Shown: positions 1 to 64,000 of the stretch, one piece after another | Layout: every line of letters starts with the position of its first letter | Position numbering within the stretch: the stretch's first letter is position 1 | NCBI GenBank assembly: GCA_002724555.1 | Contig: PBOZ01000039.1 | Location: 16,229 to 80,228, forward strand | Source of the DNA: Rickettsiales bacterium | GTDB lineage: Bacteria; Pseudomonadota; Alphaproteobacteria; UBA8366 | Length of the DNA stretch: 64,000 bases | Direction of reading: 5' to 3' | Translations under genes and position numbers: made by a program | The notes under the pieces: generated by a model | Database searches by the model: none | What the model saw: only the letters and a program-made list of their open reading frames with translations | What the model was told of the DNA's origin: nothing

Positions 1-695
1 GCCTCCGTCATTGCCTTAAGCTCATTCATCAGTTTCTGAAACTCGGGCGGGGGAAGCGGCGAGGCCGCGGTGGCACCGACCGGGTGCCAACCATCGGCAT
101 ATTTTGCGGCTCGCCGCAACGCGGGCCGGCTGTGACCACCAATCCAGATCGGCGGGTGTGGTTTCTGCACTGGGTGTGGCACGCAGCGCAGTTCTTGGAA
201 GGAATAGAACTCTCCCTCGAAGGAAACTGGATCCTCCGTCCAGCATTTTTTGAAGATTTCAAGATATTCATTGCTGACGGCACCCCGTTTATCGAAATCA
301 GCTGCATGCAGCGCCTCGAACTCTTCCCGCAACCAGCCAACACCGACCCCAACAGTCACTCGGCCTTTGGATAGCACATCAATGGTCGCCAACATCTTTG
401 CTGTCATCACTGGATTCCGGTGCGGCAGGATCATCACGCTAGTCACCAATCGCGATGTGGTTGTAAGGGCCGCGACGAAGGACATGAGCGACAGCTGTTC
501 CAGCGCGTCGCCCTGCCCCGGAAAGCCACCGTCGACCGTATAGGGGTACGGTGATTCGACCTTGGTTGGGAAGACAATGTGATCCGCAATAACGATGGTC
601 GCGAACCCCATCGACTCGCCTTGGCCAACCATTTCTCCGATGGCGTCAGGCTCGCTCAGTGGGCCTCGAGTTGGCAGATAATATCCGTATCGCAT
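1..695 (-). CDS. LLM-class (luciferase-like) flavin/F420-type oxidoreductase, 3' end outside the window
   Basis: The frame is open from ATG 695 to the window edge, which is why the ORF track misses it. GGAGG sits 6 nt upstream. Hand translation MRYGYYLPTRGPLSEPDAIGEMV...ADHIVFP...VGVGVGWLREEFEAL...KPHPPIWIGG is a paralog of the ORF at 41604-42545. Confidence 0.8.
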   Translation of the reverse strand, partial: MRYGYYLPTRGPLSEPDAIGEMVGQGESMGFATIVIADHIVFPTKVESPYPYTVDGGFPGQGDALEQLSLMSFVAALTTTSRLVTSVMILPHRNPVMTAKMLATIDVLSKGRVTVGVGVGWLREEFEALHAADFDKRGAVSNEYLEIFKKCWTEDPVSFEGEFYSFQELRCVPHPVQKPHPPIWIGGHSRPALRRAAKYADGWHPVGATAASPLPPPEFQKLMNELKAMTE

Positions 696-717
696 GTTTT
701 GTCCTCCGAGAATCGAA

Positions 718-1929
718 TTAGCGGTGCTGCGGTCGATCTCCAAATATTTTAGCGTACGCTGCCTGCGTAACTGCGCCGCCTTGGTTGATCGGCATTTCCC
801 TCTGTTTTTCGCGTTGACGCAGCCGGTAACCATATTCATGTGGCATCTGGCCGTAAGGGTCGACGGCGCCAAGTTCTTTCGCCGCATGTGCCGCCCAGCC
901 AGCATTCCAAAGGAACTCCCTTGCCAAGGCGACAAGATCAGCGCGGCCAGACTGCAGGATATCTTCTGCCTGTTGCGCTTCAGTAATACCTCCTACGGCT
1001 ATAGTCATGATTGCTGCCTCCCGGCGCACCCGCTCCGCAAAACCCGCTTGAAACTGTTCGATCCGAGGCACCATCGGCATTTCGCTTTCACCGGCAATAC
1101 CACCAGAGGAACAATCGACAAGATCGATATCGCGGTCCTTCAGCTCTTTAGAGAGCGCAACCGTGTCATCAAGATCCCAAATACCCCCCTCCCCATCAAC
1201 AGCAGAAACACGGAAAAAAAGCGGCTTTTCTTTTGGCCAAGCATCACGGACAACCTCCGCCACTTCCAGCGCAAAACGCATGCGGCCCGGACGGTCACCG
1301 CCGTACGAATCGTTACGGTGATTACTGACTGGCGAGAGAAACTGATGTATCAGGTAGCCGTGCGCACCGTGAATTTCTAAAATATCATAGCCCGCATCCA
1401 TGCTCCGCCGGGTTGCCTCGCACCAGGCATCGAGGACCGTACGGATATCGTCCCGATCCATTGCTTTCGGAGTGAAACGGCGCGGTAACTGATCGAGCGC
1501 ACTCGGCGCCAATCCCTGCCAAGGAGGCATGCCATCGGCAGCATCCTTATCCTCAAGCGGCCGCCAATCCTCCGTCGCTGTGTGGCAAGATGCCTTGCGG
1601 CCCGCGTGACCTAATTGGATGGCGGGGACGGCGTCCTGTTCCTTAATAAAGTCGGTCAGTCTCCGGTACATCGGAATGTGTTTATCTTTCCAAATACCAG
1701 CGCATTTATAGGTTTTGCGGCCTCGCGCTTCTATACCGGTTTCTTCACCAAAGATGATACCAGCTCCGCCGACGGCTAACCGGCCGATATGCATCATCTG
1801 CCAATCGCCAGGGCTACCATCGTCCGAGTTGTACTGACACATAGGCGAGACAACGATCCGGTTCTTAGATGTCACACCACGAATTGTGATCGGCGTGAAC
1901 AACAGCGGCTGTGGCCCAACATCCGGCAT
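718..1929 (-). CDS. NADH:flavin oxidoreductase, Old Yellow Enzyme family
   Basis: 403-aa ORF with OYE-like N-terminus LFTPITIRGVTSKNRIVVSPMCQY and the AIQLGHAGRK motif. GGAGAT RBS lies upstream. Confidence 0.9.
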   Translation of the reverse strand: MPDVGPQPLLFTPITIRGVTSKNRIVVSPMCQYNSDDGSPGDWQMMHIGRLAVGGAGIIFGEETGIEARGRKTYKCAGIWKDKHIPMYRRLTDFIKEQDAVPAIQLGHAGRKASCHTATEDWRPLEDKDAADGMPPWQGLAPSALDQLPRRFTPKAMDRDDIRTVLDAWCEATRRSMDAGYDILEIHGAHGYLIHQFLSPVSNHRNDSYGGDRPGRMRFALEVAEVVRDAWPKEKPLFFRVSAVDGEGGIWDLDDTVALSKELKDRDIDLVDCSSGGIAGESEMPMVPRIEQFQAGFAERVRREAAIMTIAVGGITEAQQAEDILQSGRADLVALAREFLWNAGWAAHAAKELGAVDPYGQMPHEYGYRLRQREKQREMPINQGGAVTQAAYAKIFGDRPQHR

Positions 1930-1949
1930 AACTGATCTCCACCCAATGC

Positions 1950-2357
1950 TTAGCTAAATTGCTGTGCAGAGATCGCAGGATGATAGATCGGCTGGATAAC
2001 GTTCCCAGCTGGGTCCTTTATATGGAAACTCCGCGCACCATCCGCGTGGTCATGCGGCTGGTCCATGATTGGCACGTCACCCCGGCTCGAGAAGTAGGCA
2101 TGCCACGCGTCAAGCGAATCTTTATCCTCGACGATAAAACCGTAATGATCGAAGGTCGATCCCCGGGCCGATGCATCATCAACGCGCGCCAGCGAAAGGT
2201 TGTCGTTACCACAGGTCAAATAGACAAGATTCTCATTGGCACGGTAAAGCAGTTCCATACCCATGACATCTTTGTAAAACTCTTCACATTCTTCGAGATT
2301 GGTCACCCGAAACGCTACATGGCGTATCCCGCGAAAAGCAGAAGGGCGTTCGGTCAT
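1950..2357 (-). CDS. VOC (glyoxalase/bleomycin-resistance/dioxygenase) family protein
   Basis: The ~135-aa product has the VOC-like start GIRHVAFRVTNLEE...FYKDVMGM. The ATG at 2357 is preferred over the GTG at 2360. Confidence 0.8.
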   Translation of the reverse strand: MTERPSAFRGIRHVAFRVTNLEECEEFYKDVMGMELLYRANENLVYLTCGNDNLSLARVDDASARGSTFDHYGFIVEDKDSLDAWHAYFSSRGDVPIMDQPHDHADGARSFHIKDPAGNVIQPIYHPAISAQQFS

Positions 2358-2447
2358 CACTCAGCTCCAATCCAATTGCTTATAGTTCTAGGATATACAG
2401 CGATCTGAGGGTTTGGCCATCATTGGGTGGTTCAAATTAGGCATTCC

Positions 2448-3113
2448 TTAAATCGACCCTTGCGCCTGCTTTTGACGTTCGCGGAATTCCGCCTTGCCAA
2501 TATTTGCCGCTCGTTCAACTGCAGGACGCCCGCCAACACGTTTAAACCAGGCCCGCAGGTTTGCGAAATCACGCAGCTCGATCCCATAGGCTTTATAGCC
2601 GCGGATCCAAGGCCAACACGCCATATCAGCGATCGAGAAATCACCGGCCAGGAAATCGCGGTCCGCGAGCCGGCCGTCCATCACACCGTAGAGCCGGATC
2701 ACCTCGTTGGTGTAGCGATCGACAGCGTACTCAATTTTGTCAGCCTTGTAATTTCGAAAATGCGCCGCCTGACCCGCCATAGGCCCCAGCCCGCCCATCT
2801 GCCAAAACAACCATTGCTCAACCTCGCTGCGCATGCGTTGCTCAACGGGATAGAACTGGCCCGTCTTGTTACCAAGGTATTGTAGGATCGCACCCGACTC
2901 AAAAATCGAAATTGGCTCTCCCTCCGGCCCATCCGGATCAACGATGGCCGGCATCCGCCCGTTTGGCGAAAGCTCTAGGAAAGCCGGTTCGAACTGCTCG
3001 TCTTGCGAAAGGTCAACATAGGATATCTCGTATGGTAACCCACACTCCTCAAGCATGAGCGTGATTTTCCAGCCATTCGGCGTAGGCCAAAAATAAAGAT
3101 CAATAGGCGCCAT
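2448..3113 (-). CDS. Glutathione S-transferase (YfcG/Nu-class-like)
   Basis: IDLYFWPTPNGWKITLMLEE...LSPNGRMPAIVD...ESGAILQYL is a typical GST N-terminal thioredoxin-like domain. AAGGAA RBS lies upstream. Confidence 0.85.
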   Translation of the reverse strand: MAPIDLYFWPTPNGWKITLMLEECGLPYEISYVDLSQDEQFEPAFLELSPNGRMPAIVDPDGPEGEPISIFESGAILQYLGNKTGQFYPVEQRMRSEVEQWLFWQMGGLGPMAGQAAHFRNYKADKIEYAVDRYTNEVIRLYGVMDGRLADRDFLAGDFSIADMACWPWIRGYKAYGIELRDFANLRAWFKRVGGRPAVERAANIGKAEFRERQKQAQGSI

Positions 3114-3638
3114 TTTACGTAATTCCTTTTTTGACCAATATTCGAATAGATAGAGTTTTCCTAGCTAAATTTCCAATAATTAAGACCAAAGCCGCATACC
3201 GTTCCCCGGGACATTCATCCATTAAATACGGCCTTTACCATCTAATCTTTTATATTCGCCCAATTGAACGGGCCAACTTATTCCTGTTTTCTTAAATTTA
3301 ATATTTTTATTGTGCCTTCTCGAGGCAAGGTTTTCCTCGTTGTGAGACAGTATATAAATTTTGACGATTACAATCATTCTTTGATGACACTAGGTAGGTT
3401 TACCGGCTGACCCGAACCATCGTGTATCGGGCCGTCACAGGCAGAAATTTCAGTCTAAAGGTTTCAAGCCAACCGCACCTTGTAACCTGAAACAGTGATC
3501 GGCTGCATCTCGTTCGTGCTCCAATTCGCCATATCTTTACCCAAACCATGAATAAGGTTCTCATTCACGTCAGACCAACGCGTTGCTGCAACTACGGCCA
3601 AATTGTTTCGATATTTCGACCTAAGCGAGGAGTTCCCG

Positions 3639-4790
3639 ATGACTGAACCTTTGGACTTACTGGACCCAATCCACTACGAGGCTGTGCGACGTGCCTCCGC
3701 CGAAGCCGCACCACTACCAAACTGGTGCTACACCTCAGCAAACTGGTATGCATTCGAGGTCGAACGAATCTTCATGAAGGTCTGGAATTATGTCGGTCAC
3801 ACCAGCCAAGTGCCACACTTAGGAGACTTCTTTACCTTAGAGGTTGCAGGCGCACCGATTATCGTAATCCGCGGCGATGACGGCGAGGTCCGCGCATTCC
3901 ACAATTCCTGCCGCCACCGGGGCTCCAGAATCGCTTGGGGCAAAGGCAATTGTAAAGCATTAACCTGTCCCTACCATACCTGGACCTACGCTCGAGATGG
4001 TGCCTTGATCGCAACTCCACTCATCGAAGAAGATGATCACATTTGCTACGCCGATCTTGGTCTACTGCCGGTCCGCATGGAGTTTTGGCACGGCTTTGCT
4101 TTTGTCAATTTCGACGATAATGCCACGACACTCTTAGATTGGCTCGGCGATCTGCCCAAAACTTGCGCTTCATATAACCCAGAAACCATGACCTGTACTC
4201 GCCGGAAGGTCTATGAGGGAGTGAAAGCGAACTGGAAACTGCATTTCGAAAATTTTAATGATTCCCTGCACATTCCTTTTGTGCACGGTGGCACCTTGAA
4301 CCGGCAAAACGTCTCTGGACGGGCACGGCGTACCCATGAGGAATTTAGAGGCCAATGCGTCGTCCATTTCACTAAGCATAAGGGTAGCCGTGGATTGCTA
4401 GAGGGCGACACCGGCTTCCCCCGTATCGACAGCCTGACAGGACGGTATCAGGAGGGTACTTGGTATCCCTGCATACTGCCGGCCACGATGATGGCCTGGA
4501 CGATAGACTGCATGTTCCTATTCGAGCTGTGGCCACGTGGCCCAGAATGCGTTGATGTTGCAATTTGTTCTTTCTTCCCAGAAGACCGGACGGCACAACC
4601 TGACTTCGAAGAAAAAGCCGCAAAATATTACGAGCGTCTAGATGTCATCCTGCCGGAGGACAACGATGCAGTTGAGCTTCAGCAACAAGGTCTCCATTCC
4701 CCTGTCAATGCAGCCGCACGTTTCACCCATATGGAAACCCTTTGCCACGCCTTCGATAACTGGATACTCGACCTTGTTCTCGATACTTAG
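3639..4790 (+). CDS. Rieske [2Fe-2S] aromatic-ring-hydroxylating-type oxygenase, alpha subunit
   Basis: Rieske motif CRHRGSRI...CPYHTWTY and mononuclear iron motif ENFNDSLHIPFVH. The ATG at 3639 with a GAGGAG RBS is preferred over the track's TTG at 3603. Confidence 0.88.
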   Translation: MTEPLDLLDPIHYEAVRRASAEAAPLPNWCYTSANWYAFEVERIFMKVWNYVGHTSQVPHLGDFFTLEVAGAPIIVIRGDDGEVRAFHNSCRHRGSRIAWGKGNCKALTCPYHTWTYARDGALIATPLIEEDDHICYADLGLLPVRMEFWHGFAFVNFDDNATTLLDWLGDLPKTCASYNPETMTCTRRKVYEGVKANWKLHFENFNDSLHIPFVHGGTLNRQNVSGRARRTHEEFRGQCVVHFTKHKGSRGLLEGDTGFPRIDSLTGRYQEGTWYPCILPATMMAWTIDCMFLFELWPRGPECVDVAICSFFPEDRTAQPDFEEKAAKYYERLDVILPEDNDAVELQQQGLHSPVNAAARFTHMETLCHAFDNWILDLVLDT

Positions 4791-4873
4791 TCGCCCAATT
4801 TCATCGGGCGTTTATTGTAGGCCTGTAAACCCTCTCCAATAATGTTCGAGCTCGGGTGTAAGCAAACAAAGCG

Positions 4874-5040
4874 TCAACTAAGCCCTCCAAGGTCAACAGC
4901 AATGCATCGATTTCGAGATGAAAATATAGCAACCTGAGCTTTCCAACCCTTTCGATTGCAACCGAAAGTGTGAATAAAGATCAGTACCGATAAACCGTGC
5001 CCAAAATCCAAATGAAAAATGCGTTTCATTGCGTCTATTT
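4874..5040 (-). pseudogene. Alpha/beta-hydrolase N-terminal fragment (gene remnant)
   Basis: LSVLIFIHTFGCNRKGWKAQVAIFSSRNRCIAVDLGGLS* matches only the first ~55 residues of the alpha/beta-hydrolase fold (HG..W...DlrGhG). The nucleophile elbow and the remaining ~200 aa are absent. The 5' end overlaps the neighbouring gene. Confidence 0.4.
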
Positions 5041-5048
5041 CGGCAATT

Positions 5049-6527
5049 CTAACCGGTAACTGCGTTAAATTCATCGATTAGACTATCCCAAACCGGAACA
5101 AATTCCATCATGCCATCCCAGTAATTTTGGTCACGCCGCGCATCAAAATCTTTCAGAGAGATCCCTTGCTGTTCGACCCAAGTGTAATAACCAAGATTAA
5201 AAATCGCTTCGCGGTTAGGTTGGATTAATTCCTTCATATTGTCTGTCGTAGCACCCAACAGGTACCGCCCAAAAATCTCGGCCGCTGTCAGGGCGTCGAA
5301 ATTTCCACCAAATTTGTCGTGCAATGCTTTGTCCAGCTCCGTCCGATACAATTCGGATCCATCCGTTGCCAACGTCAGAACCACATCATCGGATCTGAGC
5401 TTCTGATATTTCGCGTATTTGATTGCGGCGAGTATATTGGCGATTGACGAGAGTCCCAAATCAGCCAATGCGCCGAGCGCTTTCTGTCCAAGGCCAGTTC
5501 GACTCGCCAGATACCGTCGCCCTGGCGAGGTGTTGAATAAAAGGTTCAATGCATCCGAAGCTTTGTCTGACACCGCTATAATATAATCAGTATTAAAAGC
5601 ATTATGGATGAAGGGCACGTGCCTGTCCCCAACCCCTTGGATGTTATGCTCCCCATACCCGTTCAATAGCAAAGTCGGACACTCAAGTGCCTCGACCGCG
5701 CAAATATCAAGACCTAAAACCGCTTTTAAATGATCACCGGCAGCAAGCGTACCGGCCGAACCGGTCGCGGAGACAAACGCCCGCGCCCGCAAATCACAAT
5801 CTCCCCGGACCTTCCTGAAAATTTGTTCAATCGCAGGCCCCGTAATAGCGCGATGCGCAATGTAGTTACCGAACTCCTTAAATTGATTAAGTATTATGTT
5901 TTTAGGGTCTGCAGCTAATTCATAGCAGGCGTCATAAATCTCTTTTACGTTACTTTCGCTGCCAGCTGTCCGCACGATGTCGCCCGGCTCCCGCACCCAT
6001 TCTTCCAACCATAGAAACCGCTCGCGGCTCATTCCTTCCGGTAAAACCGCGACGCCGCGGCAACCCAATATCGTAGAGATTGCAACCCCACCTCGACAAT
6101 AGTTTCCAGTCGACGGCCAAACGGCCCGGTGATATGTTGGATCGAATTGGCCCGTCACAAGACGCGGCACAAGACAACCATATGCAGCCAAAACTTTGTG
6201 CGCTCCGATCATCGGAAAACGATTACCAATTGCGACAACAATTTTTGCATCGACACCGGTCAACTCGTTTGGCAAAATGATATGTTCCGGTACCTCGACC
6301 AAGCTCCGCCGATCCGCGGCGTTATACCAATGAACGCGAAATAGATTGCGAGCGTCCGCACTATCAGGATCGACGGATGCAAGATCTAACTGCACCCGGC
6401 CTTGTGTCACATGTGGATCCACCAGATCTTGAAGGCGTGGCAGCCGAATTCCCGAAGCCGAAAAGTATTCTGCGGCCCGATCGCGGATGTGCTGATCGAC
6501 AACATTCCGCTCTAGTCCGATACTCAT
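5049..6527 (-). CDS. PLP-dependent enzyme, tryptophan-synthase-beta/cysteine-synthase fold (long form), function unknown
   Basis: The 492-aa product has candidate PLP-Lys motif PMIGAHKV, Gly-rich loop SATGSAGTLAAG, and N- and C-terminal extensions. ATG 6527 is preceded by GGAGGGA. Confidence 0.75.
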   Translation of the reverse strand: MSIGLERNVVDQHIRDRAAEYFSASGIRLPRLQDLVDPHVTQGRVQLDLASVDPDSADARNLFRVHWYNAADRRSLVEVPEHIILPNELTGVDAKIVVAIGNRFPMIGAHKVLAAYGCLVPRLVTGQFDPTYHRAVWPSTGNYCRGGVAISTILGCRGVAVLPEGMSRERFLWLEEWVREPGDIVRTAGSESNVKEIYDACYELAADPKNIILNQFKEFGNYIAHRAITGPAIEQIFRKVRGDCDLRARAFVSATGSAGTLAAGDHLKAVLGLDICAVEALECPTLLLNGYGEHNIQGVGDRHVPFIHNAFNTDYIIAVSDKASDALNLLFNTSPGRRYLASRTGLGQKALGALADLGLSSIANILAAIKYAKYQKLRSDDVVLTLATDGSELYRTELDKALHDKFGGNFDALTAAEIFGRYLLGATTDNMKELIQPNREAIFNLGYYTWVEQQGISLKDFDARRDQNYWDGMMEFVPVWDSLIDEFNAVTG

Positions 6528-6663
6528 CCGCCGTCCCTCCAAGAGTTATCCGTTCGTCGTTGGTAGATCTTCGCGGCCCTAACATCAAGCTGACCGGTCG
6601 ATTTCAAATAAATAGCGCCTACATCTGTTATCCCGAGAAGTAGTTAGAACTGGGAGAGAGAAA

Positions 6664-7473
6664 ATGCTTGAGCAAGCTGCCGATTTTCGAGCTGAAAGCG
6701 ATGTACTTTATGATTTGCTCAACCCGCTGAGCGAGGCCGAATTTAAACGCCCCACACTTTTCAAAGAATGGACGGCCAACGACATCCTCGCACACTTACA
6801 CTGGGGTAATATGCAAGCCGACCTCTCACTCAATGACGAGGCGAAGTTTCTCAAAAAATTTGAAGCTATGAAAAAGCTGCGGGAAACCGGAGCTGGAATG
6901 ACGATGCGGGCGTCGACAGATCTGATGCTGGAGGGTTTAAGCGGCAAAAAGCTGCTCAATACGTGGCGCGAATTCTATGGGCCGATGAGCGATCGCTTCG
7001 CGAGCGCCGACCCAAAAAAACGCGTTAAATGGGTCGGCCCAGATATGAGCGTGCGCTCCAGCATCACCGCTCGACTGATGGAAACGTGGTCACATGGCCA
7101 AGCGGCCTTCGATCTCTTCCGGGTGGAACGGAAAGAGACCGACCGGATCAAGAACGTCGCGGTCCTTGGTGTTAACACCTTCGATTGGACTTTTGTAAAT
7201 CGGGGCGAAGCCGTCCCAAAACCAAAACCCTATGTGCGCCTTACAGGTCCTTCAGGTGCCATTTGGGAGTGGAACGAACCTTCGAACGAGCAACGCATTG
7301 AGGGGTCCGGCTTGGAGTTTTGCCAGGTTGTCACTCAGACCCGCAGTATCGGCGACACGGCATTGAAAGTGACCGGGTCCATAGCGACAAAATGGATGGC
7401 AATCGCACAATGTTTCGCTGGCCCCGTAAACCCTCCACCCGCCGCCGGCGCCCGGCATATGGCAAAAAATTAA
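6664..7473 (+). CDS. DinB/maleylpyruvate-isomerase-N-domain family protein (TIGR03084-like)
   Basis: The N-terminus FKEWTANDILAHLHWGN is typical of the DinB-like metal-binding fold. The protein is 269 aa. GGGAGAGAG RBS lies upstream. Confidence 0.72.
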   Translation: MLEQAADFRAESDVLYDLLNPLSEAEFKRPTLFKEWTANDILAHLHWGNMQADLSLNDEAKFLKKFEAMKKLRETGAGMTMRASTDLMLEGLSGKKLLNTWREFYGPMSDRFASADPKKRVKWVGPDMSVRSSITARLMETWSHGQAAFDLFRVERKETDRIKNVAVLGVNTFDWTFVNRGEAVPKPKPYVRLTGPSGAIWEWNEPSNEQRIEGSGLEFCQVVTQTRSIGDTALKVTGSIATKWMAIAQCFAGPVNPPPAAGARHMAKN

Positions 7474-7555
7474 ACGGATCTAGCAATTCAACAAACCTAG
7501 AACCTAAACCCAAGCATAATTATCCTCAACTTAGGGACTTACAAAAGATATCAGT

Positions 7556-8803
7556 ATGTCTGGAAGAATTGGAAAGGCAGACAACGTCAACGACGAACTC
7601 GGAAGCGACAGCGCGTCAAGGGATGAACGCTGGGCGCTAAGTTTGATTAGCTGCGGCCACTATCTCAGCCATTTCTACGGCCTGGTATTGCCGCCATTAT
7701 TCCCGCTGCTAAAAACAGAATTCGGCATCAGCTATATCGAGCTCGGCCTCGCCATTACGGCATACAGTTTATTAGGTGGTATTCTGCAAGCACCTGTAGG
7801 CTTTCTCGTCGACCGCCTCGGGCCGAGCCGGGTGCTTTTGTCTGGTATGGCGCTCATCGCCGCATCCATTCTGCTTATGGGCTTCGTTTCCTCCTACTGG
7901 ATGCTTCTAATGCTCGCCATATTTGCTGGGCTTGGAAACAGCGTCTTCCACCCAGCGGACTATGCGATTCTGGCCGGCTCGATTGGCGAAAAGCGGCTGG
8001 GGCGGGCATATTCGATGCATACCTTTTCGGGCTTTCTCGGAGGAGCCTGTGCACCTGTCGCGATGCTGGCACTTGCGGCCCAGTGGGATTGGCGAATGGC
8101 CCTGATTATAACCGGCGGTATCGGTCTTATAGTGTTCGCGATAATGGCGATCCGTCGTGATGTCCTCATCGGTGAAGAGAAGGCTGAAACAGGCACAATT
8201 GCCGACGACAAATCTTCTTCTGGACTAGCGTTACTGGCGACGGCGCCAGTTCTATTATTTTTAGTTTTTTTCATCCTTTACGGCATTGCAAGTAGCGGAC
8301 TTATCGCTTTTATCTCAAGTGGACTGATGGAGCTGCACGGCATTGGACTAGAAGCCGCGAATACAGCGCTTACCGCACACCTTTTTGGGGTCGTCGGTGG
8401 CATTCTTCTTACTGGATTGATCGCCGACCGGTATTCCCGGCATATTGTGACCGGCGGTGCCGCTCTAGTCCTAGCAACAATCGCAACGCTGCTGCCAACA
8501 ATCGGTATTTCCTCAGAAATCGGCCTTATAGTTGTTATGACACTCGCCGGTATTGGGCTTGGCGGCGTGCTGCCACCTCGCGACCTGATGCTCAACGCCA
8601 TGATCCCGCGAGGCCAAACCGGAAAGGTTTTCGGCTTTGTTTTTGTCGGCTATTCACTGGGATACAGCGTCGCTCCGCCAGCACTTGGCGCCTATCTCGA
8701 TTTGGGACAGCCGGCAATGGTCTTCATCGGATGCGCAGGATTTGCCGCCTTATCGTTAGTCGCCATCATTACAGCAAATATCATGGCGGAACGGAAATCC
8801 TAG
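7556..8803 (+). CDS. MFS transporter
   Basis: 415 aa with about 12 predicted hydrophobic helices and the MFS loop motif GFLVDRLGPSRVL. Confidence 0.85.
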   Translation: MSGRIGKADNVNDELGSDSASRDERWALSLISCGHYLSHFYGLVLPPLFPLLKTEFGISYIELGLAITAYSLLGGILQAPVGFLVDRLGPSRVLLSGMALIAASILLMGFVSSYWMLLMLAIFAGLGNSVFHPADYAILAGSIGEKRLGRAYSMHTFSGFLGGACAPVAMLALAAQWDWRMALIITGGIGLIVFAIMAIRRDVLIGEEKAETGTIADDKSSSGLALLATAPVLLFLVFFILYGIASSGLIAFISSGLMELHGIGLEAANTALTAHLFGVVGGILLTGLIADRYSRHIVTGGAALVLATIATLLPTIGISSEIGLIVVMTLAGIGLGGVLPPRDLMLNAMIPRGQTGKVFGFVFVGYSLGYSVAPPALGAYLDLGQPAMVFIGCAGFAALSLVAIITANIMAERKS

Positions 8804-9975
8804 GCCCGCATATTCTTCCGAGCTTCGTCGATATCCCAATGCAAGAAGTCGGGACCAAGTTGGTCAAGCGCCGGACAACCAAGCTGCTTCATGTTTGTTT
8901 CGATTTCTGATCTTACGATCTCAACCGCCTTAGAGGCACCAAGCTCGCCACCGGCTATACACCCATAAAGCGTCGGACGGCCCACAAAAACGAATTTAGC
9001 ACCCATGCAAAGTGCAATCATAATGTCAGCGCCGCGACGCACCCCACCGTCTAGCATCAGCGTCATACGATCGCCCACCGCTGCATCAATTGCGGGCAAA
9101 ACATCGAGCGGCGCGGGTGCTCGATCCAGCTGCCGGGCACCATGATTAGATATCATTAACCCGTCGACCCCGACCTCTGCTGCCCGCAAGGCGTCGTCCA
9201 CCCGCATGACGCCCTTAAGAACGAGATTACCAGTCCAAAGTTGGCGAAATTTCTCGATATCCTTCCAAGTAAGTGCCCCAGGGAACTGATTGGAGACGAA
9301 TTCGCCAACCTCCTCCGCATTTGAACCTTCCGGCGCGTATTGCTCCCAGTTCGCAAGCATAGCAATGCCGTTTGTCAGATAATCCTTCAACCACAATGGA
9401 TGTTTAAGAGCGTTAAACTTGCACTCCCAAGTGAGTTTCAGTGGTCGACCAAATCCGTTACGCTTATTACGCTCGCGATTGCCGCTGGCCGGAACATCGA
9501 CCGTAATTACCAAGGTCTTGATGCCCAGATCTTGGGCGCGCTTGACCTGATCTTCAGAGATCGACCGATCTTTTGCAGTGTAGAGTTGATACCAGCCATG
9601 GTCCGGACATTCTCGGGCCATATCTTCCATTCTCGCTGTCGCAGCACCTGACATTATGAAAGGTATATTCGCGTCGCGTGCCGCACGCGCCAACATTAGG
9701 TCGCCTTGATGGCGATAGTTGGATATGCCCCCAGTTGGGGCAATCCCATAGGCGCTTGAATAGGTCTGGCCAAATAATTCAGTATCTTGATTAATCGTCG
9801 TAATATCGACCATGTAGCGCGGCACCAAAGCACGCTGACGAAAGGCGTCTTCATTGCGAACCAAACCGGCTTCATCTTCAGAACCACCTTCAATAAAATC
9901 GTATATGAGCTTCGGCACCCGCTTCTTGGCAAGAATCCGCAGATCATCGAGGTTGATGCAATCTTCGACATTCAT
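8800..9975 (-). CDS. FMN-dependent alpha-hydroxy-acid oxidase/dehydrogenase (glycolate oxidase/L-lactate dehydrogenase family)
   Basis: Family signature ISNHGARQLD and TIM-barrel FMN-binding regions. The second ATG at 9975 has a GGGGAA RBS. The track start is 9993. Confidence 0.88.
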   Translation of the reverse strand: MNVEDCINLDDLRILAKKRVPKLIYDFIEGGSEDEAGLVRNEDAFRQRALVPRYMVDITTINQDTELFGQTYSSAYGIAPTGGISNYRHQGDLMLARAARDANIPFIMSGAATARMEDMARECPDHGWYQLYTAKDRSISEDQVKRAQDLGIKTLVITVDVPASGNRERNKRNGFGRPLKLTWECKFNALKHPLWLKDYLTNGIAMLANWEQYAPEGSNAEEVGEFVSNQFPGALTWKDIEKFRQLWTGNLVLKGVMRVDDALRAAEVGVDGLMISNHGARQLDRAPAPLDVLPAIDAAVGDRMTLMLDGGVRRGADIMIALCMGAKFVFVGRPTLYGCIAGGELGASKAVEIVRSEIETNMKQLGCPALDQLGPDFLHWDIDEARKNMRA

Positions 9976-10125
9976 GATATTTCCCCTGAACATGGCGTAC
10001 GAACTTCGGCCCGGACAGGTTTCAAATTAGCCCAAACGCGAATAAGGGCTAGGGTTTATGCACTGCGCGTTCCTTCTCAAAGTCAGCCAGCTCGCCTACA
10101 TCGTAATTGAAACGATGACCCGAGC

Positions 10126-10986
10126 TCAATACGGAGCTTCCACACCCTCTTCGCTAATGCGCTTATTCTGCCATTCGGTCCCCTTGAAATAGACTTGTCG
10201 CTGCATCTCTTCAGCTTTTTGATGAAAAGCCACAGCCACTGGGTCAAGGTCGCATTGCGGGATCGGCTCGTGTTCAAAATTCCCATACTTGTCTTCACCT
10301 CGCACCATAGCCGCGCTGTCCCAGGAAGCCAAAACCTGGCGTGTTTCCGGTGGGATGTAACGCAAGACGACCCCGATCCGCCGATCGTCACTTAGGTTCG
10401 GGTACGACGCGTGTGCAATTGAGTAGTCAAAGAGCGCTGCTTCACCGGTTTTCAGTTCAATGTTCACCGCTTGGCTCTCATCGACATCCATAATCGTCTG
10501 TCCGCGCGTTAACATATTGTGCTCGGCACGTGTATCGACATGCGGCATCGGCGGCTTTAAATGACTACCCGGCAACATCCGCATGCATCCGCTCTCAATG
10601 GTTGCTGGCGACAGAGCTATCCAGACACTCACCAGGTCTTTTGTATCGAGGCCCCAATAATTGTTATCCTGGTGCCAGGAAACATAACTTGGGCTCTGCG
10701 GTTCTTTTATAAACCAGTGTGTTGTCCAGCAAAGAATATTCGGCCCAATCACATCCTCGACAGCATCGAGGATGTGGGGTGCGCGCACCAGGTCGGCAAG
10801 CCATTTGAACAGTAAGTGGGTTTTAAACCGATACGCCCCTCGCAGGGATCCACCATTCGCAGCCTCAAAATTCTCCAACTGGCAGCGGTAATCGGCTGCC
10901 TCGTCCGCCGTGACGCCGGGGATGGGGAAATGAAATCCAAACCGCTTCAAGTTTCCTATTGTTTCGTCATTCAACGCTTTCGGCAT
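10126..10986 (-). CDS. Phytanoyl-CoA dioxygenase (PhyH) family Fe(II)/2-oxoglutarate oxygenase
   Basis: SWHQDNNYWG (HxD iron ligands) and PhyH-like overall sequence. ATG 10986 has an AAGGAA RBS and lies 11 nt after the upstream stop. The track start at 11061 would overlap the upstream gene. Confidence 0.85.
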   Translation of the reverse strand: MPKALNDETIGNLKRFGFHFPIPGVTADEAADYRCQLENFEAANGGSLRGAYRFKTHLLFKWLADLVRAPHILDAVEDVIGPNILCWTTHWFIKEPQSPSYVSWHQDNNYWGLDTKDLVSVWIALSPATIESGCMRMLPGSHLKPPMPHVDTRAEHNMLTRGQTIMDVDESQAVNIELKTGEAALFDYSIAHASYPNLSDDRRIGVVLRYIPPETRQVLASWDSAAMVRGEDKYGNFEHEPIPQCDLDPVAVAFHQKAEEMQRQVYFKGTEWQNKRISEEGVEAPY

Positions 10987-10996
10987 CGGTTGTTCC

Positions 10997-11515
10997 TTAT
11001 TCCGCCGCGTCCTGTACCAACGTCCCGGTGAGACTTTCCATCGCGTGGCTTTCTGGCTCAATGCCGAACATATTGTTGAAGATGTTCATCCCATGCAACG
11101 TAGCAATGGTAAATCCGATCTCGACAAGCTGCGCGTCGTCAAAAAACTCCCTCATTTTTTCAAACAACGCGTCCGCATTATCGGTCTCATTCTGGGACAT
11201 TGCAGTAGCAAAACGCAAAACTGCCCGTTCTCGCGGTGTAAAAATTGAATGATCAGGATTTTGAACTTCAGCTAACTTCTCTTCTGTCATACCGGCATGC
11301 CGACCCGCGGCATAGCGATAGTTAAGTCAATATCGGCATTCGTTGATGGTTGCGCAGCGAATCCGTATAAGCTCTTTGATGCTGGCATCAACCCGATCAC
11401 TTAACCAGATACGCTCATAAAAGGTGTTTAACCCCTCAAGCAATTCTGGACAATTGCCCCGAACCCTTTGGCTGTTCGGCAGCTCTTCGGATCCAGAAAG
11501 TTTTACATGCGGCAT
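10997..11515 (-). CDS. Carboxymuconolactone decarboxylase/AhpD-like family protein with in-frame UGA at the CxxC position (candidate selenoprotein, CRYU)
   Basis: Track ORFs 11327-11581 and 10997-11290 share one frame. Reading through the TGA at 11327-11329 gives MPHVKLSGSEELP...IRCATINECRY[UGA]LNYRYAAGRHAGMTEEKLAEV... with no other stop. GGAGAGGG lies upstream of ATG 11515. A nonsense pseudogene is the alternative explanation. Confidence 0.6.
11290..11320 (-). promoter_or_regulatory. SECIS-like mRNA stem-loop immediately downstream of the in-frame UGA
   Basis: The mRNA reads UAUCGCUAUGCCG-CGGGU-CGGCAUGCCGGUA. It has 13 paired positions (perfect 6-bp upper stem, one C.C mismatch, two G.U pairs) and a 5-nt G-rich loop. 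It starts 6 nt after the UGA. Confidence 0.45.
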
Positions 11516-11705
11516 TCTTTGTAGCCCTCTCCAACTTGCAAACACACAAATAACCATATGCCATTTTCTTCGAATTCGCACCTTAGATATAGGGCGATTA
11601 AGCTGGACATCCCCTCTTTTTGGTCGTTAACCCTTCCTCACAAATTTAAAGCAGGAATTCTATGCAGAACATGATCGCTATTATTTACCTCAGAGTGACA
11701 CCCTG

Positions 11706-12902
11706 ATGACCGGCCGCTTATGGTTCATGTTCGCTTGTGGTTTCGTCATTGTCCTGATTGGGAACGGATTACGGCAGATATTTGGAGTTTTTCAAATCGA
11801 TGTCACTCAAGAGTTGGCGATAGGTTTTGGCTCGTTTGGCCTCGTTATTGGGATACAGGCGCTAATCCTCGGGATCGCACAACCAGCCTCTGGCCTTCTT
11901 GCTGATAAATACGGGTCCGTGCGGGTCATCGTTGGAGGCGCTCTGATTTATGCGCTAGGACTGTGGTGGGCAAGCCTGAGCACATCGTCTTGGGAGCTGG
12001 CAATTTCACTTGGCGTCATTGTCGGTTTAGGCCTAACCGGACCAACGCAAGTTCTGGTACTCGGCGCAATTGGAAAAGTCGTACCGGATAATCGCCGTTC
12101 CTTCGTATTTGGCTCTATAATTGCCTCAACATCACTCGGCGGTGCACTGCTGATCCCAATCGTTTTTCAACTAATTCAGTCCTTCGATTGGCGAACTGCT
12201 TTTGCCATAGCGGCACTTGTAATAGCGCTTCTTCCTATCATCTCGTTGGGCCTTTACAATAAAAACAAATTAGTTGGTAAGTGCTCCAACCAGTCAATTC
12301 GTGAAGCGATAACAGAGGCCAAATCCCATCCTGGCTTTATTTTTCTCACCCTGGGGTTTTTTGTCTGCGGATTTCATGTGACTTTTATTGGAACGCACCT
12401 CCCAGCCTTTCTCACAGATGGCGGTCTATCGCCCAAGTTTGCTGCCGACGCCTTATCGATAGTGCTCTTTTGCAATGTTATTGGAGCATTATTGTTCGGC
12501 ACTCTCGGCGACTACTTTAGCAAGAAGAACTTGCTGACGTTACTCTACGCCGCCAGAGCCGCCCTCATGTTAGCAATGCTCTTAGCCCCAGTAGACGAGG
12601 TAACAACGATATTCTTCTGCGTCACAATGGGCTTCCTATGGCTTTCAACCGTTCCATTGACCAGTGGTCTAGTTGCGCAAATTTTCGGAACACAATACTT
12701 CTCTATGCTTTTCGGAATTGTTTTCATGAGCCACCAAATAGGCGGGTTTTTTGGTGCATGGTTGGCTGGTTACATATTTGACACAACAGGTTCTTACAAC
12801 TTGATGTGGGCTGCGGCGGCCTGCCTCGGCGTCGTCTCAGCATTACTCCATTGGCCAATCCGTGAACAGCCACTGGAACGGCTGACCGCACAAACTGGTT
12901 AA
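11706..12902 (+). CDS. MFS transporter
   Basis: 398 aa with a multi-helix hydrophobic profile and the loop motif GLLADKYGSVRV. Confidence 0.85.
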   Translation: MTGRLWFMFACGFVIVLIGNGLRQIFGVFQIDVTQELAIGFGSFGLVIGIQALILGIAQPASGLLADKYGSVRVIVGGALIYALGLWWASLSTSSWELAISLGVIVGLGLTGPTQVLVLGAIGKVVPDNRRSFVFGSIIASTSLGGALLIPIVFQLIQSFDWRTAFAIAALVIALLPIISLGLYNKNKLVGKCSNQSIREAITEAKSHPGFIFLTLGFFVCGFHVTFIGTHLPAFLTDGGLSPKFAADALSIVLFCNVIGALLFGTLGDYFSKKNLLTLLYAARAALMLAMLLAPVDEVTTIFFCVTMGFLWLSTVPLTSGLVAQIFGTQYFSMLFGIVFMSHQIGGFFGAWLAGYIFDTTGSYNLMWAAAACLGVVSALLHWPIREQPLERLTAQTG

Positions 12903-12969
12903 CCGAATTGCCAACTGAACCGAATCGACTAATTGCTTAAACAATCAGTTTCAAAATTGATCGATAGAA

Positions 12970-14607
12970 ATGGCGCAGATTGAGAATTACGATTATGTCA
13001 TCGTGGGCGCTGGCTCCGCAGGTTGCACGATCGCAAACCGGCTTAGCGAAGACGAACGGGCACGAGTTCTTTTGCTTGAAGCCGGTGGCTTCGATCACGA
13101 TCCAATAATTCATGTGCCGATCGGCTGGGGACGCATCCTATTTAAGCGGCTCCATGATTGGGGTTATTTCTTTGAACCGGAGCCACATCTCGAAAACCGC
13201 ACGATCGAATGTGCCCGTGGGAAGGTAATGGGCGGGTCTTCCTCGATCAACGCCATGGCTTATGTCCGTTGCCACCCACTTGACTTCGACCGATGGGCGG
13301 GAAATGGCTGCACCGGGTGGTCCTTTGCCGAGATGCTTCCATATTTCAAACGCCAGGAGGACTGGGAGGAAGGTGCTAACGATTACCGAGGAGCGGGCGG
13401 CCCGCTAACCACGACGCAAAACCGATACCCCGACCCTCTGGTCGATGCCTGGATCAATGCGGGCGCCCAAGCCGGCTACGGCTTTACCAATGATTACAAC
13501 GGTGCGAATACGGATGGCTTCTGCATTATGCAGTCAACCGTGCGCCGGGGTCTCAGATGCAGCGCTTCCATGGCCTATCTTCGACCGGCCATGCAACGCC
13601 CAAACCTGACGGTGAGTACAAAATCTTTGGCCGTAGAGATCATTATGGAAGGTAAGCGCGCCATTGGTATCAAATATGCTCATCGAGGCAAACCTTATGA
13701 GGCATACGCGGCGGGTGAAGTCATCCTGTGCGGCGGAGTAATAAATTCACCACATATTCTGATGCTATCCGGAATTGGGTCGGCAGATGAATTGGCGGAG
13801 CACGACATAGACTGTAAAGTCAAACTACCGAATATTGGTAAAAATTTACAAGACCATCTTTCTGTCGGAGTCGAATACGAACGTAAAGAAGACGGGCCCT
13901 TTGTTAACGTCCTCCGATCCGACAAGCTCCTGGCGGCAATGGCGCGGGCCTACATCTTTGGGGATGGATTTGCTACAGCCATGCCAGGACCGGTCATGGC
14001 GTTTTTGAAAAGTGATCCCTCACTTTTGCAGCCGAATATCCAGTTCTTAACGCGTTTCGTGCCGCCCGAATCACAACCTTGGTTTCCAGGCTATAAATCT
14101 CGCCCCAAGGACGCTTTTATGTGCCGCCCAGTGATCCTGCATCCGGAAAGCCGCGGCTATGTGAAACTGAATTCCTCTAACCCGGCGGACCCGATAGCCA
14201 TTCACGGTAACTTTCTCAGCACCCAAACGGACCGTGATACTTTACGAAGCGGATTCGAGATGGTTCGAGACGTTGCGAGCCAGAAACCCCTCGATCCATT
14301 TCGCGGTGTTGAAACCAATCCTGGTCCCGATTGCAGGACTCCCGCGCAAATTGACGCCTTTATCCGTAAAACCGCCTGGACGGTCCATCACCCACTCGGC
14401 ACCTGTAAAATGGGCGCAGAAAATGACGAAACAGCGGTCGTCGATCCGAAGCTCCGGGTGCGAGGCGTCGAAAACCTCCGGGTAGTTGACGCTTCGGTGA
14501 TGCCAGATATGCCAGGCGGAAACATCAACTCACCCGTAATTGCTATAGCCGAACGCGCGGCTGACCTGATCCAGGGTAATCAGCCGTTGGCAGCGGCCAC
14601 CTTCTAA
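12970..14607 (+). CDS. GMC-family FAD oxidoreductase (choline-dehydrogenase-like)
   Basis: N-terminal YDYVIVGAGSAGCTIANRLSED, GMC signature GKVMGGSSSINAMAY, and C-terminal HPLGTCKMG. Confidence 0.9.
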   Translation: MAQIENYDYVIVGAGSAGCTIANRLSEDERARVLLLEAGGFDHDPIIHVPIGWGRILFKRLHDWGYFFEPEPHLENRTIECARGKVMGGSSSINAMAYVRCHPLDFDRWAGNGCTGWSFAEMLPYFKRQEDWEEGANDYRGAGGPLTTTQNRYPDPLVDAWINAGAQAGYGFTNDYNGANTDGFCIMQSTVRRGLRCSASMAYLRPAMQRPNLTVSTKSLAVEIIMEGKRAIGIKYAHRGKPYEAYAAGEVILCGGVINSPHILMLSGIGSADELAEHDIDCKVKLPNIGKNLQDHLSVGVEYERKEDGPFVNVLRSDKLLAAMARAYIFGDGFATAMPGPVMAFLKSDPSLLQPNIQFLTRFVPPESQPWFPGYKSRPKDAFMCRPVILHPESRGYVKLNSSNPADPIAIHGNFLSTQTDRDTLRSGFEMVRDVASQKPLDPFRGVETNPGPDCRTPAQIDAFIRKTAWTVHHPLGTCKMGAENDETAVVDPKLRVRGVENLRVVDASVMPDMPGGNINSPVIAIAERAADLIQGNQPLAAATF

Positions 14608-15250
14608 CCCACCTGTAAAGTGTGGTACGTATTTTTTTTAGCAAAAACAGAACCGTTTCCCAAATCTCGCACCGCAAGTGATGTTCAAATTCGAAACCTA
14701 ACTCGCACGAATGTTTCTCCAGAGCTATTTCGGTTATCGGCTACGCCATAACTATGTTCGACCAATTAACAGTGGCCATCTGGCCCGCACCCTATTGTGA
14801 ATATCGGACTAGTTGCGCCTTACGTTGGTTTCTTACTCCCAATCGGAAGTAACAGGGGAACAATCCACTGCCAAAACATTGCGCCTTGAAAATATCGTCC
14901 ATATGCCCATCGTCAATTTATCAGCTTTGTCTAGTCACCGAAGAGCTAAGATGAAGGAAATTGTCTTTTTAGGAGCGCGGAAAGCCGAGTTAATTGAATT
15001 CTCGGAATCCGAACCTGCACTTACAACGTCGGGAGTAAGCCGCGTCAACAGACTTAATAGTGGCGGCCAGAAACCATGCGGCATCGTCGACGCTGTCGCC
15101 TCCGAAAGAAAGATCGACCCCGACAGCTTCTTTAAACAGAAATGGCAACTTTAGGATGCGCGCGAAGCCTACCAACTTTTCGATAAAAAGAAGGCCGGCA
15201 ACGGGGTTTTCCCGCCCGCATCGGGCCCAACCATCAAAAGGAATAAGGAA

Positions 15251-16132
15251 ATGGAACTAGGATACGTCGGACTAGGTGCAATGGGGGGTGCATTAGCGCG
15301 CCGGTTAATGTTGTCGCACAAGCTGCGCGTCCTAGACCTCCGCCCGGAAGTCATCACAGAGTTCACCGATAACGGAGCCATCCCGGCACAAGACGGCGCA
15401 TCACTGGCACGCGAGTGCGACATTATCATCTTGTGTTTACCGCGCTCAGCGGACGTTCGAGAGGCCATCTTTGGGCCAGGAGGTCTCGCCGAGGGGCTGG
15501 ATTCCGGAAAGATTATCATCGATCAGACATCGGGCAATCCGGACGAAACCCGCGCCATGGCAGCTGAATTGGCGGAAAAGGGTATAACTATGATCGACGC
15601 CCCCGTGTCGGGTGGTCCTGCTGGAGCGGATGCCGGCACAATTGCTATTATGGTCGGTGGTTCTGCCGAAAACTTTGACAAAGTTAGACCTTATCTCGAG
15701 TCGATTAGTCCCAACGTCATGCATTGCGGTGATATCGGCAACGGCCACGTAGTCAAATTAGTCAACAACACGATGGCCGCCTGTAATCGCCTGGCAATGC
15801 TTGAAGCGGTAGCCATGGGCCGAAAATATGGTCTGTCGCTCGAAGTCATGAACGATGTGATAAACAAGTCGTCTGGACGCAGCGGTGCCTCCGAACGAGG
15901 CCTCCCCGCCATGATCGAAGGTGTTCCAAGTTCAAATTTTGCGATGGCGCTAATGCTTAAGGATGTCACGCTGGCGACGCAACTCGGCATAAATTGCGGC
16001 GCACCAATGTTGTTGCATAATATCGCCCGTGGGATGTTACAGAACGGCCTCCACCTCTGCGGTCCTGAAGCCAATACGGACGACACCGCCGAATTAGTTG
16101 AAGCCATGGCGGATATGAAATTTCGGGAATAA
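15251..16132 (+). CDS. NAD(P)-dependent beta-hydroxyacid dehydrogenase (3-hydroxyisobutyrate/tartronate-semialdehyde reductase family)
   Basis: Rossmann start GYVGLGAMGGALARRL, DAPVSGG motif and KLVNN motif. AAGGAA RBS lies upstream. Confidence 0.88.
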   Translation: MELGYVGLGAMGGALARRLMLSHKLRVLDLRPEVITEFTDNGAIPAQDGASLARECDIIILCLPRSADVREAIFGPGGLAEGLDSGKIIIDQTSGNPDETRAMAAELAEKGITMIDAPVSGGPAGADAGTIAIMVGGSAENFDKVRPYLESISPNVMHCGDIGNGHVVKLVNNTMAACNRLAMLEAVAMGRKYGLSLEVMNDVINKSSGRSGASERGLPAMIEGVPSSNFAMALMLKDVTLATQLGINCGAPMLLHNIARGMLQNGLHLCGPEANTDDTAELVEAMADMKFRE

Positions 16133-16495
16133 GGCCACTTAATCAATGCCCTTCATAGGCATAGGCCAAGGCTACAGATAAAGGCGTCGGATCCTATGGA
16201 AGTCTACAAAGGTAACTCACAAACCGCATCACCATCGCTAAATTATTGGTGACTCAGAGAGCCATATGTCAATTTCTCGATACCCGTGCCTTCGTAGCTA
16301 AGCGATCCAGTGGCAGCGTGTTCCCAATTGATTGTTTCAACGGAATATCCGCCATAATCCCACGCAACTGGCCCTAAACTTGATATTCGAAATCTAGCTT
16401 TAGAGCTTTTCACCTGATAGAGCGCATACCTAAAACCTGATCAAGTCTGATGCCATCATTTGCGCAACTATCGCTTTCTTCGATATGGCCAACCT

Positions 16496-17653
16496 CTAAT
16501 TCACATATTGCCTCAGGACTTCCTGGGCAAGCGACATGCGTAAAATTTCCTCCGGACCTTCCGTAATCATCATCGACCGCATGTCGCGCCAAAGTTTTTC
16601 CACAGGCAAGTCCGTCGTTAGGCCCATGCCGCCAAAAATCTGCAAACAACGATCCGCCGCCTCATATCCTTTACGGTCACCGAGAAATTTACAGAGATAG
16701 GAATCCCAACGAATGTCACCACCAGCATCGAACTTCGCCGCTGCGTTATAAATAAGAGGCCGCATAGTCCGGAGGTCGGCGTAGATGTCGACCATTGGCC
16801 ATTGAATAGCCTGGCGGTCCGCAAGAGGATGCCCAAAAGTTTTACGCTGTTGCGCGTAGTTCGCACTCATCTCGAGGCAACGTTCCATTACACCAAGTGC
16901 TCCCGCACCGTGGCGGATACGACCTATTGTGATCCAATGCTGTGCCATCTTAAACCCATCACCCTCATTGCCAATTAGGTTCGCAACTGGCACACGCGCG
17001 TCGTCGAAGGCAATCTCACAGGGCTGGTCGTCCATCATTGTCTCCTGCCGGCGTAAGACCGATACACCAGGTGTATTCGCGTCGACCAAAATACAAGAAA
17101 CACGACGCGTGTCTTTCTCCAAAGCAGTTACACATGTCACTTTAAAGAAGTCGGCATCATCACCACTGGTGATGAAGCGTTTCATACCATTGATCACAAA
17201 ATCATCACCGTCACGAACGGCAGATGTGCGAATGGCACCCGCGTCCCCACCCGCATCCGGTTCCGTTTGCGCAAAAGCATGCTTTTTTTCGCCCCTAATG
17301 ACCGGATAAAGATACTTCTCCCGTTGCTCCTCATTCAAATAGTCAACGAGGATTGGGCTCAAATCATGGCCAAAAACCCAGGGCTTACGTCGTGGAAACG
17401 CAATTGTCCGGCCAATTTCCTCCCAAACCACAACTCGAGCCAGAAGACCAAGGCCCATTCCGCCAAATTCTTCCGGCAAATCGATCTGCCATATCCCAAG
17501 TTCCTTGGCCCGAGTTTCCCATTTTTCTCGGAATTCAGGCTTAAGATCAGGCCCCTCCCAAGACTCTCGTTCATACGGAATAACTTCATTATCAATGAAA
17601 CGGCGCAACGTGTCGCGCATCAGCCGCAATTCTTCGGGAAGTTCTAATTCCAT
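16496..17653 (-). CDS. Acyl-CoA dehydrogenase family protein
   Basis: ACAD-like sequence throughout (LPEELRLMRDTLRRF..., QIFGGMGLTTDLPVEKLWRDMR). The ATG at 17653 is preferred to the track start at 17701. Confidence 0.88.
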   Translation of the reverse strand: MELELPEELRLMRDTLRRFIDNEVIPYERESWEGPDLKPEFREKWETRAKELGIWQIDLPEEFGGMGLGLLARVVVWEEIGRTIAFPRRKPWVFGHDLSPILVDYLNEEQREKYLYPVIRGEKKHAFAQTEPDAGGDAGAIRTSAVRDGDDFVINGMKRFITSGDDADFFKVTCVTALEKDTRRVSCILVDANTPGVSVLRRQETMMDDQPCEIAFDDARVPVANLIGNEGDGFKMAQHWITIGRIRHGAGALGVMERCLEMSANYAQQRKTFGHPLADRQAIQWPMVDIYADLRTMRPLIYNAAAKFDAGGDIRWDSYLCKFLGDRKGYEAADRCLQIFGGMGLTTDLPVEKLWRDMRSMMITEGPEEILRMSLAQEVLRQYVN

Positions 17654-17784
17654 AATTCGGCATCCAGGTCCTTTTGGTTCTCGATTGAGGTAGCAGCCCA
17701 AATGACATTGTCGACATGATGCGACTCGTCAAATGCCCGAATGCCATTACCTCACTGACTAGTGCAATATAAGGAGTACCGGTA

Positions 17785-18190
17785 ATGGATTTCGATTGCG
17801 AATGCGTAAAATTGGAACAGCATGACGGTATCTCATGGTTGTATATGCACCATCCTGAGAAAAAGAACTCAATCAGCCCGCAGCTTCACTATGAAATGCA
17901 CGAAGCCTTAACGCGTTTCGATGCCGAAGACATACCCTTCAGCCCTATCCTTACGCTCGACGAGACGATGGAAGATAAGCAAGTACAGCACCTAGAAACC
18001 TTCTATCGGACCTCACATCCAATCGCGAGTGATCTCACTCTAATTCGTCGCCGGATTCATATAGATGGCTCACGTAAAAATCAGCCGCTCGAACCGCCAT
18101 TAACATTGGGCGAGAACACTTAAGAAGTTTTAAGCGAACTTGGCTACGCCTACAAGATTGGAGAGCGTAGGGCGAAGGGAATTATTAAGG
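17785..18190 (+). pseudogene. Deletion chimera: enoyl-CoA hydratase N-terminal stub fused to the C-terminal ~85 aa of a family III (CaiB/BaiF) CoA-transferase, with an in-frame stop
   Basis: Residues 1-48 (VKLEQHDGISWLYMHHPEKKNSISPQLHYEMHEALTRFDAED) look crotonase-like. From about 17929 the sequence IPFSPILTLDETMEDKQVQ...PPLTLGENT[TAA]EVLSELGYAY...GII matches the CoA-transferase C-terminus. TAA at 18121-18123 interrupts the LGEHT-EEVL motif. Confidence 0.55.
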
Positions 18191-18206
18191 AACTGGGGAC
18201 CAATAA

Positions 18207-19586
18207 ATGTCGAAATTGAGTTTTTCCGAACAATTATCGGCATGGGCCAGCAAACTCAAGTTCGGCGACTTACCGGACGAAGTTGTCTCCGATGCAAGTT
18301 TACGCGTGCTAGATATACTCGGCACGACCCTGGCAGCAAGCTCGTTCGAAAACAGCAATAGTGTCCGAGACGGCGCACTGCGGACTGGCGCCGGCGACGA
18401 CGCACGCATCCTGGGATATGGTAATCGGGCCAGCATGGCTGGCGCTGCTTTGGCCAATGGCGCAATGGCCCACGCACTCGATTATGACGACACGCATTTC
18501 GGCTCTGTGGTCCATATCTCTGCGCCCACTGTCACAACAGCAATGACCTTGGGCGAGGCCCTGGGAGCAACAGGCAAACAAGTTATCACGGCTATAGTCG
18601 CTGGTGCGGAGGTTGGGTGCAGGATCGGCAGCGTCGCACCCAAAGCATTTCATCAGCAGGGTTTCCACGCCACCGCTGTCGTTGGGACCTTTGGCGCTGC
18701 GGTGACGGCCGCAAAGTTACTGAGCCTCGATGCCAACAAGACAGCCAACGCTCTGGGAATTGCAGGAAGCCAATCATCGGGTATTATGCAGTGTTTTAAC
18801 GATGGCACCTGGACCAAGCAGTTACACGTCGGTTGGTCAGCGCATTCGGCTATCATCGCGGCCCATCTCGCTGATTGCGGGTTTACGGGGCCGAGCCAGG
18901 TCCTGGAAGGCATTCAGGGTTTCTACACAACACATGCTAAGCCTGGGAGACAATTCCCTGAACGTTTAATGGACGAACTAGGCAACCGTTGGGAGTATCC
19001 CAACACATCTTTCAAGCCATACCCTTGTGGCCATGTGGTGCACGGTCACCTCGACTGCATTTCTCAGCTTTACGAAGATGGGCTCCGCGCCGAACAGGTG
19101 AAATCGATAACTTGCCCGATTGCCGAATGGATGATCCCCGTGATGTGCGAGCCCCGACAAGTGAAACTTCGCCCAGCGACAGACTATCACGCCAAATTTA
19201 GCTTTCCCTTTACGCTGGCGGCGATGCTTACCTTCGGTCGTTTAGATGTAAAGGCTTTTAGTGACGAAAACATCAATAGTCCCAGTTTGTTGGCGTTAAC
19301 GGAAAAAATTACCCACGTGCCCGATCCAACTGCAAACGACCCAACCCGTTTCAAAGGGTGGGTACAAGTCGAGACAACCGACGGGCGCAAACTCGAATGC
19401 ATCATCAACGACAATTGGGGCAGTGTTTACAATCCGATGACCCCGAATCAGGTGAAGCAAAAATTTGTGGATAATGCAGGACTTGTGCTCACAACTAATA
19501 AGGTGAATAGAGTTGTTAACAACGTTCAGTCGCTGAAATTAATCGAAGATGTCACCACCATCGTGACGGATTGTATCGCAGCCTAG
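18207..19586 (+). CDS. MmgE/PrpD family protein (2-methylcitrate-dehydratase-like)
   Basis: 459 aa with typical PrpD-family blocks (ALANGAMAHALDYDDTH, GFHATAVVGTFGAA). Confidence 0.88.
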   Translation: MSKLSFSEQLSAWASKLKFGDLPDEVVSDASLRVLDILGTTLAASSFENSNSVRDGALRTGAGDDARILGYGNRASMAGAALANGAMAHALDYDDTHFGSVVHISAPTVTTAMTLGEALGATGKQVITAIVAGAEVGCRIGSVAPKAFHQQGFHATAVVGTFGAAVTAAKLLSLDANKTANALGIAGSQSSGIMQCFNDGTWTKQLHVGWSAHSAIIAAHLADCGFTGPSQVLEGIQGFYTTHAKPGRQFPERLMDELGNRWEYPNTSFKPYPCGHVVHGHLDCISQLYEDGLRAEQVKSITCPIAEWMIPVMCEPRQVKLRPATDYHAKFSFPFTLAAMLTFGRLDVKAFSDENINSPSLLALTEKITHVPDPTANDPTRFKGWVQVETTDGRKLECIINDNWGSVYNPMTPNQVKQKFVDNAGLVLTTNKVNRVVNNVQSLKLIEDVTTIVTDCIAA

Positions 19587-19601
19587 TAGGAGAAATTTTT
19601 G

Positions 19602-20591
19602 ATGCAGACAAGAACCTTCGGCCGGACTGCACTTGAATTGTCACTCCTCACTTTCGGTTGCGGTGCCGTTGGCGGCCTCATGACCAAGGGCGCGTCAAGC
19701 GATCAGGACCGGGCCGTCGCTTGGGCGCGCGATAATGGAATCAACCATTTCGACACCGCGCCAAGTTATGGCAATACGGCATCGGAAACCAACCTAGGCC
19801 GTGCACTTGGCCCTAACCGAGATAACATTTTTATCAGTACAAAGGTTGGCGTCACCGAGGAGTATCAAAGCAATCTCGCGGGCGCTATCCGGACCTCTCT
19901 GGAGGCAAGTCTCATGCGGCTGGCACAGGACCATGTCGATATCTTCCAGCTACACAATACTTTGGAGGACCCGAGCGACCAACGCGGCAACCTCTCCGCG
20001 GATAAGGTGCTCGAAGAGATTGTCCCAACCTTCGAGAAGCTTCGCGATGAAGGTAAGACCCGCTATATTGGCTTCACAGCGAAGGGGTCGACGGAAGCGC
20101 TACACCGGCTCATGCGCTCAAACAAGTTCGACAGTGCGCAAATTTTCTACAATTTGGTCGTGCCGTCTGCTGGCCGGACGGTCCCGAATGGCTACCCGGG
20201 GCAGGACTACGAGAAACTCTTGACCACCGCGCACCAAAAGGGTGTCGGTTCAATCGCCGTGCGGGTACTTGCAGGTGGCGCATTATCGGCAAGCGAGGTG
20301 CGCCACCCACTTGGTAATCAGAATGTCACACCGATTGGTTCTGGCCGAACCTATGCGGAGGATATAGCAAGAGCACTCAAGTTTCAGCCACTTATCGATG
20401 CCGGTCATGCCAAAAACTTGCCAGAACTAGCCATCCGCTATGGGGTCTCAAACTCAAACCTATCCACGCTGGAAATCGGCATTGCAACCATCGAGGAGTT
20501 GCAAAATGCCGCGGTAGCAGTGAACAAAGGCCCGCTTTCGGAGGAGGCCCTTACTCAAATCTTTAAGATACAAGACGGCTTTGCATCTTAG
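19602..20591 (+). CDS. Aldo/keto reductase
   Basis: GCGAVGG...GINHFDTAPSYG...ISTKVG is typical of the AKR family. ATG 19602 follows an AGGAG RBS. The track start is the TTG at 19599. Confidence 0.88.
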   Translation: MQTRTFGRTALELSLLTFGCGAVGGLMTKGASSDQDRAVAWARDNGINHFDTAPSYGNTASETNLGRALGPNRDNIFISTKVGVTEEYQSNLAGAIRTSLEASLMRLAQDHVDIFQLHNTLEDPSDQRGNLSADKVLEEIVPTFEKLRDEGKTRYIGFTAKGSTEALHRLMRSNKFDSAQIFYNLVVPSAGRTVPNGYPGQDYEKLLTTAHQKGVGSIAVRVLAGGALSASEVRHPLGNQNVTPIGSGRTYAEDIARALKFQPLIDAGHAKNLPELAIRYGVSNSNLSTLEIGIATIEELQNAAVAVNKGPLSEEALTQIFKIQDGFAS

Positions 20592-20783
20592 TTACAAATT
20601 GAAATTAAATTTGAAGATGCAGTAATCCACCTTGAAAATCCGACGTCCGAAAATAGAAATCAAAATCATAACATTGCACGCGTTGCTGGCAGTGGACTGG
20701 ACCGAGAAGCCAAACGAACAGCTGTGAAATCCCATACACAGAGCTTTTAGAGCCTGCCGTTTGCCGCTGCCCCAACGCTCCCC

Positions 20784-22019
20784 TCAATTCCCAACAGCAC
20801 CTAACGCTTTCAATTCCCCGACCGCCGCATCATTGAGGCCGAGCCATTCCCCGATGACTTCCTCGGTATGCTCGCCTAGCATCGGCGAGGATTTAATCCG
20901 CACCGCTTTACCATCAACCAGAACCGGCCAGCCAGGCATTTTGAAGGGTTCATGCACGGGGTGAGTCATCGTCTGCATCACACCACGTCGCTCAAAGGTT
21001 TCATCTGCATAAAGCTCGGCGGTATCCATAACAGCTCCGGCCGGAATGCCTGCTTCACCAACGATTCTCATTGCCTCAAATTTTGTCTGTGTTTTGGTCC
21101 ATGTCGCTATTATCTCGTCGACTTCCTGCTCATGCTGGAGGCGCTTCGCCGGCGTGTTATATTTCTCTTCTCCGATCAGATCTTCGCGCCCCACTACTTT
21201 CAGCAATCGATCCCAGTGTTCTGGATTAGCTCGGCTAGTCATGATGTATATGTAATCATTCGGGCCACCCGGACCGCAGGCGTAAAGCCCCATCGGGGCG
21301 TTCTCGATACCCGGCACCTTACCACCACCCCGCTCCGCGGGCTTCTGGGTGAGACCCATAGTCGAAAACGGAATGCGCATGTAATGTAGGATTGCATCCT
21401 GCATTGCTACCTCGAGCTTATGCCCTTTCCCCGTCTCTCGCTTTTTATAAAGAGCTCCTAGAACGGTGATCGCCAACAACATTCCCGTCCCCGTATCACC
21501 AAGAGAGATACCTGGGCGGGTCGGAGGCCCGTCGGGATCCCCGGTCACACTGAAGGTACCTCCGCACGCCTGTGCAATCATGTCAAAGGCAAGGTTTTTT
21601 TCAAATGGACTACCCTCTCCAAAGCCTTTGACTTGGGCATAGATTATACCAGGATTAATCCTCCTCACTTCGTCATAACCAAGCCCAAGACGCTCAATGG
21701 CGCCCGGAGCAAAGTTCTCGACCATCACATCCGCTTCACGAAGCAAATCGCGAACTAGCCCAAGTCCTTCTGACGATTTCAGGTTAGCTGTCATCGAACG
21801 TTTATTTGCATTTAAAATGTGAAAATAGAACGGGTCATCATCTGGATGATTCGGTTTCAGGCGGCGGCCCGGATCACCTCGGTTTGGGTTCTCCACCTTC
21901 ACCACGTCGGCGCCCATCCAGGCAAGCGCTTCAGTGCAGGTCGGTCCTGCTTCGAACTGCGTGAAGTCAATAATTTTAACGCCTTGCAGAAAATTAAAGT
22001 CGGTCAGTTGATCAGACAT
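20784..22019 (-). CDS. Family III CoA-transferase (CaiB/BaiF; formyl-CoA-transferase-like)
   Basis: LQGVKIIDFTQFEAGPTCTEALAWMGADVVKVE and C-terminal SPMLGEHTEEV. The ATG at 22019 with an AAGGTG RBS is preferred. Confidence 0.9.
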   Translation of the reverse strand: MSDQLTDFNFLQGVKIIDFTQFEAGPTCTEALAWMGADVVKVENPNRGDPGRRLKPNHPDDDPFYFHILNANKRSMTANLKSSEGLGLVRDLLREADVMVENFAPGAIERLGLGYDEVRRINPGIIYAQVKGFGEGSPFEKNLAFDMIAQACGGTFSVTGDPDGPPTRPGISLGDTGTGMLLAITVLGALYKKRETGKGHKLEVAMQDAILHYMRIPFSTMGLTQKPAERGGGKVPGIENAPMGLYACGPGGPNDYIYIMTSRANPEHWDRLLKVVGREDLIGEEKYNTPAKRLQHEQEVDEIIATWTKTQTKFEAMRIVGEAGIPAGAVMDTAELYADETFERRGVMQTMTHPVHEPFKMPGWPVLVDGKAVRIKSSPMLGEHTEEVIGEWLGLNDAAVGELKALGAVGN

Positions 22020-22081
22020 GGCAGCACCTTTAATAAGCCGAGATGCCAATAAGGATAAACCGCGTGCCGATTCCGCAAAGT

Positions 22082-22954
22082 CTATCCAATTAACCTAGGG
22101 ATCAATTCGTTCACCGCGTCTGCCGCTTCGTACTGGGCCCAGTGACCGGTGTCAGGTAAAATATGAAAAGCAACACTAGGATGCACATCTTCAACATAAG
22201 CGCGCACGCTCGCCAAATCGGGATCGAGCGTCACGTCGGCGTCCCCAAAAATGCAATTAAGCTGGCAAGGCAGGTCGCGAAGACTTTCAGCCAAGACCAT
22301 CGAACGCGCTATTCCCCTCGATCGCAGCCGCGCCTTGGACATATTCTCCAATTGAATAGTCAACGCCAAATCGTCAGCTGCATCCGGATCACAAACCATT
22401 AATTTCTGCAAATTTAAACGGTGGAGCGGCGCAGCTTCCTGGACCGGCAGATCGGGCCGCACGGCGATCAAGTCATTTGCCGGTCCCGTTCCTGTCAAAC
22501 CGAGCACAGGCGAGCCAATCAGCGTCAGACTGCGGATACGCCTAGCTTGCTTGTGAGCGATTAGCCCCGAAATCACTCCACCGAACGAAAAAGTAACCAA
22601 ATCAAAAGGTTGATCTCCGGGCACGGCACCATCGATCCCGATCGATACGATCGTAGCCAGGTCTTCTGCATCATAGGGACGCGGCAACGAGTCGGAGTCA
22701 CCGCAACCTGGCAGGTCTGCGACGACCAATTGGTAGTCCCTCTCCCATACTGGAATATTCCGAACCCAATGATTCCAAGCGCCAAACCCTCCATGCAAAA
22801 GTACGAGTGGTCGACGATCTGCCACCTCAGCTCCCCAAATACGCCAAACCATATCGGCCACACCACAAGGCGTTCGAATTTCATTACTGCGTTTTAACAA
22901 TGTGTCCAAAAGCGTTCGAGATGCCAAATCAATCATGGATGTTTCGAATGACAT
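22082..22954 (-). CDS. Alpha/beta hydrolase
   Basis: LVLLHGGFGAWNHW...DLPGCGDS and nucleophile-elbow-like TFSFGG. The start overlaps the upstream stop by 1 nt (TAATG). Confidence 0.8.
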   Translation of the reverse strand: MSFETSMIDLASRTLLDTLLKRSNEIRTPCGVADMVWRIWGAEVADRRPLVLLHGGFGAWNHWVRNIPVWERDYQLVVADLPGCGDSDSLPRPYDAEDLATIVSIGIDGAVPGDQPFDLVTFSFGGVISGLIAHKQARRIRSLTLIGSPVLGLTGTGPANDLIAVRPDLPVQEAAPLHRLNLQKLMVCDPDAADDLALTIQLENMSKARLRSRGIARSMVLAESLRDLPCQLNCIFGDADVTLDPDLASVRAYVEDVHPSVAFHILPDTGHWAQYEAADAVNELIPRLIG

Positions 22955-23802
22955 TAATAGGGCTTATCGCCGACAACGGTCGTACGGTGCATATGCCGGT
23001 TTGTACCCGGCGGCGGTGGCTCTGCAATATGCATACAGCACCGGTTATCCCAGAACACGAGATCGTGCAAACACCATTTATGTCGGTACACGAATTGAGG
23101 CTCGATACTGTATTCCGTCAATTCGGCTAGCAAAGCGTCTGCTTCGGCTTTTCCTAATCCAAGGATGCGAACCGTATGCGCCGGGTTGATGTAGAGCGCC
23201 TTTCGCTTTGTCTCCGGATGCGTGCGGACGATCGGATGTTCGACGGGCGGCACCAAGGCTAATTGTTCTTTTGTCAGAGGCGGGCGTTCCTCCTCAGTAT
23301 AATACTTACGCGCACTTCCGATCAGGAATTCAGCCTTTAAGCCATCAATCTTTGCCTTTGTCGCCGCCGCCAATGTTTCGTACGCACGATACATATTATT
23401 AAATAAGGTATCGCCGCCATGCGGCGGAATTTCCAGAGCGTAAAGCAAAGAGCCTAAGCTCGGCCTCTGCGCATAAGACAAATCGGAATGCCAACGGCGA
23501 CCGGCAGAAGCCAAGCCGGCGAAACCGCCGTCCGCCGTCTTCTTGTTCGAAACCTTCAAAATATCTGGATAGCCAGGTAGCAAAAACTGTCCGTAAACAT
23601 GACCCGATAGATCACCAAAACGTCGGCTGAACGCTATATGCTGTTCTGGCGTAAGATGCTGGTCTCGGAAAACCAAGACTTGAAAGTCAAGATGGGCCTG
23701 ATGCACTTGCGCAAAGGTAGCGTGATCAAGCGGCTCCGCCAGATCCAAACCAACAATCTCTGCACCAAGCGCCTCGGATAGAGGTTTAACTTGAAAGCCC
23801 AT
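22954..23802 (-). CDS. TauD/TfdA-family Fe(II)/2-oxoglutarate dioxygenase
   Basis: WHSDLSY (HxD) and WDNRCCMH motifs in a 282-aa product. GAGG RBS lies upstream. Confidence 0.88.
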   Translation of the reverse strand: MGFQVKPLSEALGAEIVGLDLAEPLDHATFAQVHQAHLDFQVLVFRDQHLTPEQHIAFSRRFGDLSGHVYGQFLLPGYPDILKVSNKKTADGGFAGLASAGRRWHSDLSYAQRPSLGSLLYALEIPPHGGDTLFNNMYRAYETLAAATKAKIDGLKAEFLIGSARKYYTEEERPPLTKEQLALVPPVEHPIVRTHPETKRKALYINPAHTVRILGLGKAEADALLAELTEYSIEPQFVYRHKWCLHDLVFWDNRCCMHIAEPPPPGTNRHMHRTTVVGDKPY

Positions 23803-24477
23803 ATCAACCTCGCTTTTCTGCGAAACGCTTGAAATGCAGGAAATGTTTCAACTTGAACCCACGTTCGCACACGTATTTAAAATTCACGTAATAGAATGGC
23901 ATTTTCGATCTATATGGCCCGGCTTGAATGCTTGTATACTGATTGGCTGATAAAAAACACGACCGACATTCTCCATCTACAGCTTCTCAATTATTCGATT
24001 TCCTTTCGCCACAACTTTCTGCAAATTGATGCTTATCTCACCCTCTTTTGGATGCTTATTGTTCCTCGTGACTTGCCCCCGACCAATATTCGTTCAAATT
24101 CGAAATCGAATTCTCGGTACCTATCCGTTCTTCACTTAACACGAGCTTTCGGCAGGCGGGTGGCAACATCGGCAACATTACGTTAAAGAGTTTGTCCTCG
24201 GACGACACCATCTATCGCCAGCGATATCTTTGCCATATAAATTGTGCGTACCAAAAACGAAACTAGCTATAGAAATGAATTATAACATTTGGATACCCAG
24301 CGTATTAAATAATGTAAGCATTGCTCGGCATGAAAATATGCAAACCTTCGACAGTGTAAAAGAGCTCGATTGCGACCTAAAATACACACGATATGTCTAA
24401 AGGGTGTAAAATATTCATGTCTAGTTCGACATTACTGAATAAAACCTTAAGACTACAGCTACACTGGTTTCTAGGAT

Positions 24478-26019
24478 ATGACTGACTTTACATTGGCCGT
24501 TGACAGCCTGCGTGCGCACGATACGTCTGTCGGGTGGACTGAACGTATTCGTCGCCGAAGCCATTTCGGCTTCGCGTTGATGCGAACTCAAATCAATTTG
24601 TATTATTTTTGGGAAAAGCGCTGGTTTTTCATAGCACTTGGAATCGGCGCTGTTTTGCTTTCAATGCCGCAGCCTGAAGAACTTAGCCGGGAAGGCATGG
24701 TAGTGCTCACCATGTCTATAGTGGCTATAATTTTGTTTATCACCGAGCCAGTTCCGCTCCCAACGGTGGCACTGTTGATCATTGTGGGCCAAGTCATCTT
24801 ATTGGAATTGGAGTCGACCGTCGTGGCAAAGAGTTTGATGACAGACTCCGTGCTTTTCATAATGGGATCGCTGATGCTGGCGGTCGCGGTTGTTAAACAA
24901 CAGCTCGACAAACGCATCGCCTATGCAATCGTTCGCATAACCGGTACCCGAACTATTAACGTTTGTTTCGGTATTTCGGTGGTCTCGGGCCTTCTCGCCT
25001 CGTTCATCGGCGAACATACTGTAGCAGCAATGATGCTGCCGGTCGGGATTACCTTAATCCAATTAACGTCGGACAATCCCAAAAAAGTCCGTGGCCTAGC
25101 CGCTGTTTTATTGTTTTCAATTGCTTATGGCTGTTCTGTAGCCGGAATCGGCACCCCTTCTGGTGGGGCCCGCAATGCCATTATGATCGGTTATTGGAAG
25201 GAGTTCTTTTTCGACCCGACCAACCCCGAAACGAGCCGCTTTCTTGTCGATTATGTGACTTGGATGGTCTACGCTTACCCGATATTTTTGCTGCAATTAC
25301 CTCTCGTTACTATGGTCCTGCTATTCACATTCCGGCCCGAGTATCGTGATCTCTCCCGCGCCGTGGTTAAGCTACGCAATCAAGTGGCTCTGCAGGGACC
25401 AATGCGGTCCGGGGATTGGGTCTCGATTATCTTTTTCGGATTGATTTTGTTTGGCTGGATTTCTCAGTCTGGTGAATACGGCATGGGCACTATCGCCATA
25501 GTCGGTGCCTGCCTGTTCTTAATCGCCGGATTAGTCCAATGGGAGGATGTCAATTCGGGAGTTAATTGGGGTGTAATTCTTCTGTACGCAGCAGCTATAT
25601 CGCTCGGCGTACAAATGAAGGATACAGGTGCTGCAACGTGGCTGGCAGAGAACTTCCTCGCCTTCTTAGTGCCGTTTGGAGCAGAAGACGGAGTTGGCCT
25701 CTGGGCCGCAATTTCAATTTTGACAACCGCAGTCACCAATACAATGTCGAATGGTGCCGCTGTCGCCGTGTTGGGACCGTTCGTCCTCAAAGTCGCGGTA
25801 GCCGCTGGGGAAAGTCCAATCGTCCTCGGCTTTGTGACCGCCATTTCGTCCGCTTTCGCCTATCTTACCGTGGTTGGGACGCCAGCCTGCACCATTGTTT
25901 ACGCTTCGGGCTATCTTAAAGCACGCGATTTCCTCAAAGTCGGTTTACGAATGGCCATAATCTCAACATTAGTCATTCTTCTGGCAGCTTTGGTGTATTG
26001 GCCGTTGGTCGGCGTTTAG
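24478..26019 (+). CDS. SLC13/DASS-family anion:Na+ symporter-type permease
   Basis: 513 aa and highly hydrophobic, with DASS-like hairpin motifs (GTPSGGARN, VGTPACTIVY). Confidence 0.82.
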   Translation: MTDFTLAVDSLRAHDTSVGWTERIRRRSHFGFALMRTQINLYYFWEKRWFFIALGIGAVLLSMPQPEELSREGMVVLTMSIVAIILFITEPVPLPTVALLIIVGQVILLELESTVVAKSLMTDSVLFIMGSLMLAVAVVKQQLDKRIAYAIVRITGTRTINVCFGISVVSGLLASFIGEHTVAAMMLPVGITLIQLTSDNPKKVRGLAAVLLFSIAYGCSVAGIGTPSGGARNAIMIGYWKEFFFDPTNPETSRFLVDYVTWMVYAYPIFLLQLPLVTMVLLFTFRPEYRDLSRAVVKLRNQVALQGPMRSGDWVSIIFFGLILFGWISQSGEYGMGTIAIVGACLFLIAGLVQWEDVNSGVNWGVILLYAAAISLGVQMKDTGAATWLAENFLAFLVPFGAEDGVGLWAAISILTTAVTNTMSNGAAVAVLGPFVLKVAVAAGESPIVLGFVTAISSAFAYLTVVGTPACTIVYASGYLKARDFLKVGLRMAIISTLVILLAALVYWPLVGV

Positions 26020-26032
26020 AAGGTCAGGGCGA

Positions 26033-27037
26033 ATGAAATTATTCCCGGATGTCGATAGTGGGTTTTATGCAGAGGCCAAACGCGAACTTGCTGCAATCCA
26101 AGCCGAGCGCCGTAAGCGGTTCCGCATCTTAGTTTGTTTAGATGGTACGGAAGATGCCTACCAAGGCGTCAAAATCGCCAAAGAGATCGGGCACGGTGAT
26201 GATTGCGATATCATCTTACTCTACGTTCGGACCATTGATCAGGGATTGAGGTCGGGCGGATTGCAGATGCGCGTTGCCCGTCAGAACATGCTAGAGTGGG
26301 AACTTGACCTACCGGGTATCCAATACCTGAAGCTTGGCCGAAATATGTTGATCGACGCTGTTGAGCAGCGTGACGAATGGCAGACTATATCTAGCCATAA
26401 AGCGATCCGGGGCGATCCGCTCGGAGACAATAAAATAGAGTATCGGCACAAGTCCGGCAAAAGCATTGTCTTAAAATTGAAGACCGCGCCAGATATAGCA
26501 AGCGGTATTCTAGATCAATACGAGCTCGGCCCCTATAACTTGATGATCATCGGCAAGCCGAGCCGTTGGCGGGGACAAATTAAGTCACTTTTTCGGATGA
26601 GCGTTGTGCAACGCGTCTCTATGATGTCCCCCTGTTCGGTTTTGATCGCGCGCGACACACCCGGACGGGACGGTTATCTGATTTGTCACGATGGCTCGGA
26701 ACACAGCATGGACGCAGTTCAGCGAACCGCAATTCTCGCTCAACATTGCAGTAAAAAAATTACTTTGATGGGTGTAGCCAGGGTTGAAGAGGATAGAGGT
26801 TTGGTCACGACACATCTTGAAAGGGCCTGCGCACATTTGGACCGCTTGGGTATCCCAGTCGAAGAGCCAATCTGCAATGTCGGTGATCCGGTTCAACGTA
26901 TTCTTGAGATGGGCAAACACTTTGAACTGACCACTGTATCCGAATATGGAATTTCACGCGTCCGGCGTCTTTTCGGCGGTAGCGTTGCTTTTGAAGTGCT
27001 CGGTTCCGCCACAAGTTCCGTACTCGACGTCAAATAA
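26033..27037 (+). CDS. Tandem universal-stress-protein (UspA) domain protein
   Basis: Two Usp-like halves (RILVCLDGTEDA... and GYLICHDGSEHS...GGSVAFEVLGSATSSVLDV). It lies 13 nt after the transporter gene. Confidence 0.7.
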   Translation: MKLFPDVDSGFYAEAKRELAAIQAERRKRFRILVCLDGTEDAYQGVKIAKEIGHGDDCDIILLYVRTIDQGLRSGGLQMRVARQNMLEWELDLPGIQYLKLGRNMLIDAVEQRDEWQTISSHKAIRGDPLGDNKIEYRHKSGKSIVLKLKTAPDIASGILDQYELGPYNLMIIGKPSRWRGQIKSLFRMSVVQRVSMMSPCSVLIARDTPGRDGYLICHDGSEHSMDAVQRTAILAQHCSKKITLMGVARVEEDRGLVTTHLERACAHLDRLGIPVEEPICNVGDPVQRILEMGKHFELTTVSEYGISRVRRLFGGSVAFEVLGSATSSVLDVK

Positions 27038-27071
27038 AGAAACCCACAACATAAAAAGAGATAATAATAAA

Positions 27072-27146
27072 TGGCTGGGGCGGCAGGATTCGAACCTGCG
27101 AATGCCGATACCAAAAACCGGTGCCTTACCACTTGGCCACGCCCCA
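27072..27146 (-). tRNA. tRNA-Gln (anticodon UUG)
   Basis: The reverse complement TGGGGCGTGGCCAAGTGGTAAGGCACCGGTTTTTGGTATCGGCATTCGCAGGTTCGAATCCTGCCGCCCCAGCCA folds by hand into a cloverleaf. The anticodon loop is TTTTGGT, a GGTTCGAATCC T-arm is present, and CCA is encoded. Confidence 0.93.
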
Positions 27147-27269
27147 TCACGATGCGGAACATAAGACCGGCAACGCCGTCCCGCAAGAGTAAGGTGCTCG
27201 ATACAGCGTAAATCGATATTACCAAGAAGAAAAAGTCATTTGCCGTCTCTATTCAGCAAGACGCTACAT

Positions 27270-28160
27270 TTACAGCGTGCCCCGCGCATTACTGCTCCGG
27301 AAGCGACTAGGTCGAACCCACCAACCTTCAGTCTTAATCGTTCCAGCCGCGGTAATCGCCGCATCGGGATTATCAAATATCCCAAAGCATGTAGCACCAC
27401 TGCCGGAGAGGCGCGCTAATCGGCACCCCGGTGCCTCTTTTAACGCAGTCAATACTTCACGGATGACCGGCGCCAATCGCAACGCGGGTTCTGTCAAATC
27501 GTTCGAACGGTTCTCTAGTATTGTTACCAAGTCATCGAGATTTCGCGGCACTTTTATCATTGGCGATGCCGGTGTAAACCCACCTCGACGGGCATGGAAC
27601 ACCGAAGGCGTCGCAAGAGTGACGCCTGGGTTCACGAGCACCAATCCGGCATTGGGCAGTATTGGTCCAGCTTCAAGACGCTCGCCCACCCCACTAACAT
27701 GCACTGTATCACTAACCAAGCAGGCTGGAATATCGGTGCCCAGCCCAAAGCCAACCTCTCTTAAATCAACTTTATCGGTGTCAATATTCCAAAATTTTGC
27801 TAGACCTCGAAGCGTAGCAGCCGCATCGGCAGAACCGCTGCCAAGGCCAGCCGCTACCGGGAGGTGCTTTTGCAGTTTAATATGTACCTTAGGCTCTAAC
27901 CCCGCCACCTTACCGAGCGCCCGTGCGGCACGAAGGACAAGATTGTCTTCGCCATTCGAAAGGCCGGGGGCGAAGGTCCCTGTGATCTCAAGCCCTAATT
28001 CCTCAGCTGGCGTAAGTGTCAAAGTGTCGAATTCATCCATAAAACCGATTAAAGATTCCAACTCGTGAAACCCATTTGCCCGGCGGCCCACAACATGCAG
28101 GTAAAGGTTAATCTTAGCCGGAGCTTCCAGAAATATCGGACCACTTGCAGGCATATTCAT
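27270..28160 (-). CDS. ispE: 4-diphosphocytidyl-2-C-methyl-D-erythritol kinase
   Basis: APAKINLYLHVVGRR and GHMP-kinase motif PVAAGLGSGSADAAA. ATGA overlap with the upstream gene. Confidence 0.9.
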   Translation of the reverse strand: MNMPASGPIFLEAPAKINLYLHVVGRRANGFHELESLIGFMDEFDTLTLTPAEELGLEITGTFAPGLSNGEDNLVLRAARALGKVAGLEPKVHIKLQKHLPVAAGLGSGSADAAATLRGLAKFWNIDTDKVDLREVGFGLGTDIPACLVSDTVHVSGVGERLEAGPILPNAGLVLVNPGVTLATPSVFHARRGGFTPASPMIKVPRNLDDLVTILENRSNDLTEPALRLAPVIREVLTALKEAPGCRLARLSGSGATCFGIFDNPDAAITAAGTIKTEGWWVRPSRFRSSNARGTL

Positions 28161-29944
28161 CCATCGGAGTCTTTCTGGGAAGCCGCACCCAAACCTTTAT
28201 TGAGCTTCACCTCGATACGATCAACTTCCTCTTTTTCAGGGTTTAGGCTGAGCGCGCGCCTCCACTGAAACCTTGCTTCGTGCTTGCGGCCCACCTTCCA
28301 GTAAGCATCGCCCAGGTGATCACTTATAACCGGATCAAGTGGCCGAAGCTCCACTGCACGCTCCAAGTATTCAACGGCCTCTTCGTAATCACCAAGCCTA
28401 AATAGCACCCATCCCATGCTGTCGACGATAAATCCATCGTCTCGTCGTTGTTCGACCGCACGCTCGATCATTTCGCGAGCCTTATTCAGATTAACCCCCT
28501 GGTCGACCCAAGAATAACCAAGATAATTCAGCACATATGGCTGGTTCGGATTGAGCTCAAGGGCTCTAAGAAAATCTTGCTCTGCAACATCCCATTTCTT
28601 TAATCTTTCTAGCGAGATACCACGATAGTAAAAAAGCATCCAATCCCGAGGTCCTTCGGTACCAAGACGTTCGAAAGCACGATTATAGGCATCTACAGCG
28701 CCTTGATAATCCTCTTTTGAGCGAAGAAAACTACCCAAGCGAACCAGCGGGTCCGTCTCCGTCGGCCGCTCTTTAGCCATCGCCTCCAGCAAATCCTTTG
28801 CCTCATCAAGGCGGTCGGTCGCATTTAGATTTTCCGCCATCTTAAGCCGTGCGAGCCAGCTGTAGGAAGTCTCTTTCCCAATCAACTTATAAATCTCAAT
28901 TGAATCTTCATGACGCCCACTGCTGTCGAGAATATCTCCCATTAATAATTGAGCGACGGGGAAATCTGGCTTCAGGTAAGTCGCAATTCTCGCATATAAC
29001 AAAGCAGCAGCGCCTGCACGGGATACTGGGAGCGCGGAAGCTAAATTGAACATAGCCTCGGCAAAACCGGAAACAATATCGTCCGCAATTGGCCTTACAG
29101 AACGATTATCTTGCAATCGCCGAAGTTCATAGCCGATCAAATAACTTGCAGGATTCATCTTCAAATAAGATTCGTAGAGAATTCTGGCTTCGTCTTTGCG
29201 ATCCCTTCGTTCCAAAAATGTTCCTCTAGCACGTAATAAACGCAGAGGTGTCTCATCAACTTTTGCCATCGCGTTCTTATAAATTTCATCGGCTTCTGCA
29301 AATTTACCAGCCTGCTCTTTTAGCAAAGCCATATGCAAATTCATTAAACTCACGAATCCGTTTTCTTGAGAAAGAGGCTCAAGCAACTTGAAGGCGCCTT
29401 CAAAATTACCAGTTCCCGCCAGTATCCACGCCCCCGCCAACTGCCGACTATAGCGGGCTAACCCTTGAGTCGGGAAATTTACCATTAATTCCGAAGCCTT
29501 AGTAAATTTTCCCGCTTTTACATCCCTTGCTGCGAGCAACAAGAGTGCCGTTGTCATCCCTTTCTCATGCAACTTAATACGTTCCGCTATTTCGATAGCT
29601 TTTTTGTACTGTCCGGCTCCCAAGAACAATACGAAGGCGCGACGGGACAACGCCTCATTTTCAGGATCATCGCTCAGAACTCGAGCCATAAGGTTTGCTG
29701 CACCCAACAAATCGAGCTGTTTCTCAGCAAACCTACCTGCAAGATAGCTGCCAGCGGGTGAGCTCAATTCATTGGAATCAGAGACAGCGAACTGCGCCCG
29801 TCCGGCATCTGCAAGCAATGGTGATCCATCTTTTTGAACTGATACACATGAGATCGGAATCCACAACAGCAGGAGCGTGGCGCCGGATATCATCCGCCAC
29901 ACAACCGAGCCAGCCTTCGGTTGTTCTTTGAACGGCACCATCAT
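28157..29944 (-). CDS. TPR-repeat protein (exported)
   Basis: 595 aa with an N-terminal hydrophobic signal-like segment and many TPR-like repeats (e.g. AEQDFLRALELNPNQPYVLNYLGY). The start codon is uncertain. Confidence 0.8.
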   Translation of the reverse strand: MMVPFKEQPKAGSVVWRMISGATLLLLWIPISCVSVQKDGSPLLADAGRAQFAVSDSNELSSPAGSYLAGRFAEKQLDLLGAANLMARVLSDDPENEALSRRAFVLFLGAGQYKKAIEIAERIKLHEKGMTTALLLLAARDVKAGKFTKASELMVNFPTQGLARYSRQLAGAWILAGTGNFEGAFKLLEPLSQENGFVSLMNLHMALLKEQAGKFAEADEIYKNAMAKVDETPLRLLRARGTFLERRDRKDEARILYESYLKMNPASYLIGYELRRLQDNRSVRPIADDIVSGFAEAMFNLASALPVSRAGAAALLYARIATYLKPDFPVAQLLMGDILDSSGRHEDSIEIYKLIGKETSYSWLARLKMAENLNATDRLDEAKDLLEAMAKERPTETDPLVRLGSFLRSKEDYQGAVDAYNRAFERLGTEGPRDWMLFYYRGISLERLKKWDVAEQDFLRALELNPNQPYVLNYLGYSWVDQGVNLNKAREMIERAVEQRRDDGFIVDSMGWVLFRLGDYEEAVEYLERAVELRPLDPVISDHLGDAYWKVGRKHEARFQWRRALSLNPEKEEVDRIEVKLNKGLGAASQKDSDG

Positions 29945-30063
29945 TTTTTTGTGGCCACTTTCCGTTTCTCAACCATTAATAATACATGAGTTAGCTATGG
30001 CAAGCCAACGAACGATTGCATGAACGGACCAGAGATGAGCAAGGAATTTCTAAACCCGGCACG

Positions 30064-31710
30064 TTACATATTAGGGTAATTCGGTCCCCCGCCACCTTCC
30101 GGCGTAACCCAAACGATATTTTGTGTCGGATCTTTGATATCACAGGTTTTACAATGCACGCAATTTTGCGCATTGATCTGCAATTTCGGGTTCGAAGCGT
30201 CGTCATCATAGAGTATTTCATAAACGCCAGCAGGACAGTAGCGTTGCTCTGGCGCCGCAAATTCTGCCAGATTGACATCTACAGGCACATTTTTGTCTTT
30301 TAATGTTAAATGGACCGGCTGGTCTTCCTCATGATTAGTTGCCGAAAACGATACGTTCGTTAAGCGGTCAAAAGTAATAACCCCATCAGCCTTTGGATAT
30401 TCGATAGGTTGGAAGTTTTCTGCCCTTCCGGTCGCTTCGTGATCCGCGTGACTATGTTTGAGAGTCCAGGGTGCTTTGCCACGAAAAAGTATTTGATCAA
30501 TCCCAGCGTAGATCATCCCACCATACAAGCCCCATTTAAAGCCAGGACGTACGTTACGGGCGTCGCTTAACTCCTGATAGACCCATGATTTATTAAAGGC
30601 CTCCCTGTATTCAAAAAGCTCGTCAGACCCGCGACCTGACACAATGGCCTCGAATGCCGCCTCAGCTGCCAACATGCCCGACTTCATAGCGGTATGGCTG
30701 CCTTTAATTTTTGGTGTGTTCAATGTCCCAGCTTCGCAACCTACAAGCACCCCGCCAGGAAACGTCAATTTCGGCAGGCTTTGCAAACCGCCCTCGTTCA
30801 ATGCCCGCGCACCATAAGCGATCCGCCGACCGTTTTCGAAATACGATTTAATCTTTGGATGGGTCTTGAAACGTTGAAATTCCTCATAAGGGCTGAGATA
30901 GGGGTTCTCATAATCCAATCCCACCACAAACCCAACAGCAACCTGATTATTTTCAAGATGATAGAGGAACGATCCACCATAAGTATCACTTTTTAATGGC
31001 CAACCTGTAGTATGGACAACGAGACCTTCCCTATGCTTCTCAGGCTCTATCTCCCACAACTCTTTGATGCCTATGCCGTACGTCTGCGCCTCGACCCCTT
31101 CTCGAAGATTAAATTTCTCCATTAACTGCTTGCCGAGACTGCCACGGCATCCTTCTGCAAAGAGCGTGTACTTCGCATGTAGCTCCATACCTACCTGGTA
31201 ATTTGGGCCCTTTTCGCCTTCGCGCGTTACACCCATATCGCCTGTCGCGACACCTTTAACCGAACCGTCGTCATTATAAAGAACTTCTGCTGCTGCAAAC
31301 CCTGGATAAATTTCAACTCCAATGGCCTCAGCTTGTTCACCCAACCAGCGGCACAAATTACCCAAACTAATAATGTAATTTCCATGGTTTTTTAAGACTG
31401 GTGGTAAAATGAATGTCGGCAACGACACTGCGCTTCCTTCTTTCAATATTAGGAACTTCTCGGCCATCACCGGCGTATTTAAAGGCGCTTCTTTCTCTTT
31501 CCAATCAGGAATGAGTTCATTCAAGGCCCGTGGATCCAATACGGCACCCGACAGGATATGCGCACCGACCTCTGAGCCTTTCTCTAAAATTGTCACATCA
31601 ATGTCGCGCCCAGATTTGGCCGCCAGCTGTTTTAAACGGATAGCAGCTGCCAGGCCGGAGGGGCCAGCGCCGACAATCACAACATCAACTTCTATCGATT
31701 CGCGTTCCAT
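30064..31710 (-). CDS. Electron-transfer flavoprotein:ubiquinone oxidoreductase
   Basis: FAD motif [15 protein letters not shown] and C-terminal 4Fe-4S motif CPAGVYE...[12 protein letters not shown]. The 548-aa length is typical of ETF-QO. Confidence 0.93.
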
Positions 31711-31811
31711 CGCGATACCTCACTTCTTGCGCAATCTCGAAACTATGACGAGTTCTCTATCGTACCGCGGCGGAATTTGGTAGACACTTCAGGCAAAGGA
31801 GTTCTTATACT

Positions 31812-32645
31812 ATGGAATCAGACCGCGAAGCATTGCCAAAACTTTCATCGCTAGACGCTCTTAGATGGCATCTCGAGATGGCTATCGACGAAGTTATCGA
31901 AGATCAACCTATCGATCGTTTCGCAAGTGCTGCGCCAGTGCCCACCGCAGTCTCGTCAAAGCTTCCGACATTACAACCACCGTCAACGCGATCCACGTCT
32001 CCAGCATCCTCTGGCCAACCACTGGCACCAGCGGAAGGCGCAAGAGAGGCAATCAACATCGCACGAGATGCCAGCAGCATTGAAGACCTAAGAGAGCGAC
32101 TTGAGAAGTTCTCAGGTTGTGCACTTAAGTTCACAGCTACAAATACTGTCTTTGCTGACGGCAATCCCGAATCAGACCTAATGTTTATAGGCGAGGCACC
32201 AGGCGTCGATGAAGACCGCCAAGGGCTGCCCTTCGTCGGTGCGAGCGGAAAATTACTAAATAGAATGTTGTCTGCCCTCGGGCAGGAGCGTTCGTCAGTC
32301 TATATTTCAAATATTCTTTTTTGGCGTCCCCCCGGTAACCGCAGCCCCACAGCTTCCGAATCCGCCGCCTGCTTGCCGTTTGTACAGCGCCATATAGAAC
32401 TCGCACAGCCAAAAATCTTAGTGTTTCTGGGCGGCAGCTCAGCAAAGGTTATGCTATGTCGGACGGAGGGAATAATGCGTCTACGTGGAAAATGGTTTGA
32501 ATACAGAAGCGACGGTCTAGATACTCCAATTCCCGCTATGCCAACTTTCCATCCCGCGTTCCTCTTACGTCAACCGGCGCAAAAGAGAGAAGCGTGGCGA
32601 GACTTCCTGGCGATCCAAGAAAAGCTGCAGAAAATGCGCACATAA
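31812..32645 (+). CDS. Uracil-DNA glycosylase, family 4, with Pro/Ser-rich N-terminal extension
   Basis: Family-4 motif IGEAPGVDEDRQGLPFVGASGKLL and C-terminal HPAFLLR. Confidence 0.88.
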   Translation: MESDREALPKLSSLDALRWHLEMAIDEVIEDQPIDRFASAAPVPTAVSSKLPTLQPPSTRSTSPASSGQPLAPAEGAREAINIARDASSIEDLRERLEKFSGCALKFTATNTVFADGNPESDLMFIGEAPGVDEDRQGLPFVGASGKLLNRMLSALGQERSSVYISNILFWRPPGNRSPTASESAACLPFVQRHIELAQPKILVFLGGSSAKVMLCRTEGIMRLRGKWFEYRSDGLDTPIPAMPTFHPAFLLRQPAQKREAWRDFLAIQEKLQKMRT

Positions 32646-32756
32646 TTCGCGCAGGGACATGAAAACAGCGAGATTCTTGTCTAATTTTCCGAACTCTAGT
32701 ACCACTTCTGCATATGCATTCAATTAAATTTAGATTGTAGCGGAGCAATCAAAGTC

Positions 32757-34577
32757 GTGTTTTTCATCGCTAACCGAAAACAGACCGCCATTTTGATAAT
32801 GATATTCTGCAGTACCATTTACGGAGTTATGCCTGCAATCGCCCAGGATACCGCCACCATTCCGACCGGACGGGCCGGGGACCCGCAGGATTCACTGCCT
32901 CAAGTTTTATCAAAAAAAGACGCTACAATGTATCGCCGTATCTTTGATCTGCAAAAGGATGGCCAATGGCGAAAGGCAGATAGACTTATCAAGAGCCTCA
33001 ACGACCGTCTGCTAGTGGGCCATGTGCTGTATCAGCGATATATGCATCCCACGAAATATCGCTCCCGCTATGTAGAGCTGAAAAAATGGTTGGATACATA
33101 CGCTGATCATCCCGGCGCACGTCGGACTTACGCCCTAGCAATGAGGCGAAAACCGCATAATTGGCGTGCGCCACAGCGCCCGCTGGGCGTCTCATTTGGC
33201 TCACTCCCGTCCCCAGTCCAAGACGACGTATCGGATGGGAGAAAAGGAATAAAAAGATATGGGACAAGGGCGCAGCGCCGGCATGCCCGCTACGTAACTC
33301 AACAAGTCAAATCTCTGGTCCGGCGCGGACGGCCAACACAAGCTTTGAAGAGGCTGCAAAATGTTGACATCAAACGCAATTTTCATGCGGTAAGCTACGA
33401 CCAGACACTGGCGATCGTTGCTCGGGGCTACTATCACGCTGAATTAAACGAGAAGACACTGCAAACTGCGGCCTCCGCAATTGAGCGGTCAGGGAAGAAA
33501 GCACCTATGGCACTTTGGTGGTCTGGCTTAGCAGCTTGGCGTTTGGGCAATTACATGCGAGCCGCAGAAAATTTTGATATGCTTTCAAAAGCCAACCTGG
33601 AAGACGCTTGGATCAAATCAGCGGCGGCCTACTGGGCCGCAAGGGCCTTTCTTGCCGCCCGACAACCAACTCGCGTTAATCCGTTACTAGCCAAAGCGGC
33701 ACAGAATCCCCGGACATTTTATGGTTTACTAGCAGCACGCACGCTGGGCGAAATACCCGTCTTTGAGTGGGAGCTCCCAAAGCTCAGCGCCGGCGAAATG
33801 AACTTGCTGTTGCAAGCACCCGCGGCAAAGCGCGCGCTTGGGCTCATCCAAGTTGGCGAAAATTCTCGCGCTGAACTTGAGTTAAAACGGTTTACTGGTG
33901 CCTTATCACCAAAATTGGCGCATATCCTTCTGGGGTTAACCGCTAAGGCCAATCTGCCGGCACTCGCATACCGCCTTGGGCGATTACTGGAACGCAAAAG
34001 CGGCGACCACTATGATGCTGCACTCTACCCCATGCCCGATTGGGTTCCAAAGGATGGCTATGATATCGACCGCGCAATGATTTTTGCTTTAATCCGGCAA
34101 GAATCAGGTTTCAAGCCAAAAGCCAAAAGCAGAGCCGGAGCTCGAGGTTTGATGCAGCTTATGCCAAGAACGGCTGGATTTATGGCTGGCAAGCGATTCC
34201 GGGGTCACAGGCGCCATGAATTGTTCGATCCGGAATACAATATCGAGCTGGGCCAGTCCTACGTTCAACACCTCCTCGAATTCCCTGGAATCGAGGGCAA
34301 CCTGTTCTTCACTGCTGCCGCATATAACGGCGGTCCCGGCAACCTGAACAAATGGCGTCGAACATCGGAATACAAGAACGATCCGTTGCTATTTATCGAA
34401 AGCATCCCATCGCGGGAAACCCGTGTTTTTGTCGAACGCGTCCTGACAAATCTCTGGATTTACCGCTACCGACTTGGTCAACCGACACCGTCCCTCAACG
34501 CCATCGCGGCCGGAACATGGCCGCGATACACTAGGCTTGATTCAAACACAGATAAGGTGGCTGTTCGTGCCAATTGA
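32757..34577 (+). CDS. Soluble lytic murein transglycosylase (Slt family)
   Basis: Signal peptide ending PAIAQD, a long superhelical region, and SLT catalytic block LIRQESGFKPKAKSRAGARGLMQLMP. GTG start. Confidence 0.85.
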   Translation: MFFIANRKQTAILIMIFCSTIYGVMPAIAQDTATIPTGRAGDPQDSLPQVLSKKDATMYRRIFDLQKDGQWRKADRLIKSLNDRLLVGHVLYQRYMHPTKYRSRYVELKKWLDTYADHPGARRTYALAMRRKPHNWRAPQRPLGVSFGSLPSPVQDDVSDGRKGIKRYGTRAQRRHARYVTQQVKSLVRRGRPTQALKRLQNVDIKRNFHAVSYDQTLAIVARGYYHAELNEKTLQTAASAIERSGKKAPMALWWSGLAAWRLGNYMRAAENFDMLSKANLEDAWIKSAAAYWAARAFLAARQPTRVNPLLAKAAQNPRTFYGLLAARTLGEIPVFEWELPKLSAGEMNLLLQAPAAKRALGLIQVGENSRAELELKRFTGALSPKLAHILLGLTAKANLPALAYRLGRLLERKSGDHYDAALYPMPDWVPKDGYDIDRAMIFALIRQESGFKPKAKSRAGARGLMQLMPRTAGFMAGKRFRGHRRHELFDPEYNIELGQSYVQHLLEFPGIEGNLFFTAAAYNGGPGNLNKWRRTSEYKNDPLLFIESIPSRETRVFVERVLTNLWIYRYRLGQPTPSLNAIAAGTWPRYTRLDSNTDKVAVRAN

Positions 34578-35094
34578 CAATAAGTTAATCTTCTTCCCAG
34601 TCCATATAGCTATACTGACTGTTTCCGATACCCGCACAAAGGACGACGATCGATCCGGCGACACGCTAGTCGGACGCCTCAAAGAGGATGGGCACATCCT
34701 TAAGGCGCGGGCCATCGTTAAAGACGACTCCAGCGCGATCGAAACTCAACTTAAGGACTGGATCGAGAACCCAGATGTTGATGTGATCATTTCAACAGGC
34801 GGAACCGGTGTAACAGGCCGCGACGTCACGCCCGAGGCTTTCGAGCGAATCTGTGAGAAAGATATACCAGGTTTCGGAGAATTATTCCGGTGGGTCAGCT
34901 TCCAGAAGATAGGCACATCAACAATTCAGAGTCGTGCAGTTGGCGGTGTTGCTAAAGGCACTTATCTGTTCGCCCTGCCCGGATCAACCGGGGCGTGCAA
35001 AGACGGCTGGGATGAAATCCTGCACCACCAATTAGATAGTCGTTTCCGGCCCTGCAACTTCGTCGAATTGATGCCACGCCTGCAGGAAAAATAG
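34567..35094 (+). CDS. moaB: Molybdenum cofactor biosynthesis protein B (MoaB/Mog family)
   Basis: IAILTVSDTR...ISTGGTGVTGRDVTPEA motifs. The GTG at 34567 is chosen because the track ATG at 34474 would overlap slt by 104 nt. The start is uncertain. Confidence 0.78.
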   Translation: MPIDNKLIFFPVHIAILTVSDTRTKDDDRSGDTLVGRLKEDGHILKARAIVKDDSSAIETQLKDWIENPDVDVIISTGGTGVTGRDVTPEAFERICEKDIPGFGELFRWVSFQKIGTSTIQSRAVGGVAKGTYLFALPGSTGACKDGWDEILHHQLDSRFRPCNFVELMPRLQEK

Positions 35095-35193
35095 CACTCG
35101 CGATTCGGTCAATTGCAGCCGACAGCACTCCTCAATTATAGAACCGCTTCACGACCTTCCCAGCAAAATTTGCGGCGGATGAATGTTAATTTT

Positions 35194-35775
35194 TTATACG
35201 GAAACTTCATCGCGCCAGCGAAAAAAGGCACTACCATTGTCGACATCTGATTTTGTAGACACAAACAACGGAATTTGATCCAAGTTTCCAATACAATCAG
35301 CTAGAGTACTTTCAGTCGACCAGCGGACGTTTCTAAACAGGCCTGGCGCAGTCCGCCTGTTTGCCAAACCAACAAGCCAGAAGCCGCCATCCTCGGCAGG
35401 ACCAAAAATAACTCCAGACTTCCGCAACCCAGTAAAGGCTTTCCATATGTCATTTGGCGACACACAAGGAATATCGGACCCGATTAAAACCACAGCGCCT
35501 GACGGCAAAGTGCGCAATGCGTTTTCCATTCGCGCACCAAGGTCTTTGCGCACTTGAAAGCGGCGACGGATAGCTTCCGGCCAGCGCCCTAACCCTCTAT
35601 CAACAAATAGCCAGCACTGCCAACGGGGATCGTACCCTAATTTACGAACTGTCGAAGCGAGATTATGCCGGTAAAAGCGCAATGCTTCGACAGCACCTAT
35701 ATCAGCCGCGAGACGCCGTTTTACGCGGCCAAGCCGAGGCGATTTCGCAAAAATAATGAGGTGGCGACGTTTCAT
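35194..35775 (-). CDS. DUF2064 / TIGR04282-like glycosyltransferase (family found next to ArsS radical-SAM selenodomain proteins)
   Basis: HLIIFAKSPRLGRVKRRLA...LGARMENA...LIGSDIP...GPAEDGGFWLVGL is typical of DUF2064. ATGA overlap with the upstream gene sets the start at 35775. Confidence 0.8.
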   Translation of the reverse strand: MKRRHLIIFAKSPRLGRVKRRLAADIGAVEALRFYRHNLASTVRKLGYDPRWQCWLFVDRGLGRWPEAIRRRFQVRKDLGARMENALRTLPSGAVVLIGSDIPCVSPNDIWKAFTGLRKSGVIFGPAEDGGFWLVGLANRRTAPGLFRNVRWSTESTLADCIGNLDQIPLFVSTKSDVDNGSAFFRWRDEVSV

Positions 35776-36458
35776 CCATAGACCTTTTTGATCGTTTTTA
35801 CCGGAACGCCAAAGTAAAAGAGTCCTAAACAGGAAAGATTTCGAATTGCCCGCAACCAATATCCATCTTGCTGGAATCTCACCGCTGATGTTGTGGCCCG
35901 TGAACTAATCGGCACAAGAGCGCGTCGACCAAGGCGCCGAACAATATCGACGTCCTCCATCAACGGGTAATCTTGGTAGCCGCCTATGCGTTGATAAAGA
36001 CGCTTTGAGAGCAATAATCCCTGATCGCCGTATGGCAGGCCGAACAGACGGTTTCGCAATCGTACCAGGCATTCAAGTCGCCTTGCAGAGAGCGATGTAT
36101 CGTCGAGAGCAAATTCAAAATAACCAGCGATCTCAAAAGAATTTGATCGTTCAATGAATTCGCGTACTTTATCGCTCCAACCTCTCGCTAACACTGTGTC
36201 TGCATGAAGAAAAAGAAACCAATTCCCCCGCGCCGCATCGGCGCCAGCTCGGAGCTGACCACCCCGACCGGGGGCCGCTTTAACCAAATTAGCACCCGCA
36301 TCGATCACAGCCGATTGAGTGCCGTCTTCGGAACCACCATCTGAAACTACGAGGTCCTTAATCAAGCCAATACTCTCCATCTGCGCCAAGGCGCTAAGTG
36401 TCGGCCCCAAAACCTCACCTGCGTTCAATGTTGGAATTATGACACTTAGCTCCGCCAT
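35772..36458 (-). CDS. Family-2 glycosyltransferase, TIGR04283-like (partner of TIGR04282)
   Basis: LSVIIPTLN...VVSDGGSEDGT...FLHADT...LPYGDQGLLL...PLMEDVDIVRRLGR... matches my recollection of this subfamily. Confidence 0.82.
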   Translation of the reverse strand: MAELSVIIPTLNAGEVLGPTLSALAQMESIGLIKDLVVSDGGSEDGTQSAVIDAGANLVKAAPGRGGQLRAGADAARGNWFLFLHADTVLARGWSDKVREFIERSNSFEIAGYFEFALDDTSLSARRLECLVRLRNRLFGLPYGDQGLLLSKRLYQRIGGYQDYPLMEDVDIVRRLGRRALVPISSRATTSAVRFQQDGYWLRAIRNLSCLGLFYFGVPVKTIKKVYG

Positions 36459-36565
36459 GGAAACTTTCTATCACAAGCTGTGAGCAAACTCATAGCCCAC
36501 TCAAATGTTGAATGTTCAAATTTTATTATTTCAATTTGATGGACTGGAAGCTCCCAAAACAGACA

Positions 36566-36930
36566 AGAAGGATCCATAAGGTGATTATTCACCGTGCGGG
36601 CCGATTCGAGGCAAATGGCTTTAAAGCAATTGATGACGGATGGCCTCTCGAAGTTGTCTAACCTGGACAAATAACAACTACATTATCTTTAGACAACGCC
36701 CGGAAGATAGTAAGCCGCAACAAATCACCTGACGTTCCTTTCAATCGGTTGATCAATCCTTATCGAGGTCGCGAACATGGTTACATTTATTGTTTCGCAT
36801 GACCGACACATGCTTATTATGAATTGTCTACCAGTCTCGATTTCAAAATCAAGCTGTACTGGAAAGCCAACGCGATAGATCGAATTCTCACTTGAGCTCA
36901 ACCCTGGAAAAATTCAAAGACTATCCAAAA
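36566..36930 (+). pseudogene. Remnant of a PA0069/Rv2578c-type radical SAM protein (N-terminal ~120 codons, 3 in-frame stops, Cys motif lost)
   Basis: Hand translation HRAGRFEANGFKAIDDGWPLEVV*PGQITTTLSLDNARKIVSRNKSPDVPFNRLINPYRGREHGYIYCFA*PTHAYYELSTSLDFKIKLYWKANAIDRILT*AQPWKN. Compare the family pattern SPD..F..SINPYRGCEHGCIYCYARP.H.YLG.S.GLDFE. The stops are at 36659, 36800 and 36893, and the rest of the gene is absent. Confidence 0.55.
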
Positions 36931-37092
36931 AAAGAAGACCAATTGACCCTTTTTTTAACGGCCGTTCATTTTTGCTTCAGGAGCCCTCAGTCAACTGCGA
37001 CAGAACTTCAATGAGAGAGCATCATACCGCCATATTTGTGTTCATCTTTCCACTCTGTCCACGAGAATTTATTGTGATAGGCTGACCACAAT

Positions 37093-38478
37093 ATGGACCA
37101 CGGGATTGAGCTCACAGGGTTAGCCGTTGTTGCTGCCGCGGCCACACTTTGCGGCATGGCAATGGCGCGTCTAAGTCAGCCAGCCATAGTCGGTTATATC
37201 CTATCCGGCGTCCTGCTGGGCCCATCCGGTCTGGGTCTTGTGGGCAACCGAGGACAAATCGAAGCACTGGCCGAACTAGGTGTCCTCATGCTCCTTTACA
37301 TCATCGGCATGGAACTCTCCGTCCGGAGTTTCCGCAGGATGTGGCGCATTGCGGTCTTCAGCACTGGGCTGCAAATTTTGGTCAGCCTGTTGGCAATGCT
37401 CATTCTCGGTTATTTTCTCAATTGGGACGCCACCCACATAATCTTCTTTGCTTTCGTGTTAGCTCTGTCCAGCACGGCCGTCAGCGTTAAGATGATGGAA
37501 GATGTTGGCACTTTGCGCCAACGGGTGGGTCGTATCGGCGTCGGTGTCCTTATTGCTCAAGACCTCGCCGTCGCGCCAATGCTGATAGTTCTAGGTGGAA
37601 TGACCGGCGAAGGATTCGATTTTTTTGTCTTACTCAAACTGTTCCTGACGGTAGGACTCCTTGTCCTTCTCATTCGTTACTTAGCAAAGGACCGAAAGCT
37701 TAACTTGACTTTTGCCAAATTCATATTGGGCCGAGTTGATCTCCGGCCAGTCGCTGCCCTCGCCTGGTGCTTTACTGCTGCCGCAGTTGCTGGACTAGTC
37801 GGTATTTCCGCCGTTTTTGGCGCTTTTCTCGCTGGTCTCGTAGTCGGCAGCAGCTACCAACGCCATGAAATCTTCGAAGCGGCTAAACCAATCGAGAGCA
37901 TTCTATTGATGACTTTCTTCTTATCCATAGGATTGCTCGTAGATCTCAGTTTTCTATGGAACAATATCAGCCTAGTTTTGTTGCTCTGGGCCTTCGTCAC
38001 CATTTTTAAGACAGCCCTTAATACAGTGATATTTCGAGCCATGGGCGAAAGCTGGCAACACGCTTTCTTGTCGAGCCTTTTCCTCGCGCAAATCGGTGAG
38101 TTTGGCTTTATCCTTGGCGGTGTAGCGATAGACAGCGCGATTATCGATTCTGACCTCTATCGTCTGGTAGTGGCAGTCACAGTGCTCTCGCTCATAACAA
38201 GCCCGTTATGGACGAATAGTGCCCGTCGAGTACAACACCGTGCCGCGCGACGCATGAATACGATCGGCGGCCTGTTACGATTGATCTATTTCCGGGAACG
38301 GCGATATACCCGACGTTACAGCCGAAACACTTTTGACGCTCTGTACTGGATTTTGACACGCATTGAGATTCCGCTTGAGCGTTTGCGACGGCGCTTGCGT
38401 GAATACCAGCGGCGGCGGCGCGAACGCGAGACAAAATCAACCGAGCGCCAGGAAATGCGAGACCTGGACGATGCCTGA
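37093..38478 (+). CDS. Cation:proton antiporter (CPA2/Kef-type membrane domain) with Arg-rich C-terminal tail
   Basis: 461 aa. The N-terminal SQPAIVGYILSGVLLGPSGLG is typical of Na+/H+ exchanger-family proteins. There are about 12 helices. I recognise no KTN/RCK domain. Confidence 0.85.
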   Translation: MDHGIELTGLAVVAAAATLCGMAMARLSQPAIVGYILSGVLLGPSGLGLVGNRGQIEALAELGVLMLLYIIGMELSVRSFRRMWRIAVFSTGLQILVSLLAMLILGYFLNWDATHIIFFAFVLALSSTAVSVKMMEDVGTLRQRVGRIGVGVLIAQDLAVAPMLIVLGGMTGEGFDFFVLLKLFLTVGLLVLLIRYLAKDRKLNLTFAKFILGRVDLRPVAALAWCFTAAAVAGLVGISAVFGAFLAGLVVGSSYQRHEIFEAAKPIESILLMTFFLSIGLLVDLSFLWNNISLVLLLWAFVTIFKTALNTVIFRAMGESWQHAFLSSLFLAQIGEFGFILGGVAIDSAIIDSDLYRLVVAVTVLSLITSPLWTNSARRVQHRAARRMNTIGGLLRLIYFRERRYTRRYSRNTFDALYWILTRIEIPLERLRRRLREYQRRRRERETKSTERQEMRDLDDA

Positions 38479-39097
38479 CTTCGAGTTTGAGGATCAAAGT
38501 CTTAACCCGGTTGCCGGATTTGACGAAGCGGGACGTGGACCATGGGCCGGGCCAGTCGTCGCTAGCGCTGTTATACTACCACGCAATGCAATGCCAGCGT
38601 CCCTTGCAGCCGGGCTTGATGATTCAAAGAAAATCAAGAAAGAAAAACGTGAGGAGCTTTTCGCCCATTTGAGAGCGATCGCTGATATTGGAATCGGCAT
38701 CGCATCACCTACAGAAATCGACGAATTCAATATTTTACAGGCCACAATGCTCGCCATGCAGCGCGCAGCGGACGAGCTTACTATTACGCCCAAGTCTGCA
38801 TTGATAGATGGAAATCGTGCGCCCAATATTCCCTTTGCAGTCAAAACAATTGTGAGAGGCGACGGTCAGTCATTATCAATCGCTGCCGCATCAATTGTGG
38901 CGAAGGTGACGCGGGATCGTATTATGGTCGACCTCTCAAATAAGTATCCGGAGTACGGCTGGGATAGAAACGCCGGTTACGGTACAAAGGAGCATCACAA
39001 TGCTCTTTTACAATTCGGCGTTACGCCAGAACATCGGCAAACTTTCACCCCTATCCGAAAGTTACTCACAATATCTAGTAAGTATCTAACCTCTTAA
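38471..39097 (+). CDS. rnhB: Ribonuclease HII
   Basis: GFDEAGRGPWAGPVVASAV catalytic motif and DDSKK motif. ATG 38471 overlaps the antiporter stop by 8 nt. The track start at 38363 is inside the previous gene. Confidence 0.9.
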   Translation: MPDFEFEDQSLNPVAGFDEAGRGPWAGPVVASAVILPRNAMPASLAAGLDDSKKIKKEKREELFAHLRAIADIGIGIASPTEIDEFNILQATMLAMQRAADELTITPKSALIDGNRAPNIPFAVKTIVRGDGQSLSIAAASIVAKVTRDRIMVDLSNKYPEYGWDRNAGYGTKEHHNALLQFGVTPEHRQTFTPIRKLLTISSKYLTS

Positions 39098-39182
39098 ATC
39101 AATATATAGAATTTCATGACAGATCAATAATAGGCAAATTCTTCATATTGACGCTATGAATATAATGAATCATGTTTAATAC

Positions 39183-40280
39183 ATGAATATTAAAAATAAT
39201 TACTTAGGAGTACTTCCGGAAAACGAAATTTTATTGGGCGACTCTCTTGAATTGCTCGCTTCGTTGCCGGACCGCTCCGTCGATATGGTCTTTGCGGACC
39301 CGCCTTACAATTTGCAACTTACCGGTGAGTTAAGGCGTCCGAACGACAGTCGGGTCGACGGTGTGGCAGAGGATTGGGACAAGTTTGACGGCTTCAATGC
39401 CTACGACCAGTTCACCTGGAATTGGCTCGACGAGTGCAGACGCGTCCTGAAGGATGATGGAACACTTTGGGTCATCGGAAGTTACCATAATATCTTTCGT
39501 GTTGGCGCGACCTTGCAGGACCTCGGTTACTGGATTCTCAACGATATCGTCTGGGTCAAAACCAATCCGATGCCTAATTTCCGAGGTAGGCGGTTTACCA
39601 ACGCTCACGAGACATTGATATGGTGCGCGCGTTCAGCTGACTCGAAGTATACTTTCAACTACGAAGCCATGAAGGCCCTTAACGAGGACCTGCAGATGAG
39701 GAGCGACTGGGTTATGCCGATCTGCACTGGTCAAGAGCGCCTAAAAAATCGTGACGGTGAGAAAGCACACCCAACCCAAAAACCTGAAGGTCTTCTGCAC
39801 CGCGCTATTCTAGCCGCAACACAACCAGGTGATATCGTCCTCGATCCATTCTTCGGGACCGGCACCACTGGCGCCGTTGCGAAGAAGCTTGGTCGCAAAT
39901 ATTTGGGTCTCGAGCGTAAGAAGGAGTATGTAACGGTCGCCCGCAATCGTCTCGATCACATCCCATTACCCGGCGATATTAGTTTGCTGCAAACTCCGTC
40001 TAAGCGGAAAGAACCGCGGATACCCTTTGGCTGGCTTGTCGAACGCGGCTTTTTAGAACCCGGCACGGTTCTGCACAGCCATTGTCGTCGCTGGACCGCT
40101 AAGGTCCGTGCCGACGGCACTTTGATTACGGCCGACCACCGTGGCTCAATCCATCAGGTGGGCGCCGCCGTCCAAGGCGCTGCGAGCTGCAACGGGTGGA
40201 CCTTCTGGCATTTACCAGGAGATGGCCGTGACGTACCCATCGATTTACTGCGTCAAAAACTCCGCGCGGAGATGGATTAA
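39183..40280 (+). CDS. ccrM: CcrM-type N6-adenine DNA methyltransferase (GANTC-specific family)
   Basis: Beta-class motif order: FADPPYN first, then FFGTGTTGAVAKKLGRKYLGLE. The CcrM-like C-terminal domain (RIPFGWLVERG...) is present and the 365-aa length fits. Confidence 0.9.
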   Translation: MNIKNNYLGVLPENEILLGDSLELLASLPDRSVDMVFADPPYNLQLTGELRRPNDSRVDGVAEDWDKFDGFNAYDQFTWNWLDECRRVLKDDGTLWVIGSYHNIFRVGATLQDLGYWILNDIVWVKTNPMPNFRGRRFTNAHETLIWCARSADSKYTFNYEAMKALNEDLQMRSDWVMPICTGQERLKNRDGEKAHPTQKPEGLLHRAILAATQPGDIVLDPFFGTGTTGAVAKKLGRKYLGLERKKEYVTVARNRLDHIPLPGDISLLQTPSKRKEPRIPFGWLVERGFLEPGTVLHSHCRRWTAKVRADGTLITADHRGSIHQVGAAVQGAASCNGWTFWHLPGDGRDVPIDLLRQKLRAEMD

Positions 40281-40397
40281 CTATCCCAATATGAATTGAG
40301 CTGAAACACTACCGTTGCCCATAGGCCAAGCCGCGGTACATTAATTCTAAACTATTTGTCATGTGATGGTTTCGCCCGAAGGGAGCTTTGCGTAATT

Positions 40398-41543
40398 ATG
40401 CAATACAATCGCGTTTCTGCTGACTGCCATTTGGATATGCCTTGGATGCCGCCTGAGCTCTTCGTCTCCGCAGCCTCTAGCGAGATGAAGGACCGTATGC
40501 CTTATGTGGAAGACGGCCCAGATGGCCCGCAATGGGTTACCAAGAGGGGGGCAAATTTTGGCCTTTTAAACGGCGTCGGCCCGGGTGGCCAAAAACTCAT
40601 TCCAGGCCAAAATAAACGGGTCGATATTATGGCTAAGACGGGCATGTTCGAAGACGGTAAAAAGGGTATCCAGCGCGTTTCCGACCCTCATATGCGGCGA
40701 AAGGAGATGGAACGTGACGGGGTCGATGCGGAAGTTATTTTTGGCATTCTAGGCTCCGCATCAAAAATGCAGGACCCCGAAGCTGCAATTCATATGTTCC
40801 GAATATACAATGACTGGCTGGTGGAATTCTGTAGCCACTATCCCGGGCAGCATATTGGTCTCGCGTGTCTGCCGTATGGCGACATTGACGCGGCTGTCAA
40901 GGAAATTCACCGCTGCGCGAAGATGGGTTTGCGTGGGCTAGAGCTTTCGTGCTCTTGGGATATGGAACCTATGTGGCATCCCTGCTGGGACCCTTTATGG
41001 GAGGCAGTAAACGAAGTCGAACTACCACTCCATTTCCATACATTCCCAACCACCGACCCGAAAGCTCGCGAACAAGCTTCAGGGAAAGTTCGCCGCGCTG
41101 CAATGTTTACCGGTGTTGCCGCATTCCAAATGGGGCTGATCCACATTGTTGCGGCAATGATCGGCGCCGGGGTTTTCGACCGCTATCCGAAACTCAAAAT
41201 ATCGCTCGGCGAAAGCGGTGTTGGTTGGCTGCCTTACGCGCTGGACCGTATGGACTTTGAGTTCGAAGACCGCTTTCGTGATCTTATGAAGAAAAAACCA
41301 TCCGAATATTGGCAAGCTCACTGTAAAGCGACATTCCAATATGACGTCATTGGACCAATGCTTTTAAACACCAACAACTTGCTTACAGAAAATACACTTA
41401 TGTGGGGGTCCGATTATCCGCACACAGATGGCATTTGGCCGGAGTCGACGAAATATATCGCGGAGCAATTCGCAGGATTGACCGATTCTCAGATCAAGAA
41501 GATTACCTGCGAAAACGCGGTAGAGTTCTACAAGTTAAATTAA
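40398..41543 (+). CDS. Amidohydrolase-2 family protein (ACMSD-like metal-dependent hydrolase/decarboxylase)
   Basis: VSADCHLD metal-binding start, an internal HFH motif, and WGSDYPHTDG near the C-terminus. The ATG at 40398 is preferred to the TTG at 40356. Confidence 0.8.
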   Translation: MQYNRVSADCHLDMPWMPPELFVSAASSEMKDRMPYVEDGPDGPQWVTKRGANFGLLNGVGPGGQKLIPGQNKRVDIMAKTGMFEDGKKGIQRVSDPHMRRKEMERDGVDAEVIFGILGSASKMQDPEAAIHMFRIYNDWLVEFCSHYPGQHIGLACLPYGDIDAAVKEIHRCAKMGLRGLELSCSWDMEPMWHPCWDPLWEAVNEVELPLHFHTFPTTDPKAREQASGKVRRAAMFTGVAAFQMGLIHIVAAMIGAGVFDRYPKLKISLGESGVGWLPYALDRMDFEFEDRFRDLMKKKPSEYWQAHCKATFQYDVIGPMLLNTNNLLTENTLMWGSDYPHTDGIWPESTKYIAEQFAGLTDSQIKKITCENAVEFYKLN

Positions 41544-41603
41544 ACCTTAACGTTGGAGTCCGAACTGCAAACGTCTCTAGGGTTAAACGTCATTGAGTGC
41601 GTT

Positions 41604-42545
41604 TTAACATCCACCACTAATTTTCGGCATAATCTTATCCGCTAGAATATCGAATTGCCGGTTCTGCTCCACTATGCTGAACTCTGGATAGCGGAAGATG
41701 ATTGAACGGTAACCGTGATCCCGCAGGCGTTTCATGTCGTCCGTGATATCTTGAACGCTGCCTGTACCCATTTTCCGCTTTCCCTGAAGGTCAGGCTGTT
41801 CCTGGCCAATCGATATAAAGAGTTTATGACAGAGCCAAAGGTCGTCGAGACTGCGGCCGTTTCTTTCACAAAGCTGTGACAATTTTTCGAGGCGCAATGG
41901 AATATCTCTAGAATTGAGTGAAACAGATATCCAACCGTCACCTTTCTCGGCAACTCGCCGCAGAGCACGATTCGAGACGCCTCCGATCAGTACCGGCGGA
42001 TGGGGTCGCTGCACCGATTCTGGATAACAATATACGGGATCAAAACAATAGTGTTCACCATTGTGAAACACTGTGCCGCCGGCTGATACCTTTTTAAAAA
42101 TATCTATATACTCGTCGGTAACAGTTCCCCGAACCGCGAATTCTGCTGTCTTTAACGCTTTGAATTCTTCCTCCATCCAGCCGCTACCAACGCCTAGGAC
42201 CATTCGCCCATTTGAAAACGCATCGTAGGTCGCCAGCATGCGACCCAGCAAAACTGGGTTGCGATATGGCATCACAAGAACGGCAGTTCCTATTTTAAGA
42301 TTCTTTGTCACACCGGTAAGGACGCCCATCGCAGCAATAGGTTCCAAGATCGGGTCGGTATCTGGTGCGGGAAATGAGCCATCTAAACTATAAGGATAGC
42401 GTGATTTAACTTTGACGGGGAACACGACATGATCAGCGAGCCAAATCGAACTATAGTTCCGTTCCTCAGCAAATTTCGCAAGGTTGATCACATTTTCGGG
42501 GATCGCCAAAGCACCATATATTCCAACATCAATGCCAACTTCCAT
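41604..42545 (-). CDS. LLM-class F420-type/flavin oxidoreductase (TIGR03619-like)
   Basis: ADHVVFP...VGSGWMEEEFKAL...RPHPPVLIGG. It is a paralog of the partial gene at 1-695. GAGG RBS precedes ATG 42545. Confidence 0.85.
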   Translation of the reverse strand: MEVGIDVGIYGALAIPENVINLAKFAEERNYSSIWLADHVVFPVKVKSRYPYSLDGSFPAPDTDPILEPIAAMGVLTGVTKNLKIGTAVLVMPYRNPVLLGRMLATYDAFSNGRMVLGVGSGWMEEEFKALKTAEFAVRGTVTDEYIDIFKKVSAGGTVFHNGEHYCFDPVYCYPESVQRPHPPVLIGGVSNRALRRVAEKGDGWISVSLNSRDIPLRLEKLSQLCERNGRSLDDLWLCHKLFISIGQEQPDLQGKRKMGTGSVQDITDDMKRLRDHGYRSIIFRYPEFSIVEQNRQFDILADKIMPKISGGC

Positions 42546-42624
42546 TTTGACCTCTTCCCCAAGCACGATACCTGTTAACCGTAATAACTTTATATCTGGC
42601 TCGCCATTCTGTTAGACTGGCTTA

Positions 42625-43770
42625 ATGACCCAGAAAAAGACCAATAAAATAAAAACTGCCTTCGAACAGGTTGCGGAACAACCTTTAATGCTAGGCCTCT
42701 TCATGCCGCATCAAGAAGGGGCTTGGAGCCCATCAAAAGCGCCGCGAAGAACGTCGTGGAGTTTCGAATATAACGCGAAATGCGCCCGCAAGGCCGATCG
42801 TCTCGGCTTTGACATTCTTTTTGCCTTGGCACAGTGGATGGGTAAGGGCGGTTACGGTGGAGACATTAATTTTCGCGAAAATGCCATAGATCCCTTTATT
42901 TCTTCTGCAGGACTGGCGCCGATTACCAAAAAAGCCTTGTTGATCGCAACCGTACACATTCTTTACGGCTGGCATCCATTACACCTAGCGAAGTATGGGG
43001 CCGTCATAGATCATATGAGCGGTGGTCGTTGGGGCTTAAATGTCGTCACAGGCTATAAGGAAAGCGAATTTCGGATGTTCGGGCTCGACCCCATCGCGCA
43101 TGATAAGCGATACGAAATGGCTTCTGAATTTACGACAATCATGCAACGCCTTTGGTCAGAGGACGAGGAACTAAACTTTAATGGCAAATGGTGGCAAACC
43201 AATGGCGCCTATGTAGCACCAAAACCCGTTAACCGCTCTATAATCATGGTCAACGCAGGATCCTCGCCGGCCGGTATCAATTATGCTACCGACCACTCAG
43301 ATATCATTTTTGTCACTAGCCCCGGGGGCGCCGATCCAAAGGATGCATGCCAGACCCTGCCAGCTCATATTAAAAAAATTCGCAATTCAGCACGCGAGAA
43401 AAAACGTCGCATTAAAATAATGATAAACCCACATGTCATTTGCCGCGACACTGAAGAAGAGGCCTGGGCGCAATATCATCGAATCTTGAATCAAGCCGAT
43501 CCCATCGCCCTAGAGAATTTTGTAGCTACCTTCATGGGCGGTGATCAAAGTTCATGGAAGGGGCACTCAAAAAATAACTGGGCCGTCGGCGGCAATGTCC
43601 ATCTCGTTGGCACACCTGAACAAATTGTCGACTGGTTCATTAAGTTAAAGAAAGCCGGTTGCGACGGTATGCAGATCAACTTTTTTGATTTTCTACCTGA
43701 CCTCGACTTTTTTGGTAAGCGAGTCATACCGCTCCTATACCAAGCAGGCCTGCGGATCCAAAACTCCTAA
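42625..43770 (+). CDS. LLM-class flavin-dependent monooxygenase (SfnG/RutA-like)
   Basis: GLFMPHQEGAWSPS...ILYGWHPLHLAKYGAVIDHMSGGRWGLNVVTGY resembles the dimethylsulfone-monooxygenase-type luciferase-like branch. Confidence 0.83.
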   Translation: MTQKKTNKIKTAFEQVAEQPLMLGLFMPHQEGAWSPSKAPRRTSWSFEYNAKCARKADRLGFDILFALAQWMGKGGYGGDINFRENAIDPFISSAGLAPITKKALLIATVHILYGWHPLHLAKYGAVIDHMSGGRWGLNVVTGYKESEFRMFGLDPIAHDKRYEMASEFTTIMQRLWSEDEELNFNGKWWQTNGAYVAPKPVNRSIIMVNAGSSPAGINYATDHSDIIFVTSPGGADPKDACQTLPAHIKKIRNSAREKKRRIKIMINPHVICRDTEEEAWAQYHRILNQADPIALENFVATFMGGDQSSWKGHSKNNWAVGGNVHLVGTPEQIVDWFIKLKKAGCDGMQINFFDFLPDLDFFGKRVIPLLYQAGLRIQNS

Positions 43771-44774
43771 TAATCAAATACCCAGAACGGATCATCATCG
43801 TGTGAGGGTAGATGGTGAAGCCTATCATCCTTCCTTGGATGGTAAAACTCAACGGCGAGACCATCTGGATCATATACAATAGCACTAATTTTATGCCCGG
43901 CATCGATCACAGATGCCACATTGATACCTTTTTCATCCGCTTTCAAAATCGACGTCTTTAAGTCATTCTCGTCTTCTACCAGGAGTGAAAACCCGACAAG
44001 GCCCGGGCGCGCAACAGTTTCTGCAGATACAATAAGAAGATCATACGCTGACACCGCAGCGCAATACGCCGCGACACCATCCGCTTGTTCAATCTGAGTA
44101 AGACCTGCAACAGTAGTCAGGAAAGCGTCGCTGTGTCCTAGGTTTTCGACCGCAATAACGGCCCGGGACACGCAACGGGCGTGGAAAAGGGCCGATTCCA
44201 CGCGCCTTTTATCTTCCCTATCAGGCCGCCGTGGGCCGAGTGGCGCTTCTATGTTCTGCCAATCCCAGTCCGCTGTGACCAAATCTTCACGATCTGTATT
44301 GAATATGGAACGCCAGTCCTCAGTCACATCGGCGTAAAACTCGTGATAAATACCTTCTGGGTCTTCAATATAAGCACTGTGCGAAATCAAATGATCAGCG
44401 CTAAATTTGATTTCCAGACCGTTTGCAGTACCCGCTTTTAATTTCTCAATTAGGACCGTTTCACTGTGCATTTCCCAAGCCAAGTGATTAAGTCCTGGCA
44501 TTTCACCGCGGAAACTAGACGCCTGCACATAATCATCGCGCCCTTTTCGTACTGCGCCGCCTCTACATTGCATGAGTGCTACATCGTGGTGGGTATTACC
44601 ATTAGAAAAGAAGATTGCCTCGATTGTGGGTTCTCGCCGAACCAGCTCGACCCCCGCAATGTTTGTATAAAACTCAGTCGAAACACCGAGATCGCTAACA
44701 TAAAGGTTTACATGCCCCAATCGTCGCGGTTTAAAGTTTACCTTTGGCAGATCATATGTTGATAGGCTGTCCAT
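43767..44774 (-). CDS. Two-domain VOC-superfamily protein (extradiol-dioxygenase-like)
   Basis: 335 aa with two glyoxalase/dioxygenase-like halves (RLGHVNLYVSDLGVSTEFY; GLNHLAWEM; EDPEGIYHEFY). Its 3' end overlaps the convergent upstream gene by 4 nt. Confidence 0.78.
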   Translation of the reverse strand: MDSLSTYDLPKVNFKPRRLGHVNLYVSDLGVSTEFYTNIAGVELVRREPTIEAIFFSNGNTHHDVALMQCRGGAVRKGRDDYVQASSFRGEMPGLNHLAWEMHSETVLIEKLKAGTANGLEIKFSADHLISHSAYIEDPEGIYHEFYADVTEDWRSIFNTDREDLVTADWDWQNIEAPLGPRRPDREDKRRVESALFHARCVSRAVIAVENLGHSDAFLTTVAGLTQIEQADGVAAYCAAVSAYDLLIVSAETVARPGLVGFSLLVEDENDLKTSILKADEKGINVASVIDAGHKISAIVYDPDGLAVEFYHPRKDDRLHHLPSHDDDPFWVFDY

Positions 44775-44825
44775 CGCGCCGCTCTCAATCCAAATTTATG
44801 TTATATCAAATTCTAACCCATAACC

Positions 44826-45890
44826 CTATTCAATACGAAGGACCATTTTCGCAACCTTCTTCATAATAGTTGGAAACGCATAGTCTGAGAACGAATTGAT
44901 GGGACACCAGAGCATACCCTCTGGTGTCGGTGTTTCTGCGGCAACCAGACCTTTTAACACTCTTAATTCCAGCTCGAAATGCGTGAATCTGTGACGCACT
45001 AAGTCAGATGCGACCGACCATTGTGTAGCTGCAAGAGGGGCAAGCCGGGAGACACTTGGGATATCCTCTATTTCTGAACCCTCATGCCATTCCGTTGATG
45101 GAAATTCCATCATGCCGCCCAATAAACCACTCTCAGGTCGACGTCCGATGAGGACTGAACCATCCGGCCGTTCTATCCAAAAAACTACACCGCGACGCCT
45201 CGGAATTTCTTTTTTCAGGCCGCGTGTCGGCAGGTTTTCCGCGATATCACGTCCTCGGCAATTGTCCACCCACGGGCAAATCGTACATTTAGGGCGTCGT
45301 GGCACGCAAATCGTCGCTCCCAAATCCATAACCGCCTGCGCGTAATCACCCGGTCGCTCATTTGGTGTCAATATATCAGCGAGTTGGCGCAAAATTGGCT
45401 TTGCATTGGGAAGTGGGGCTGTCTCTCGGAACATACGTGCCATGACCCGTTCGACATTGCCATCTACAACGACCGCTCGTTTATTGAAGGCGATTGCACG
45501 GATTGCCGCAGCTGTATAGGGCCCAATGCCCGGAAGCGAAAGGAGCCTCTTTTCCTCCTCTGGAAAACGACCTCCATATTCGGACACCACAATATGGGCA
45601 CATTTGTGAAGATTCCGCGCCCGCGCATAATAACCAAGCCCTTGCCAGCAATGTAGGACGTTATCAAGATCCGCCGCTGCTAAATCGCCAATCGTCGGCC
45701 ATCTCGAGAGAAATTCGGTGAAATACGGGCCCACAGTCGCCACTGTTGTTTGCTGTAACATAATTTCGCTTAGCCACACAGCGTATGGATCAATGCGTTG
45801 GCCAGGCAAAGGGCGCCAAGGCATTGACCGGCGATGACAATCATACCAATCAAGAATTTCTTTTGCGCGGGTGGCATCGCTGTGGTTCAT
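44826..45890 (-). CDS. mutY: A/G-specific adenine DNA glycosylase
   Basis: HhH-GPD region LPGIGPYTAAAI, 4Fe-4S loop CVPRRPKCTICPWVDNC, and a C-terminal NUDIX-like domain. The ATG at 45890 is preferred over the GTG at 45953, which would overlap the divergent gene. Confidence 0.88.
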   Translation of the reverse strand: MNHSDATRAKEILDWYDCHRRSMPWRPLPGQRIDPYAVWLSEIMLQQTTVATVGPYFTEFLSRWPTIGDLAAADLDNVLHCWQGLGYYARARNLHKCAHIVVSEYGGRFPEEEKRLLSLPGIGPYTAAAIRAIAFNKRAVVVDGNVERVMARMFRETAPLPNAKPILRQLADILTPNERPGDYAQAVMDLGATICVPRRPKCTICPWVDNCRGRDIAENLPTRGLKKEIPRRRGVVFWIERPDGSVLIGRRPESGLLGGMMEFPSTEWHEGSEIEDIPSVSRLAPLAATQWSVASDLVRHRFTHFELELRVLKGLVAAETPTPEGMLWCPINSFSDYAFPTIMKKVAKMVLRIE

Positions 45891-45929
45891 CGGGTTACTA
45901 TAATTTACTTTTGCGGAAGGGCTAGAAAT

Positions 45930-46457
45930 TTGGTCGAAGACAACCAAGGACACAACAAATCAAAGAAAAGGCGTGGCGGCCCACCACAGGCAATCGCCGG
46001 CCACGTCCCTGCCCTGACGCGCAAAGCACTTGGGAAACGAGGTCTTGCGGAAGCAAATATCTTGGCCGATTGGCCAACAATTGTTGGCACCGAAAAAGCG
46101 GAAATCTGCCAACCCGATCGCCTCACGTTCCCGCGCGGCGAACGGCGGGACGGCACCCTTCATCTAAGGGTGGCGCCAGTCGCTGCACTGGAGCTCCAAC
46201 ATGATACACTCCGGCTCATTGAACGCGTTAACAGCTATTTCGGCTACGCCGCCGTCACAAAGCTCCGACTCGTTCAAACGCCGCTAAAAAACCGCAAACC
46301 AACGCATCCATCCCGCCCGCAAATGGGCCCCGATCGGGTGCAATTATCTCAATTAGCGGACCGCCTCGAAGCAGTCAAAGACCCAGAAATGCGCCAAACG
46401 TTAAATCGATTGGGAATCGCGATTCTCTCCGAGTCGGGCAAATCTGCGAAAAATTGA
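45930..46457 (+). CDS. DUF721 (DciA-like) domain protein
   Basis: ILADWPTIVG...LTF......GTLHLRVAPVAALELQH....LIERVNSYFGY is typical of DUF721. The proposed TTG start at 45930 has a GGAAGGG RBS. The start is uncertain. Confidence 0.65.
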   Translation: MVEDNQGHNKSKKRRGGPPQAIAGHVPALTRKALGKRGLAEANILADWPTIVGTEKAEICQPDRLTFPRGERRDGTLHLRVAPVAALELQHDTLRLIERVNSYFGYAAVTKLRLVQTPLKNRKPTHPSRPQMGPDRVQLSQLADRLEAVKDPEMRQTLNRLGIAILSESGKSAKN

Positions 46458-46573
46458 GTGCCCCTTAGCCTTGAAACTGTCATATTCGCATACTTATACT
46501 CATGTCTAATTTTTTGGGCTACGTGGCCCAATCACAACTAACCAAACCCCGCCCGGATTTCCAGGAGAATGGT

Positions 46574-47179
46574 GTGAAGAAAATTCTGTTACCAACTTTT
46601 CTTTCGGTTGTAATACTCATTTCTTTTGATACATCGGCCGCAGCACCAACCACCGAGGAAGCGCTCCAAGACCGTATTCTCGGCGACCCGAATGCACCAA
46701 TCACGATGATTGAATATTCTTCTTTAACCTGTTCGCACTGCCGGCAGTTTCACGAGGAAATACTGCCAAAAATAAAGAAAAATTATATCGATACAGGTAA
46801 AGTAAAATTGATTTTTCGGGACTTTCCCTTTGACAAGTTGGGTCTTCTCGCAACCGTTTTAGCCCGCTGCGCTCCTCCCGAACGTTACTTCGGATTTCTT
46901 GATGTCCTGTTCCGGAAACAACAAGCTTGGAGCCGCAGTCAAGATCCCTTTGGCGAGCTTGCCAGGATTGGAAAACTCGGTGGATTGAACCCATCGGATT
47001 ACGAAACGTGCTTGAAAAATCAAGCATTGATCGACGGGTTAATAGAAAAGCGACTTGAAGGTCAGAAGAATTTTGATGTAAAGGCAACGCCATCCTTTAT
47101 CATCAACGGTGACCATAAGATTGTCGGATCTCAGCCTTATGAAGAATTCGAAAAAATATTCTCCCAAAAGGCCAAGTGA
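46574..47179 (+). CDS. DsbA-family thiol:disulfide oxidoreductase
   Basis: Signal-like N-terminus and active site YSSLTCSHCRQFH. The GTG at 46574 follows AGGAG by 6 nt. The track ATG is at 46502. Confidence 0.8.
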   Translation: MKKILLPTFLSVVILISFDTSAAAPTTEEALQDRILGDPNAPITMIEYSSLTCSHCRQFHEEILPKIKKNYIDTGKVKLIFRDFPFDKLGLLATVLARCAPPERYFGFLDVLFRKQQAWSRSQDPFGELARIGKLGGLNPSDYETCLKNQALIDGLIEKRLEGQKNFDVKATPSFIINGDHKIVGSQPYEEFEKIFSQKAK

Positions 47180-47224
47180 CGAAGATCTGGTCCAAACGTC
47201 GCCCAAACGATCGTCACGGTCCAA

Positions 47225-50200
47225 GTGCATTTTCAGAAGTTACGCCTAAGCGGATTTAAATCCTTTCTTGATCCGGTCGAAGTCCAGATCGAGGACGGCA
47301 TTTCTGGTGTCGTCGGCCCAAACGGCTGCGGAAAATCCAATGTTGTCGAAGCACTCAAATGGGTAATGGGCGAAACTTCGGCAAAGCAAATGCGTGGTGG
47401 CGAAATGGATGACGTAATTTTCGGCGGCACGGCCGATCGTCCCGCACGCAACATCGCTGAAGTCACACTTGTCCTTGATAACTCCGAACGAGATGCGCCA
47501 GCTCAATTTAACGATGAATCCGAGCTAGAGATTGTTCGACGGATTGAACGAGGCTCGGGATCCAGCTACAAAATCAACGGCCGTGACGTGCGGGCGCGTG
47601 ACGTCCAGCTACTCTTCGCCGACCTTGCAACTGGCGCACATTCAACCGCCATGGTGAATCAAGGCCGCGTCGGGGCGCTGATTGGTGCCAAACCGACGCA
47701 GCGAAGAGGTCTTTTGGAAGAGGCCGCCGGCATCAAGGGACTTCATTCACGCCGCCATGAAGCCGAGCTCCGGCTGCGAGCGGCAGAGACGAACTTGGAG
47801 CGTCTTAACGACGTGATTGTCGCACTGGAAGGCCAATTTCAAGGCCTAAAACGCCAGGCTCGTCAGGCCGCTCGATATCGTCGGCTGGGCGGCCACATCC
47901 GCCGCCATGAAGCTATCCAACTCCATTTACGTTGGCAGGAAGCGAACGCTGATCTTGAATCCACGCGCGAAGATCTCAATAAGGCCGAAGCAGCGGTAGA
48001 TATTCGAACAATGCATGCAAGTGAAGCCGCAAGGCTACAAGCGGAAATTGCCGTAAAACTTCCTGGCCTAAGACAAGAGGAGGCGTCAGCCGCTGCCGAG
48101 TTGCAACGTCTTTTGGTGGAACAACGGGAATTAGACGCTGAAAAAGGCCGGATTGCCCACACACTCGCTGCTGTTGATCAGCGCCTCAATCTGATTGCAA
48201 AAGATATTGAACGTGAAAAATCACTTAGCGCCGATGCCGAAGCAGCCATTCAAGGATTAGACGCAGAAGTCACCGAAATTGAAGCCGCACAGAAAGGCGA
48301 AACTAAAACCCGCGAAAATGCCCGTTCGGCAATGGAAGCAATAACGACTACATTGAGGGAACGGGAGGCGGAACTTTCAGAGTTGACGCAAACGATCGCA
48401 ACGGCGGAGGCTAACAAAAATGCCCTAATCAAACGGCGTGACGAACTTGGCCTTCGCTATAATAATCTTTCCGAACGGGTCACAACACTCCAACACGAAA
48501 GGGACGAACTCATTGCCGTAGTGGGCAAGGATAAAGCGCTTGAAGATACTGCAAAGGCTGTTGCGGAGGCAGAAAGTGCTGTTGAATCCGCACGGCGGAC
48601 TTTGGAAGAGGCCGAAGCTGCACGCGGGGCTGCAGAGGAAAACGAGACTGCACGGCGGGCGCGGCTCCAAGATGCCCAATCCGCCCGAGACCGGCTCCTT
48701 GCAGAGGAAAACGCGCTGGCCGGTCTCTTGAAAGAAGACGATTCAGACCTTTTCCCACCCTTGATCGACGCCCTAGAAGTCACACCCGGTTACGAAAAAG
48801 CGCTGGGCGCGGCACTCGACGACGATCTCACAGCCCCAATCGACACCGCAGCACCGGTGCATTGGAATGTTCTACCACCGATTGCGATGCCTATACCGCT
48901 TCCAGAGGGTGCCAAACCCCTCTCTGCATTCGTCAAAGGCCCAGCAGCACTCGCGCGTAGAATTGCGACGATCGGCGTCATTGAAACAACTGAGATCGGA
49001 CGCGATCTGCATACCTCTTTACGAGAGGGACAACGTCTTGTAAGCCGTGACGGAGCGCTTTGGCGATGGGATGGATTTACCGTAACCGCCGGTGCGCAGA
49101 CCAGCGCCGCAACACGCTTGAGCCAACGCAACCGTCTCGCTGAAATTCGAGATCAACTGACGCCCGTTCAGAAGAACTTCGAAATTGTTCAGCAAGCACA
49201 TTACGATTCGCAGGATATCGCAAAAAAATCTGCAGCGCAGGAGCGCAAAGCACGATCCGACCTGCAAAACGCATACGATTTAATGTCGCAAGCCCGGACC
49301 GCTCATACCACGCTTGCCGACGAAACAGCGGGTACTCGGTCGCGCATCGAATCGCTAACCGAACTACTTAGGCGGGTGCGAGCCGATTTGTCCGAAACAC
49401 AAGAACAACGTGTCGCGATCGAGCGTTCGATCTCCCATCTGACCGATCCGGTGGAGGCTCGTCAGCGGATTAGTGCTCTGCGTCAAGAGATCGAAAACCT
49501 GCGCACGACCGAGGGGGACCGTCGTAGAGTTCATGACAGAATTACAAACGAAGCCGAACAACAACAATTACGTCTTCAGGTTATCGCCAATGAACATAAG
49601 TCTTGGAAAATTCGCGTAAGCGGCGCACGTAGCCGAATTGAGGAACTCCAAGCAAGACGCGTTTCCGAAACAGAACAAAAAGAACAACTCGCCGCGCGAC
49701 CTAAAGAAATAGAGATACAACGCACGGCCCTAATGGACATGATCGGCGGCTCCGAGACTAAAAGAAGCCAGACAGCGGATCATCTCGTGGAGATGGAAAA
49801 CGGCTTGAGCGAGGCAGATGCTACCCTTCGTCGAACTGAAGCAGCACTTGTCGAAAGCCGGGAAGCCCGGATCCGCATCGAGGCGCATGTCGAACAGGCC
49901 AAATCAGATTGCGACGTCGTCGCCGAGCGAATCGCCGAACGCCTTAAGAGCCGGCCAGAATCGATACTCAAAGATGCGGAAATCAATCCTGATGAAGAAC
50001 TGCCGTCGCGCGAAATAGTGGAAGTAAAATTAGAAAGACTCATTCGTGAACGCGACAATATGGGTCCAGTCAACCTGCGCGCCGAGCAGGAATCAAGCGA
50101 AATGGATGCGCAAATTAGCGCCATGCAGACTGAACGCGAAGACCTATTGGCCGCAATCGCACGCCTGCGACAGGGAATTTCCACACTGAACAAAGAGGGG

Positions 50201-50686
50201 CGCGAGCGGTTACTCACAGCATTTGACCAAGTAAACCAGCATTTCGAAAAACTATTTGTCCGACTGTTCGGTGGTGGGCGAGCGCATTTGACATTAACGG
50301 AAGCCGAAGATCCGCTTGAGGCTGGCTTAGAAATCATGGCGAGCCCACCGGGCAAGAAATTGCAAATCATGTCACTACTATCAGGTGGCGAGCAGGCCTT
50401 GACTGCATTGGCACTGCTTTTCGCTGTCTTTTTGACTAATCCAGCTCCAATTTGCGTGCTGGATGAGGTTGATGCACCATTAGATGACGCCAATGTAGAG
50501 AGGTTCTGCAACTTATTAGACGAGATAACCAAAGCTTCTAAGACGCGTTTTCTCGTGGTAACTCACCATCGCCTCACCATGGCAAAAATGGACCGCCTTT
50601 TCGGAGTCACGATGGGCGAAAGAGGCGTTAGTCAACTCGTCTCAGTCGATCTGCAAACAGCGGAAGAAATTCGCGAATCAGCATAA
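47225..50686 (+). CDS. smc: Chromosome segregation protein SMC
   Basis: 1153 aa. Walker A GPNGCGKSN, long coiled coils, signature LSGGEQALTALALLFA, and Walker B CVLDEVDAPLD. Confidence 0.93.
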   Translation: MHFQKLRLSGFKSFLDPVEVQIEDGISGVVGPNGCGKSNVVEALKWVMGETSAKQMRGGEMDDVIFGGTADRPARNIAEVTLVLDNSERDAPAQFNDESELEIVRRIERGSGSSYKINGRDVRARDVQLLFADLATGAHSTAMVNQGRVGALIGAKPTQRRGLLEEAAGIKGLHSRRHEAELRLRAAETNLERLNDVIVALEGQFQGLKRQARQAARYRRLGGHIRRHEAIQLHLRWQEANADLESTREDLNKAEAAVDIRTMHASEAARLQAEIAVKLPGLRQEEASAAAELQRLLVEQRELDAEKGRIAHTLAAVDQRLNLIAKDIEREKSLSADAEAAIQGLDAEVTEIEAAQKGETKTRENARSAMEAITTTLREREAELSELTQTIATAEANKNALIKRRDELGLRYNNLSERVTTLQHERDELIAVVGKDKALEDTAKAVAEAESAVESARRTLEEAEAARGAAEENETARRARLQDAQSARDRLLAEENALAGLLKEDDSDLFPPLIDALEVTPGYEKALGAALDDDLTAPIDTAAPVHWNVLPPIAMPIPLPEGAKPLSAFVKGPAALARRIATIGVIETTEIGRDLHTSLREGQRLVSRDGALWRWDGFTVTAGAQTSAATRLSQRNRLAEIRDQLTPVQKNFEIVQQAHYDSQDIAKKSAAQERKARSDLQNAYDLMSQARTAHTTLADETAGTRSRIESLTELLRRVRADLSETQEQRVAIERSISHLTDPVEARQRISALRQEIENLRTTEGDRRRVHDRITNEAEQQQLRLQVIANEHKSWKIRVSGARSRIEELQARRVSETEQKEQLAARPKEIEIQRTALMDMIGGSETKRSQTADHLVEMENGLSEADATLRRTEAALVESREARIRIEAHVEQAKSDCDVVAERIAERLKSRPESILKDAEINPDEELPSREIVEVKLERLIRERDNMGPVNLRAEQESSEMDAQISAMQTEREDLLAAIARLRQGISTLNKEGRERLLTAFDQVNQHFEKLFVRLFGGGRAHLTLTEAEDPLEAGLEIMASPPGKKLQIMSLLSGGEQALTALALLFAVFLTNPAPICVLDEVDAPLDDANVERFCNLLDEITKASKTRFLVVTHHRLTMAKMDRLFGVTMGERGVSQLVSVDLQTAEEIRESA

Positions 50687-50745
50687 CCACCCCCAATTGC
50701 AAAAAATCGCGGAAATCCGGCGGCGATGCGTCGCAATGCCGCAAC

Positions 50746-50774
50746 TTGACTTGGTTATAAACGGTCTTTATGGT
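50746..50774 (+). promoter_or_regulatory. Putative sigma70-type promoter for the atp F0 operon
   Basis: TTGACT, a 17-nt spacer, then TATGGT, about 50 nt upstream of atpI. This is sequence resemblance only. Confidence 0.3.
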
Positions 50775-50822
50775 TCGCCCGCTTTCGGCGCTTTTTTGGC
50801 GTCATATCGGTTAGATTGAAGG

Positions 50823-51176
50823 ATGCCTGAGGAACCGCCAACTTCCTCGTTTGAAGAACTCGACGCGAAGCTTAAGGCAGCCCGTGGCAAGCGTCCTTCG
50901 AAAGGGTCAGAAAGTGACACTAGGGCACAGAATGGGCTCGGCATGGCGCTTAAGATCGGCGTCGAGTTTGTTTCGGCGGTCGGGGTTGGAGTTGGTATCG
51001 GGGTATTGCTCGATTACTGGTTGGAAACAAAACCCTGGTTGATGGTCGTATTTTTTCTTTTGGGAAGTGCGGCAGGGTTTTTAAATATCTTCCGCACGGT
51101 GAGCGGATATGGGTACGCAGCCGGTTATAACGCGAATAACGCGGACGAAAAATCGGCTCGAAAGAGGAGCGAGTAA
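50823..51176 (+). CDS. atpI: ATP synthase protein I (AtpI/AtpZ family)
   Basis: Small two-helix membrane protein (GVGVGIGVLLDYWL...LGSAAGFLNIF) directly upstream of atpB. Confidence 0.75.
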   Translation: MPEEPPTSSFEELDAKLKAARGKRPSKGSESDTRAQNGLGMALKIGVEFVSAVGVGVGIGVLLDYWLETKPWLMVVFFLLGSAAGFLNIFRTVSGYGYAAGYNANNADEKSARKRSE

Positions 51177-51184
51177 GTTACATC

Positions 51185-51925
51185 ATGACGGCAGAAGGCG
51201 GACACAGCCCTCTTGAGCAGTTTGTTTGGAAACCGATTGTGCCAGCGGAAATCGTTGGCGTTGACGTTTCTTTCTCCAATTCATCGCTCTTTATGACAAT
51301 CACGGTACTAGTTGCCACTTTGTTCCTTGTTCTCGGTATTCGCCGCAGCGACATTGTACCCGGCCGTTGGCAGGTCGCGGTAGAATTATCATACGAGTTT
51401 ATCGCAGGCCTGTTAAAAGATACGGTTGGCGCCGAGGGACGTAAATACTTTCCGATTATTTTTACACTCTTTATTTTTGTACTTCTAGGCAATCTTCTTG
51501 GCATGGTGCCGTACAGTTTTACGTTCACGAGCCATATCATCGTAACCTTCGGCATGGCGTTTGTTATCTTTATTGGGGTCACGATACTTGGGTTTGCAAA
51601 ACACGGTATGCATTTCTTCTCATTCTTCGCACCGCCGGGGACACCAGTTGTCATGTTACCCCTGCTAGTGCCCATTGAGATCATCTCTTATCTCTCACGA
51701 CCAATTAGCCTCTCTGTCCGGCTATTCGCGAATATGCTTGCCGGCCACACATTGATTAAGGTAATTGCCGGTTTCATACCGGTGCTCGGTGTAATCTTCG
51801 GTGTGCTGCCGTTAGCGCTCGTTGTTGCATTGACCGGTTTGGAAATTCTCATCGCGTTCTTGCAGGCCTATGTCTTTGCGATATTAACCTGCTTATACAT
51901 CAATGACGCGATTCACTTGCATTAG
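51185..51925 (+). CDS. atpB: F0F1 ATP synthase subunit a
   Basis: Conserved RPISLSVRLFANMLAGH with the essential Arg. 246 aa. Confidence 0.93.
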   Translation: MTAEGGHSPLEQFVWKPIVPAEIVGVDVSFSNSSLFMTITVLVATLFLVLGIRRSDIVPGRWQVAVELSYEFIAGLLKDTVGAEGRKYFPIIFTLFIFVLLGNLLGMVPYSFTFTSHIIVTFGMAFVIFIGVTILGFAKHGMHFFSFFAPPGTPVVMLPLLVPIEIISYLSRPISLSVRLFANMLAGHTLIKVIAGFIPVLGVIFGVLPLALVVALTGLEILIAFLQAYVFAILTCLYINDAIHLH

Positions 51926-51981
51926 GAATGCGTTATAAACCCCTTTGTTGAACAACAAATTAGTAAGAAGAGGACAACAAC

Positions 51982-52206
51982 ATGGAAGCAGAAGCTGCAA
52001 AGCTTATCGGTGCGGGTCTTGCTGTTATTGGCATGATCGGTTCGGGAATCGGTATTGGCAGCGTTTTCTCGTCATTCATTATCGCTGTCGGCCGCAACCC
52101 GGCTGCGCGTGGCGAGGTCTTCACGATGACAATGCTTGGTTTCGCGCTTGTTGAAGCCATAGCGCTTTTTGCGCTCGTCATCGCGCTACTTATCCTGTTT
52201 GGTTAA
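51982..52206 (+). CDS. atpE: F0F1 ATP synthase subunit c
   Basis: 74-aa hairpin proteolipid with GRNPAA loop and the carboxylate in [10 protein letters not shown]. Confidence 0.93.
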
Positions 52207-52238
52207 CGGGTAATACCCGGTAGACCGAGAGTAGGCGC

Positions 52239-52730
52239 ATGCCACAGCTCGATATTTCGACCTATCCACCACAGCTCTTTTGGCTGTTGATCACATTTTT
52301 GGCCTTATACCTCGTTGTGTGGAAAGTCGCTTTGCCGCGAATCGTCGACGTCCGCGAAACGCGCCAACGGCGTATAGAGGACGACCTTGGCAAAGCCGAA
52401 ACACTGAGGAGCGAGGCCCAAGCACTACTAGCCTCGCTAGAAAAGTCACACGCAGACGCAGCAGCGGAAGCCCAAGGTATACATCGAGAAACGGCGCGAA
52501 CCATTGGGGAGGCCCGGACAAAACTCCAAGAAGAGACGACCTCCCGTCTCGCGGAAGAGCTGCAGGTAGCGGAACAGCGAATCAAGGATGAACAAGCTGC
52601 TGCTCGCAATACGATCCCCGAGGTAGCAAGCGATGTAACTCGTGCAGCTGTAGAGCGTTTGACTGGGGAGAATGTTGCGTCCGCCGACGTTCAAAAAGCT
52701 GTCAATGCTTCCTCGGGTGAAGGAGCCTGA
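52239..52730 (+). CDS. F0F1 ATP synthase subunit b'
   Basis: One N-terminal TM helix (PPQLFWLLITFLALYLVVW) and a long charged helix. It is the first of two b-type genes, as in alphaproteobacteria. Confidence 0.8.
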   Translation: MPQLDISTYPPQLFWLLITFLALYLVVWKVALPRIVDVRETRQRRIEDDLGKAETLRSEAQALLASLEKSHADAAAEAQGIHRETARTIGEARTKLQEETTSRLAEELQVAEQRIKDEQAAARNTIPEVASDVTRAAVERLTGENVASADVQKAVNASSGEGA

Positions 52731-52732
52731 TC

Positions 52733-53215
52733 ATGTTCCAAGATCCAACCTTCTGGGTCGCAGTCGCTTTTGTCATTTTCGTAATTGCAGTTTTCAAGCC
52801 AATTAAGACTGCGTTGATCGGGGGCCTCGACGCGAAGATTAAAGAAATTCGCCAAGAGGTGGAAGAAGCCGAAAAGCTTCGTGAGGAAGCTCAAAGTTTG
52901 CTAGCAAATTATCAGCGCCAACAACGCCAAGCCTTGCAAACCGCAGAAGATATTGTTTCACGTGCCAAAGATGAAGCCAAAAGTTACCACGCTCAGGCCG
53001 ATGAAGCGATGAAGGAGATGGTTCGGCGGCTAGAAGAGCAGGCCCGCGAGAAAATCGCTCAAGCCGAAGCTGCAGCCGTTCAAGAAGTAAAATTATTGGC
53101 TGTCGACATAGCTATATCTGCGTCAGAGAAGCTACTCGCGGAAAAACTAGTGGGTGATAAAGGCAGCCGACTTATCGATAAAACTATTTCGGAAATTCCG
53201 CAGAAATTGCAGTAA
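52733..53215 (+). CDS. atpF: F0F1 ATP synthase subunit b
   Basis: N-terminal TM helix FWVAVAFVIFVIAVF followed by a charged coiled helix. It starts 2 nt after the b' stop. Confidence 0.85.
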   Translation: MFQDPTFWVAVAFVIFVIAVFKPIKTALIGGLDAKIKEIRQEVEEAEKLREEAQSLLANYQRQQRQALQTAEDIVSRAKDEAKSYHAQADEAMKEMVRRLEEQAREKIAQAEAAAVQEVKLLAVDIAISASEKLLAEKLVGDKGSRLIDKTISEIPQKLQ

Positions 53216-53319
53216 AACCACGCATATTAATTGCATTTAGAAGTCGAAGCCCTTCTATCGCAAAGTGTTTTCCTGTGATACTTAGACGCCCGTTGTCTGC
53301 AAACGCGATCGTCGGCCCA

Positions 53320-53898
53320 TTAGCGCTGTCGGCGACGATTGAATTCCAGTTCTTCTGGAGACATCTCTAAACCTGCATAAATCGTGTAAGTTGAGGCATC
53401 AATTTCTGGTTTTTTGTCGATTTCCAACGTCACCGAATCTTCGAAATTAATGCGCGATTCCCCTGCTTTAAACTCAACGACGATAGGAAGATTTTGTCGA
53501 AGTATAATTTCGCGCTTTCCGTTCAACACGGCAACAAAAAGCGAAAATGGTGCTTTGCCGTCCTTATTCGCAGGACCTCGCTCAACGCTCATACTCGCGT
53601 GTCCGGTAACGTAGAAAGCTGTTTCTTCAATTTCGCAGGTTACTCCATTTAACTCGAGTTTTATCTGAAAAAGAATATCGGATAATTCGCGACTGGCGCT
53701 CTCTGAAAAGCGGATCAATTCGCTAGGCGCTTTAAGGATAGCAACTTGTGGACAAGCGCGCCCGACCAACTTGTCACTTCCACCAAAGAGCCCACCTTTT
53801 AAGAGACCGCCGCCTTGCGCCGGCCCACCATCGCTGCAACTACTTAGTGTCAGAGCAAAGACGAGTAGAAATCCAACGGCTGTACAACACCGAACCAT
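53320..53898 (-). CDS. Hypothetical lipoprotein
   Basis: MVRCCTAVGFLLVFALTLSSC has a lipobox-like L-S-S-C after a hydrophobic segment. I recognise no family. The ATG at 53898 is preferred to the GTG at 53913. Confidence 0.55.
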   Translation of the reverse strand: MVRCCTAVGFLLVFALTLSSCSDGGPAQGGGLLKGGLFGGSDKLVGRACPQVAILKAPSELIRFSESASRELSDILFQIKLELNGVTCEIEETAFYVTGHASMSVERGPANKDGKAPFSLFVAVLNGKREIILRQNLPIVVEFKAGESRINFEDSVTLEIDKKPEIDASTYTIYAGLEMSPEELEFNRRRQR

Positions 53899-54296
53899 CG
53901 AATAATCTTTCACAGATTTAGAGCATTTTTCATCGCAAACTGGAACGTCTTTTGTACTTTAGCACCTTCAAAAAAACGCAGTAACTAAGTATACAATTTC
54001 TTTACCCTCATGGCTATTATAACAAAGTAGCTGTTCACTAATTTTGCCACAAGCGCACCTCCAGCAGTTACCTTCTTCAATACTCGCACCAAAAATCACT
54101 CTTTGTGCGATTACCCCATCTGCCATAAGTCTTTTCCTTCTGAGTTTGTGACGTAATATGCCAGGGTGGTTTTAAACTGATCTCCACCAGCGAAATTGGT
54201 TCGGCGGGATATTAGGGGGCTCTCCCAATGGCGATAAACAAACCGGCATGATACGTACATTACCCAAATGGAGTGACGGGATTAACCCGATTTGAT

Positions 54297-55259
54297 ATGG
54301 CCGTCTACACTGAAGTTTCCAATGAAGACCTAGAAACATTTGTCTCTAGCTACGGTATCGGTTCGGTCTTGTCGTTTAAAGGCATCGCCGAAGGTGTAGA
54401 AAACACGAATTACCTAATGCACACGGAGGAGGGTCAATTCATCCTGACACTCTATGAAAAGCGTGTATCACCTGAAGATCTGCCGTACTTCTTAAATTTG
54501 ATGACATTTCTAGCAAATGCAGGCATCCCATGTCCTGTCCCACTTCATGCAAAGAATGGCGCTTTATTGGGAGAACTCTGCGGACGACCGGCCGCAATCG
54601 TCACATTCTTGAATGGAATGTGGCCAAAAAAAATTAAAACAATCCATTGCGCAGAACTTGGTACCGCACTCGCCCGCCTACATACGGCCGGTGCCGGTTT
54701 TACCATGTCACGACCAAATGGATTATCCATTAATGCCTGGAGGCCACTCTTCAATGAGTCTGCGGCGCAGGCGGATAAAATCCAGCCCGGGCTTGAAAAA
54801 TTCTTATGGAACGAGCTCGACTACCTTGAAAAAAATTGGCCGGGAAACCTTCCTACGGGGATCTGTCATGCAGACTTATTTCCAGACAATGTATTTTTCC
54901 TAGGCCAGTCGCTTTCCGGATTGATAGACTTCTATTTTGCCTGCAACGATTTTCTAATTTATGACCTCGCCATTTGTTTGAACGCATGGTGCTTCGAGCG
55001 GGACAGCAGTTTCAATATCACTAAAGCAAGGAGTATGTTAGCGGCCTACCGCAAAGAGCGTGATATTTCGAACCTTGAAATATTAACTTTACCAATCGTT
55101 GCACGTGGAGCTGCACTTCGCTTCCTCCTTACACGGCTCTTCGACTGGCTTAACCATCCTGCCGGTGCTTTGGTTAAACCAAAGGATCCGCGCGAGTATC
55201 TTTCAATACTTCAGTTTCACCAGCGTGTGTCTATGTCCAATGAATACGGATTCGATTAA
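54297..55259 (+). CDS. thrB: Homoserine kinase, ThrB type II (aminoglycoside-phosphotransferase fold)
   Basis: [22 protein letters not shown]...[11 protein letters not shown]...[13 protein letters not shown] is typical of the alphaproteobacterial/pseudomonad ThrB. Confidence 0.88.
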
Positions 55260-55702
55260 TGTCTAAAAACGACAAAATCGTCGACATTTATACTGATGGC
55301 GCCTGCCACGGAAACCCTGGACCAGGCGGATGGGGAGTGCTCCTGCGTTATGGCGAAAGCGAGAAGGAACTCTCTGGCGGAGTCTCCGAAACGACAAATA
55401 ACCGCATGGAACTCTCCGCCGCGATTGCAGCGCTGCAAGCTCTTAAGAGACCCACGCGAGCGCGCATCCATACCGATAGCATCTATGTAAAAAACGGTAT
55501 CACGCAATGGATCAACAATTGGAAACGCAACGGCTGGCAAACCGCGGCCAAAAAACCCGTCAAAAACGTTGACCTTTGGAAAGACCTATACGAAGCGATG
55601 AAAGATCATGATATTGAATGGCATTGGGTAAAAGGGCATGCCGGACATCCAGACAACGAACGTGCCGACGCTCTGGCAAGCTCTGCCGTCCCATCGCGTT
55701 AA
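55259..55702 (+). CDS. rnhA: Ribonuclease HI
   Basis: [29 protein letters not shown] and [11 protein letters not shown] motifs. The start overlaps the thrB stop (TAATG). Confidence 0.92.
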
Positions 55703-55979
55703 TGTTCGTATACCATACATATCTGCCACATTCGGCTTTGCGTCAGATATCTCTGAATTGCGATTTTTGGAGTACAATTAATTCTTTTTCCACACCTTAG
55801 GTTCCTAGTTCGAAAACGTCGATTGGTGTATTTATTTTGAAAACAATGTGTTCGGGAATAACAGCAAAGCGTTTTGTCGTAGGCAGCCGACCCGTCGACT
55901 GTAATCGCAAGTGCAATATCCATATCTTTTAAAGACTCGTTGCCTCGCTAAAACTTCATATAGCTGTGGTCCAGTGGGT

Positions 55980-58112
55980 TTACTTTTTAATCAAAATTTG
56001 GGCTGAGCCGGCTTTTCCCACTGCTGTCCTTACGATGGCATCCGTAAGCAGCTCAGGTAGCGGGATGCCTTCCGGTGTATTAGGTCCATAAACTACATTA
56101 AACGGGATGCCATAGCGGCCAAACCGAGCCAAATAGTCCGATATTTCTTGGTCGAAGCGGGTCCAATCGGCCTCCATTCGGATCACTTTTTTTTCAGCAA
56201 GCCATTCAGCAAGAGGTGCTGAATTAAGAACAAACTTCTTATTCACTTGGCAAGTCAAACACCAATCGGCGGTGACATCAATCACTACCGTTTTGCCCCC
56301 TGACACATGGCGGGAAATGGCTGCCTCATCAAATTTCTCCCATCCGCCCACGCGAGTACTTACCGATGTAGTAGGAGGCGTCACAAACAGTCCAACAAAC
56401 ACAGCTGCAATGCTAAGGACCCAAGTAGCCTTACTTGCATGTTGTCCAAGGCGGGAGTCGGGCAAATGCCTTAATGCAAGAATTGCAACAATCAGAGCCA
56501 AAAGTGCCGCAACAGAAACGGCGCCCTCTATCCCCAACTGAACCGATAACACAGTAACCAACCAAACAGCTGTCCCAATAAGTGCCATCGCCAAGATAAA
56601 TCGCAGCCATTTCATCCAATTGCCCGGTTTAGGTAATTGAGTTACAAGACGGGGAAATGCCGCAACGGCCAAATAGGGTAAAGCCAAACCAATTCCAAGC
56701 ACAAAGAATATACCCCAGATTTCTGTTGGACCTCGGCTTAACGCAAAGCCCACTGCAGTGCCCAGAAATGGCGCACTGCATGGCGTCGCCAGAAGGGTAG
56801 CAAAGGCGCCCATCATAAATTGGCCGCTGAGTGAATGTGAATTACCAGCTGAGCCAGCAATACCCATTAACCGGCTAGGTAAAGAAAGCTCGAAAAGACC
56901 GAAAAGGTTACAGGCAAAGAGAGTGAGAATTAGGCTCATCACAACCAAAAATACCGGCTGCTGAAAATGCATACCCCATCCGATTGCAACTCCGGCAGAT
57001 CGGACCACGATTATGCCACCTGCAATTAATAAAAAGGAAAAGACGATTCCGGCCGCTGAAGCAATAAATCCGCGACGCACATGATTTGGATTTTGCCCAC
57101 CTTGGCCGACAACATTAAGCAATTTGAGGGAAAGTACCGGCAAAACGCACGGCATCAAATTCAAAATCAACCCTCCCACCAATGCGAAAAGTAGAATAAT
57201 CGAGAGGGAATATCCGTTGGTTGTAATCGATGAAGGCGAGCTGACGTCGCCGGGTTTTCCTATCAGGCGTGCTTCCATCATTCGCTCGCCATCGACCAAA
57301 GTCACGGTAATGGGTATACCTGCCGCTGTCACAGGTTTCTCGAAGCCCTCTCCACTAATTTTCAGGATCGCAGTGTTACCGTCTTCAGAGAGTTTGATGA
57401 CCGGCTTACCAAAATACGACCCTTCCGGCCCTTCCAAAAAAACGTCGGGCGCATGAAAAGGTTTAAGAGAGGATGCAACGAGCCGAAATTCCACAGCATC
57501 ACCTTTAGACCTGACTTTCAGGTTTTGAATACGCAGGCCGTATCTCTCCCCATCGCCCGGCACCCGGGCCCGATACTTCTCAATTTCAAAAGCAAACTCA
57601 GTGGCGGCCATCGGGCCACTACCAATCGATAGCTTTGCTGTCGCGCTGTAAGGAATACAAATTTCTTTGCATGTTAGGTAATCAATATCCGCGTCGAGTT
57701 GAACCGGTTGGCCAACCTTTGTTACGGCAACATTAATTGGGAGGATGACTTCATTTTCGTAACCTATTGTTTCCAAACCAAAAATCGAAAACCGTTTTGG
57801 TAAGGGCCATTCCATTTCTATTTTGGCCACGTTTTCAGACAATGACCAATCCGTGCGTGGAGGGAAACCGGCATTGCCCGGCGTCCGCCAATAAAGTTTC
57901 CAACCTGGTTTCATCCGAAATTGAAGGCCAATTGGAATAGACATCAAATGGCCCACTCCAGATACGCCCGAAACGAGGCGCATTTCCACATGATCGTTGC
58001 GGCTCCACTCGCCACCGACCGCGCTTGCAGCTCCAGTTGCGGCAATCCAACCAATCGCCGAAAGTAAACCTAAAGTTAACGATCGAATAATTTGACCACT
58101 GACCTTATTCAA
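55980..58112 (-). CDS. DsbD/ScsB-family thiol:disulfide interchange (protein-disulfide reductase) membrane protein
   Basis: 710 aa with a periplasmic N-domain, a central CcdA-like core with PCVLPVL and TPCSAPF motifs, and a C-terminal thioredoxin domain with WCLTC. Confidence 0.85.
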   Translation of the reverse strand: MNKVSGQIIRSLTLGLLSAIGWIAATGAASAVGGEWSRNDHVEMRLVSGVSGVGHLMSIPIGLQFRMKPGWKLYWRTPGNAGFPPRTDWSLSENVAKIEMEWPLPKRFSIFGLETIGYENEVILPINVAVTKVGQPVQLDADIDYLTCKEICIPYSATAKLSIGSGPMAATEFAFEIEKYRARVPGDGERYGLRIQNLKVRSKGDAVEFRLVASSLKPFHAPDVFLEGPEGSYFGKPVIKLSEDGNTAILKISGEGFEKPVTAAGIPITVTLVDGERMMEARLIGKPGDVSSPSSITTNGYSLSIILLFALVGGLILNLMPCVLPVLSLKLLNVVGQGGQNPNHVRRGFIASAAGIVFSFLLIAGGIIVVRSAGVAIGWGMHFQQPVFLVVMSLILTLFACNLFGLFELSLPSRLMGIAGSAGNSHSLSGQFMMGAFATLLATPCSAPFLGTAVGFALSRGPTEIWGIFFVLGIGLALPYLAVAAFPRLVTQLPKPGNWMKWLRFILAMALIGTAVWLVTVLSVQLGIEGAVSVAALLALIVAILALRHLPDSRLGQHASKATWVLSIAAVFVGLFVTPPTTSVSTRVGGWEKFDEAAISRHVSGGKTVVIDVTADWCLTCQVNKKFVLNSAPLAEWLAEKKVIRMEADWTRFDQEISDYLARFGRYGIPFNVVYGPNTPEGIPLPELLTDAIVRTAVGKAGSAQILIKK

Positions 58113-58269
58113 TTTTCACCTTCTTATTAACGAACGGCCAATGAAGAAAACGCAAAACAGGCCACAATTGTACGCGAAGACGGTTGCATTACCGAACTAT
58201 TCAAACGCCATGAATATCTCTATTATATAGGGAATAAAGGTCCCATTGTTAACGAGTTAAATCTGAAAG

Positions 58270-58845
58270 ATGGTCACCGACTTTAGTTCCCCAGATTATC
58301 TGACTGGTCAATTGCTAATAGCTATGCCAGCGATGGGTGATCCTCGATTTTCTAGAAGCGTGATTTATATGTGCGTGCATAACGAGGAAGGGGCAATGGG
58401 CCTGATCATAAACAAATTGGCAGACACGCTTTCCTTCACAGAATTGTTAACTCAACTCGGAATCAAAAATCTTAGCGAAACCCCACAATTGCCGATACAT
58501 ATCGGTGGCCCTGTCGAGACCGGACGCGGCTTCGTTTTGCATTCGTCCGAATACAATCAAGATGGCACGATCGAAGTGACCGGCAGTGTGTCCTTAACGG
58601 CGACGATTGACATTCTAAAAGACATCGCACAGGAACGAGGACCGGAAAAATTTCTATTAGCCCTGGGATATGCAGGTTGGGGCGCAGGTCAGCTCGATGG
58701 CGAAATTCAAAAAAACGCGTGGCTACACGTCCCAGCGGACCCCGAGCTCACCTTTGGTAAAGATAATGAAAGCAAATGGGAGGAAGCTATTGCGAAAATT
58801 GGAGTGAACCCAAGCTTGCTGTCCGGCGAAGCCGGACATGCATAA
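58270..58845 (+). CDS. YqgE/AlgH family protein (UPF0301)
   Basis: GQLLIAMPAMGDPRFSRSVIYMCVHNEEGAMGLIINK...GGPV...GYAGWGAGQLDGEI is diagnostic of the family. Confidence 0.88.
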   Translation: MVTDFSSPDYLTGQLLIAMPAMGDPRFSRSVIYMCVHNEEGAMGLIINKLADTLSFTELLTQLGIKNLSETPQLPIHIGGPVETGRGFVLHSSEYNQDGTIEVTGSVSLTATIDILKDIAQERGPEKFLLALGYAGWGAGQLDGEIQKNAWLHVPADPELTFGKDNESKWEEAIAKIGVNPSLLSGEAGHA

Positions 58846-58854
58846 CCTGCACAC

Positions 58855-59451
58855 TTAGTCCTTTGTTTTAGGATCCGTATTAAGAATGCCGAAGGTCCGG
58901 TGGTCCTGCCATCGCCCATCAATACGAAGGTAATTGCGCGCAAGTCCCTCCTCAGAGAAACCTACCTTCAAAAGTAATTTTCTGCTCGGTTGATTGTGGA
59001 CCAAGCAAGCCGCCTCAATGCGGTGTAGCCCTAAGTCTTCAAATGCTAGGTCTAAAATCAGATGGACCGCTTCCGTCATATGTCCTCGCCGAACATAGGG
59101 TTTCCCCATCCAGTATCCAATCGTTCCCGCCTGCGTGACCCCACGACGCAAGTTTGACAGCGTAATACCGCCCACGAGATCGTCCGTTAAACAATGGAAA
59201 ATAAAAAATGGATAGGACGTGCCATTCTTCCAATCTTGCTTAAACCGGCGCAAACGACGACGAAATGCCGTCTTCGCAGCACCATCCTCCGGCCATGTAG
59301 GCTCCCATGGCTGCAAGAAATCCTTGCTCAACCCGCGAATTTCCACCCATTGACGTTGATCGCGGCGGTGTGGCGCACGCATGTAAACATTTTCACCACG
59401 GAGAACAGTCTTTGTATTCTTAAAAATCGGGAGGCTAAACACAGCCAACAT
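58855..59451 (-). CDS. GNAT-family N-acetyltransferase (RimJ/RimL-like)
   Basis: GYWMGKPYVRRGHMTEAV...LGLHRIEAACLVHNQPSRKLLLKVGF is typical of the acetyltransferase core. Confidence 0.8.
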   Translation of the reverse strand: MLAVFSLPIFKNTKTVLRGENVYMRAPHRRDQRQWVEIRGLSKDFLQPWEPTWPEDGAAKTAFRRRLRRFKQDWKNGTSYPFFIFHCLTDDLVGGITLSNLRRGVTQAGTIGYWMGKPYVRRGHMTEAVHLILDLAFEDLGLHRIEAACLVHNQPSRKLLLKVGFSEEGLARNYLRIDGRWQDHRTFGILNTDPKTKD

Positions 59452-59473
59452 CTCCGATCGGAAGTTCGCAGAT

Positions 59474-60733
59474 TTATATCGCTAACGCCGCTGCAATTTC
59501 ATCATACTCAATGATTTGGTTCGCCGGCCCTATTGTGGCAATTGTTGGTTTTCCAGAAAAAGTACGTTCGGCGATGCCGCAAATAGCATCTTTGTCCACC
59601 GATTCGATTTTCCCAATCTGTTCGTTTAAGGTTAATGGGTGGCCAAAGATTAACATTTGCTGTGCAAGCTGCTCGCAGCGGGCCCCTGTCGATTCAAGTG
59701 ACATCAACGTTCCAGCCTTCAACTGCATCCGTGCACGCGCAATTTCGCGATCCGTGATCGTCGCCGAAAGCCGATTGATCTCAGCACAAATCGCAGGGAT
59801 CATCTGATTAATGTCATCGGGGCTGGTCCCGCCATAGATGCCAAATAAACCACAATCGCGATAAAATGAGGGATAACAGTAGATCGAGTAAACGAGTCCA
59901 CGTTTCTCGCGAATTTCCTGAAACAGACGAGACGACATGCCGCCACCCAACAGTGTCGACATGACCGACATCGAATAAAATTCATCATCTTTATAGGACA
60001 AACCAGGAAAACCAAGCAGCAAGTGAACTTGCTCCAAGTCCCGGTCTTCGAGATGGACACCGCCTTTATATTTGCCTGGCTCAATTACGACGTCGCTAGA
60101 TTCTGGAATAGAATCAAATAACCGGCGGGCTTCTCCAACAAACGTTTTGTGATCTATATTTCCAGCCGCAGCAAGCACCATCCGGTCACCACTATATCCG
60201 CTTTTCATATGCTGCATGATCCGCTCACGCGGCATCATACCGACCGTATCGACGCTACCCAGGACCGGGCGGCCCAGAGGTTGGTCCGGGAATGCGGCTA
60301 GTTGGAAGGAGTCGAAAACTCGATCATCCGGGGTATCCTGAGCTTGACCGATCTCCTGAATAACGACCGCACGTTCACGTTCTAGCTCTTCTGCATCAAA
60401 AATAGAATTCTGTAAAATATCAGAGAGTAAATCGAGAGCGAGGCCAGTATTCTCCTTTAGGACTTTTGCGTAATAAGCCGTCTGTTCACGACCTGTATAC
60501 GCATTAAGGTGGCCGCCAACCGCCTCAATTTCTTCAACAATATCCCTCGCGCTGCGCCTTTCTGTGCCCTTGAACGCCATGTGTTCCAATAAGTGAGCGA
60601 CCCCATTGACCTCAGCCAGCTCGTTTCGAGAACCGCTGCCAACCCATACACCACAGGAAACCGTCTCAACTCGTGGCATTGCTTCCGTAACAACACGCAT
60701 ACCGTTTTCGAGCATCGAAACTTGTACGCTCAT
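59474..60733 (-). CDS. M16-family zinc metallopeptidase (pitrilysin/processing-peptidase-like)
   Basis: Inverted zinc motif GVAHLLEHMAFKGT and a downstream Glu region. 419 aa. ATGA overlap with thrC. Confidence 0.88.
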   Translation of the reverse strand: MSVQVSMLENGMRVVTEAMPRVETVSCGVWVGSGSRNELAEVNGVAHLLEHMAFKGTERRSARDIVEEIEAVGGHLNAYTGREQTAYYAKVLKENTGLALDLLSDILQNSIFDAEELERERAVVIQEIGQAQDTPDDRVFDSFQLAAFPDQPLGRPVLGSVDTVGMMPRERIMQHMKSGYSGDRMVLAAAGNIDHKTFVGEARRLFDSIPESSDVVIEPGKYKGGVHLEDRDLEQVHLLLGFPGLSYKDDEFYSMSVMSTLLGGGMSSRLFQEIREKRGLVYSIYCYPSFYRDCGLFGIYGGTSPDDINQMIPAICAEINRLSATITDREIARARMQLKAGTLMSLESTGARCEQLAQQMLIFGHPLTLNEQIGKIESVDKDAICGIAERTFSGKPTIATIGPANQIIEYDEIAAALAI

Positions 60734-62133
60734 ACAGCACCTTGTAGCATGATGTTTTCTTGGACAAATCCTTGAACAATTTTAATATCATTCGCAAGAA
60801 CAGTGAAATGTTCTTCACGCTCAAACAAATCACCGAGATTTATCGGCAATTGAGGACGAATACCTGTCGCTCTTTCGACGGCATCGGGAAATTTTGCTGG
60901 ATGAGCCACTGCTTGCGCGATTACAGGGGTCACGCCACGACGACACTCACGGGCCGCAGCAACTCCAATCGCTGTGTGTGGGTCAATTAACTCACCAGAG
61001 ACTTGAAGCGTTCGCGCCATTTCGGCCATAGTTTCCCGGTCATCCAATCGATGAGCAGAAATTAAATCTACCGCACGTTTATGCTGATGTTCGCCAAGAG
61101 CAAGCTTTCCTTCGCGCCGAAATGCTGCCATCGCCTTGGTCAGAGAGACGCCGTCGCGCCCGTAAAGATCAAACAAGAAACGCTCAAAGTTGCTAGAGAC
61201 TTGAATGTCCATACTTGGCGAAATTGTTTGGCTGACCTCTCCTATCGAAAGTTCGCCTGTCGCAAAGAAGCGGGTCAATATATCGTTTCTGTTGGTCCCG
61301 ATGATGAGTTGATCTACCGGTAAGCCACACGTTTTTGCGGCATAAGCCGCAAAAACATTTCCAAAATTCCCCGTCGGAACCGAAAACGATACCGGCCGGT
61401 CCGGCGCCCCCACGGATAACGCCGCATGGAAGTAGTATACAATTTGCGCGGCGACCCTAGCCCAATTGATCGAATTAACAGCGGCTAGTTGGGCGTTTTG
61501 GCGAAAGGCAGTATCAGCAAACATCGCCTTCACAAGATCTTGGCAATCATCAAAAGTGCCTTCAACTGCCACGCAGTAGACATTGGAGGCACCCACCGTC
61601 GTCATCTGACGCCGCTGCACCTCAGAAACGCGCCCATGGGGGTACAAAATAAAGCAATCGATTGACTTACGGTCCCGACACGCTTCAATAGCGGCGGAGC
61701 CAGTATCGCCAGATGTCGCTCCAACAATCGTCACACGCTCCCCCTTTTGGGCGAGAACATAGTCAAACAATCGGCCTATCAACTGCATTGGATAGTCTTT
61801 AAACGACAGTGTCGGGCCGTGGAAAAGCTCCATTAACCACAGATCAGTCTCAAGCTGCTTAAGAGGAGCAACCGCAGAGTGCAAAAATTCTTTAAATGTT
61901 TCTTCAACAATGCCGGCAAAAACATCTGGCGCGATTCTTCTGCCAAGGAATGGCGTCATGACACGAACCACCAGCTCGGCGTAGTTGAGATCCCGCATCT
62001 CACGAATGTCTGCAGTATCAAATTTCGGCCAAGATTCAGGCAGATATAATCCACCGTCACTCGCTAGTCCCGCGAGCAGGACATCATCGAAATCAAGTAC
62101 CGGTGCGTCGCCACGTGTACTAATATATTGCAA
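60730..62133 (-). CDS. thrC: Threonine synthase
   Basis: QYISTRG start and PLP-Lys motif GPTLSFKDYPMQL. The TTG at 62133 follows a purine-rich GAGAGAAGA and gives a 467-aa product. The track start at 62223 adds 30 unconserved residues. Confidence 0.9.
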   Translation of the reverse strand: MQYISTRGDAPVLDFDDVLLAGLASDGGLYLPESWPKFDTADIREMRDLNYAELVVRVMTPFLGRRIAPDVFAGIVEETFKEFLHSAVAPLKQLETDLWLMELFHGPTLSFKDYPMQLIGRLFDYVLAQKGERVTIVGATSGDTGSAAIEACRDRKSIDCFILYPHGRVSEVQRRQMTTVGASNVYCVAVEGTFDDCQDLVKAMFADTAFRQNAQLAAVNSINWARVAAQIVYYFHAALSVGAPDRPVSFSVPTGNFGNVFAAYAAKTCGLPVDQLIIGTNRNDILTRFFATGELSIGEVSQTISPSMDIQVSSNFERFLFDLYGRDGVSLTKAMAAFRREGKLALGEHQHKRAVDLISAHRLDDRETMAEMARTLQVSGELIDPHTAIGVAAARECRRGVTPVIAQAVAHPAKFPDAVERATGIRPQLPINLGDLFEREEHFTVLANDIKIVQGFVQENIMLQGAV

Positions 62134-62535
62134 TCTTCTCTCGCCCCCGGATGCCAGGGTTAACGTATCTTCCGCGCCAAGCTCAAGCAAGCGTACCCAT
62201 GCAACGGCAGCAGGGAAAAACACTAGCCTTTGCGCATTCCCTGATCAACGAACTACAAACGATTCCTGACTTCAAAATAGACGAGCGTCGGGTATGCTTC
62301 TGCGTACTGAGATCATGGTCGCTACCGATACTTCAATATCTGATGTCTGCCATTGACTAATCTGTGCCAACAGTAATCGTATTTGACAATTGTATTGTAT
62401 TTAACGGTTGCGATACTGCCATTGCATAATGAACTTAGTACCATTGATGGCAGCCTCGACCATCGTTGCTGTATGAAATATTGATTTCAATCATCGAACC
62501 AAAATTATTTTGCATCTTGAAGATTACTTCATTAA

Positions 62536-64000
62536 TCACGCTTCATCTAAGTATCTGGTTCTCAAGTGTGCTTTGAATGCCTCAGGTTTGAGTATCTGAC
62601 CAGTCGCCTGCTGCAAAATTTCATTCGTTGTAAAACGGGCGCCCAGATCATGAACATTTTTTCGAAGCCATCGCATAAGAGGGGAAAAATCCCCTCTCCC
62701 CAGAGCAGAAACAATGTTGGGGTCGCTCTCGCGAGCGGCAGCAAATAGCTGGGCTGCCGCCATGGCGCCAATGGAATATGTTGGAAAATATCCCCAAGCG
62801 CCGTCATACCAATGAATATCCTGCAGGCAGCCATGTTGATCATTTGGCGGACTAATCGCCAACAGCTGTTTAAACTGATCTTCCCACGCGCTGGGAAGAT
62901 CCCTTGGCAGCAGGTCACCATCGATCATTGCTCGTTCCAAGCGATATCTTAGAGCAACGTGCGCGGGGTAAGTAACCTCATCGGCGTCGACCCGAATGAA
63001 GCTTCGCTCGACCCTAGTTGCAAGGCGATAAAGGTTATCAGCATCCCAACCCTTCCCACTGCCTGCAAAGGAATCGCGGATTACCGGCGCCGCCCAGCTA
63101 AAAAAGGATCGCGAACGACTCGCCTGCATTTCTACTATTAAGGACTGGCTTTCGTGCATTCCGAGGCCAGCAGTTTCACCTATCGGCTGATAACGCCACT
63201 TCAAAGGGCGACCGCGTTCGTACATCGCGTGTCCAGTTTCATGCAGAACACCCATCATCGCAGATGTGAAATCCGCCTCATCGTAACGAGTCGTAATACG
63301 GCTGTCTTCCGGTATACCTCCGGAGAACGGATGTAAGGTCGCATCGAGGCGGCCGGTCGAAAAATCAAAGCCCACCGCTTCCGCCATGCGCCGACAAAGT
63401 ACCGCTTGCCGCGGTTTTAAAAAGGGACCCTGCGGCAGATGTGGGACCGGCCGGCCCGATTGACGCTCCAGAACATCTTCTAAAAAAGCTGGCAAAAACA
63501 AAGCGTAGTCATCAAACAACGCATCCAACTGTTCGATTTTGATATCCTGCTCATAAGAATCAAGGAGCGCTTCATATGGAGGAATACCTAGCACTTCGGA
63601 TTTTGCCTTCGCCACCTCACGTACCAGCCCCAAAAGATTCTCTAACTCTGGCAATATTAACACGAAATTACTTTCATGCCTGGCCATCCGCCAAACAGAT
63701 TCTGTCTTCACACAAGATCGCGTGAACGCATCCAAAAGATCCTCTGGCACTGCTGTTGTATGAAGCCACCGGCGTCTCATTAACTGCAGATTTCGAATCT
63801 GCCATTCATCGAGTTCCGCCGAAGCATTTTCTGCGTCCGCCAGAAAATCGGCGACTTCGCTCGATGAGAGAATTTCATGCGCAATAAGTTTTAAGTTCGC
63901 AATCTGCTCACCACGTGCTGCGCTCGAGCGATCCGGCATCATAACAGACATATCCCACCGCAACATGCCAACAGCCTCATCAATCAGAGAAAGCCGCCTA
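62536..64000 (-). CDS. Carboxypeptidase Taq-type M32 metallopeptidase, 5' end outside the window
   Basis: Zinc site VLHETGHAMYE, HPFSGG and HESQS motifs, and IHWYDGAWGYFPTY. The frame stays open upstream of the ATG at 63966 to the window edge (RRLSLIDEAVG...). Confidence 0.88.
   Translation of the reverse strand, partial: RRLSLIDEAVGMLRWDMSVMMPDRSSAARGEQIANLKLIAHEILSSSEVADFLADAENASAELDEWQIRNLQLMRRRWLHTTAVPEDLLDAFTRSCVKTESVWRMARHESNFVLILPELENLLGLVREVAKAKSEVLGIPPYEALLDSYEQDIKIEQLDALFDDYALFLPAFLEDVLERQSGRPVPHLPQGPFLKPRQAVLCRRMAEAVGFDFSTGRLDATLHPFSGGIPEDSRITTRYDEADFTSAMMGVLHETGHAMYERGRPLKWRYQPIGETAGLGMHESQSLIVEMQASRSRSFFSWAAPVIRDSFAGSGKGWDADNLYRLATRVERSFIRVDADEVTYPAHVALRYRLERAMIDGDLLPRDLPSAWEDQFKQLLAISPPNDQHGCLQDIHWYDGAWGYFPTYSIGAMAAAQLFAAARESDPNIVSALGRGDFSPLMRWLRKNVHDLGARFTTNEILQQATGQILKPEAFKAHLRTRYLDEA

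What the first reader, a model, noticed from the sequence alone, without database searches (positions are those of the whole stretch)
10997..11515. AhpD/CMD-family gene with an in-frame UGA exactly at the redox CxxC cysteine: candidate CxxU selenoprotein
The ORF track shows two short minus-strand ORFs at 11327-11581 and 10997-11290. They share one reading frame and are separated only by the TGA at 11327-11329 plus 12 sense codons. Read through, the product is a normal-length (172 codons) carboxymuconolactone-decarboxylase/AhpD-like protein: MPHVKLSGSEELP...IRCATINECRY[UGA]LNYRYAAGRHAGMTEEKLAEV.... In this family the active site is N-x-C-x-x-C followed by a G.T.EEL helix. Here the UGA replaces the second Cys, giving C-R-Y-U. 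There is no other lesion in either half. A good RBS (GGAGAGGG) precedes ATG 11515, and a strong hairpin follows the UGA (see the next finding). From memory, AhpD-like CxxU selenoproteins were reported in marine metagenome selenoproteome surveys. This would therefore be a mis-split gene rather than two genes. The competing explanation is a recent TGC/TGT-to-TGA nonsense mutation, which is plausible because this window holds other pseudogenes.
Basis: partly seen in the sequence, partly recalled or inferred. Interest (0 to 1): 0.8.

Follow-up and report, generated by a model that had tools for sequence, protein, structure and literature searches.

The report
Mis-split AhpD-like selenoprotein gene
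Two short "hypothetical" genes in this marine alphaproteobacterial genome are really one 172-codon redox enzyme gene whose internal UGA almost certainly encodes selenocysteine; this is a clean but unsurprising new clade of a selenoprotein type known since 2005.

Summary
The two minus-strand ORFs, 11327-11581 and 10997-11290, share one frame and are separated by a single TGA (11327-11329). Read through, they give a 172-residue CMD/AhpD-fold protein with the motif C60-R-Y-[UGA63].

This is not a nonsense mutation. All 16 distinct orthologues that I recovered (62-96% identical) carry TGA at exactly this codon. That includes 12 of 12 species-representative genomes found with an unbiased pattern. 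Their true terminators vary (TAA, TAG, TGA).

- **Selection:** purifying selection is equal on both sides of the UGA (pN/pS 0.24).
- **Hairpin:** a 12-bp hairpin follows the UGA. It has three compensatory base-pair changes and meets every published bacterial SECIS constraint.
- **Homologues:** the UGA aligns with the second Cys of CxxC in PA0269 and in the nearest Cys homologue.

AhpD-like and CMD-like CxxU selenoproteins are long established from the Sargasso Sea and GOS surveys. This clade is only about 23% identical to those. It scores below all NCBIfam selenoprotein cut-offs and is split into fragments in public annotation.

I could not test whether selABCD are present in the genome.

One modest new clue: 11 of the 16 loci have an Fe(II)/2-oxoglutarate dioxygenase directly adjacent on the same strand.

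The parts
10997..11515 (-). Complete selenoprotein gene: 172 sense codons including Sec63, plus the TAA stop. It encodes a CMD/AhpD-fold protein. NCBI annotates only the C-terminal 97 aa, as 'hypothetical protein CMP14_04010' (MBO88664.1).
   Evidence: The start Met is conserved in all orthologues.
11525..11532 (-). Shine-Dalgarno-like GGAGAGGG, 9 nt upstream of ATG 11515.
   Evidence: Read directly from the sequence. Function is inferred.
11336..11338 (-). Codon for Cys60 (TGC), the first residue of the C-x-x-U redox motif. It is invariant in the clade.
11327..11329 (-). In-frame UGA (codon 63), the predicted selenocysteine codon. In every orthologue it is followed by C (UGAC).
   Evidence: TGA is present in 16 of 16 distinct orthologues. 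It aligns with the second Cys of CxxC in PA0269 and in P0039.
11290..11320 (-). bSECIS-like hairpin inside the coding sequence. It has a 5-bp lower stem, a 1x1 mismatch, a 7-bp upper stem and the apical loop CGGGU (11307-11303). The loop begins 19 nt after the UGA.
   Evidence: -: 98.3% of cells are paired, three pairs have compensatory changes, 0 of 500 shuffles reach the observed value, and RNAalifold predicts the same structure.
- MFE is -13.0 kcal/mol in the window and -10.6 to -14.2 across all 16 sequences.
- the published bSECIS constraints.
- synonymous divergence is 0.36 here, against 0.75-0.77 in the rest of the gene.
10126..10986 (-). PhyH-family Fe(II)/2-oxoglutarate dioxygenase gene. 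Its ATG lies 10 nt after the selenoprotein's TAA, so the two are probably co-transcribed.
   Evidence: PF05721, 105.8 bits. The same adjacency is seen in orthologous loci.

Best explanation
Window 10997-11515(-) is a single gene for a 172-residue AhpD/CMD-fold thiol-selenol oxidoreductase. Codon 63 (UGA) is recoded to selenocysteine, giving the active site Cys60-x-x-Sec63.

**Inferred recoding mechanism.** The hairpin that starts 6 nt after the UGA presents its CGGGY loop 19 nt downstream. It acts as a bacterial SECIS that recruits SelB-GTP-Sec-tRNA(Sec) to the ribosome, so that UGA is read as Sec and not as stop. Gene callers, unaware of this, split the gene into a 62-84-aa piece and a 97-aa piece.

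**Inferred catalysis.** The selenolate of Sec63 attacks a peroxide or disulfide substrate, and Cys60 resolves the intermediate by forming a selenenylsulfide. This follows the chemistry of the AhpD CxxC family.

**Inferred physiological role.** The gene usually sits directly beside an oxygen-activating enzyme gene. The protein therefore probably supplies reducing or peroxide-scavenging capacity to that enzyme.

**Shown:**
- the conserved UGA;
- selection on both halves;
- the covarying hairpin that meets the bSECIS criteria;
- the Sec/Cys column correspondence;
- fold family membership.

**Inferred:** actual Sec insertion, the catalytic chemistry and the physiological partner.
For: 1. **Conserved UGA.** TGA sits at codon 63 in the window and in 15 other distinct orthologues of 62-96% identity. 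They come from Tara Oceans and sponge metagenomes and from Alpha- and Gammaproteobacteria MAGs with different neighbouring genes. Their true terminators vary (TAA, TAG, TGA).
2. **Unbiased sampling.** A scan of species-representative genomes returned 12 loci, all with TGA. The pattern that required Cys (YCLN[FY]RYA) gave no confirmed relative.
3. **Selection.** pN/pS is 0.24 upstream of the UGA, 0.26 in codons 64-75 and 0.24 downstream. Synonymous divergence drops from 0.75-0.77 to 0.36 in the hairpin codons.
4. **No consistent restart codon.** Codon 76, the supposed start of the downstream ORF, is ATT in L021 and GTG in L014.
5. **Hairpin.** 98.3% of cells are paired. Three pairs have compensatory double changes: A-U/U-A, U-A/C-G and C-G/U-A. 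None of 500 shuffles reaches the observed value, and slid registers pair at most 51%. RNAalifold finds the same structure on its own.
6. **bSECIS constraints.** All four published constraints are met in all 16 sequences.
7. **Sec/Cys correspondence.** The UGA column aligns with the second Cys of CxxC in PA0269 (PDB 2o4d/2ijc/7xw1, E 5e-14). It also aligns with TGC at residue 63 of the nearest Cys form, P0039, which lacks the hairpin in that register (6 of 12 pairs).
8. **Standard code.** TGA is a normal stop in this genome.
9. **Precedent.** AhpD-like and CMD-like CxxU selenoproteins are established and abundant in marine bacteria. The Sec column aligns with theirs.
Against: - **No Sec machinery seen.** No tRNA-Sec, selA, selB or selD was found in the 64-kb window, in 10 kb beyond its left end, or in about 350 kb of orthologous loci. 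This is uninformative for a genome of several Mb, but the key trans-acting requirement remains unverified.
- **Modest thermodynamic signal from one sequence.** The 76-nt segment has z = -0.16. The 31-nt hairpin has z = -2.0, with 36 of 1000 shuffles folding as well. The case rests on comparative evidence.
- **Loop detail.** The loop CGGGU does not fit the optional N1-N2 closing-pair detail of the consensus loop pattern.
- **One exception.** A more distant member, L031, keeps the TGA but has a degraded hairpin.
- **No experimental data** are available.
Confidence: 0.9

Rival explanations
1. Sec-independent read-through. The UGA is suppressed by a near-cognate tRNA that inserts Trp or Cys. The weak UGA-C context and the downstream hairpin would stimulate this, in organisms that lack the Sec machinery.
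For: - No Sec machinery could be shown in any genome carrying the gene.
- UGA is always followed by C. From general knowledge, this is a leaky termination context.
- Downstream structures can stimulate read-through.
Against: - The recoded position is exactly the catalytic Cys column of a CxxC redox motif. Sec occupies this column in the known AhpD-like and CMD-like selenoproteins.
- The hairpin meets the SelB-type bSECIS geometry and has an invariant GGG in its loop.
- If Cys were the intended residue, TGC or TGT would be expected to appear somewhere among 16 lineages whose synonymous sites are saturated. It never does.
Confidence: 0.05
2. A genuinely split protein. UGA terminates a 62-residue N-terminal peptide, and the 97-residue C-terminal part is translated separately by re-initiation at codon 76. 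The two pieces then assemble, and the hairpin serves translational coupling.
For: - Gene callers predict two ORFs in every locus.
- Most orthologues have ATG at codon 76.
- Both halves being under purifying selection is also compatible with a two-piece protein.
Against: - Codons 64-75 would be untranslated under this model. Yet they are conserved at the amino-acid level (L-N-[YF]-R-Y-A-A-G is invariant; pN/pS 0.26). They also align with the helix after CxxC in PA0269.
- Codon 76 is ATT in L021 and GTG in L014.
- No Shine-Dalgarno sequence precedes codon 76.
- The stop is always TGA and never TAA or TAG, whereas the true terminators vary.
- The split would remove the second catalytic residue of the motif.
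Confidence: 0.03
3. A pseudogene created by a recent TGC/TGT-to-TGA nonsense mutation, or a sequencing or assembly error.
For: A single sequence cannot separate this reading from recoding.
Against: - TGA is at the same codon in 16 distinct genes from independent assemblies and different taxa.
- Synonymous sites are saturated, yet pN/pS is 0.24 on both sides of the UGA.
- There are no other lesions.
- No close relative carries Cys at this column.
Confidence: 0.01
4. A reassigned genetic code in which UGA is a sense codon (Trp or Gly) throughout the genome.
For: Some reduced Alphaproteobacteria and candidate phyla reassign UGA (general knowledge).
Against: - TGA terminates 9 of 39 long ORFs in the window.
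- TGA terminates this very gene in L014 and L016.
- A scan found no other credible in-frame TGA in the window's genes.
Confidence: 0.005

Closest known systems
CMD domain-containing selenoprotein of the Sargasso Sea survey (e.g. AACY01102305), also called 'AhpD-like 2' (pfam02627, CxxU) in GOS and 'CMD-like protein, PF02627, CxxU' in the 2026 review
   Same: - The same Pfam domain, PF02627.
- The same C-x-x-U motif, with Sec in the homologous column.
- The alignment covers 163 residues at E 7e-17.
- A marine bacterial origin, with a SECIS hairpin directly after the UGA.
   Different: - Only 23% identical.
- This clade's signature peptides (RYAAG, LHGMN, FNNMFGIEPE) do not occur in the held supplementary sequence files of either survey.
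- The published protein has T-S-H after Sec. This clade has L-N-[YF]-R, with Arg in place of the family's His.
AhpD-like selenoprotein (COG2128/TIGR01926, CxxU), called 'AhpD-like 1' and the fourth most abundant selenoprotein family in GOS
   Same: - The AhpD-type fold and the CxxU motif, with Sec aligned.
- JGI labels this clade's fragments 'alkylhydroperoxidase family enzyme'.
- An abundant family in marine surface bacteria.
   Different: - 22% identity over 112 residues to AACY01589336.
- TIGR01926 scores 35.5 bits against a cut-off of 81.8.
- The published example keeps His at +4 (C-E-Y-U-I-R-A-H).
PA0269 of Pseudomonas aeruginosa (PDB 2o4d, 2ijc, 7xw1), an AhpD-like CMD-family protein with a solved structure
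   Same: - The best solved-structure match (E 5e-14, residues 43-155).
- INGCAYCVNMH aligns with INECRY[U]LNYR, and FTPRERAAL with FTPRERAVL.
   Different: - It has Cys, not Sec.
- It has His, not Arg, at +4.
- It lacks the conserved N-terminal region (residues 1-42) that carries the invariant Cys22.
Mycobacterium tuberculosis AhpD (alkylhydroperoxidase D, CxxC...H active site). This comparison is from general knowledge.
   Same: The TIGR00778 AhpD core domain is matched above its cut-off (31.8 bits against 27.8). The redox pair sits at the start of a helix.
   Different: - Very distant in sequence.
- Arg replaces the proton-relay His.
- No AhpC or lipoamide-system partner genes lie nearby. 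The neighbours here are dioxygenases.
E. coli fdhF-type bacterial SECIS and the consensus bSECIS model
   Same: A stem-loop inside the coding sequence immediately 3' of the UGA. It has a small apical loop with G followed by G in its first positions, 19 nt from UGA to loop (allowed range 16-37), and MFE at or below -7.5 kcal/mol.
   Different: - The sequence is unrelated.
- There is a 1x1 internal mismatch where fdhF has a bulged U (the fdhF detail is from memory).
- SelB binding has not been tested.

Membership tests
Bacterial selenoprotein gene (Sec-UGA with bSECIS) | An in-frame UGA conserved across orthologues, with coding conservation on both sides | tested here: met
   TGA at codon 63 in 16 of 16 distinct genes. 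pN/pS is 0.24 upstream and 0.24 downstream.
Bacterial selenoprotein gene (Sec-UGA with bSECIS) | The UGA column is occupied by Cys in homologues | tested here: met
   It aligns with the second Cys of CxxC in PA0269, TGC63 in P0039, and CxxC in P0048, P0073, P0075 and P0081.
Bacterial selenoprotein gene (Sec-UGA with bSECIS) | A stem-loop after the UGA that meets the consensus bSECIS model: a 3-9 nt loop, a 4-16 bp upper stem, G in the first two loop positions, 16-37 nt spacing, and MFE at or below -7.5 kcal/mol | tested here: met
   The criteria come from PMC13188914. All 16 sequences have a 5-nt loop CGGGY, a 7-bp upper stem, 19-nt spacing and MFE of -10.6 to -14.2. Covariation supports the structure.
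Bacterial selenoprotein gene (Sec-UGA with bSECIS) | The genome encodes tRNA-Sec (selC), SelA, SelB and SelD | not testable with these tools
   - None was found in the window, in 10 kb beyond its left end, or in the related loci.
- The rest of these MAGs cannot be fetched.
- A SelA search listed only the top 120 of 8000 hits, all from Enterobacteriaceae.
Bacterial selenoprotein gene (Sec-UGA with bSECIS) | Selenium is demonstrably incorporated at the UGA position | not testable with these tools
   This needs 75Se labelling or mass spectrometry.
CMD / AhpD-like fold (Pfam PF02627; TIGR00778 AhpD core) | Profile score above the curated cut-off | tested here: met
   PF02627 scores 50.7 bits against 23. 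TIGR00778 scores 31.8 against 27.8. PDB relatives are all CMD/AhpD-like proteins.
CMD / AhpD-like fold (Pfam PF02627; TIGR00778 AhpD core) | A CxxC redox pair followed by His at +4 (CxxCxxxH) | tested here: not met
   The pair is present as C60-x-x-U63, but position +4 is an invariant Arg67. The nearest Cys form, P0039, also has Arg there.
AhpD-like selenoprotein, TIGR01926 / COG2128 (Sargasso and GOS 'AhpD-like 1') | TIGR01926 score above its cut-off, or close similarity to published members | tested here: not met
   TIGR01926 scores 35.5 bits against 81.8. Identity to AACY01589336 is 22%.
CMD-like selenoprotein, PF02627 with CxxU (Sargasso 'CMD domain-containing', GOS 'AhpD-like 2') | A PF02627 domain with Sec as the second residue of the CxxC motif | tested here: met
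   At the level of an orthologous group it is distinct: 23% identity, and its signature peptides are absent from the surveys' held supplements.
NCBIfam curated AhpD-type (seleno)protein models (NF053654, NF041047, NF041238, NF041537) | Score above the model's curated cut-off | tested here: not met
   Scores against cut-offs are 67 vs 310, 33.6 vs 110, 29.7 vs 175 and 21.8 vs 510. This explains why annotation pipelines do not rescue the gene.

The most novel reading that the evidence does not exclude
This Sec-containing AhpD-like clade is not a general peroxide scavenger. It would be a dedicated selenol redox partner of the oxygen-activating enzyme encoded directly beside it: a PhyH or TauD Fe(II)/2-oxoglutarate dioxygenase, or in some lineages a flavin monooxygenase. 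It might re-reduce the iron centre after uncoupled turnover, or remove a (hydro)peroxide by-product or intermediate. That would make a two-gene selenoprotein-dioxygenase module that has not been described.
Probability: 0.25. Interest if true: 0.55.

Novelty: new member of a known kind. Interest (0 to 1): 0.3.

Why it matters
**Annotation.** This clade is split into two "hypothetical proteins" in NCBI, JGI and ENA records. In the window's own record the C-terminal fragment is MBO88664.1. No curated NCBIfam selenoprotein model reaches it. A clade-specific model would repair the annotation in many marine and sponge-associated Alpha- and Gammaproteobacteria MAGs.

**Wider mis-splitting.** Roughly a third of the top hits in the exhaustive protein search are fragments of about 100 aa that begin just after the Sec column. 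I verified only two of them. Mis-splitting of AhpD-like selenoproteins is probably widespread in protein catalogues.

**Biology.** The finding adds a well-supported member to one of the most abundant marine selenoprotein types. It also gives a testable functional clue in the tight linkage to Fe(II)/2-oxoglutarate dioxygenases. It does not change current understanding of Sec decoding.

Tried and rejected
1. **Structure prediction.** Fold assignment therefore rests on Pfam and PDB sequence matches.
2. **Locating Sec machinery through the protein database.** I searched with E. coli SelA. The plan was to recognise the GCA_012103455.1 genome by its 4,699,109-bp contig length. Only the top 120 of 8000 hits are listed, all from Enterobacteriaceae. 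I abandoned this and did not spend the last search on it.
3. **Extending the window contig.** The right-end protein is not on record. The left end gave 10 kb more with no sel genes.
4. **tRNA-Sec.** ARAGORN and Rfam found only tRNA-Gln in the window and in 22 loci.
5. **A second selenoprotein gene in the window.** I scanned for in-frame TGA with a redox-motif context and a bSECIS-like hairpin. Only the AhpD-like gene is credible. The other ten hits are off-frame noise.
6. **Single-sequence folding of 76 nt.** This gave no significant z-score. The signal comes from the 31-nt hairpin and from covariation.
7. **Membership of NCBIfam selenoprotein families.** Considered and rejected on score.
8. 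**Code reassignment and pseudogene readings.** Rejected.
9. **Searching the survey supplements for this clade's signature peptides.** Absent from the Sargasso and GOS files as held.

Full report
**Observation**

- On the minus strand, the ORFs 11327-11581 and 10997-11290 are in one frame.
- They are separated by a single TGA (11329-11327). Twelve sense codons follow before the ATG at 11290.
- From ATG 11515 to TAA 10999-10997 the read-through product has 172 residues and no other lesion. ATG 11515 is preceded by GGAGAGGG at 11532-11525.
- With Cys substituted at the UGA, the protein matches Pfam CMD (PF02627) at 50.7 bits against a cut-off of 23. It matches the TIGR00778 AhpD core at 31.8 bits against 27.8.
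- The local sequence is I-N-E-C60-R-Y-[UGA63]-L-N-Y-R-Y-A-A-G-R-H-A-G-M-T-E-E-K-L.
- TGA terminates 9 of 39 long ORFs in the window, so the genetic code is standard.

**Is the UGA a lesion or a conserved feature?**

A search of 5.8 billion proteins with the joined sequence returned 23 relatives of 60-96% identity. Every one is a protein of about 97 aa that covers only the C-terminal 56% of the query.

I fetched DNA for seven of these lineages. In each, a 62-63-aa ORF ends exactly 36 nt upstream of the 97-aa ORF, even though the neighbouring genes differ. Translation shows the same architecture everywhere: C-x-Y-stop-L-N-[YF]-R-Y-A-A-G. The stop is TGA in all of them, while the genes' true terminators vary among TAA, TAG and TGA.

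I then scanned one genome per species (GTDB representatives) with a Cys-substituted alignment, so that the search was not biased toward TGA. It gave 12 loci, all recovered through the C-terminal pattern TLHGMN[ILQ]F. All 12 have TGA at codon 63. The pattern that required Cys gave no confirmed relative.

In total there are 16 distinct genes and no exception. In the exhaustive search of 1.84 billion representatives, the clade collapses into one 50%-identity cluster. The next relatives are at most 40% identical.

**Selection**

| Region | pN/pS | Synonymous divergence (pS) |
|---|---|---|
| Codons 2-62 (upstream of the UGA) | 0.24 | 0.75 (saturated) |
| Codons 64-75 (hairpin region) | 0.26 | 0.36 |
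| Codons 76-160 | 0.24 | 0.77 (saturated) |

- Both halves, and the stretch that would be "intergenic" under a two-gene reading, evolve as coding sequence.
- The 12 codons after the UGA carry an extra constraint at the nucleotide level.
- Codon 76, the supposed start of the downstream ORF, is ATT in L021 and GTG in L014. It therefore cannot be a conserved initiation site.

**The RNA element**

A hairpin follows the UGA at window 11320-11290. It has a 5-bp lower stem, a 1x1 mismatch, a 7-bp upper stem and the loop CGGGU.

On the 16-sequence alignment:
- 98.3% of cells form standard pairs.
- Three pairs show changes on both sides that keep the pairing: A-U/U-A, U-A/C-G and C-G/U-A. These involve 12 cells.
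- None of 500 column shuffles reaches the observed pairing or covariation score.
- Sliding the 3' partners by 1-3 columns drops pairing to 27-51%.
- RNAalifold predicts the identical structure without guidance.

Several of the compensatory changes couple an amino-acid change on one arm to a synonymous change on the other. One example is Tyr66/Phe66 paired with Gly75 GGU/GGA. Protein conservation alone would not produce that pattern.

The published consensus bSECIS model requires four things (PMC13188914):
- a 3-9 nt apical loop and a 4-16 bp upper stem;
- G in one of the first two loop positions;
- 16-37 nt between the UGA and the loop;
- MFE at or below -7.5 kcal/mol.

All 16 sequences comply. 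Each has a 5-nt loop CGGGY, a 7-bp upper stem and 19-nt spacing, with MFE of -10.6 to -14.2 kcal/mol.

The thermodynamic signal from the window sequence alone is modest. The hairpin has z = -2.0, and the 76-nt context is not significant. The evidence is comparative.

**Sec/Cys correspondence**
- The best solved-structure relative is the AhpD-like protein PA0269 (2o4d, 2ijc, 7xw1; E 5e-14). Its INGCAYCVNMH aligns with INECRY[U]LNYR, which places the UGA on the second Cys of CxxC.
- The nearest full-length Cys homologue, P0039, reads NQCPSCLAVRF, with TGC at residue 63.
- In the register of the hairpin, P0039 keeps only 6 of 12 pairs. This is a single case, but it fits a structure tied to the UGA and not to the peptide.
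- The family's usual His at +4 (CxxCxxxH) is an invariant Arg in this clade and in P0039.

**What is known**
- AhpD-like CxxU selenoproteins were reported from the Sargasso Sea in 2005: 27 "AhpD-like" sequences (COG2128) and 4 "CMD domain-containing" sequences (PMC1088965).
- In GOS, "AhpD-like 1" was the fourth most abundant selenoprotein family, with 299 sequences. "AhpD-like 2" (pfam02627, CxxU) had 70 (PMC2398784).
- A 2026 review lists both, together with several NCBIfam AhpD-type selenoprotein models (PMC13188914).
- The window protein aligns with the published CMD-type sequence AACY01102305 at 23% identity (E 7e-17). It aligns with the AhpD-like sequence AACY01589336 at 22% identity (E 2e-8). 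Sec is on Sec in both alignments.
- It scores below the curated cut-offs of TIGR01926 and of every NCBIfam selenoprotein model.
- Its signature peptides do not occur in the held supplementary sequence files of either survey.

It is therefore a separate, uncurated clade of a well-known kind of selenoprotein. A further clade (L032, 39% identity) also has C-T-H-TGA with a strong hairpin. Recurrence of Sec at this column across the superfamily fits the literature.

**Source and annotation**
- The window comes from an uncultured Tara Oceans MAG labelled "Rickettsiales bacterium" (locus-tag prefix CMP14_, 112,437-bp contig).
- NCBI lists the C-terminal fragment as hypothetical protein MBO88664.1.
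- Window gene content points to an alphaproteobacterium: ATP synthase b and b', a CcrM-like methylase and DciA.
- The closest species representative is a "Rhodospirillaceae bacterium" MAG at 90% identity.

**Sec machinery**

This is the one requirement I could not test.
- No tRNA-Sec or sel genes occur in the window, in 10 kb beyond its left end, or in the related loci.
- The rest of these genomes cannot be reached with the tools.
- An attempt through a SelA search failed because only the top 120 hits are listed.
- No second selenoprotein candidate exists in the window.

**Function**

Of the 16 distinct loci:
- 11 have an Fe(II)/2-oxoglutarate dioxygenase directly adjacent on the same strand:
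  - PhyH 10 nt or less downstream, or slightly overlapping, in the window, L001, L017, L019, L020 and L021;
  - TauD 8 nt downstream in L022 and L023;
  - PhyH about 69 nt upstream in L011, L024 and L028.
- 2 have a flavin monooxygenase downstream (L007, L015).
- The other 3 (L014, L016, L027) have no recognised oxygenase directly adjacent.

The wider neighbourhoods are catabolic islands rich in oxidases and oxygenases. I infer a CxxU thiol-selenol oxidoreductase that serves these oxygen-activating enzymes, by scavenging peroxide or by supplying reducing equivalents. This inference is not demonstrated. No paper in the searchable library links this pairing to selenocysteine.

**Verdict**

- Pseudogene, sequencing error and code reassignment are refuted.
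- A split two-piece protein and Sec-independent read-through remain as low-probability rivals until the Sec machinery or the protein itself is examined.
- Novelty is modest: a new, systematically mis-annotated clade of a selenoprotein type known since 2005, with one new contextual clue.

Noticed in passing
window 10126-10986(-); also L001, L017, L019-L024, L028, L011 next to the orthologous gene: An Fe(II)/2-oxoglutarate dioxygenase (PhyH or TauD) lies directly adjacent on the same strand in 11 of 16 distinct loci, often only 8-10 nt away. A FAD monooxygenase takes that place in 2 more. This suggests a conserved selenoprotein-oxygenase gene pair.
   Followed up: partly
L031:2812-3318: A 55%-identical relative keeps the TGA at the CxxU column (C-H-Y-TGA-ATG). 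Its SECIS-like hairpin is degraded (MFE -6.3; 5 of 7 upper and 3 of 5 lower pairs). It may be a decaying copy or may use a different SECIS. It is known from a single Logan contig.
   Followed up: partly
L032:2390-2890: A separate AhpD-like clade (39% identity, MAG GCA_016190545.1) has L-N-D-C-T-H-TGA. A strong 8-bp hairpin with loop GGC follows. It too is annotated as two ORFs.
   Followed up: partly
one search hit list (protein representatives): Roughly a third of the top 150 hits are proteins of about 85-125 aa whose first residues align just after the Sec column. This suggests many AhpD-like selenoproteins are stored as C-terminal fragments in public protein catalogues. Only two were verified at the DNA level.
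   Followed up: partly
window 11315-11317(-) (codon 67), and codons 22 and 54: The AhpD-family His of CxxCxxxH is an invariant Arg67 in this clade and in its nearest Cys homologue. Two further cysteines, Cys22 and Cys54, are invariant within the clade. Cys22 is shared with P0039 and Cys54 is not. Their role is unknown.
   Followed up: no
window 11326(-), and all orthologues: The base after the UGA is always C, because Leu64 is always encoded CUN and never UUR. That gives UGA-C, which from general knowledge is a weak termination context.
   Followed up: no
window 1-24000, and L033: The gene sits in a catabolic island dense in oxygen-dependent enzymes. These include a Rieske oxygenase, a GMC oxidoreductase, an FMN-dependent alpha-hydroxy-acid oxidase-type enzyme, TauD, luciferase-like monooxygenases, an Old Yellow Enzyme-type reductase, a glyoxalase/dioxygenase and a GST.
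   Followed up: partly
whole window: NCBI labels the source MAG 'Rickettsiales bacterium', while the closest species representatives are labelled Rhodospirillaceae. At about 50% GC and with rich catabolic gene content, the window looks unlike classical Rickettsiales, so the taxonomic label is probably loose.
   Followed up: no

What the first reader, a model, noticed from the sequence alone, without database searches (positions are those of the whole stretch)
11290..11320. Strong stem-loop 6 nt downstream of the UGA with a G-rich apical loop (bacterial SECIS-like)
The mRNA sense after the UGA is CUUAAC then UAUCGCU-AUGCCG-CGGGU-CGGCAU-GCCGGUA. The upper stem AUGCCG/CGGCAU is a perfect 6-bp helix. 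The lower stem adds U.G, a C.C mismatch, G-C, C-G, U.G, A-U and U-A. The apical loop starts 19 nt after the UGA and contains GGU. As I recall, bacterial SECIS elements are hairpins placed directly 3' of the UGA inside the coding sequence, with loop G/U nucleotides contacting SelB; the E. coli fdhF loop is GGUC. Such a structure in a coding region, at exactly this spacing, is unlikely by chance. It is the main argument against a simple nonsense mutation.
Basis: partly seen in the sequence, partly recalled or inferred. Interest (0 to 1): 0.65.

Follow-up and report, generated by a model that had tools for sequence, protein, structure and literature searches.

The report
Selenocysteine insertion hairpin, AhpD-like gene
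The hairpin is real and is almost certainly the RNA signal that makes the ribosome read the in-frame UGA as selenocysteine in a small AhpD/CMD-family redox protein, a kind of marine bacterial selenoprotein known since 2005 that gene callers routinely cut in two.

Summary
On the minus strand, a 31-nt hairpin (11320..11290) starts 6 nt after an in-frame TGA (11329..11327). It has a 5-bp lower stem, a C·C mismatch, a 7-bp upper stem and a CGGGU loop that starts 19 nt after the UGA.

Its folding energy alone is not convincing:
- z = -1.06 against dinucleotide shuffles.
- Only 4-7% of codon-preserving resamples fold as well.

The comparative evidence is decisive:
- All 31 homologous loci (66-96% aa identity) and three distant relatives carry TGA at the same codon, in a C-x-x-U motif.
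- The hairpin pairs in 98.8% of cells, against 27-50% when the partners are slid.
- Three base pairs covary perfectly, and some of these changes alter the peptide (RH to QR, Y to F).
- Synonymous variation falls over the hairpin codons.
- Both halves of the gene show the same coding signature.
- The Pfam CMD domain spans the UGA.
- The UGA aligns with the second Cys of CxxC in Cys homologs, which lack the hairpin.
- All four criteria of the published bacterial SECIS consensus are met in 32 of 32 sequences.

Verdict: a bacterial SECIS element in an AhpD-like/CMD CxxU selenoprotein gene. This is a new member of a known kind. SelB binding and the Sec machinery could not be tested here.

The parts
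10997..11515 (-). Full selenoprotein gene: 172 codons plus TAA. It belongs to the CMD/AhpD family, with Sec at codon 63. Gene callers split it into a 62-aa piece and a 97-aa piece.
   Evidence: Translation. Pfam PF02627 scores 50.7 bits (cut-off 23) over residues 23-104, so the domain spans the UGA. Homologs align over residues 1-172 across the stop. Third-position diversity is 0.53 upstream and 0.54 downstream of the UGA. Public gene calls are 62 aa + 97 aa.
11327..11329 (-). In-frame UGA, read as selenocysteine (U63).
   Evidence: TGA is at this codon in 31/31 homologous loci and in L037-L039. In an alignment with a neutral X at this position, it aligns with the second Cys of CxxC in seven Cys homologs.
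11327..11338 (-). Redox motif C-R-Y-U (CxxU), encoded by TGC CGA TAT TGA.
   Evidence: The first Cys is invariant in homologs. CxxU is the published motif of AhpD-like and CMD selenoproteins (PMC1088965, PMC2398784).
11321..11326 (-). 6-nt spacer CUUAAC between the UGA and the base of the hairpin.
11290..11320 (-). SECIS hairpin. Lower stem 11320-11316 pairs with 11294-11290. C·C mismatch at 11315/11295. Upper stem 11314-11308 pairs with 11302-11296. Loop CGGGU at 11307-11303.
   Evidence: MFE structure, -13.1 kcal/mol. 98.8% of cells are paired across 20 distinct sequences, with three fully covarying pairs. Synonymous codon entropy dips to 0.49 over codons 66-75. The covariance model gives a single significant hit in the window, 85 bits.
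11303..11307 (-). Apical loop CGGGU. GGG is invariant and the last base is U or C. It starts 19 nt after the UGA. It is the presumed SelB contact.
   Evidence: Loop is CGGG[U/C] in 32/32 sequences, and the Ala70 codon GCG is invariant in 24/24. SelB contact is inferred from the E. coli fdhF paradigm and was not tested.
11288..11290 (-). Internal AUG (Met76) at the 3' foot of the hairpin. Gene callers mistake it for the start of a 97-aa ORF.
   Evidence: It is replaced by AUU (Ile) in L003 and L017 and by GUG in L007, so it is not a conserved start codon.
10126..10986 (-). Context: a PhyH-family dioxygenase gene that starts 10 nt after the selenoprotein stop codon. It is a probable operon partner.
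   Evidence: Pfam PF05721 on the equivalent gene. It lies directly downstream in 12 loci of the clade that is at least 73% identical. A PhyH gene lies directly upstream in the L046/L047 clade.

Best explanation
The hairpin is a bacterial selenocysteine insertion sequence (bSECIS). It lies inside the coding region of a 172-codon CMD/AhpD-family gene (10997..11515, minus strand).

Proposed mechanism, inferred from the E. coli fdhF paradigm: when the ribosome reaches UGA63, the hairpin 6 nt downstream presents its G-rich apical loop to the elongation factor SelB carrying Sec-tRNA(Sec). SelB delivers selenocysteine instead of allowing termination. The product is a full-length protein with a C-R-Y-U (CxxU) redox centre in place of the family's CxxC.

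Shown here:
- The hairpin and its spacing.
- Conservation of the UGA.
- Base-pair covariation independent of the peptide.
- Suppressed synonymous change over the hairpin.
- A coding signature on both sides of the UGA.
- The Sec/Cys correspondence.
- Agreement with the published bSECIS consensus.

Inferred only:
- SelB binding.
- Actual Sec insertion.
- The presence of selA/selB/selC/selD in this genome.
- The protein's thiol/selenol oxidoreductase role.
For: (1) Anatomy as described; -13.1 kcal/mol.

(2) TGA is at the same codon in 31/31 homologous loci from Alpha- and Gammaproteobacteria MAGs and marine metagenomes, at 66-96% aa identity. It is also there in three distant relatives whose peptide after the UGA differs.

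(3) All 23 word-search homologs are C-terminal fragments, 19 of them exactly 97 aa. In an exhaustive HMMER scan of 1.84 billion representatives, every listed hit at or above 52% identity is a fragment of 73-124 aa.

(4) Pairing: 98.8% of cells are paired, against 27-50% for slid partners. 0 of 500 shuffles reach the observed pairing or covariation score. Three pairs switch cleanly: UA/AU 11:9, UA/CG 14:6 and CG/UA 16:4, with no broken intermediates.

(5) The covarying positions link synonymous sites to non-synonymous ones. Tyr68 position 3 pairs with position 2 of codon 73 (His/Arg/Cys). Ala69 position 3 pairs with position 2 of Arg/Gln72. Position 2 of Tyr/Phe66 pairs with Gly75 position 3. 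RNA pairing is therefore what is conserved, not the peptide.

(6) Synonymous codon entropy drops from about 1.3 to 0.49 over codons 66-75. Ala70 is GCG in 24/24 and Arg72 is CGG in 18/18.

(7) Diversity by codon position is 0.22/0.14/0.53 upstream and 0.20/0.16/0.54 downstream of the UGA. The Pfam CMD domain spans the UGA.

(8) The UGA aligns with the second Cys of CxxC in seven Cys homologs and in the solved structure 7xw1.

(9) All four bSECIS consensus criteria are met in 32/32 sequences: loop 3-9 nt and upper stem 4-16 bp; G in the first two loop positions; 16-37 nt spacing; MFE at or below -7.5 kcal/mol (PMC13188914).

(10) The covariance model hits the window once (85 bits) and the distant Sec loci in register (26-42 bits). 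It finds nothing significant in the Cys-homolog loci.

(11) TGA ends 7 of 34 long ORFs in the window, so there is no global reassignment of the codon.

(12) AhpD-like and CMD CxxU selenoproteins with such hairpins are abundant in marine metagenomes (PMC1088965, PMC2398784).
Against: - The single-sequence folding energy is unremarkable.
- No Rfam family matches, though I do not know that Rfam holds a general model for in-frame bacterial SECIS elements.
- No tRNA-Sec was found in the 64-kb window or in 20 related loci. A crude motif scan found no sel genes. The Sec-decoding trait of this organism is therefore unverified.
- No close Cys ortholog exists for a like-for-like test that the hairpin is absent.
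- The loop CGGGU does not fit the most common sub-pattern, in which N1 and N2 pair.
- The compensatory changes may represent only about three or four independent events.
- The protein scores below the cut-off of every NCBIfam selenoprotein equivalog.
Confidence: 0.93

Rival explanations
1. The UGA is a true stop. The locus encodes two separate small proteins (62 aa and 97 aa). The hairpin is then a coincidental or regulatory structure, for example one that masks or couples translation from the internal AUG at its 3' foot.
For: Every public gene call splits the locus this way. The AUG of Met76 sits exactly at the 3' end of the stem. Single-sequence energy is not significant.
Against: - The Pfam CMD domain and the CxxC-equivalent active site span the UGA.
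- The 12 codons between the UGA and the AUG are conserved as protein and would be untranslated.
- The AUG is AUU in L003 and L017.
- There is no room for a ribosome-binding site outside the hairpin.
- A stop codon conserved specifically as TGA, never TAA or TAG, in 34 sequences is the signature of recoding.
Confidence: 0.03
2. The UGA is read through, but not as selenocysteine. The hairpin would stimulate near-cognate decoding (Trp or Cys) or general stop-codon read-through.
For: The Sec machinery was not found in the sequence available. Downstream hairpins can stimulate read-through in other systems (own knowledge).
Against: - The position corresponds to a catalytic Cys of CxxC, which is the classic Sec/Cys pair.
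- The hairpin meets the bSECIS-specific criteria, including an invariant loop GGG at the canonical distance.
- The same protein family is a documented selenoprotein family in marine bacteria (PMC1088965, PMC2398784).
- If Cys were inserted, a plain TGC/TGT would be expected to appear somewhere among 34 sequences.
Confidence: 0.03
3. Pseudogene or sequencing/assembly error: a nonsense mutation in a Cys codon (TGC/TGT to TGA), with the hairpin merely a by-product of the encoded peptide.
For: TGA is one substitution away from a Cys codon. The peptide after the UGA is highly conserved.
Against: - The TGA recurs in 34 independent assemblies spanning 39-96% identity.
- Both halves are under purifying selection in frame.
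- Covariation changes the peptide while keeping the pairs.
Confidence: 0.01

Closest known systems
Bacterial SECIS consensus model (Zhang & Gladyshev bSECISearch model, as summarised in PMC13188914 Fig. 2A)
   Same: A hairpin inside the ORF immediately 3' of the Sec-UGA. It has a 5-nt apical loop, a 6-7 bp upper stem, G at loop position 2 followed by G, 19-nt spacing and an MFE of -13.1 kcal/mol. All four criteria are met in 32/32 family members.
   Different: The loop CGGG[U/C] does not fit the commonest sub-pattern, in which the flanking loop bases N1 and N2 pair. The consensus is a loose descriptor, not a homology family. There is no Rfam hit.
E. coli fdhF SECIS, the experimentally defined paradigm (own knowledge of the Böck laboratory work)
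   Same: A stem-loop directly after the UGA. G/U loop nucleotides lie about 20-24 nt from the UGA, where SelB binds. In fdhF the loop is GGUC, with G23 and U24 counted from the U of the UGA. Here G24-G26 and U27 occupy nearly the same positions.
   Different: There is no sequence similarity. There is no bulged U in the upper stem; instead a C·C mismatch separates the two helices. The loop has 5 nt rather than 4. SelB binding was not tested here.
AhpD-like / CMD domain-containing CxxU selenoproteins of marine metagenomes (Sargasso Sea 2005, PMC1088965; GOS 2008 'AhpD-like 1' COG2128 and 'AhpD-like 2' pfam02627, PMC2398784)
   Same: PF02627 domain, a CxxU motif with Sec at the second Cys position, a marine proteobacterial origin and a SECIS-like hairpin with loop G downstream of the TGA.
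   Different: This subfamily scores below the cut-off of every NCBIfam selenoprotein model: NF053654 67 vs 310, TIGR01926 35.5 vs 81.8, NF041047 33.6 vs 110, NF041238 29.7 vs 175. It lacks the His four residues after the second Cys that AhpD has (Arg67 here). No Cys form above about 40% identity was found. I could not check whether these exact sequences are among the published GOS sets.
Solved CMD-family proteins 7xw1_A, 2ijc_A, PA0269 (2o4d_A), Atu0492 (2gmy_A)
   Same: Sequence homology at E = 5e-14 to 2e-10 over residues 42/43-144/155. Their 'INGCAYCVNMH' aligns with 'INECRYU LNYR'.
   Different: They carry CxxC, not CxxU, and their genes need no recoding element.

Membership tests
Bacterial SECIS element (consensus model, PMC13188914 Fig. 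2A) | Stem-loop located immediately downstream of an in-frame UGA inside the coding region | tested here: met
   The hairpin starts 6 nt after the TGA at 11329..11327, within the 172-codon ORF.
Bacterial SECIS element (consensus model, PMC13188914 Fig. 2A) | Apical loop of 3-9 nt and upper stem of 4-16 bp | tested here: met
   The loop is 5 nt and the upper stem 6-7 bp in 32/32 sequences.
Bacterial SECIS element (consensus model, PMC13188914 Fig. 2A) | At least one G in the first two loop positions, usually followed by G or U | tested here: met
   The loop is CGGG[U/C]. G is at position 2 and followed by G. GGG is invariant in 32/32.
Bacterial SECIS element (consensus model, PMC13188914 Fig. 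2A) | 16-37 nt between the UGA and the apical loop | tested here: met
   19 nt in 32/32 sequences.
Bacterial SECIS element (consensus model, PMC13188914 Fig. 2A) | MFE at or below -7.5 kcal/mol | tested here: met
   -13.1 kcal/mol in the window; the family ranges from -11.7 to -14.2. The distant relative L037 is weaker, at -6.3 for its 54-nt fold.
Bacterial SECIS element (functional definition) | Structure conserved by selection on the RNA (compensatory changes), not only through the peptide | tested here: met
   98.8% of cells are paired, against 27-50% when slid. Three pairs covary fully. 0 of 500 shuffles reach the covariation score. Some changes alter amino acids. Synonymous entropy dips over the hairpin.
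Bacterial SECIS element (functional definition) | Absent from Cys-encoding homologs | tested here: inconclusive
   The covariance model finds nothing significant in the three Cys-homolog loci, and no comparable hairpin folds there. These homologs are at most 40% identical, however, and no close Cys ortholog exists.
Bacterial SECIS element (functional definition) | Bound by SelB·GTP·Sec-tRNA(Sec) and required for Sec insertion at the UGA | not testable with these tools
   This needs biochemistry or a reporter assay.
Bacterial SECIS element (functional definition) | Host genome encodes selA, selB, selC (tRNA-Sec) and selD | not testable with these tools
   Only 64 kb of the genome is available. 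It holds no tRNA-Sec, and a crude motif scan gave no SelB or SelD hits. None was found in 20 related loci. Absence from such a small sample is uninformative.
AhpD-like / CMD CxxU selenoprotein | CMD/AhpD domain (PF02627, TIGR00778) above the curated threshold | tested here: met
   PF02627 scores 50.7 bits against 23, over residues 23-104. TIGR00778 scores 31.8 against 27.8.
AhpD-like / CMD CxxU selenoprotein | CxxU motif, with U aligned to the second Cys of CxxC in Cys homologs | tested here: met
   The motif is C60-R-Y-U63. With a neutral X at position 63, it falls in the column of the second Cys in 7/7 Cys homologs. The same holds for 7xw1.
AhpD-like / CMD CxxU selenoprotein | In-frame TGA conserved among orthologs, with coding selection on both sides | tested here: met
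   TGA is present in 31/31 loci and in 3 distant relatives. Codon-position diversity has the same pattern on both sides of the UGA.
Specific NCBIfam selenoprotein equivalogs (NF053654 YciW-related, NF041047 GSU3128, NF041238 AhpD_rel_CFYUT, TIGR01926 peroxid_rel) | Score at or above the curated whole-protein cut-off | tested here: not met
   67 vs 310; 33.6 vs 110; 29.7 vs 175; 35.5 vs 81.8. It is related to these families but is a member of none.
Rfam RNA families | Match to any curated covariance model | tested here: not met
   There was no match up to E = 10 in 10900..11700 on either strand.

The most novel reading that the evidence does not exclude
This could be a distinct CMD subfamily that exists only in Sec form: no Cys form was found above about 40% identity among 1.84 billion representatives. 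It is not covered by any curated selenoprotein model and is truncated in every public annotation examined. It recurs next to PhyH-type dioxygenase genes within clusters of oxidoreductase, CoA-transferase and transporter genes. That would suggest a selenium-dependent accessory redox role in a specific oxidative pathway, rather than generic peroxide defence.
Probability: 0.25. Interest if true: 0.4.

Novelty: new member of a known kind. Interest (0 to 1): 0.2.

Why it matters
The practical value is correct annotation. The gene is one 172-residue selenoprotein. It is not two hypothetical proteins of 62 and 97 aa, which is how every public record examined splits it.

The locus also gives a clean, well-populated example of a bSECIS whose base pairs covary against the amino-acid sequence. 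Such an example is useful for training or benchmarking selenoprotein predictors. The covariance model built here recovers relatives at about 39-55% protein identity in register.

It does not change what is known about Sec decoding. AhpD-like and CMD CxxU selenoproteins were described in marine metagenomes in 2005 and 2008.

Tried and rejected
- **Rfam scan of 10900..11700 at E up to 10:** no hit.
- **Energy against dinucleotide shuffles:** not significant in either the 40-nt or the 66-nt context. I dropped single-sequence stability as an argument.
- **Codon-preserving resampling:** only marginal, 3.9-6.6%.
- **Search for close Cys orthologs:** the word-based search returned only fragments. The exhaustive HMMER scan gave Cys forms only at 40% identity or less.
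- **Full-length C-substituted protein for the representatives search:** The native C-terminal ORF was used instead.
- **Sec machinery:** ARAGORN found only tRNA-Gln in the window and nothing in 20 loci. Regex motifs for SelB, SelD and SelA gave no credible hit.
- **Other selenoprotein genes in the window:** a scan for other in-frame-TGA split ORFs produced no convincing candidate (the candidates were inspected only by context).
- **PhyH synteny:** my first check used an off-by-one frame. It was redone correctly.
- **Global UGA reassignment:** rejected, because TGA terminates 7 of 34 long ORFs.

Full report
**1. Observation**

Read on the minus strand, the window contains ...GAA TGC CGA TAT TGA CTT AAC TAT CGC TAT GCC GCG GGT CGG CAT GCC GGT ATG....

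- The TGA occupies 11329..11327.
- After a 6-nt spacer comes a 31-nt hairpin at 11320..11290.
- The lower stem is UAUCG/CGGUA.
- A C·C mismatch follows.
- The upper stem is UAUGCCG/CGGCAUG, which is six Watson-Crick pairs plus a U·G.
- The loop is CGGGU and begins 19 nt after the UGA.

RNAfold gives this structure as the MFE of the 40 nt from the UGA, at -13.1 kcal/mol. That value is not unusual for the composition: z = -1.06, and 29 of 200 dinucleotide shuffles fold as well. In a 66-nt context z is +0.27.

I kept the peptide LNYRYAAGRHAGM and resampled synonymous codons. With uniform sampling, 3.9% of sequences fold as well; with the window's own codon usage, 6.6% do. The hairpin is therefore real, but the single sequence does not show it to be more than chance.

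**2. The gene**

The hairpin lies inside one reading frame, 11515..10997 (minus strand), of 172 codons ending in TAA, interrupted only by this TGA.

With Cys substituted for the stop, the protein matches Pfam PF02627 (carboxymuconolactone decarboxylase/AhpD family). The score is 50.7 bits against a cut-off of 23, over residues 23-104, so the domain spans the TGA. It also passes TIGR00778, the AhpD core domain.

It is most similar to several NCBIfam '(seleno)protein' models but falls below all their cut-offs: NF053654 YciW-related at 67 against 310, and TIGR01926, NF041047 and NF041238 likewise.

The TGA sits in the motif C60-R-Y-U63. The closest solved structures are CMD-family proteins (7xw1, 2ijc, PA0269, Atu0492; E down to 5e-14). 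Their 'CAYC' aligns with 'CRYU'.

**3. Homologs**

The word-based protein search returned 23 homologs. All are C-terminal fragments of 94-109 aa, and 19 of them are exactly 97 aa. Most start at the Met that follows the hairpin. One (P0004) starts directly after the stop.

Scans of species-representative genomes and of metagenomes gave 31 loci that encode the protein. They come from Rhodospirillaceae, other Alphaproteobacteria and Gammaproteobacteria MAGs, and from Tara and other marine metagenomes. Protein identity is 66-96%.

- In every one the match runs across an in-frame stop at the same codon, and that stop is always TGA.
- Nucleotide diversity by codon position is 0.22/0.14/0.53 upstream and 0.20/0.16/0.54 downstream of the TGA. 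Both halves are therefore under the same purifying selection in the same frame.
- TGA is an ordinary terminator for 7 of 34 long ORFs in the window, so the codon is not reassigned genome-wide.

**4. The hairpin is conserved as RNA**

On 20 distinct sequences:

- The 12 pairs are formed in 98.8% of cells, against 27-50% when the 3' partners are slid by 1-3 columns.
- None of 500 column shuffles reaches the observed pairing or covariation score.
- RNAalifold predicts the same structure independently.

Three pairs switch cleanly with no broken intermediates:

| Alignment columns | Pair types (counts) |
|---|---|
| 14/42 | U-A 11, A-U 9 |
| 21/35 | U-A 14, C-G 6 |
| 24/32 | C-G 16, U-A 4 |

Others vary through wobble pairs (G-C/G·U, U·G/C-G).

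These covariations couple synonymous sites to non-synonymous ones:

- The third base of Tyr68 pairs with the second base of codon 73, which is His, Arg, Tyr or Cys.
- The third base of Ala69 pairs with the second base of codon 72, which is Arg or Gln.
- The second base of codon 66 (Tyr or Phe) pairs with the third base of Gly75.

The peptide changes (RH to QR, RR, RY or RC; Y to F) while the helix is kept.

Synonymous codon entropy is consistent with this. It falls from about 1.3 bits across the gene to 0.49 over codons 66-75. Ala70 is GCG in 24/24 sequences and Arg72 is CGG in 18/18, whereas Ala55 and Arg51 use four codons each. The loop is CGGG[U/C] in all 32 sequences.

**5. Distant relatives and Cys forms**

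I ran an exhaustive HMMER scan with the native C-terminal ORF against 1.84 billion cluster representatives. Every listed hit at or above 52% identity is a fragment of 73-124 aa. Full-length proteins appear only at 40% identity or less.

Those full-length proteins carry CxxC: CPSC, CVYC, CRFC, CPFC, CEFC and CPWC. With a neutral X at position 63, the UGA aligns with their second Cys. This is the classical Sec/Cys pair.

Three more distant fragment-type relatives were fetched as DNA (L037, L038, L039). Each again has an upstream ORF abutting the called gene through an in-frame TGA, in C-H-Y-U or C-T-H-U. Each has a different peptide after it (MNYRYAVARQEG, MTVRNAGARQAG, VLSRVAEAQQQG). Each also has a hairpin with a G-containing loop at the same distance, at -6.3, -21.3 and -16.9 kcal/mol.

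A covariance model built from the 20-sequence alignment gave these results:

- One significant hit in the 64-kb window (85 bits), at the expected site.
- Hits on L037-L039 in register with the TGA (26-42 bits; E from 1e-7 to 1e-3).
- Nothing significant in the three Cys-homolog loci.

Folding the equivalent regions of the Cys genes gives unrelated structures. Because no close Cys ortholog exists, this 'absent from Cys forms' test is only a long-range one.

**6. Comparison with the known element**

A 2026 review summarises the bacterial SECIS consensus as follows (PMC13188914, Fig. 2 legend):

- An apical loop of 3-9 nt and an upper stem of 4-16 bp.
- G in one of the first two loop positions, usually followed by G or U.
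- 16-37 nt between the UGA and the loop.
- MFE at or below -7.5 kcal/mol.

All four criteria are met in the window and in all 31 homologs: loop 5 nt, upper stem 6-7 bp, loop CGGG[U/C], spacing 19 nt, MFE from -11.7 to -14.2 kcal/mol.

From my own knowledge of the E. coli fdhF element, the SelB-contacting G23 and U24 lie at nearly the same distance from the UGA as G24-G26 and U27 here. There is no sequence similarity, and a C·C mismatch replaces the bulged U. Rfam has no match.

**7. What is known about the protein family**

AhpD-like (COG2128) and CMD-domain (pfam02627) proteins with a CxxU motif were reported as new selenoprotein families in the Sargasso Sea metagenome. SECIS-like hairpins carrying a loop G were reported with them (PMC1088965).

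They are among the most abundant selenoproteins in the Global Ocean Sampling data: 'AhpD-like 1' with 299 genes and 'AhpD-like 2' (pfam02627, CxxU) with 70 genes (PMC2398784). They are listed in the current catalogue (PMC13188914).

The present gene is therefore a further member of a known kind. Two points are mildly notable. It falls below the cut-off of every curated selenoprotein model. It is also split into 62-aa and 97-aa 'hypothetical proteins' in all the public gene calls I saw.

**8. Mechanism and limits**

The best-supported mechanism is SelB-dependent recoding of UGA63 as selenocysteine, directed by this hairpin. The product would be a CxxU thiol/selenol oxidoreductase of the AhpD/CMD fold.

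The sequence-level signatures are shown. The following are inferred:

- SelB binding.
- Selenium incorporation.
- The presence of selA/B/C/D in this organism.

The window holds only a tRNA-Gln. Crude motif scans found no sel genes. The related loci hold no tRNA-Sec. In a sample of this size that says nothing either way.

The rivals are each given a few percent or less:

- Two separate small genes, with a regulatory hairpin.
- Non-Sec read-through.
- A pseudogene.

The arguments against them are the domain spanning the stop, the exclusive use of TGA in 34 sequences, the loss of the internal AUG in L003 and L017, and the Sec/Cys correspondence.

**9. Context**

A PhyH-family dioxygenase gene starts 10 nt after the selenoprotein's stop codon (10986..10126). 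It holds that position in all 12 loci of the clade that is at least 73% identical. In another clade a PhyH gene lies directly upstream. In the gammaproteobacterial MAG the neighbour is an FAD monooxygenase.

The surrounding genes encode GMC oxidoreductase, MFS transporters, FMN-dependent dehydrogenase, CoA-transferase, enoyl-CoA hydratase and luciferase-like monooxygenase. This context hints at an accessory redox role in oxidative catabolism, but that is speculation.

Noticed in passing
window 10126-10986 (-); L001-L003, L012-L020; L046/L047 4886-5707: A PhyH (phytanoyl-CoA dioxygenase family) gene lies 10 nt downstream of the selenoprotein gene in the window and in 12 related loci. In a more diverged clade a PhyH gene lies directly upstream instead. 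The link between the CMD selenoprotein and PhyH recurs, but its function is unknown.
   Followed up: partly
window 11288-11290 (-); L003, L017, L007: The AUG that gene callers use as the start of the 97-aa 'protein' is the last base of the SECIS stem plus two more bases. It is AUU in L003 and L017 and GUG in L007, so it is an ordinary internal Met codon rather than a conserved start.
   Followed up: yes
public protein databases (P0001-P0031); L042-L048: Every public gene call for this family is truncated, into a 62-aa N-terminal ORF plus a C-terminal ORF of 97 aa (106 aa in the gammaproteobacterial MAG). NCBI names them 'hypothetical protein'. No full-length or Sec-annotated entry was returned by either protein search.
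   Followed up: partly
L037 1312-1818; L038 2-349; L039 1327-1827: More distant CMD relatives (39-55% identity over the C-terminal part) also have an in-frame TGA in CxxU, with a hairpin in register but different downstream peptides. The Sec form therefore extends well beyond the immediate family. The L037 hairpin is weak (-6.3 kcal/mol).
   Followed up: partly
gene codons 141-150 (window about 11066-11095, -): There is a second, shallower dip in synonymous codon entropy (0.76) over TLHGMNIFNN. It is probably an artefact of the low-degeneracy residues there (M, N, F, H). I did not normalise for degeneracy.
   Followed up: no
window 27072-27146 (-): tRNA-Gln (UUG) is the only tRNA in the 64-kb window. 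There is no tRNA-Sec, and motif scanning found no recognisable selA, selB or selD.
   Followed up: partly
window 7556-14607 and L042: The neighbourhood is rich in oxidoreductase and transporter genes: two MFS transporters, an FMN-dependent alpha-hydroxy-acid dehydrogenase, a GMC oxidoreductase, a Rieske oxygenase, a GST and a glyoxalase. Similar catabolic sets (CoA-transferase III, enoyl-CoA hydratase, luciferase-like monooxygenase) surround the gene in other clades.
   Followed up: no
PDB hits 6ohi_A / 6ohj_A: The marine debrominase Bmp8 (CMD fold) is a weak sequence hit (E = 3.8e-4). This is a reminder that CMD-fold CxxC proteins can carry out reductive dehalogenation as well as peroxide chemistry.
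   Followed up: no
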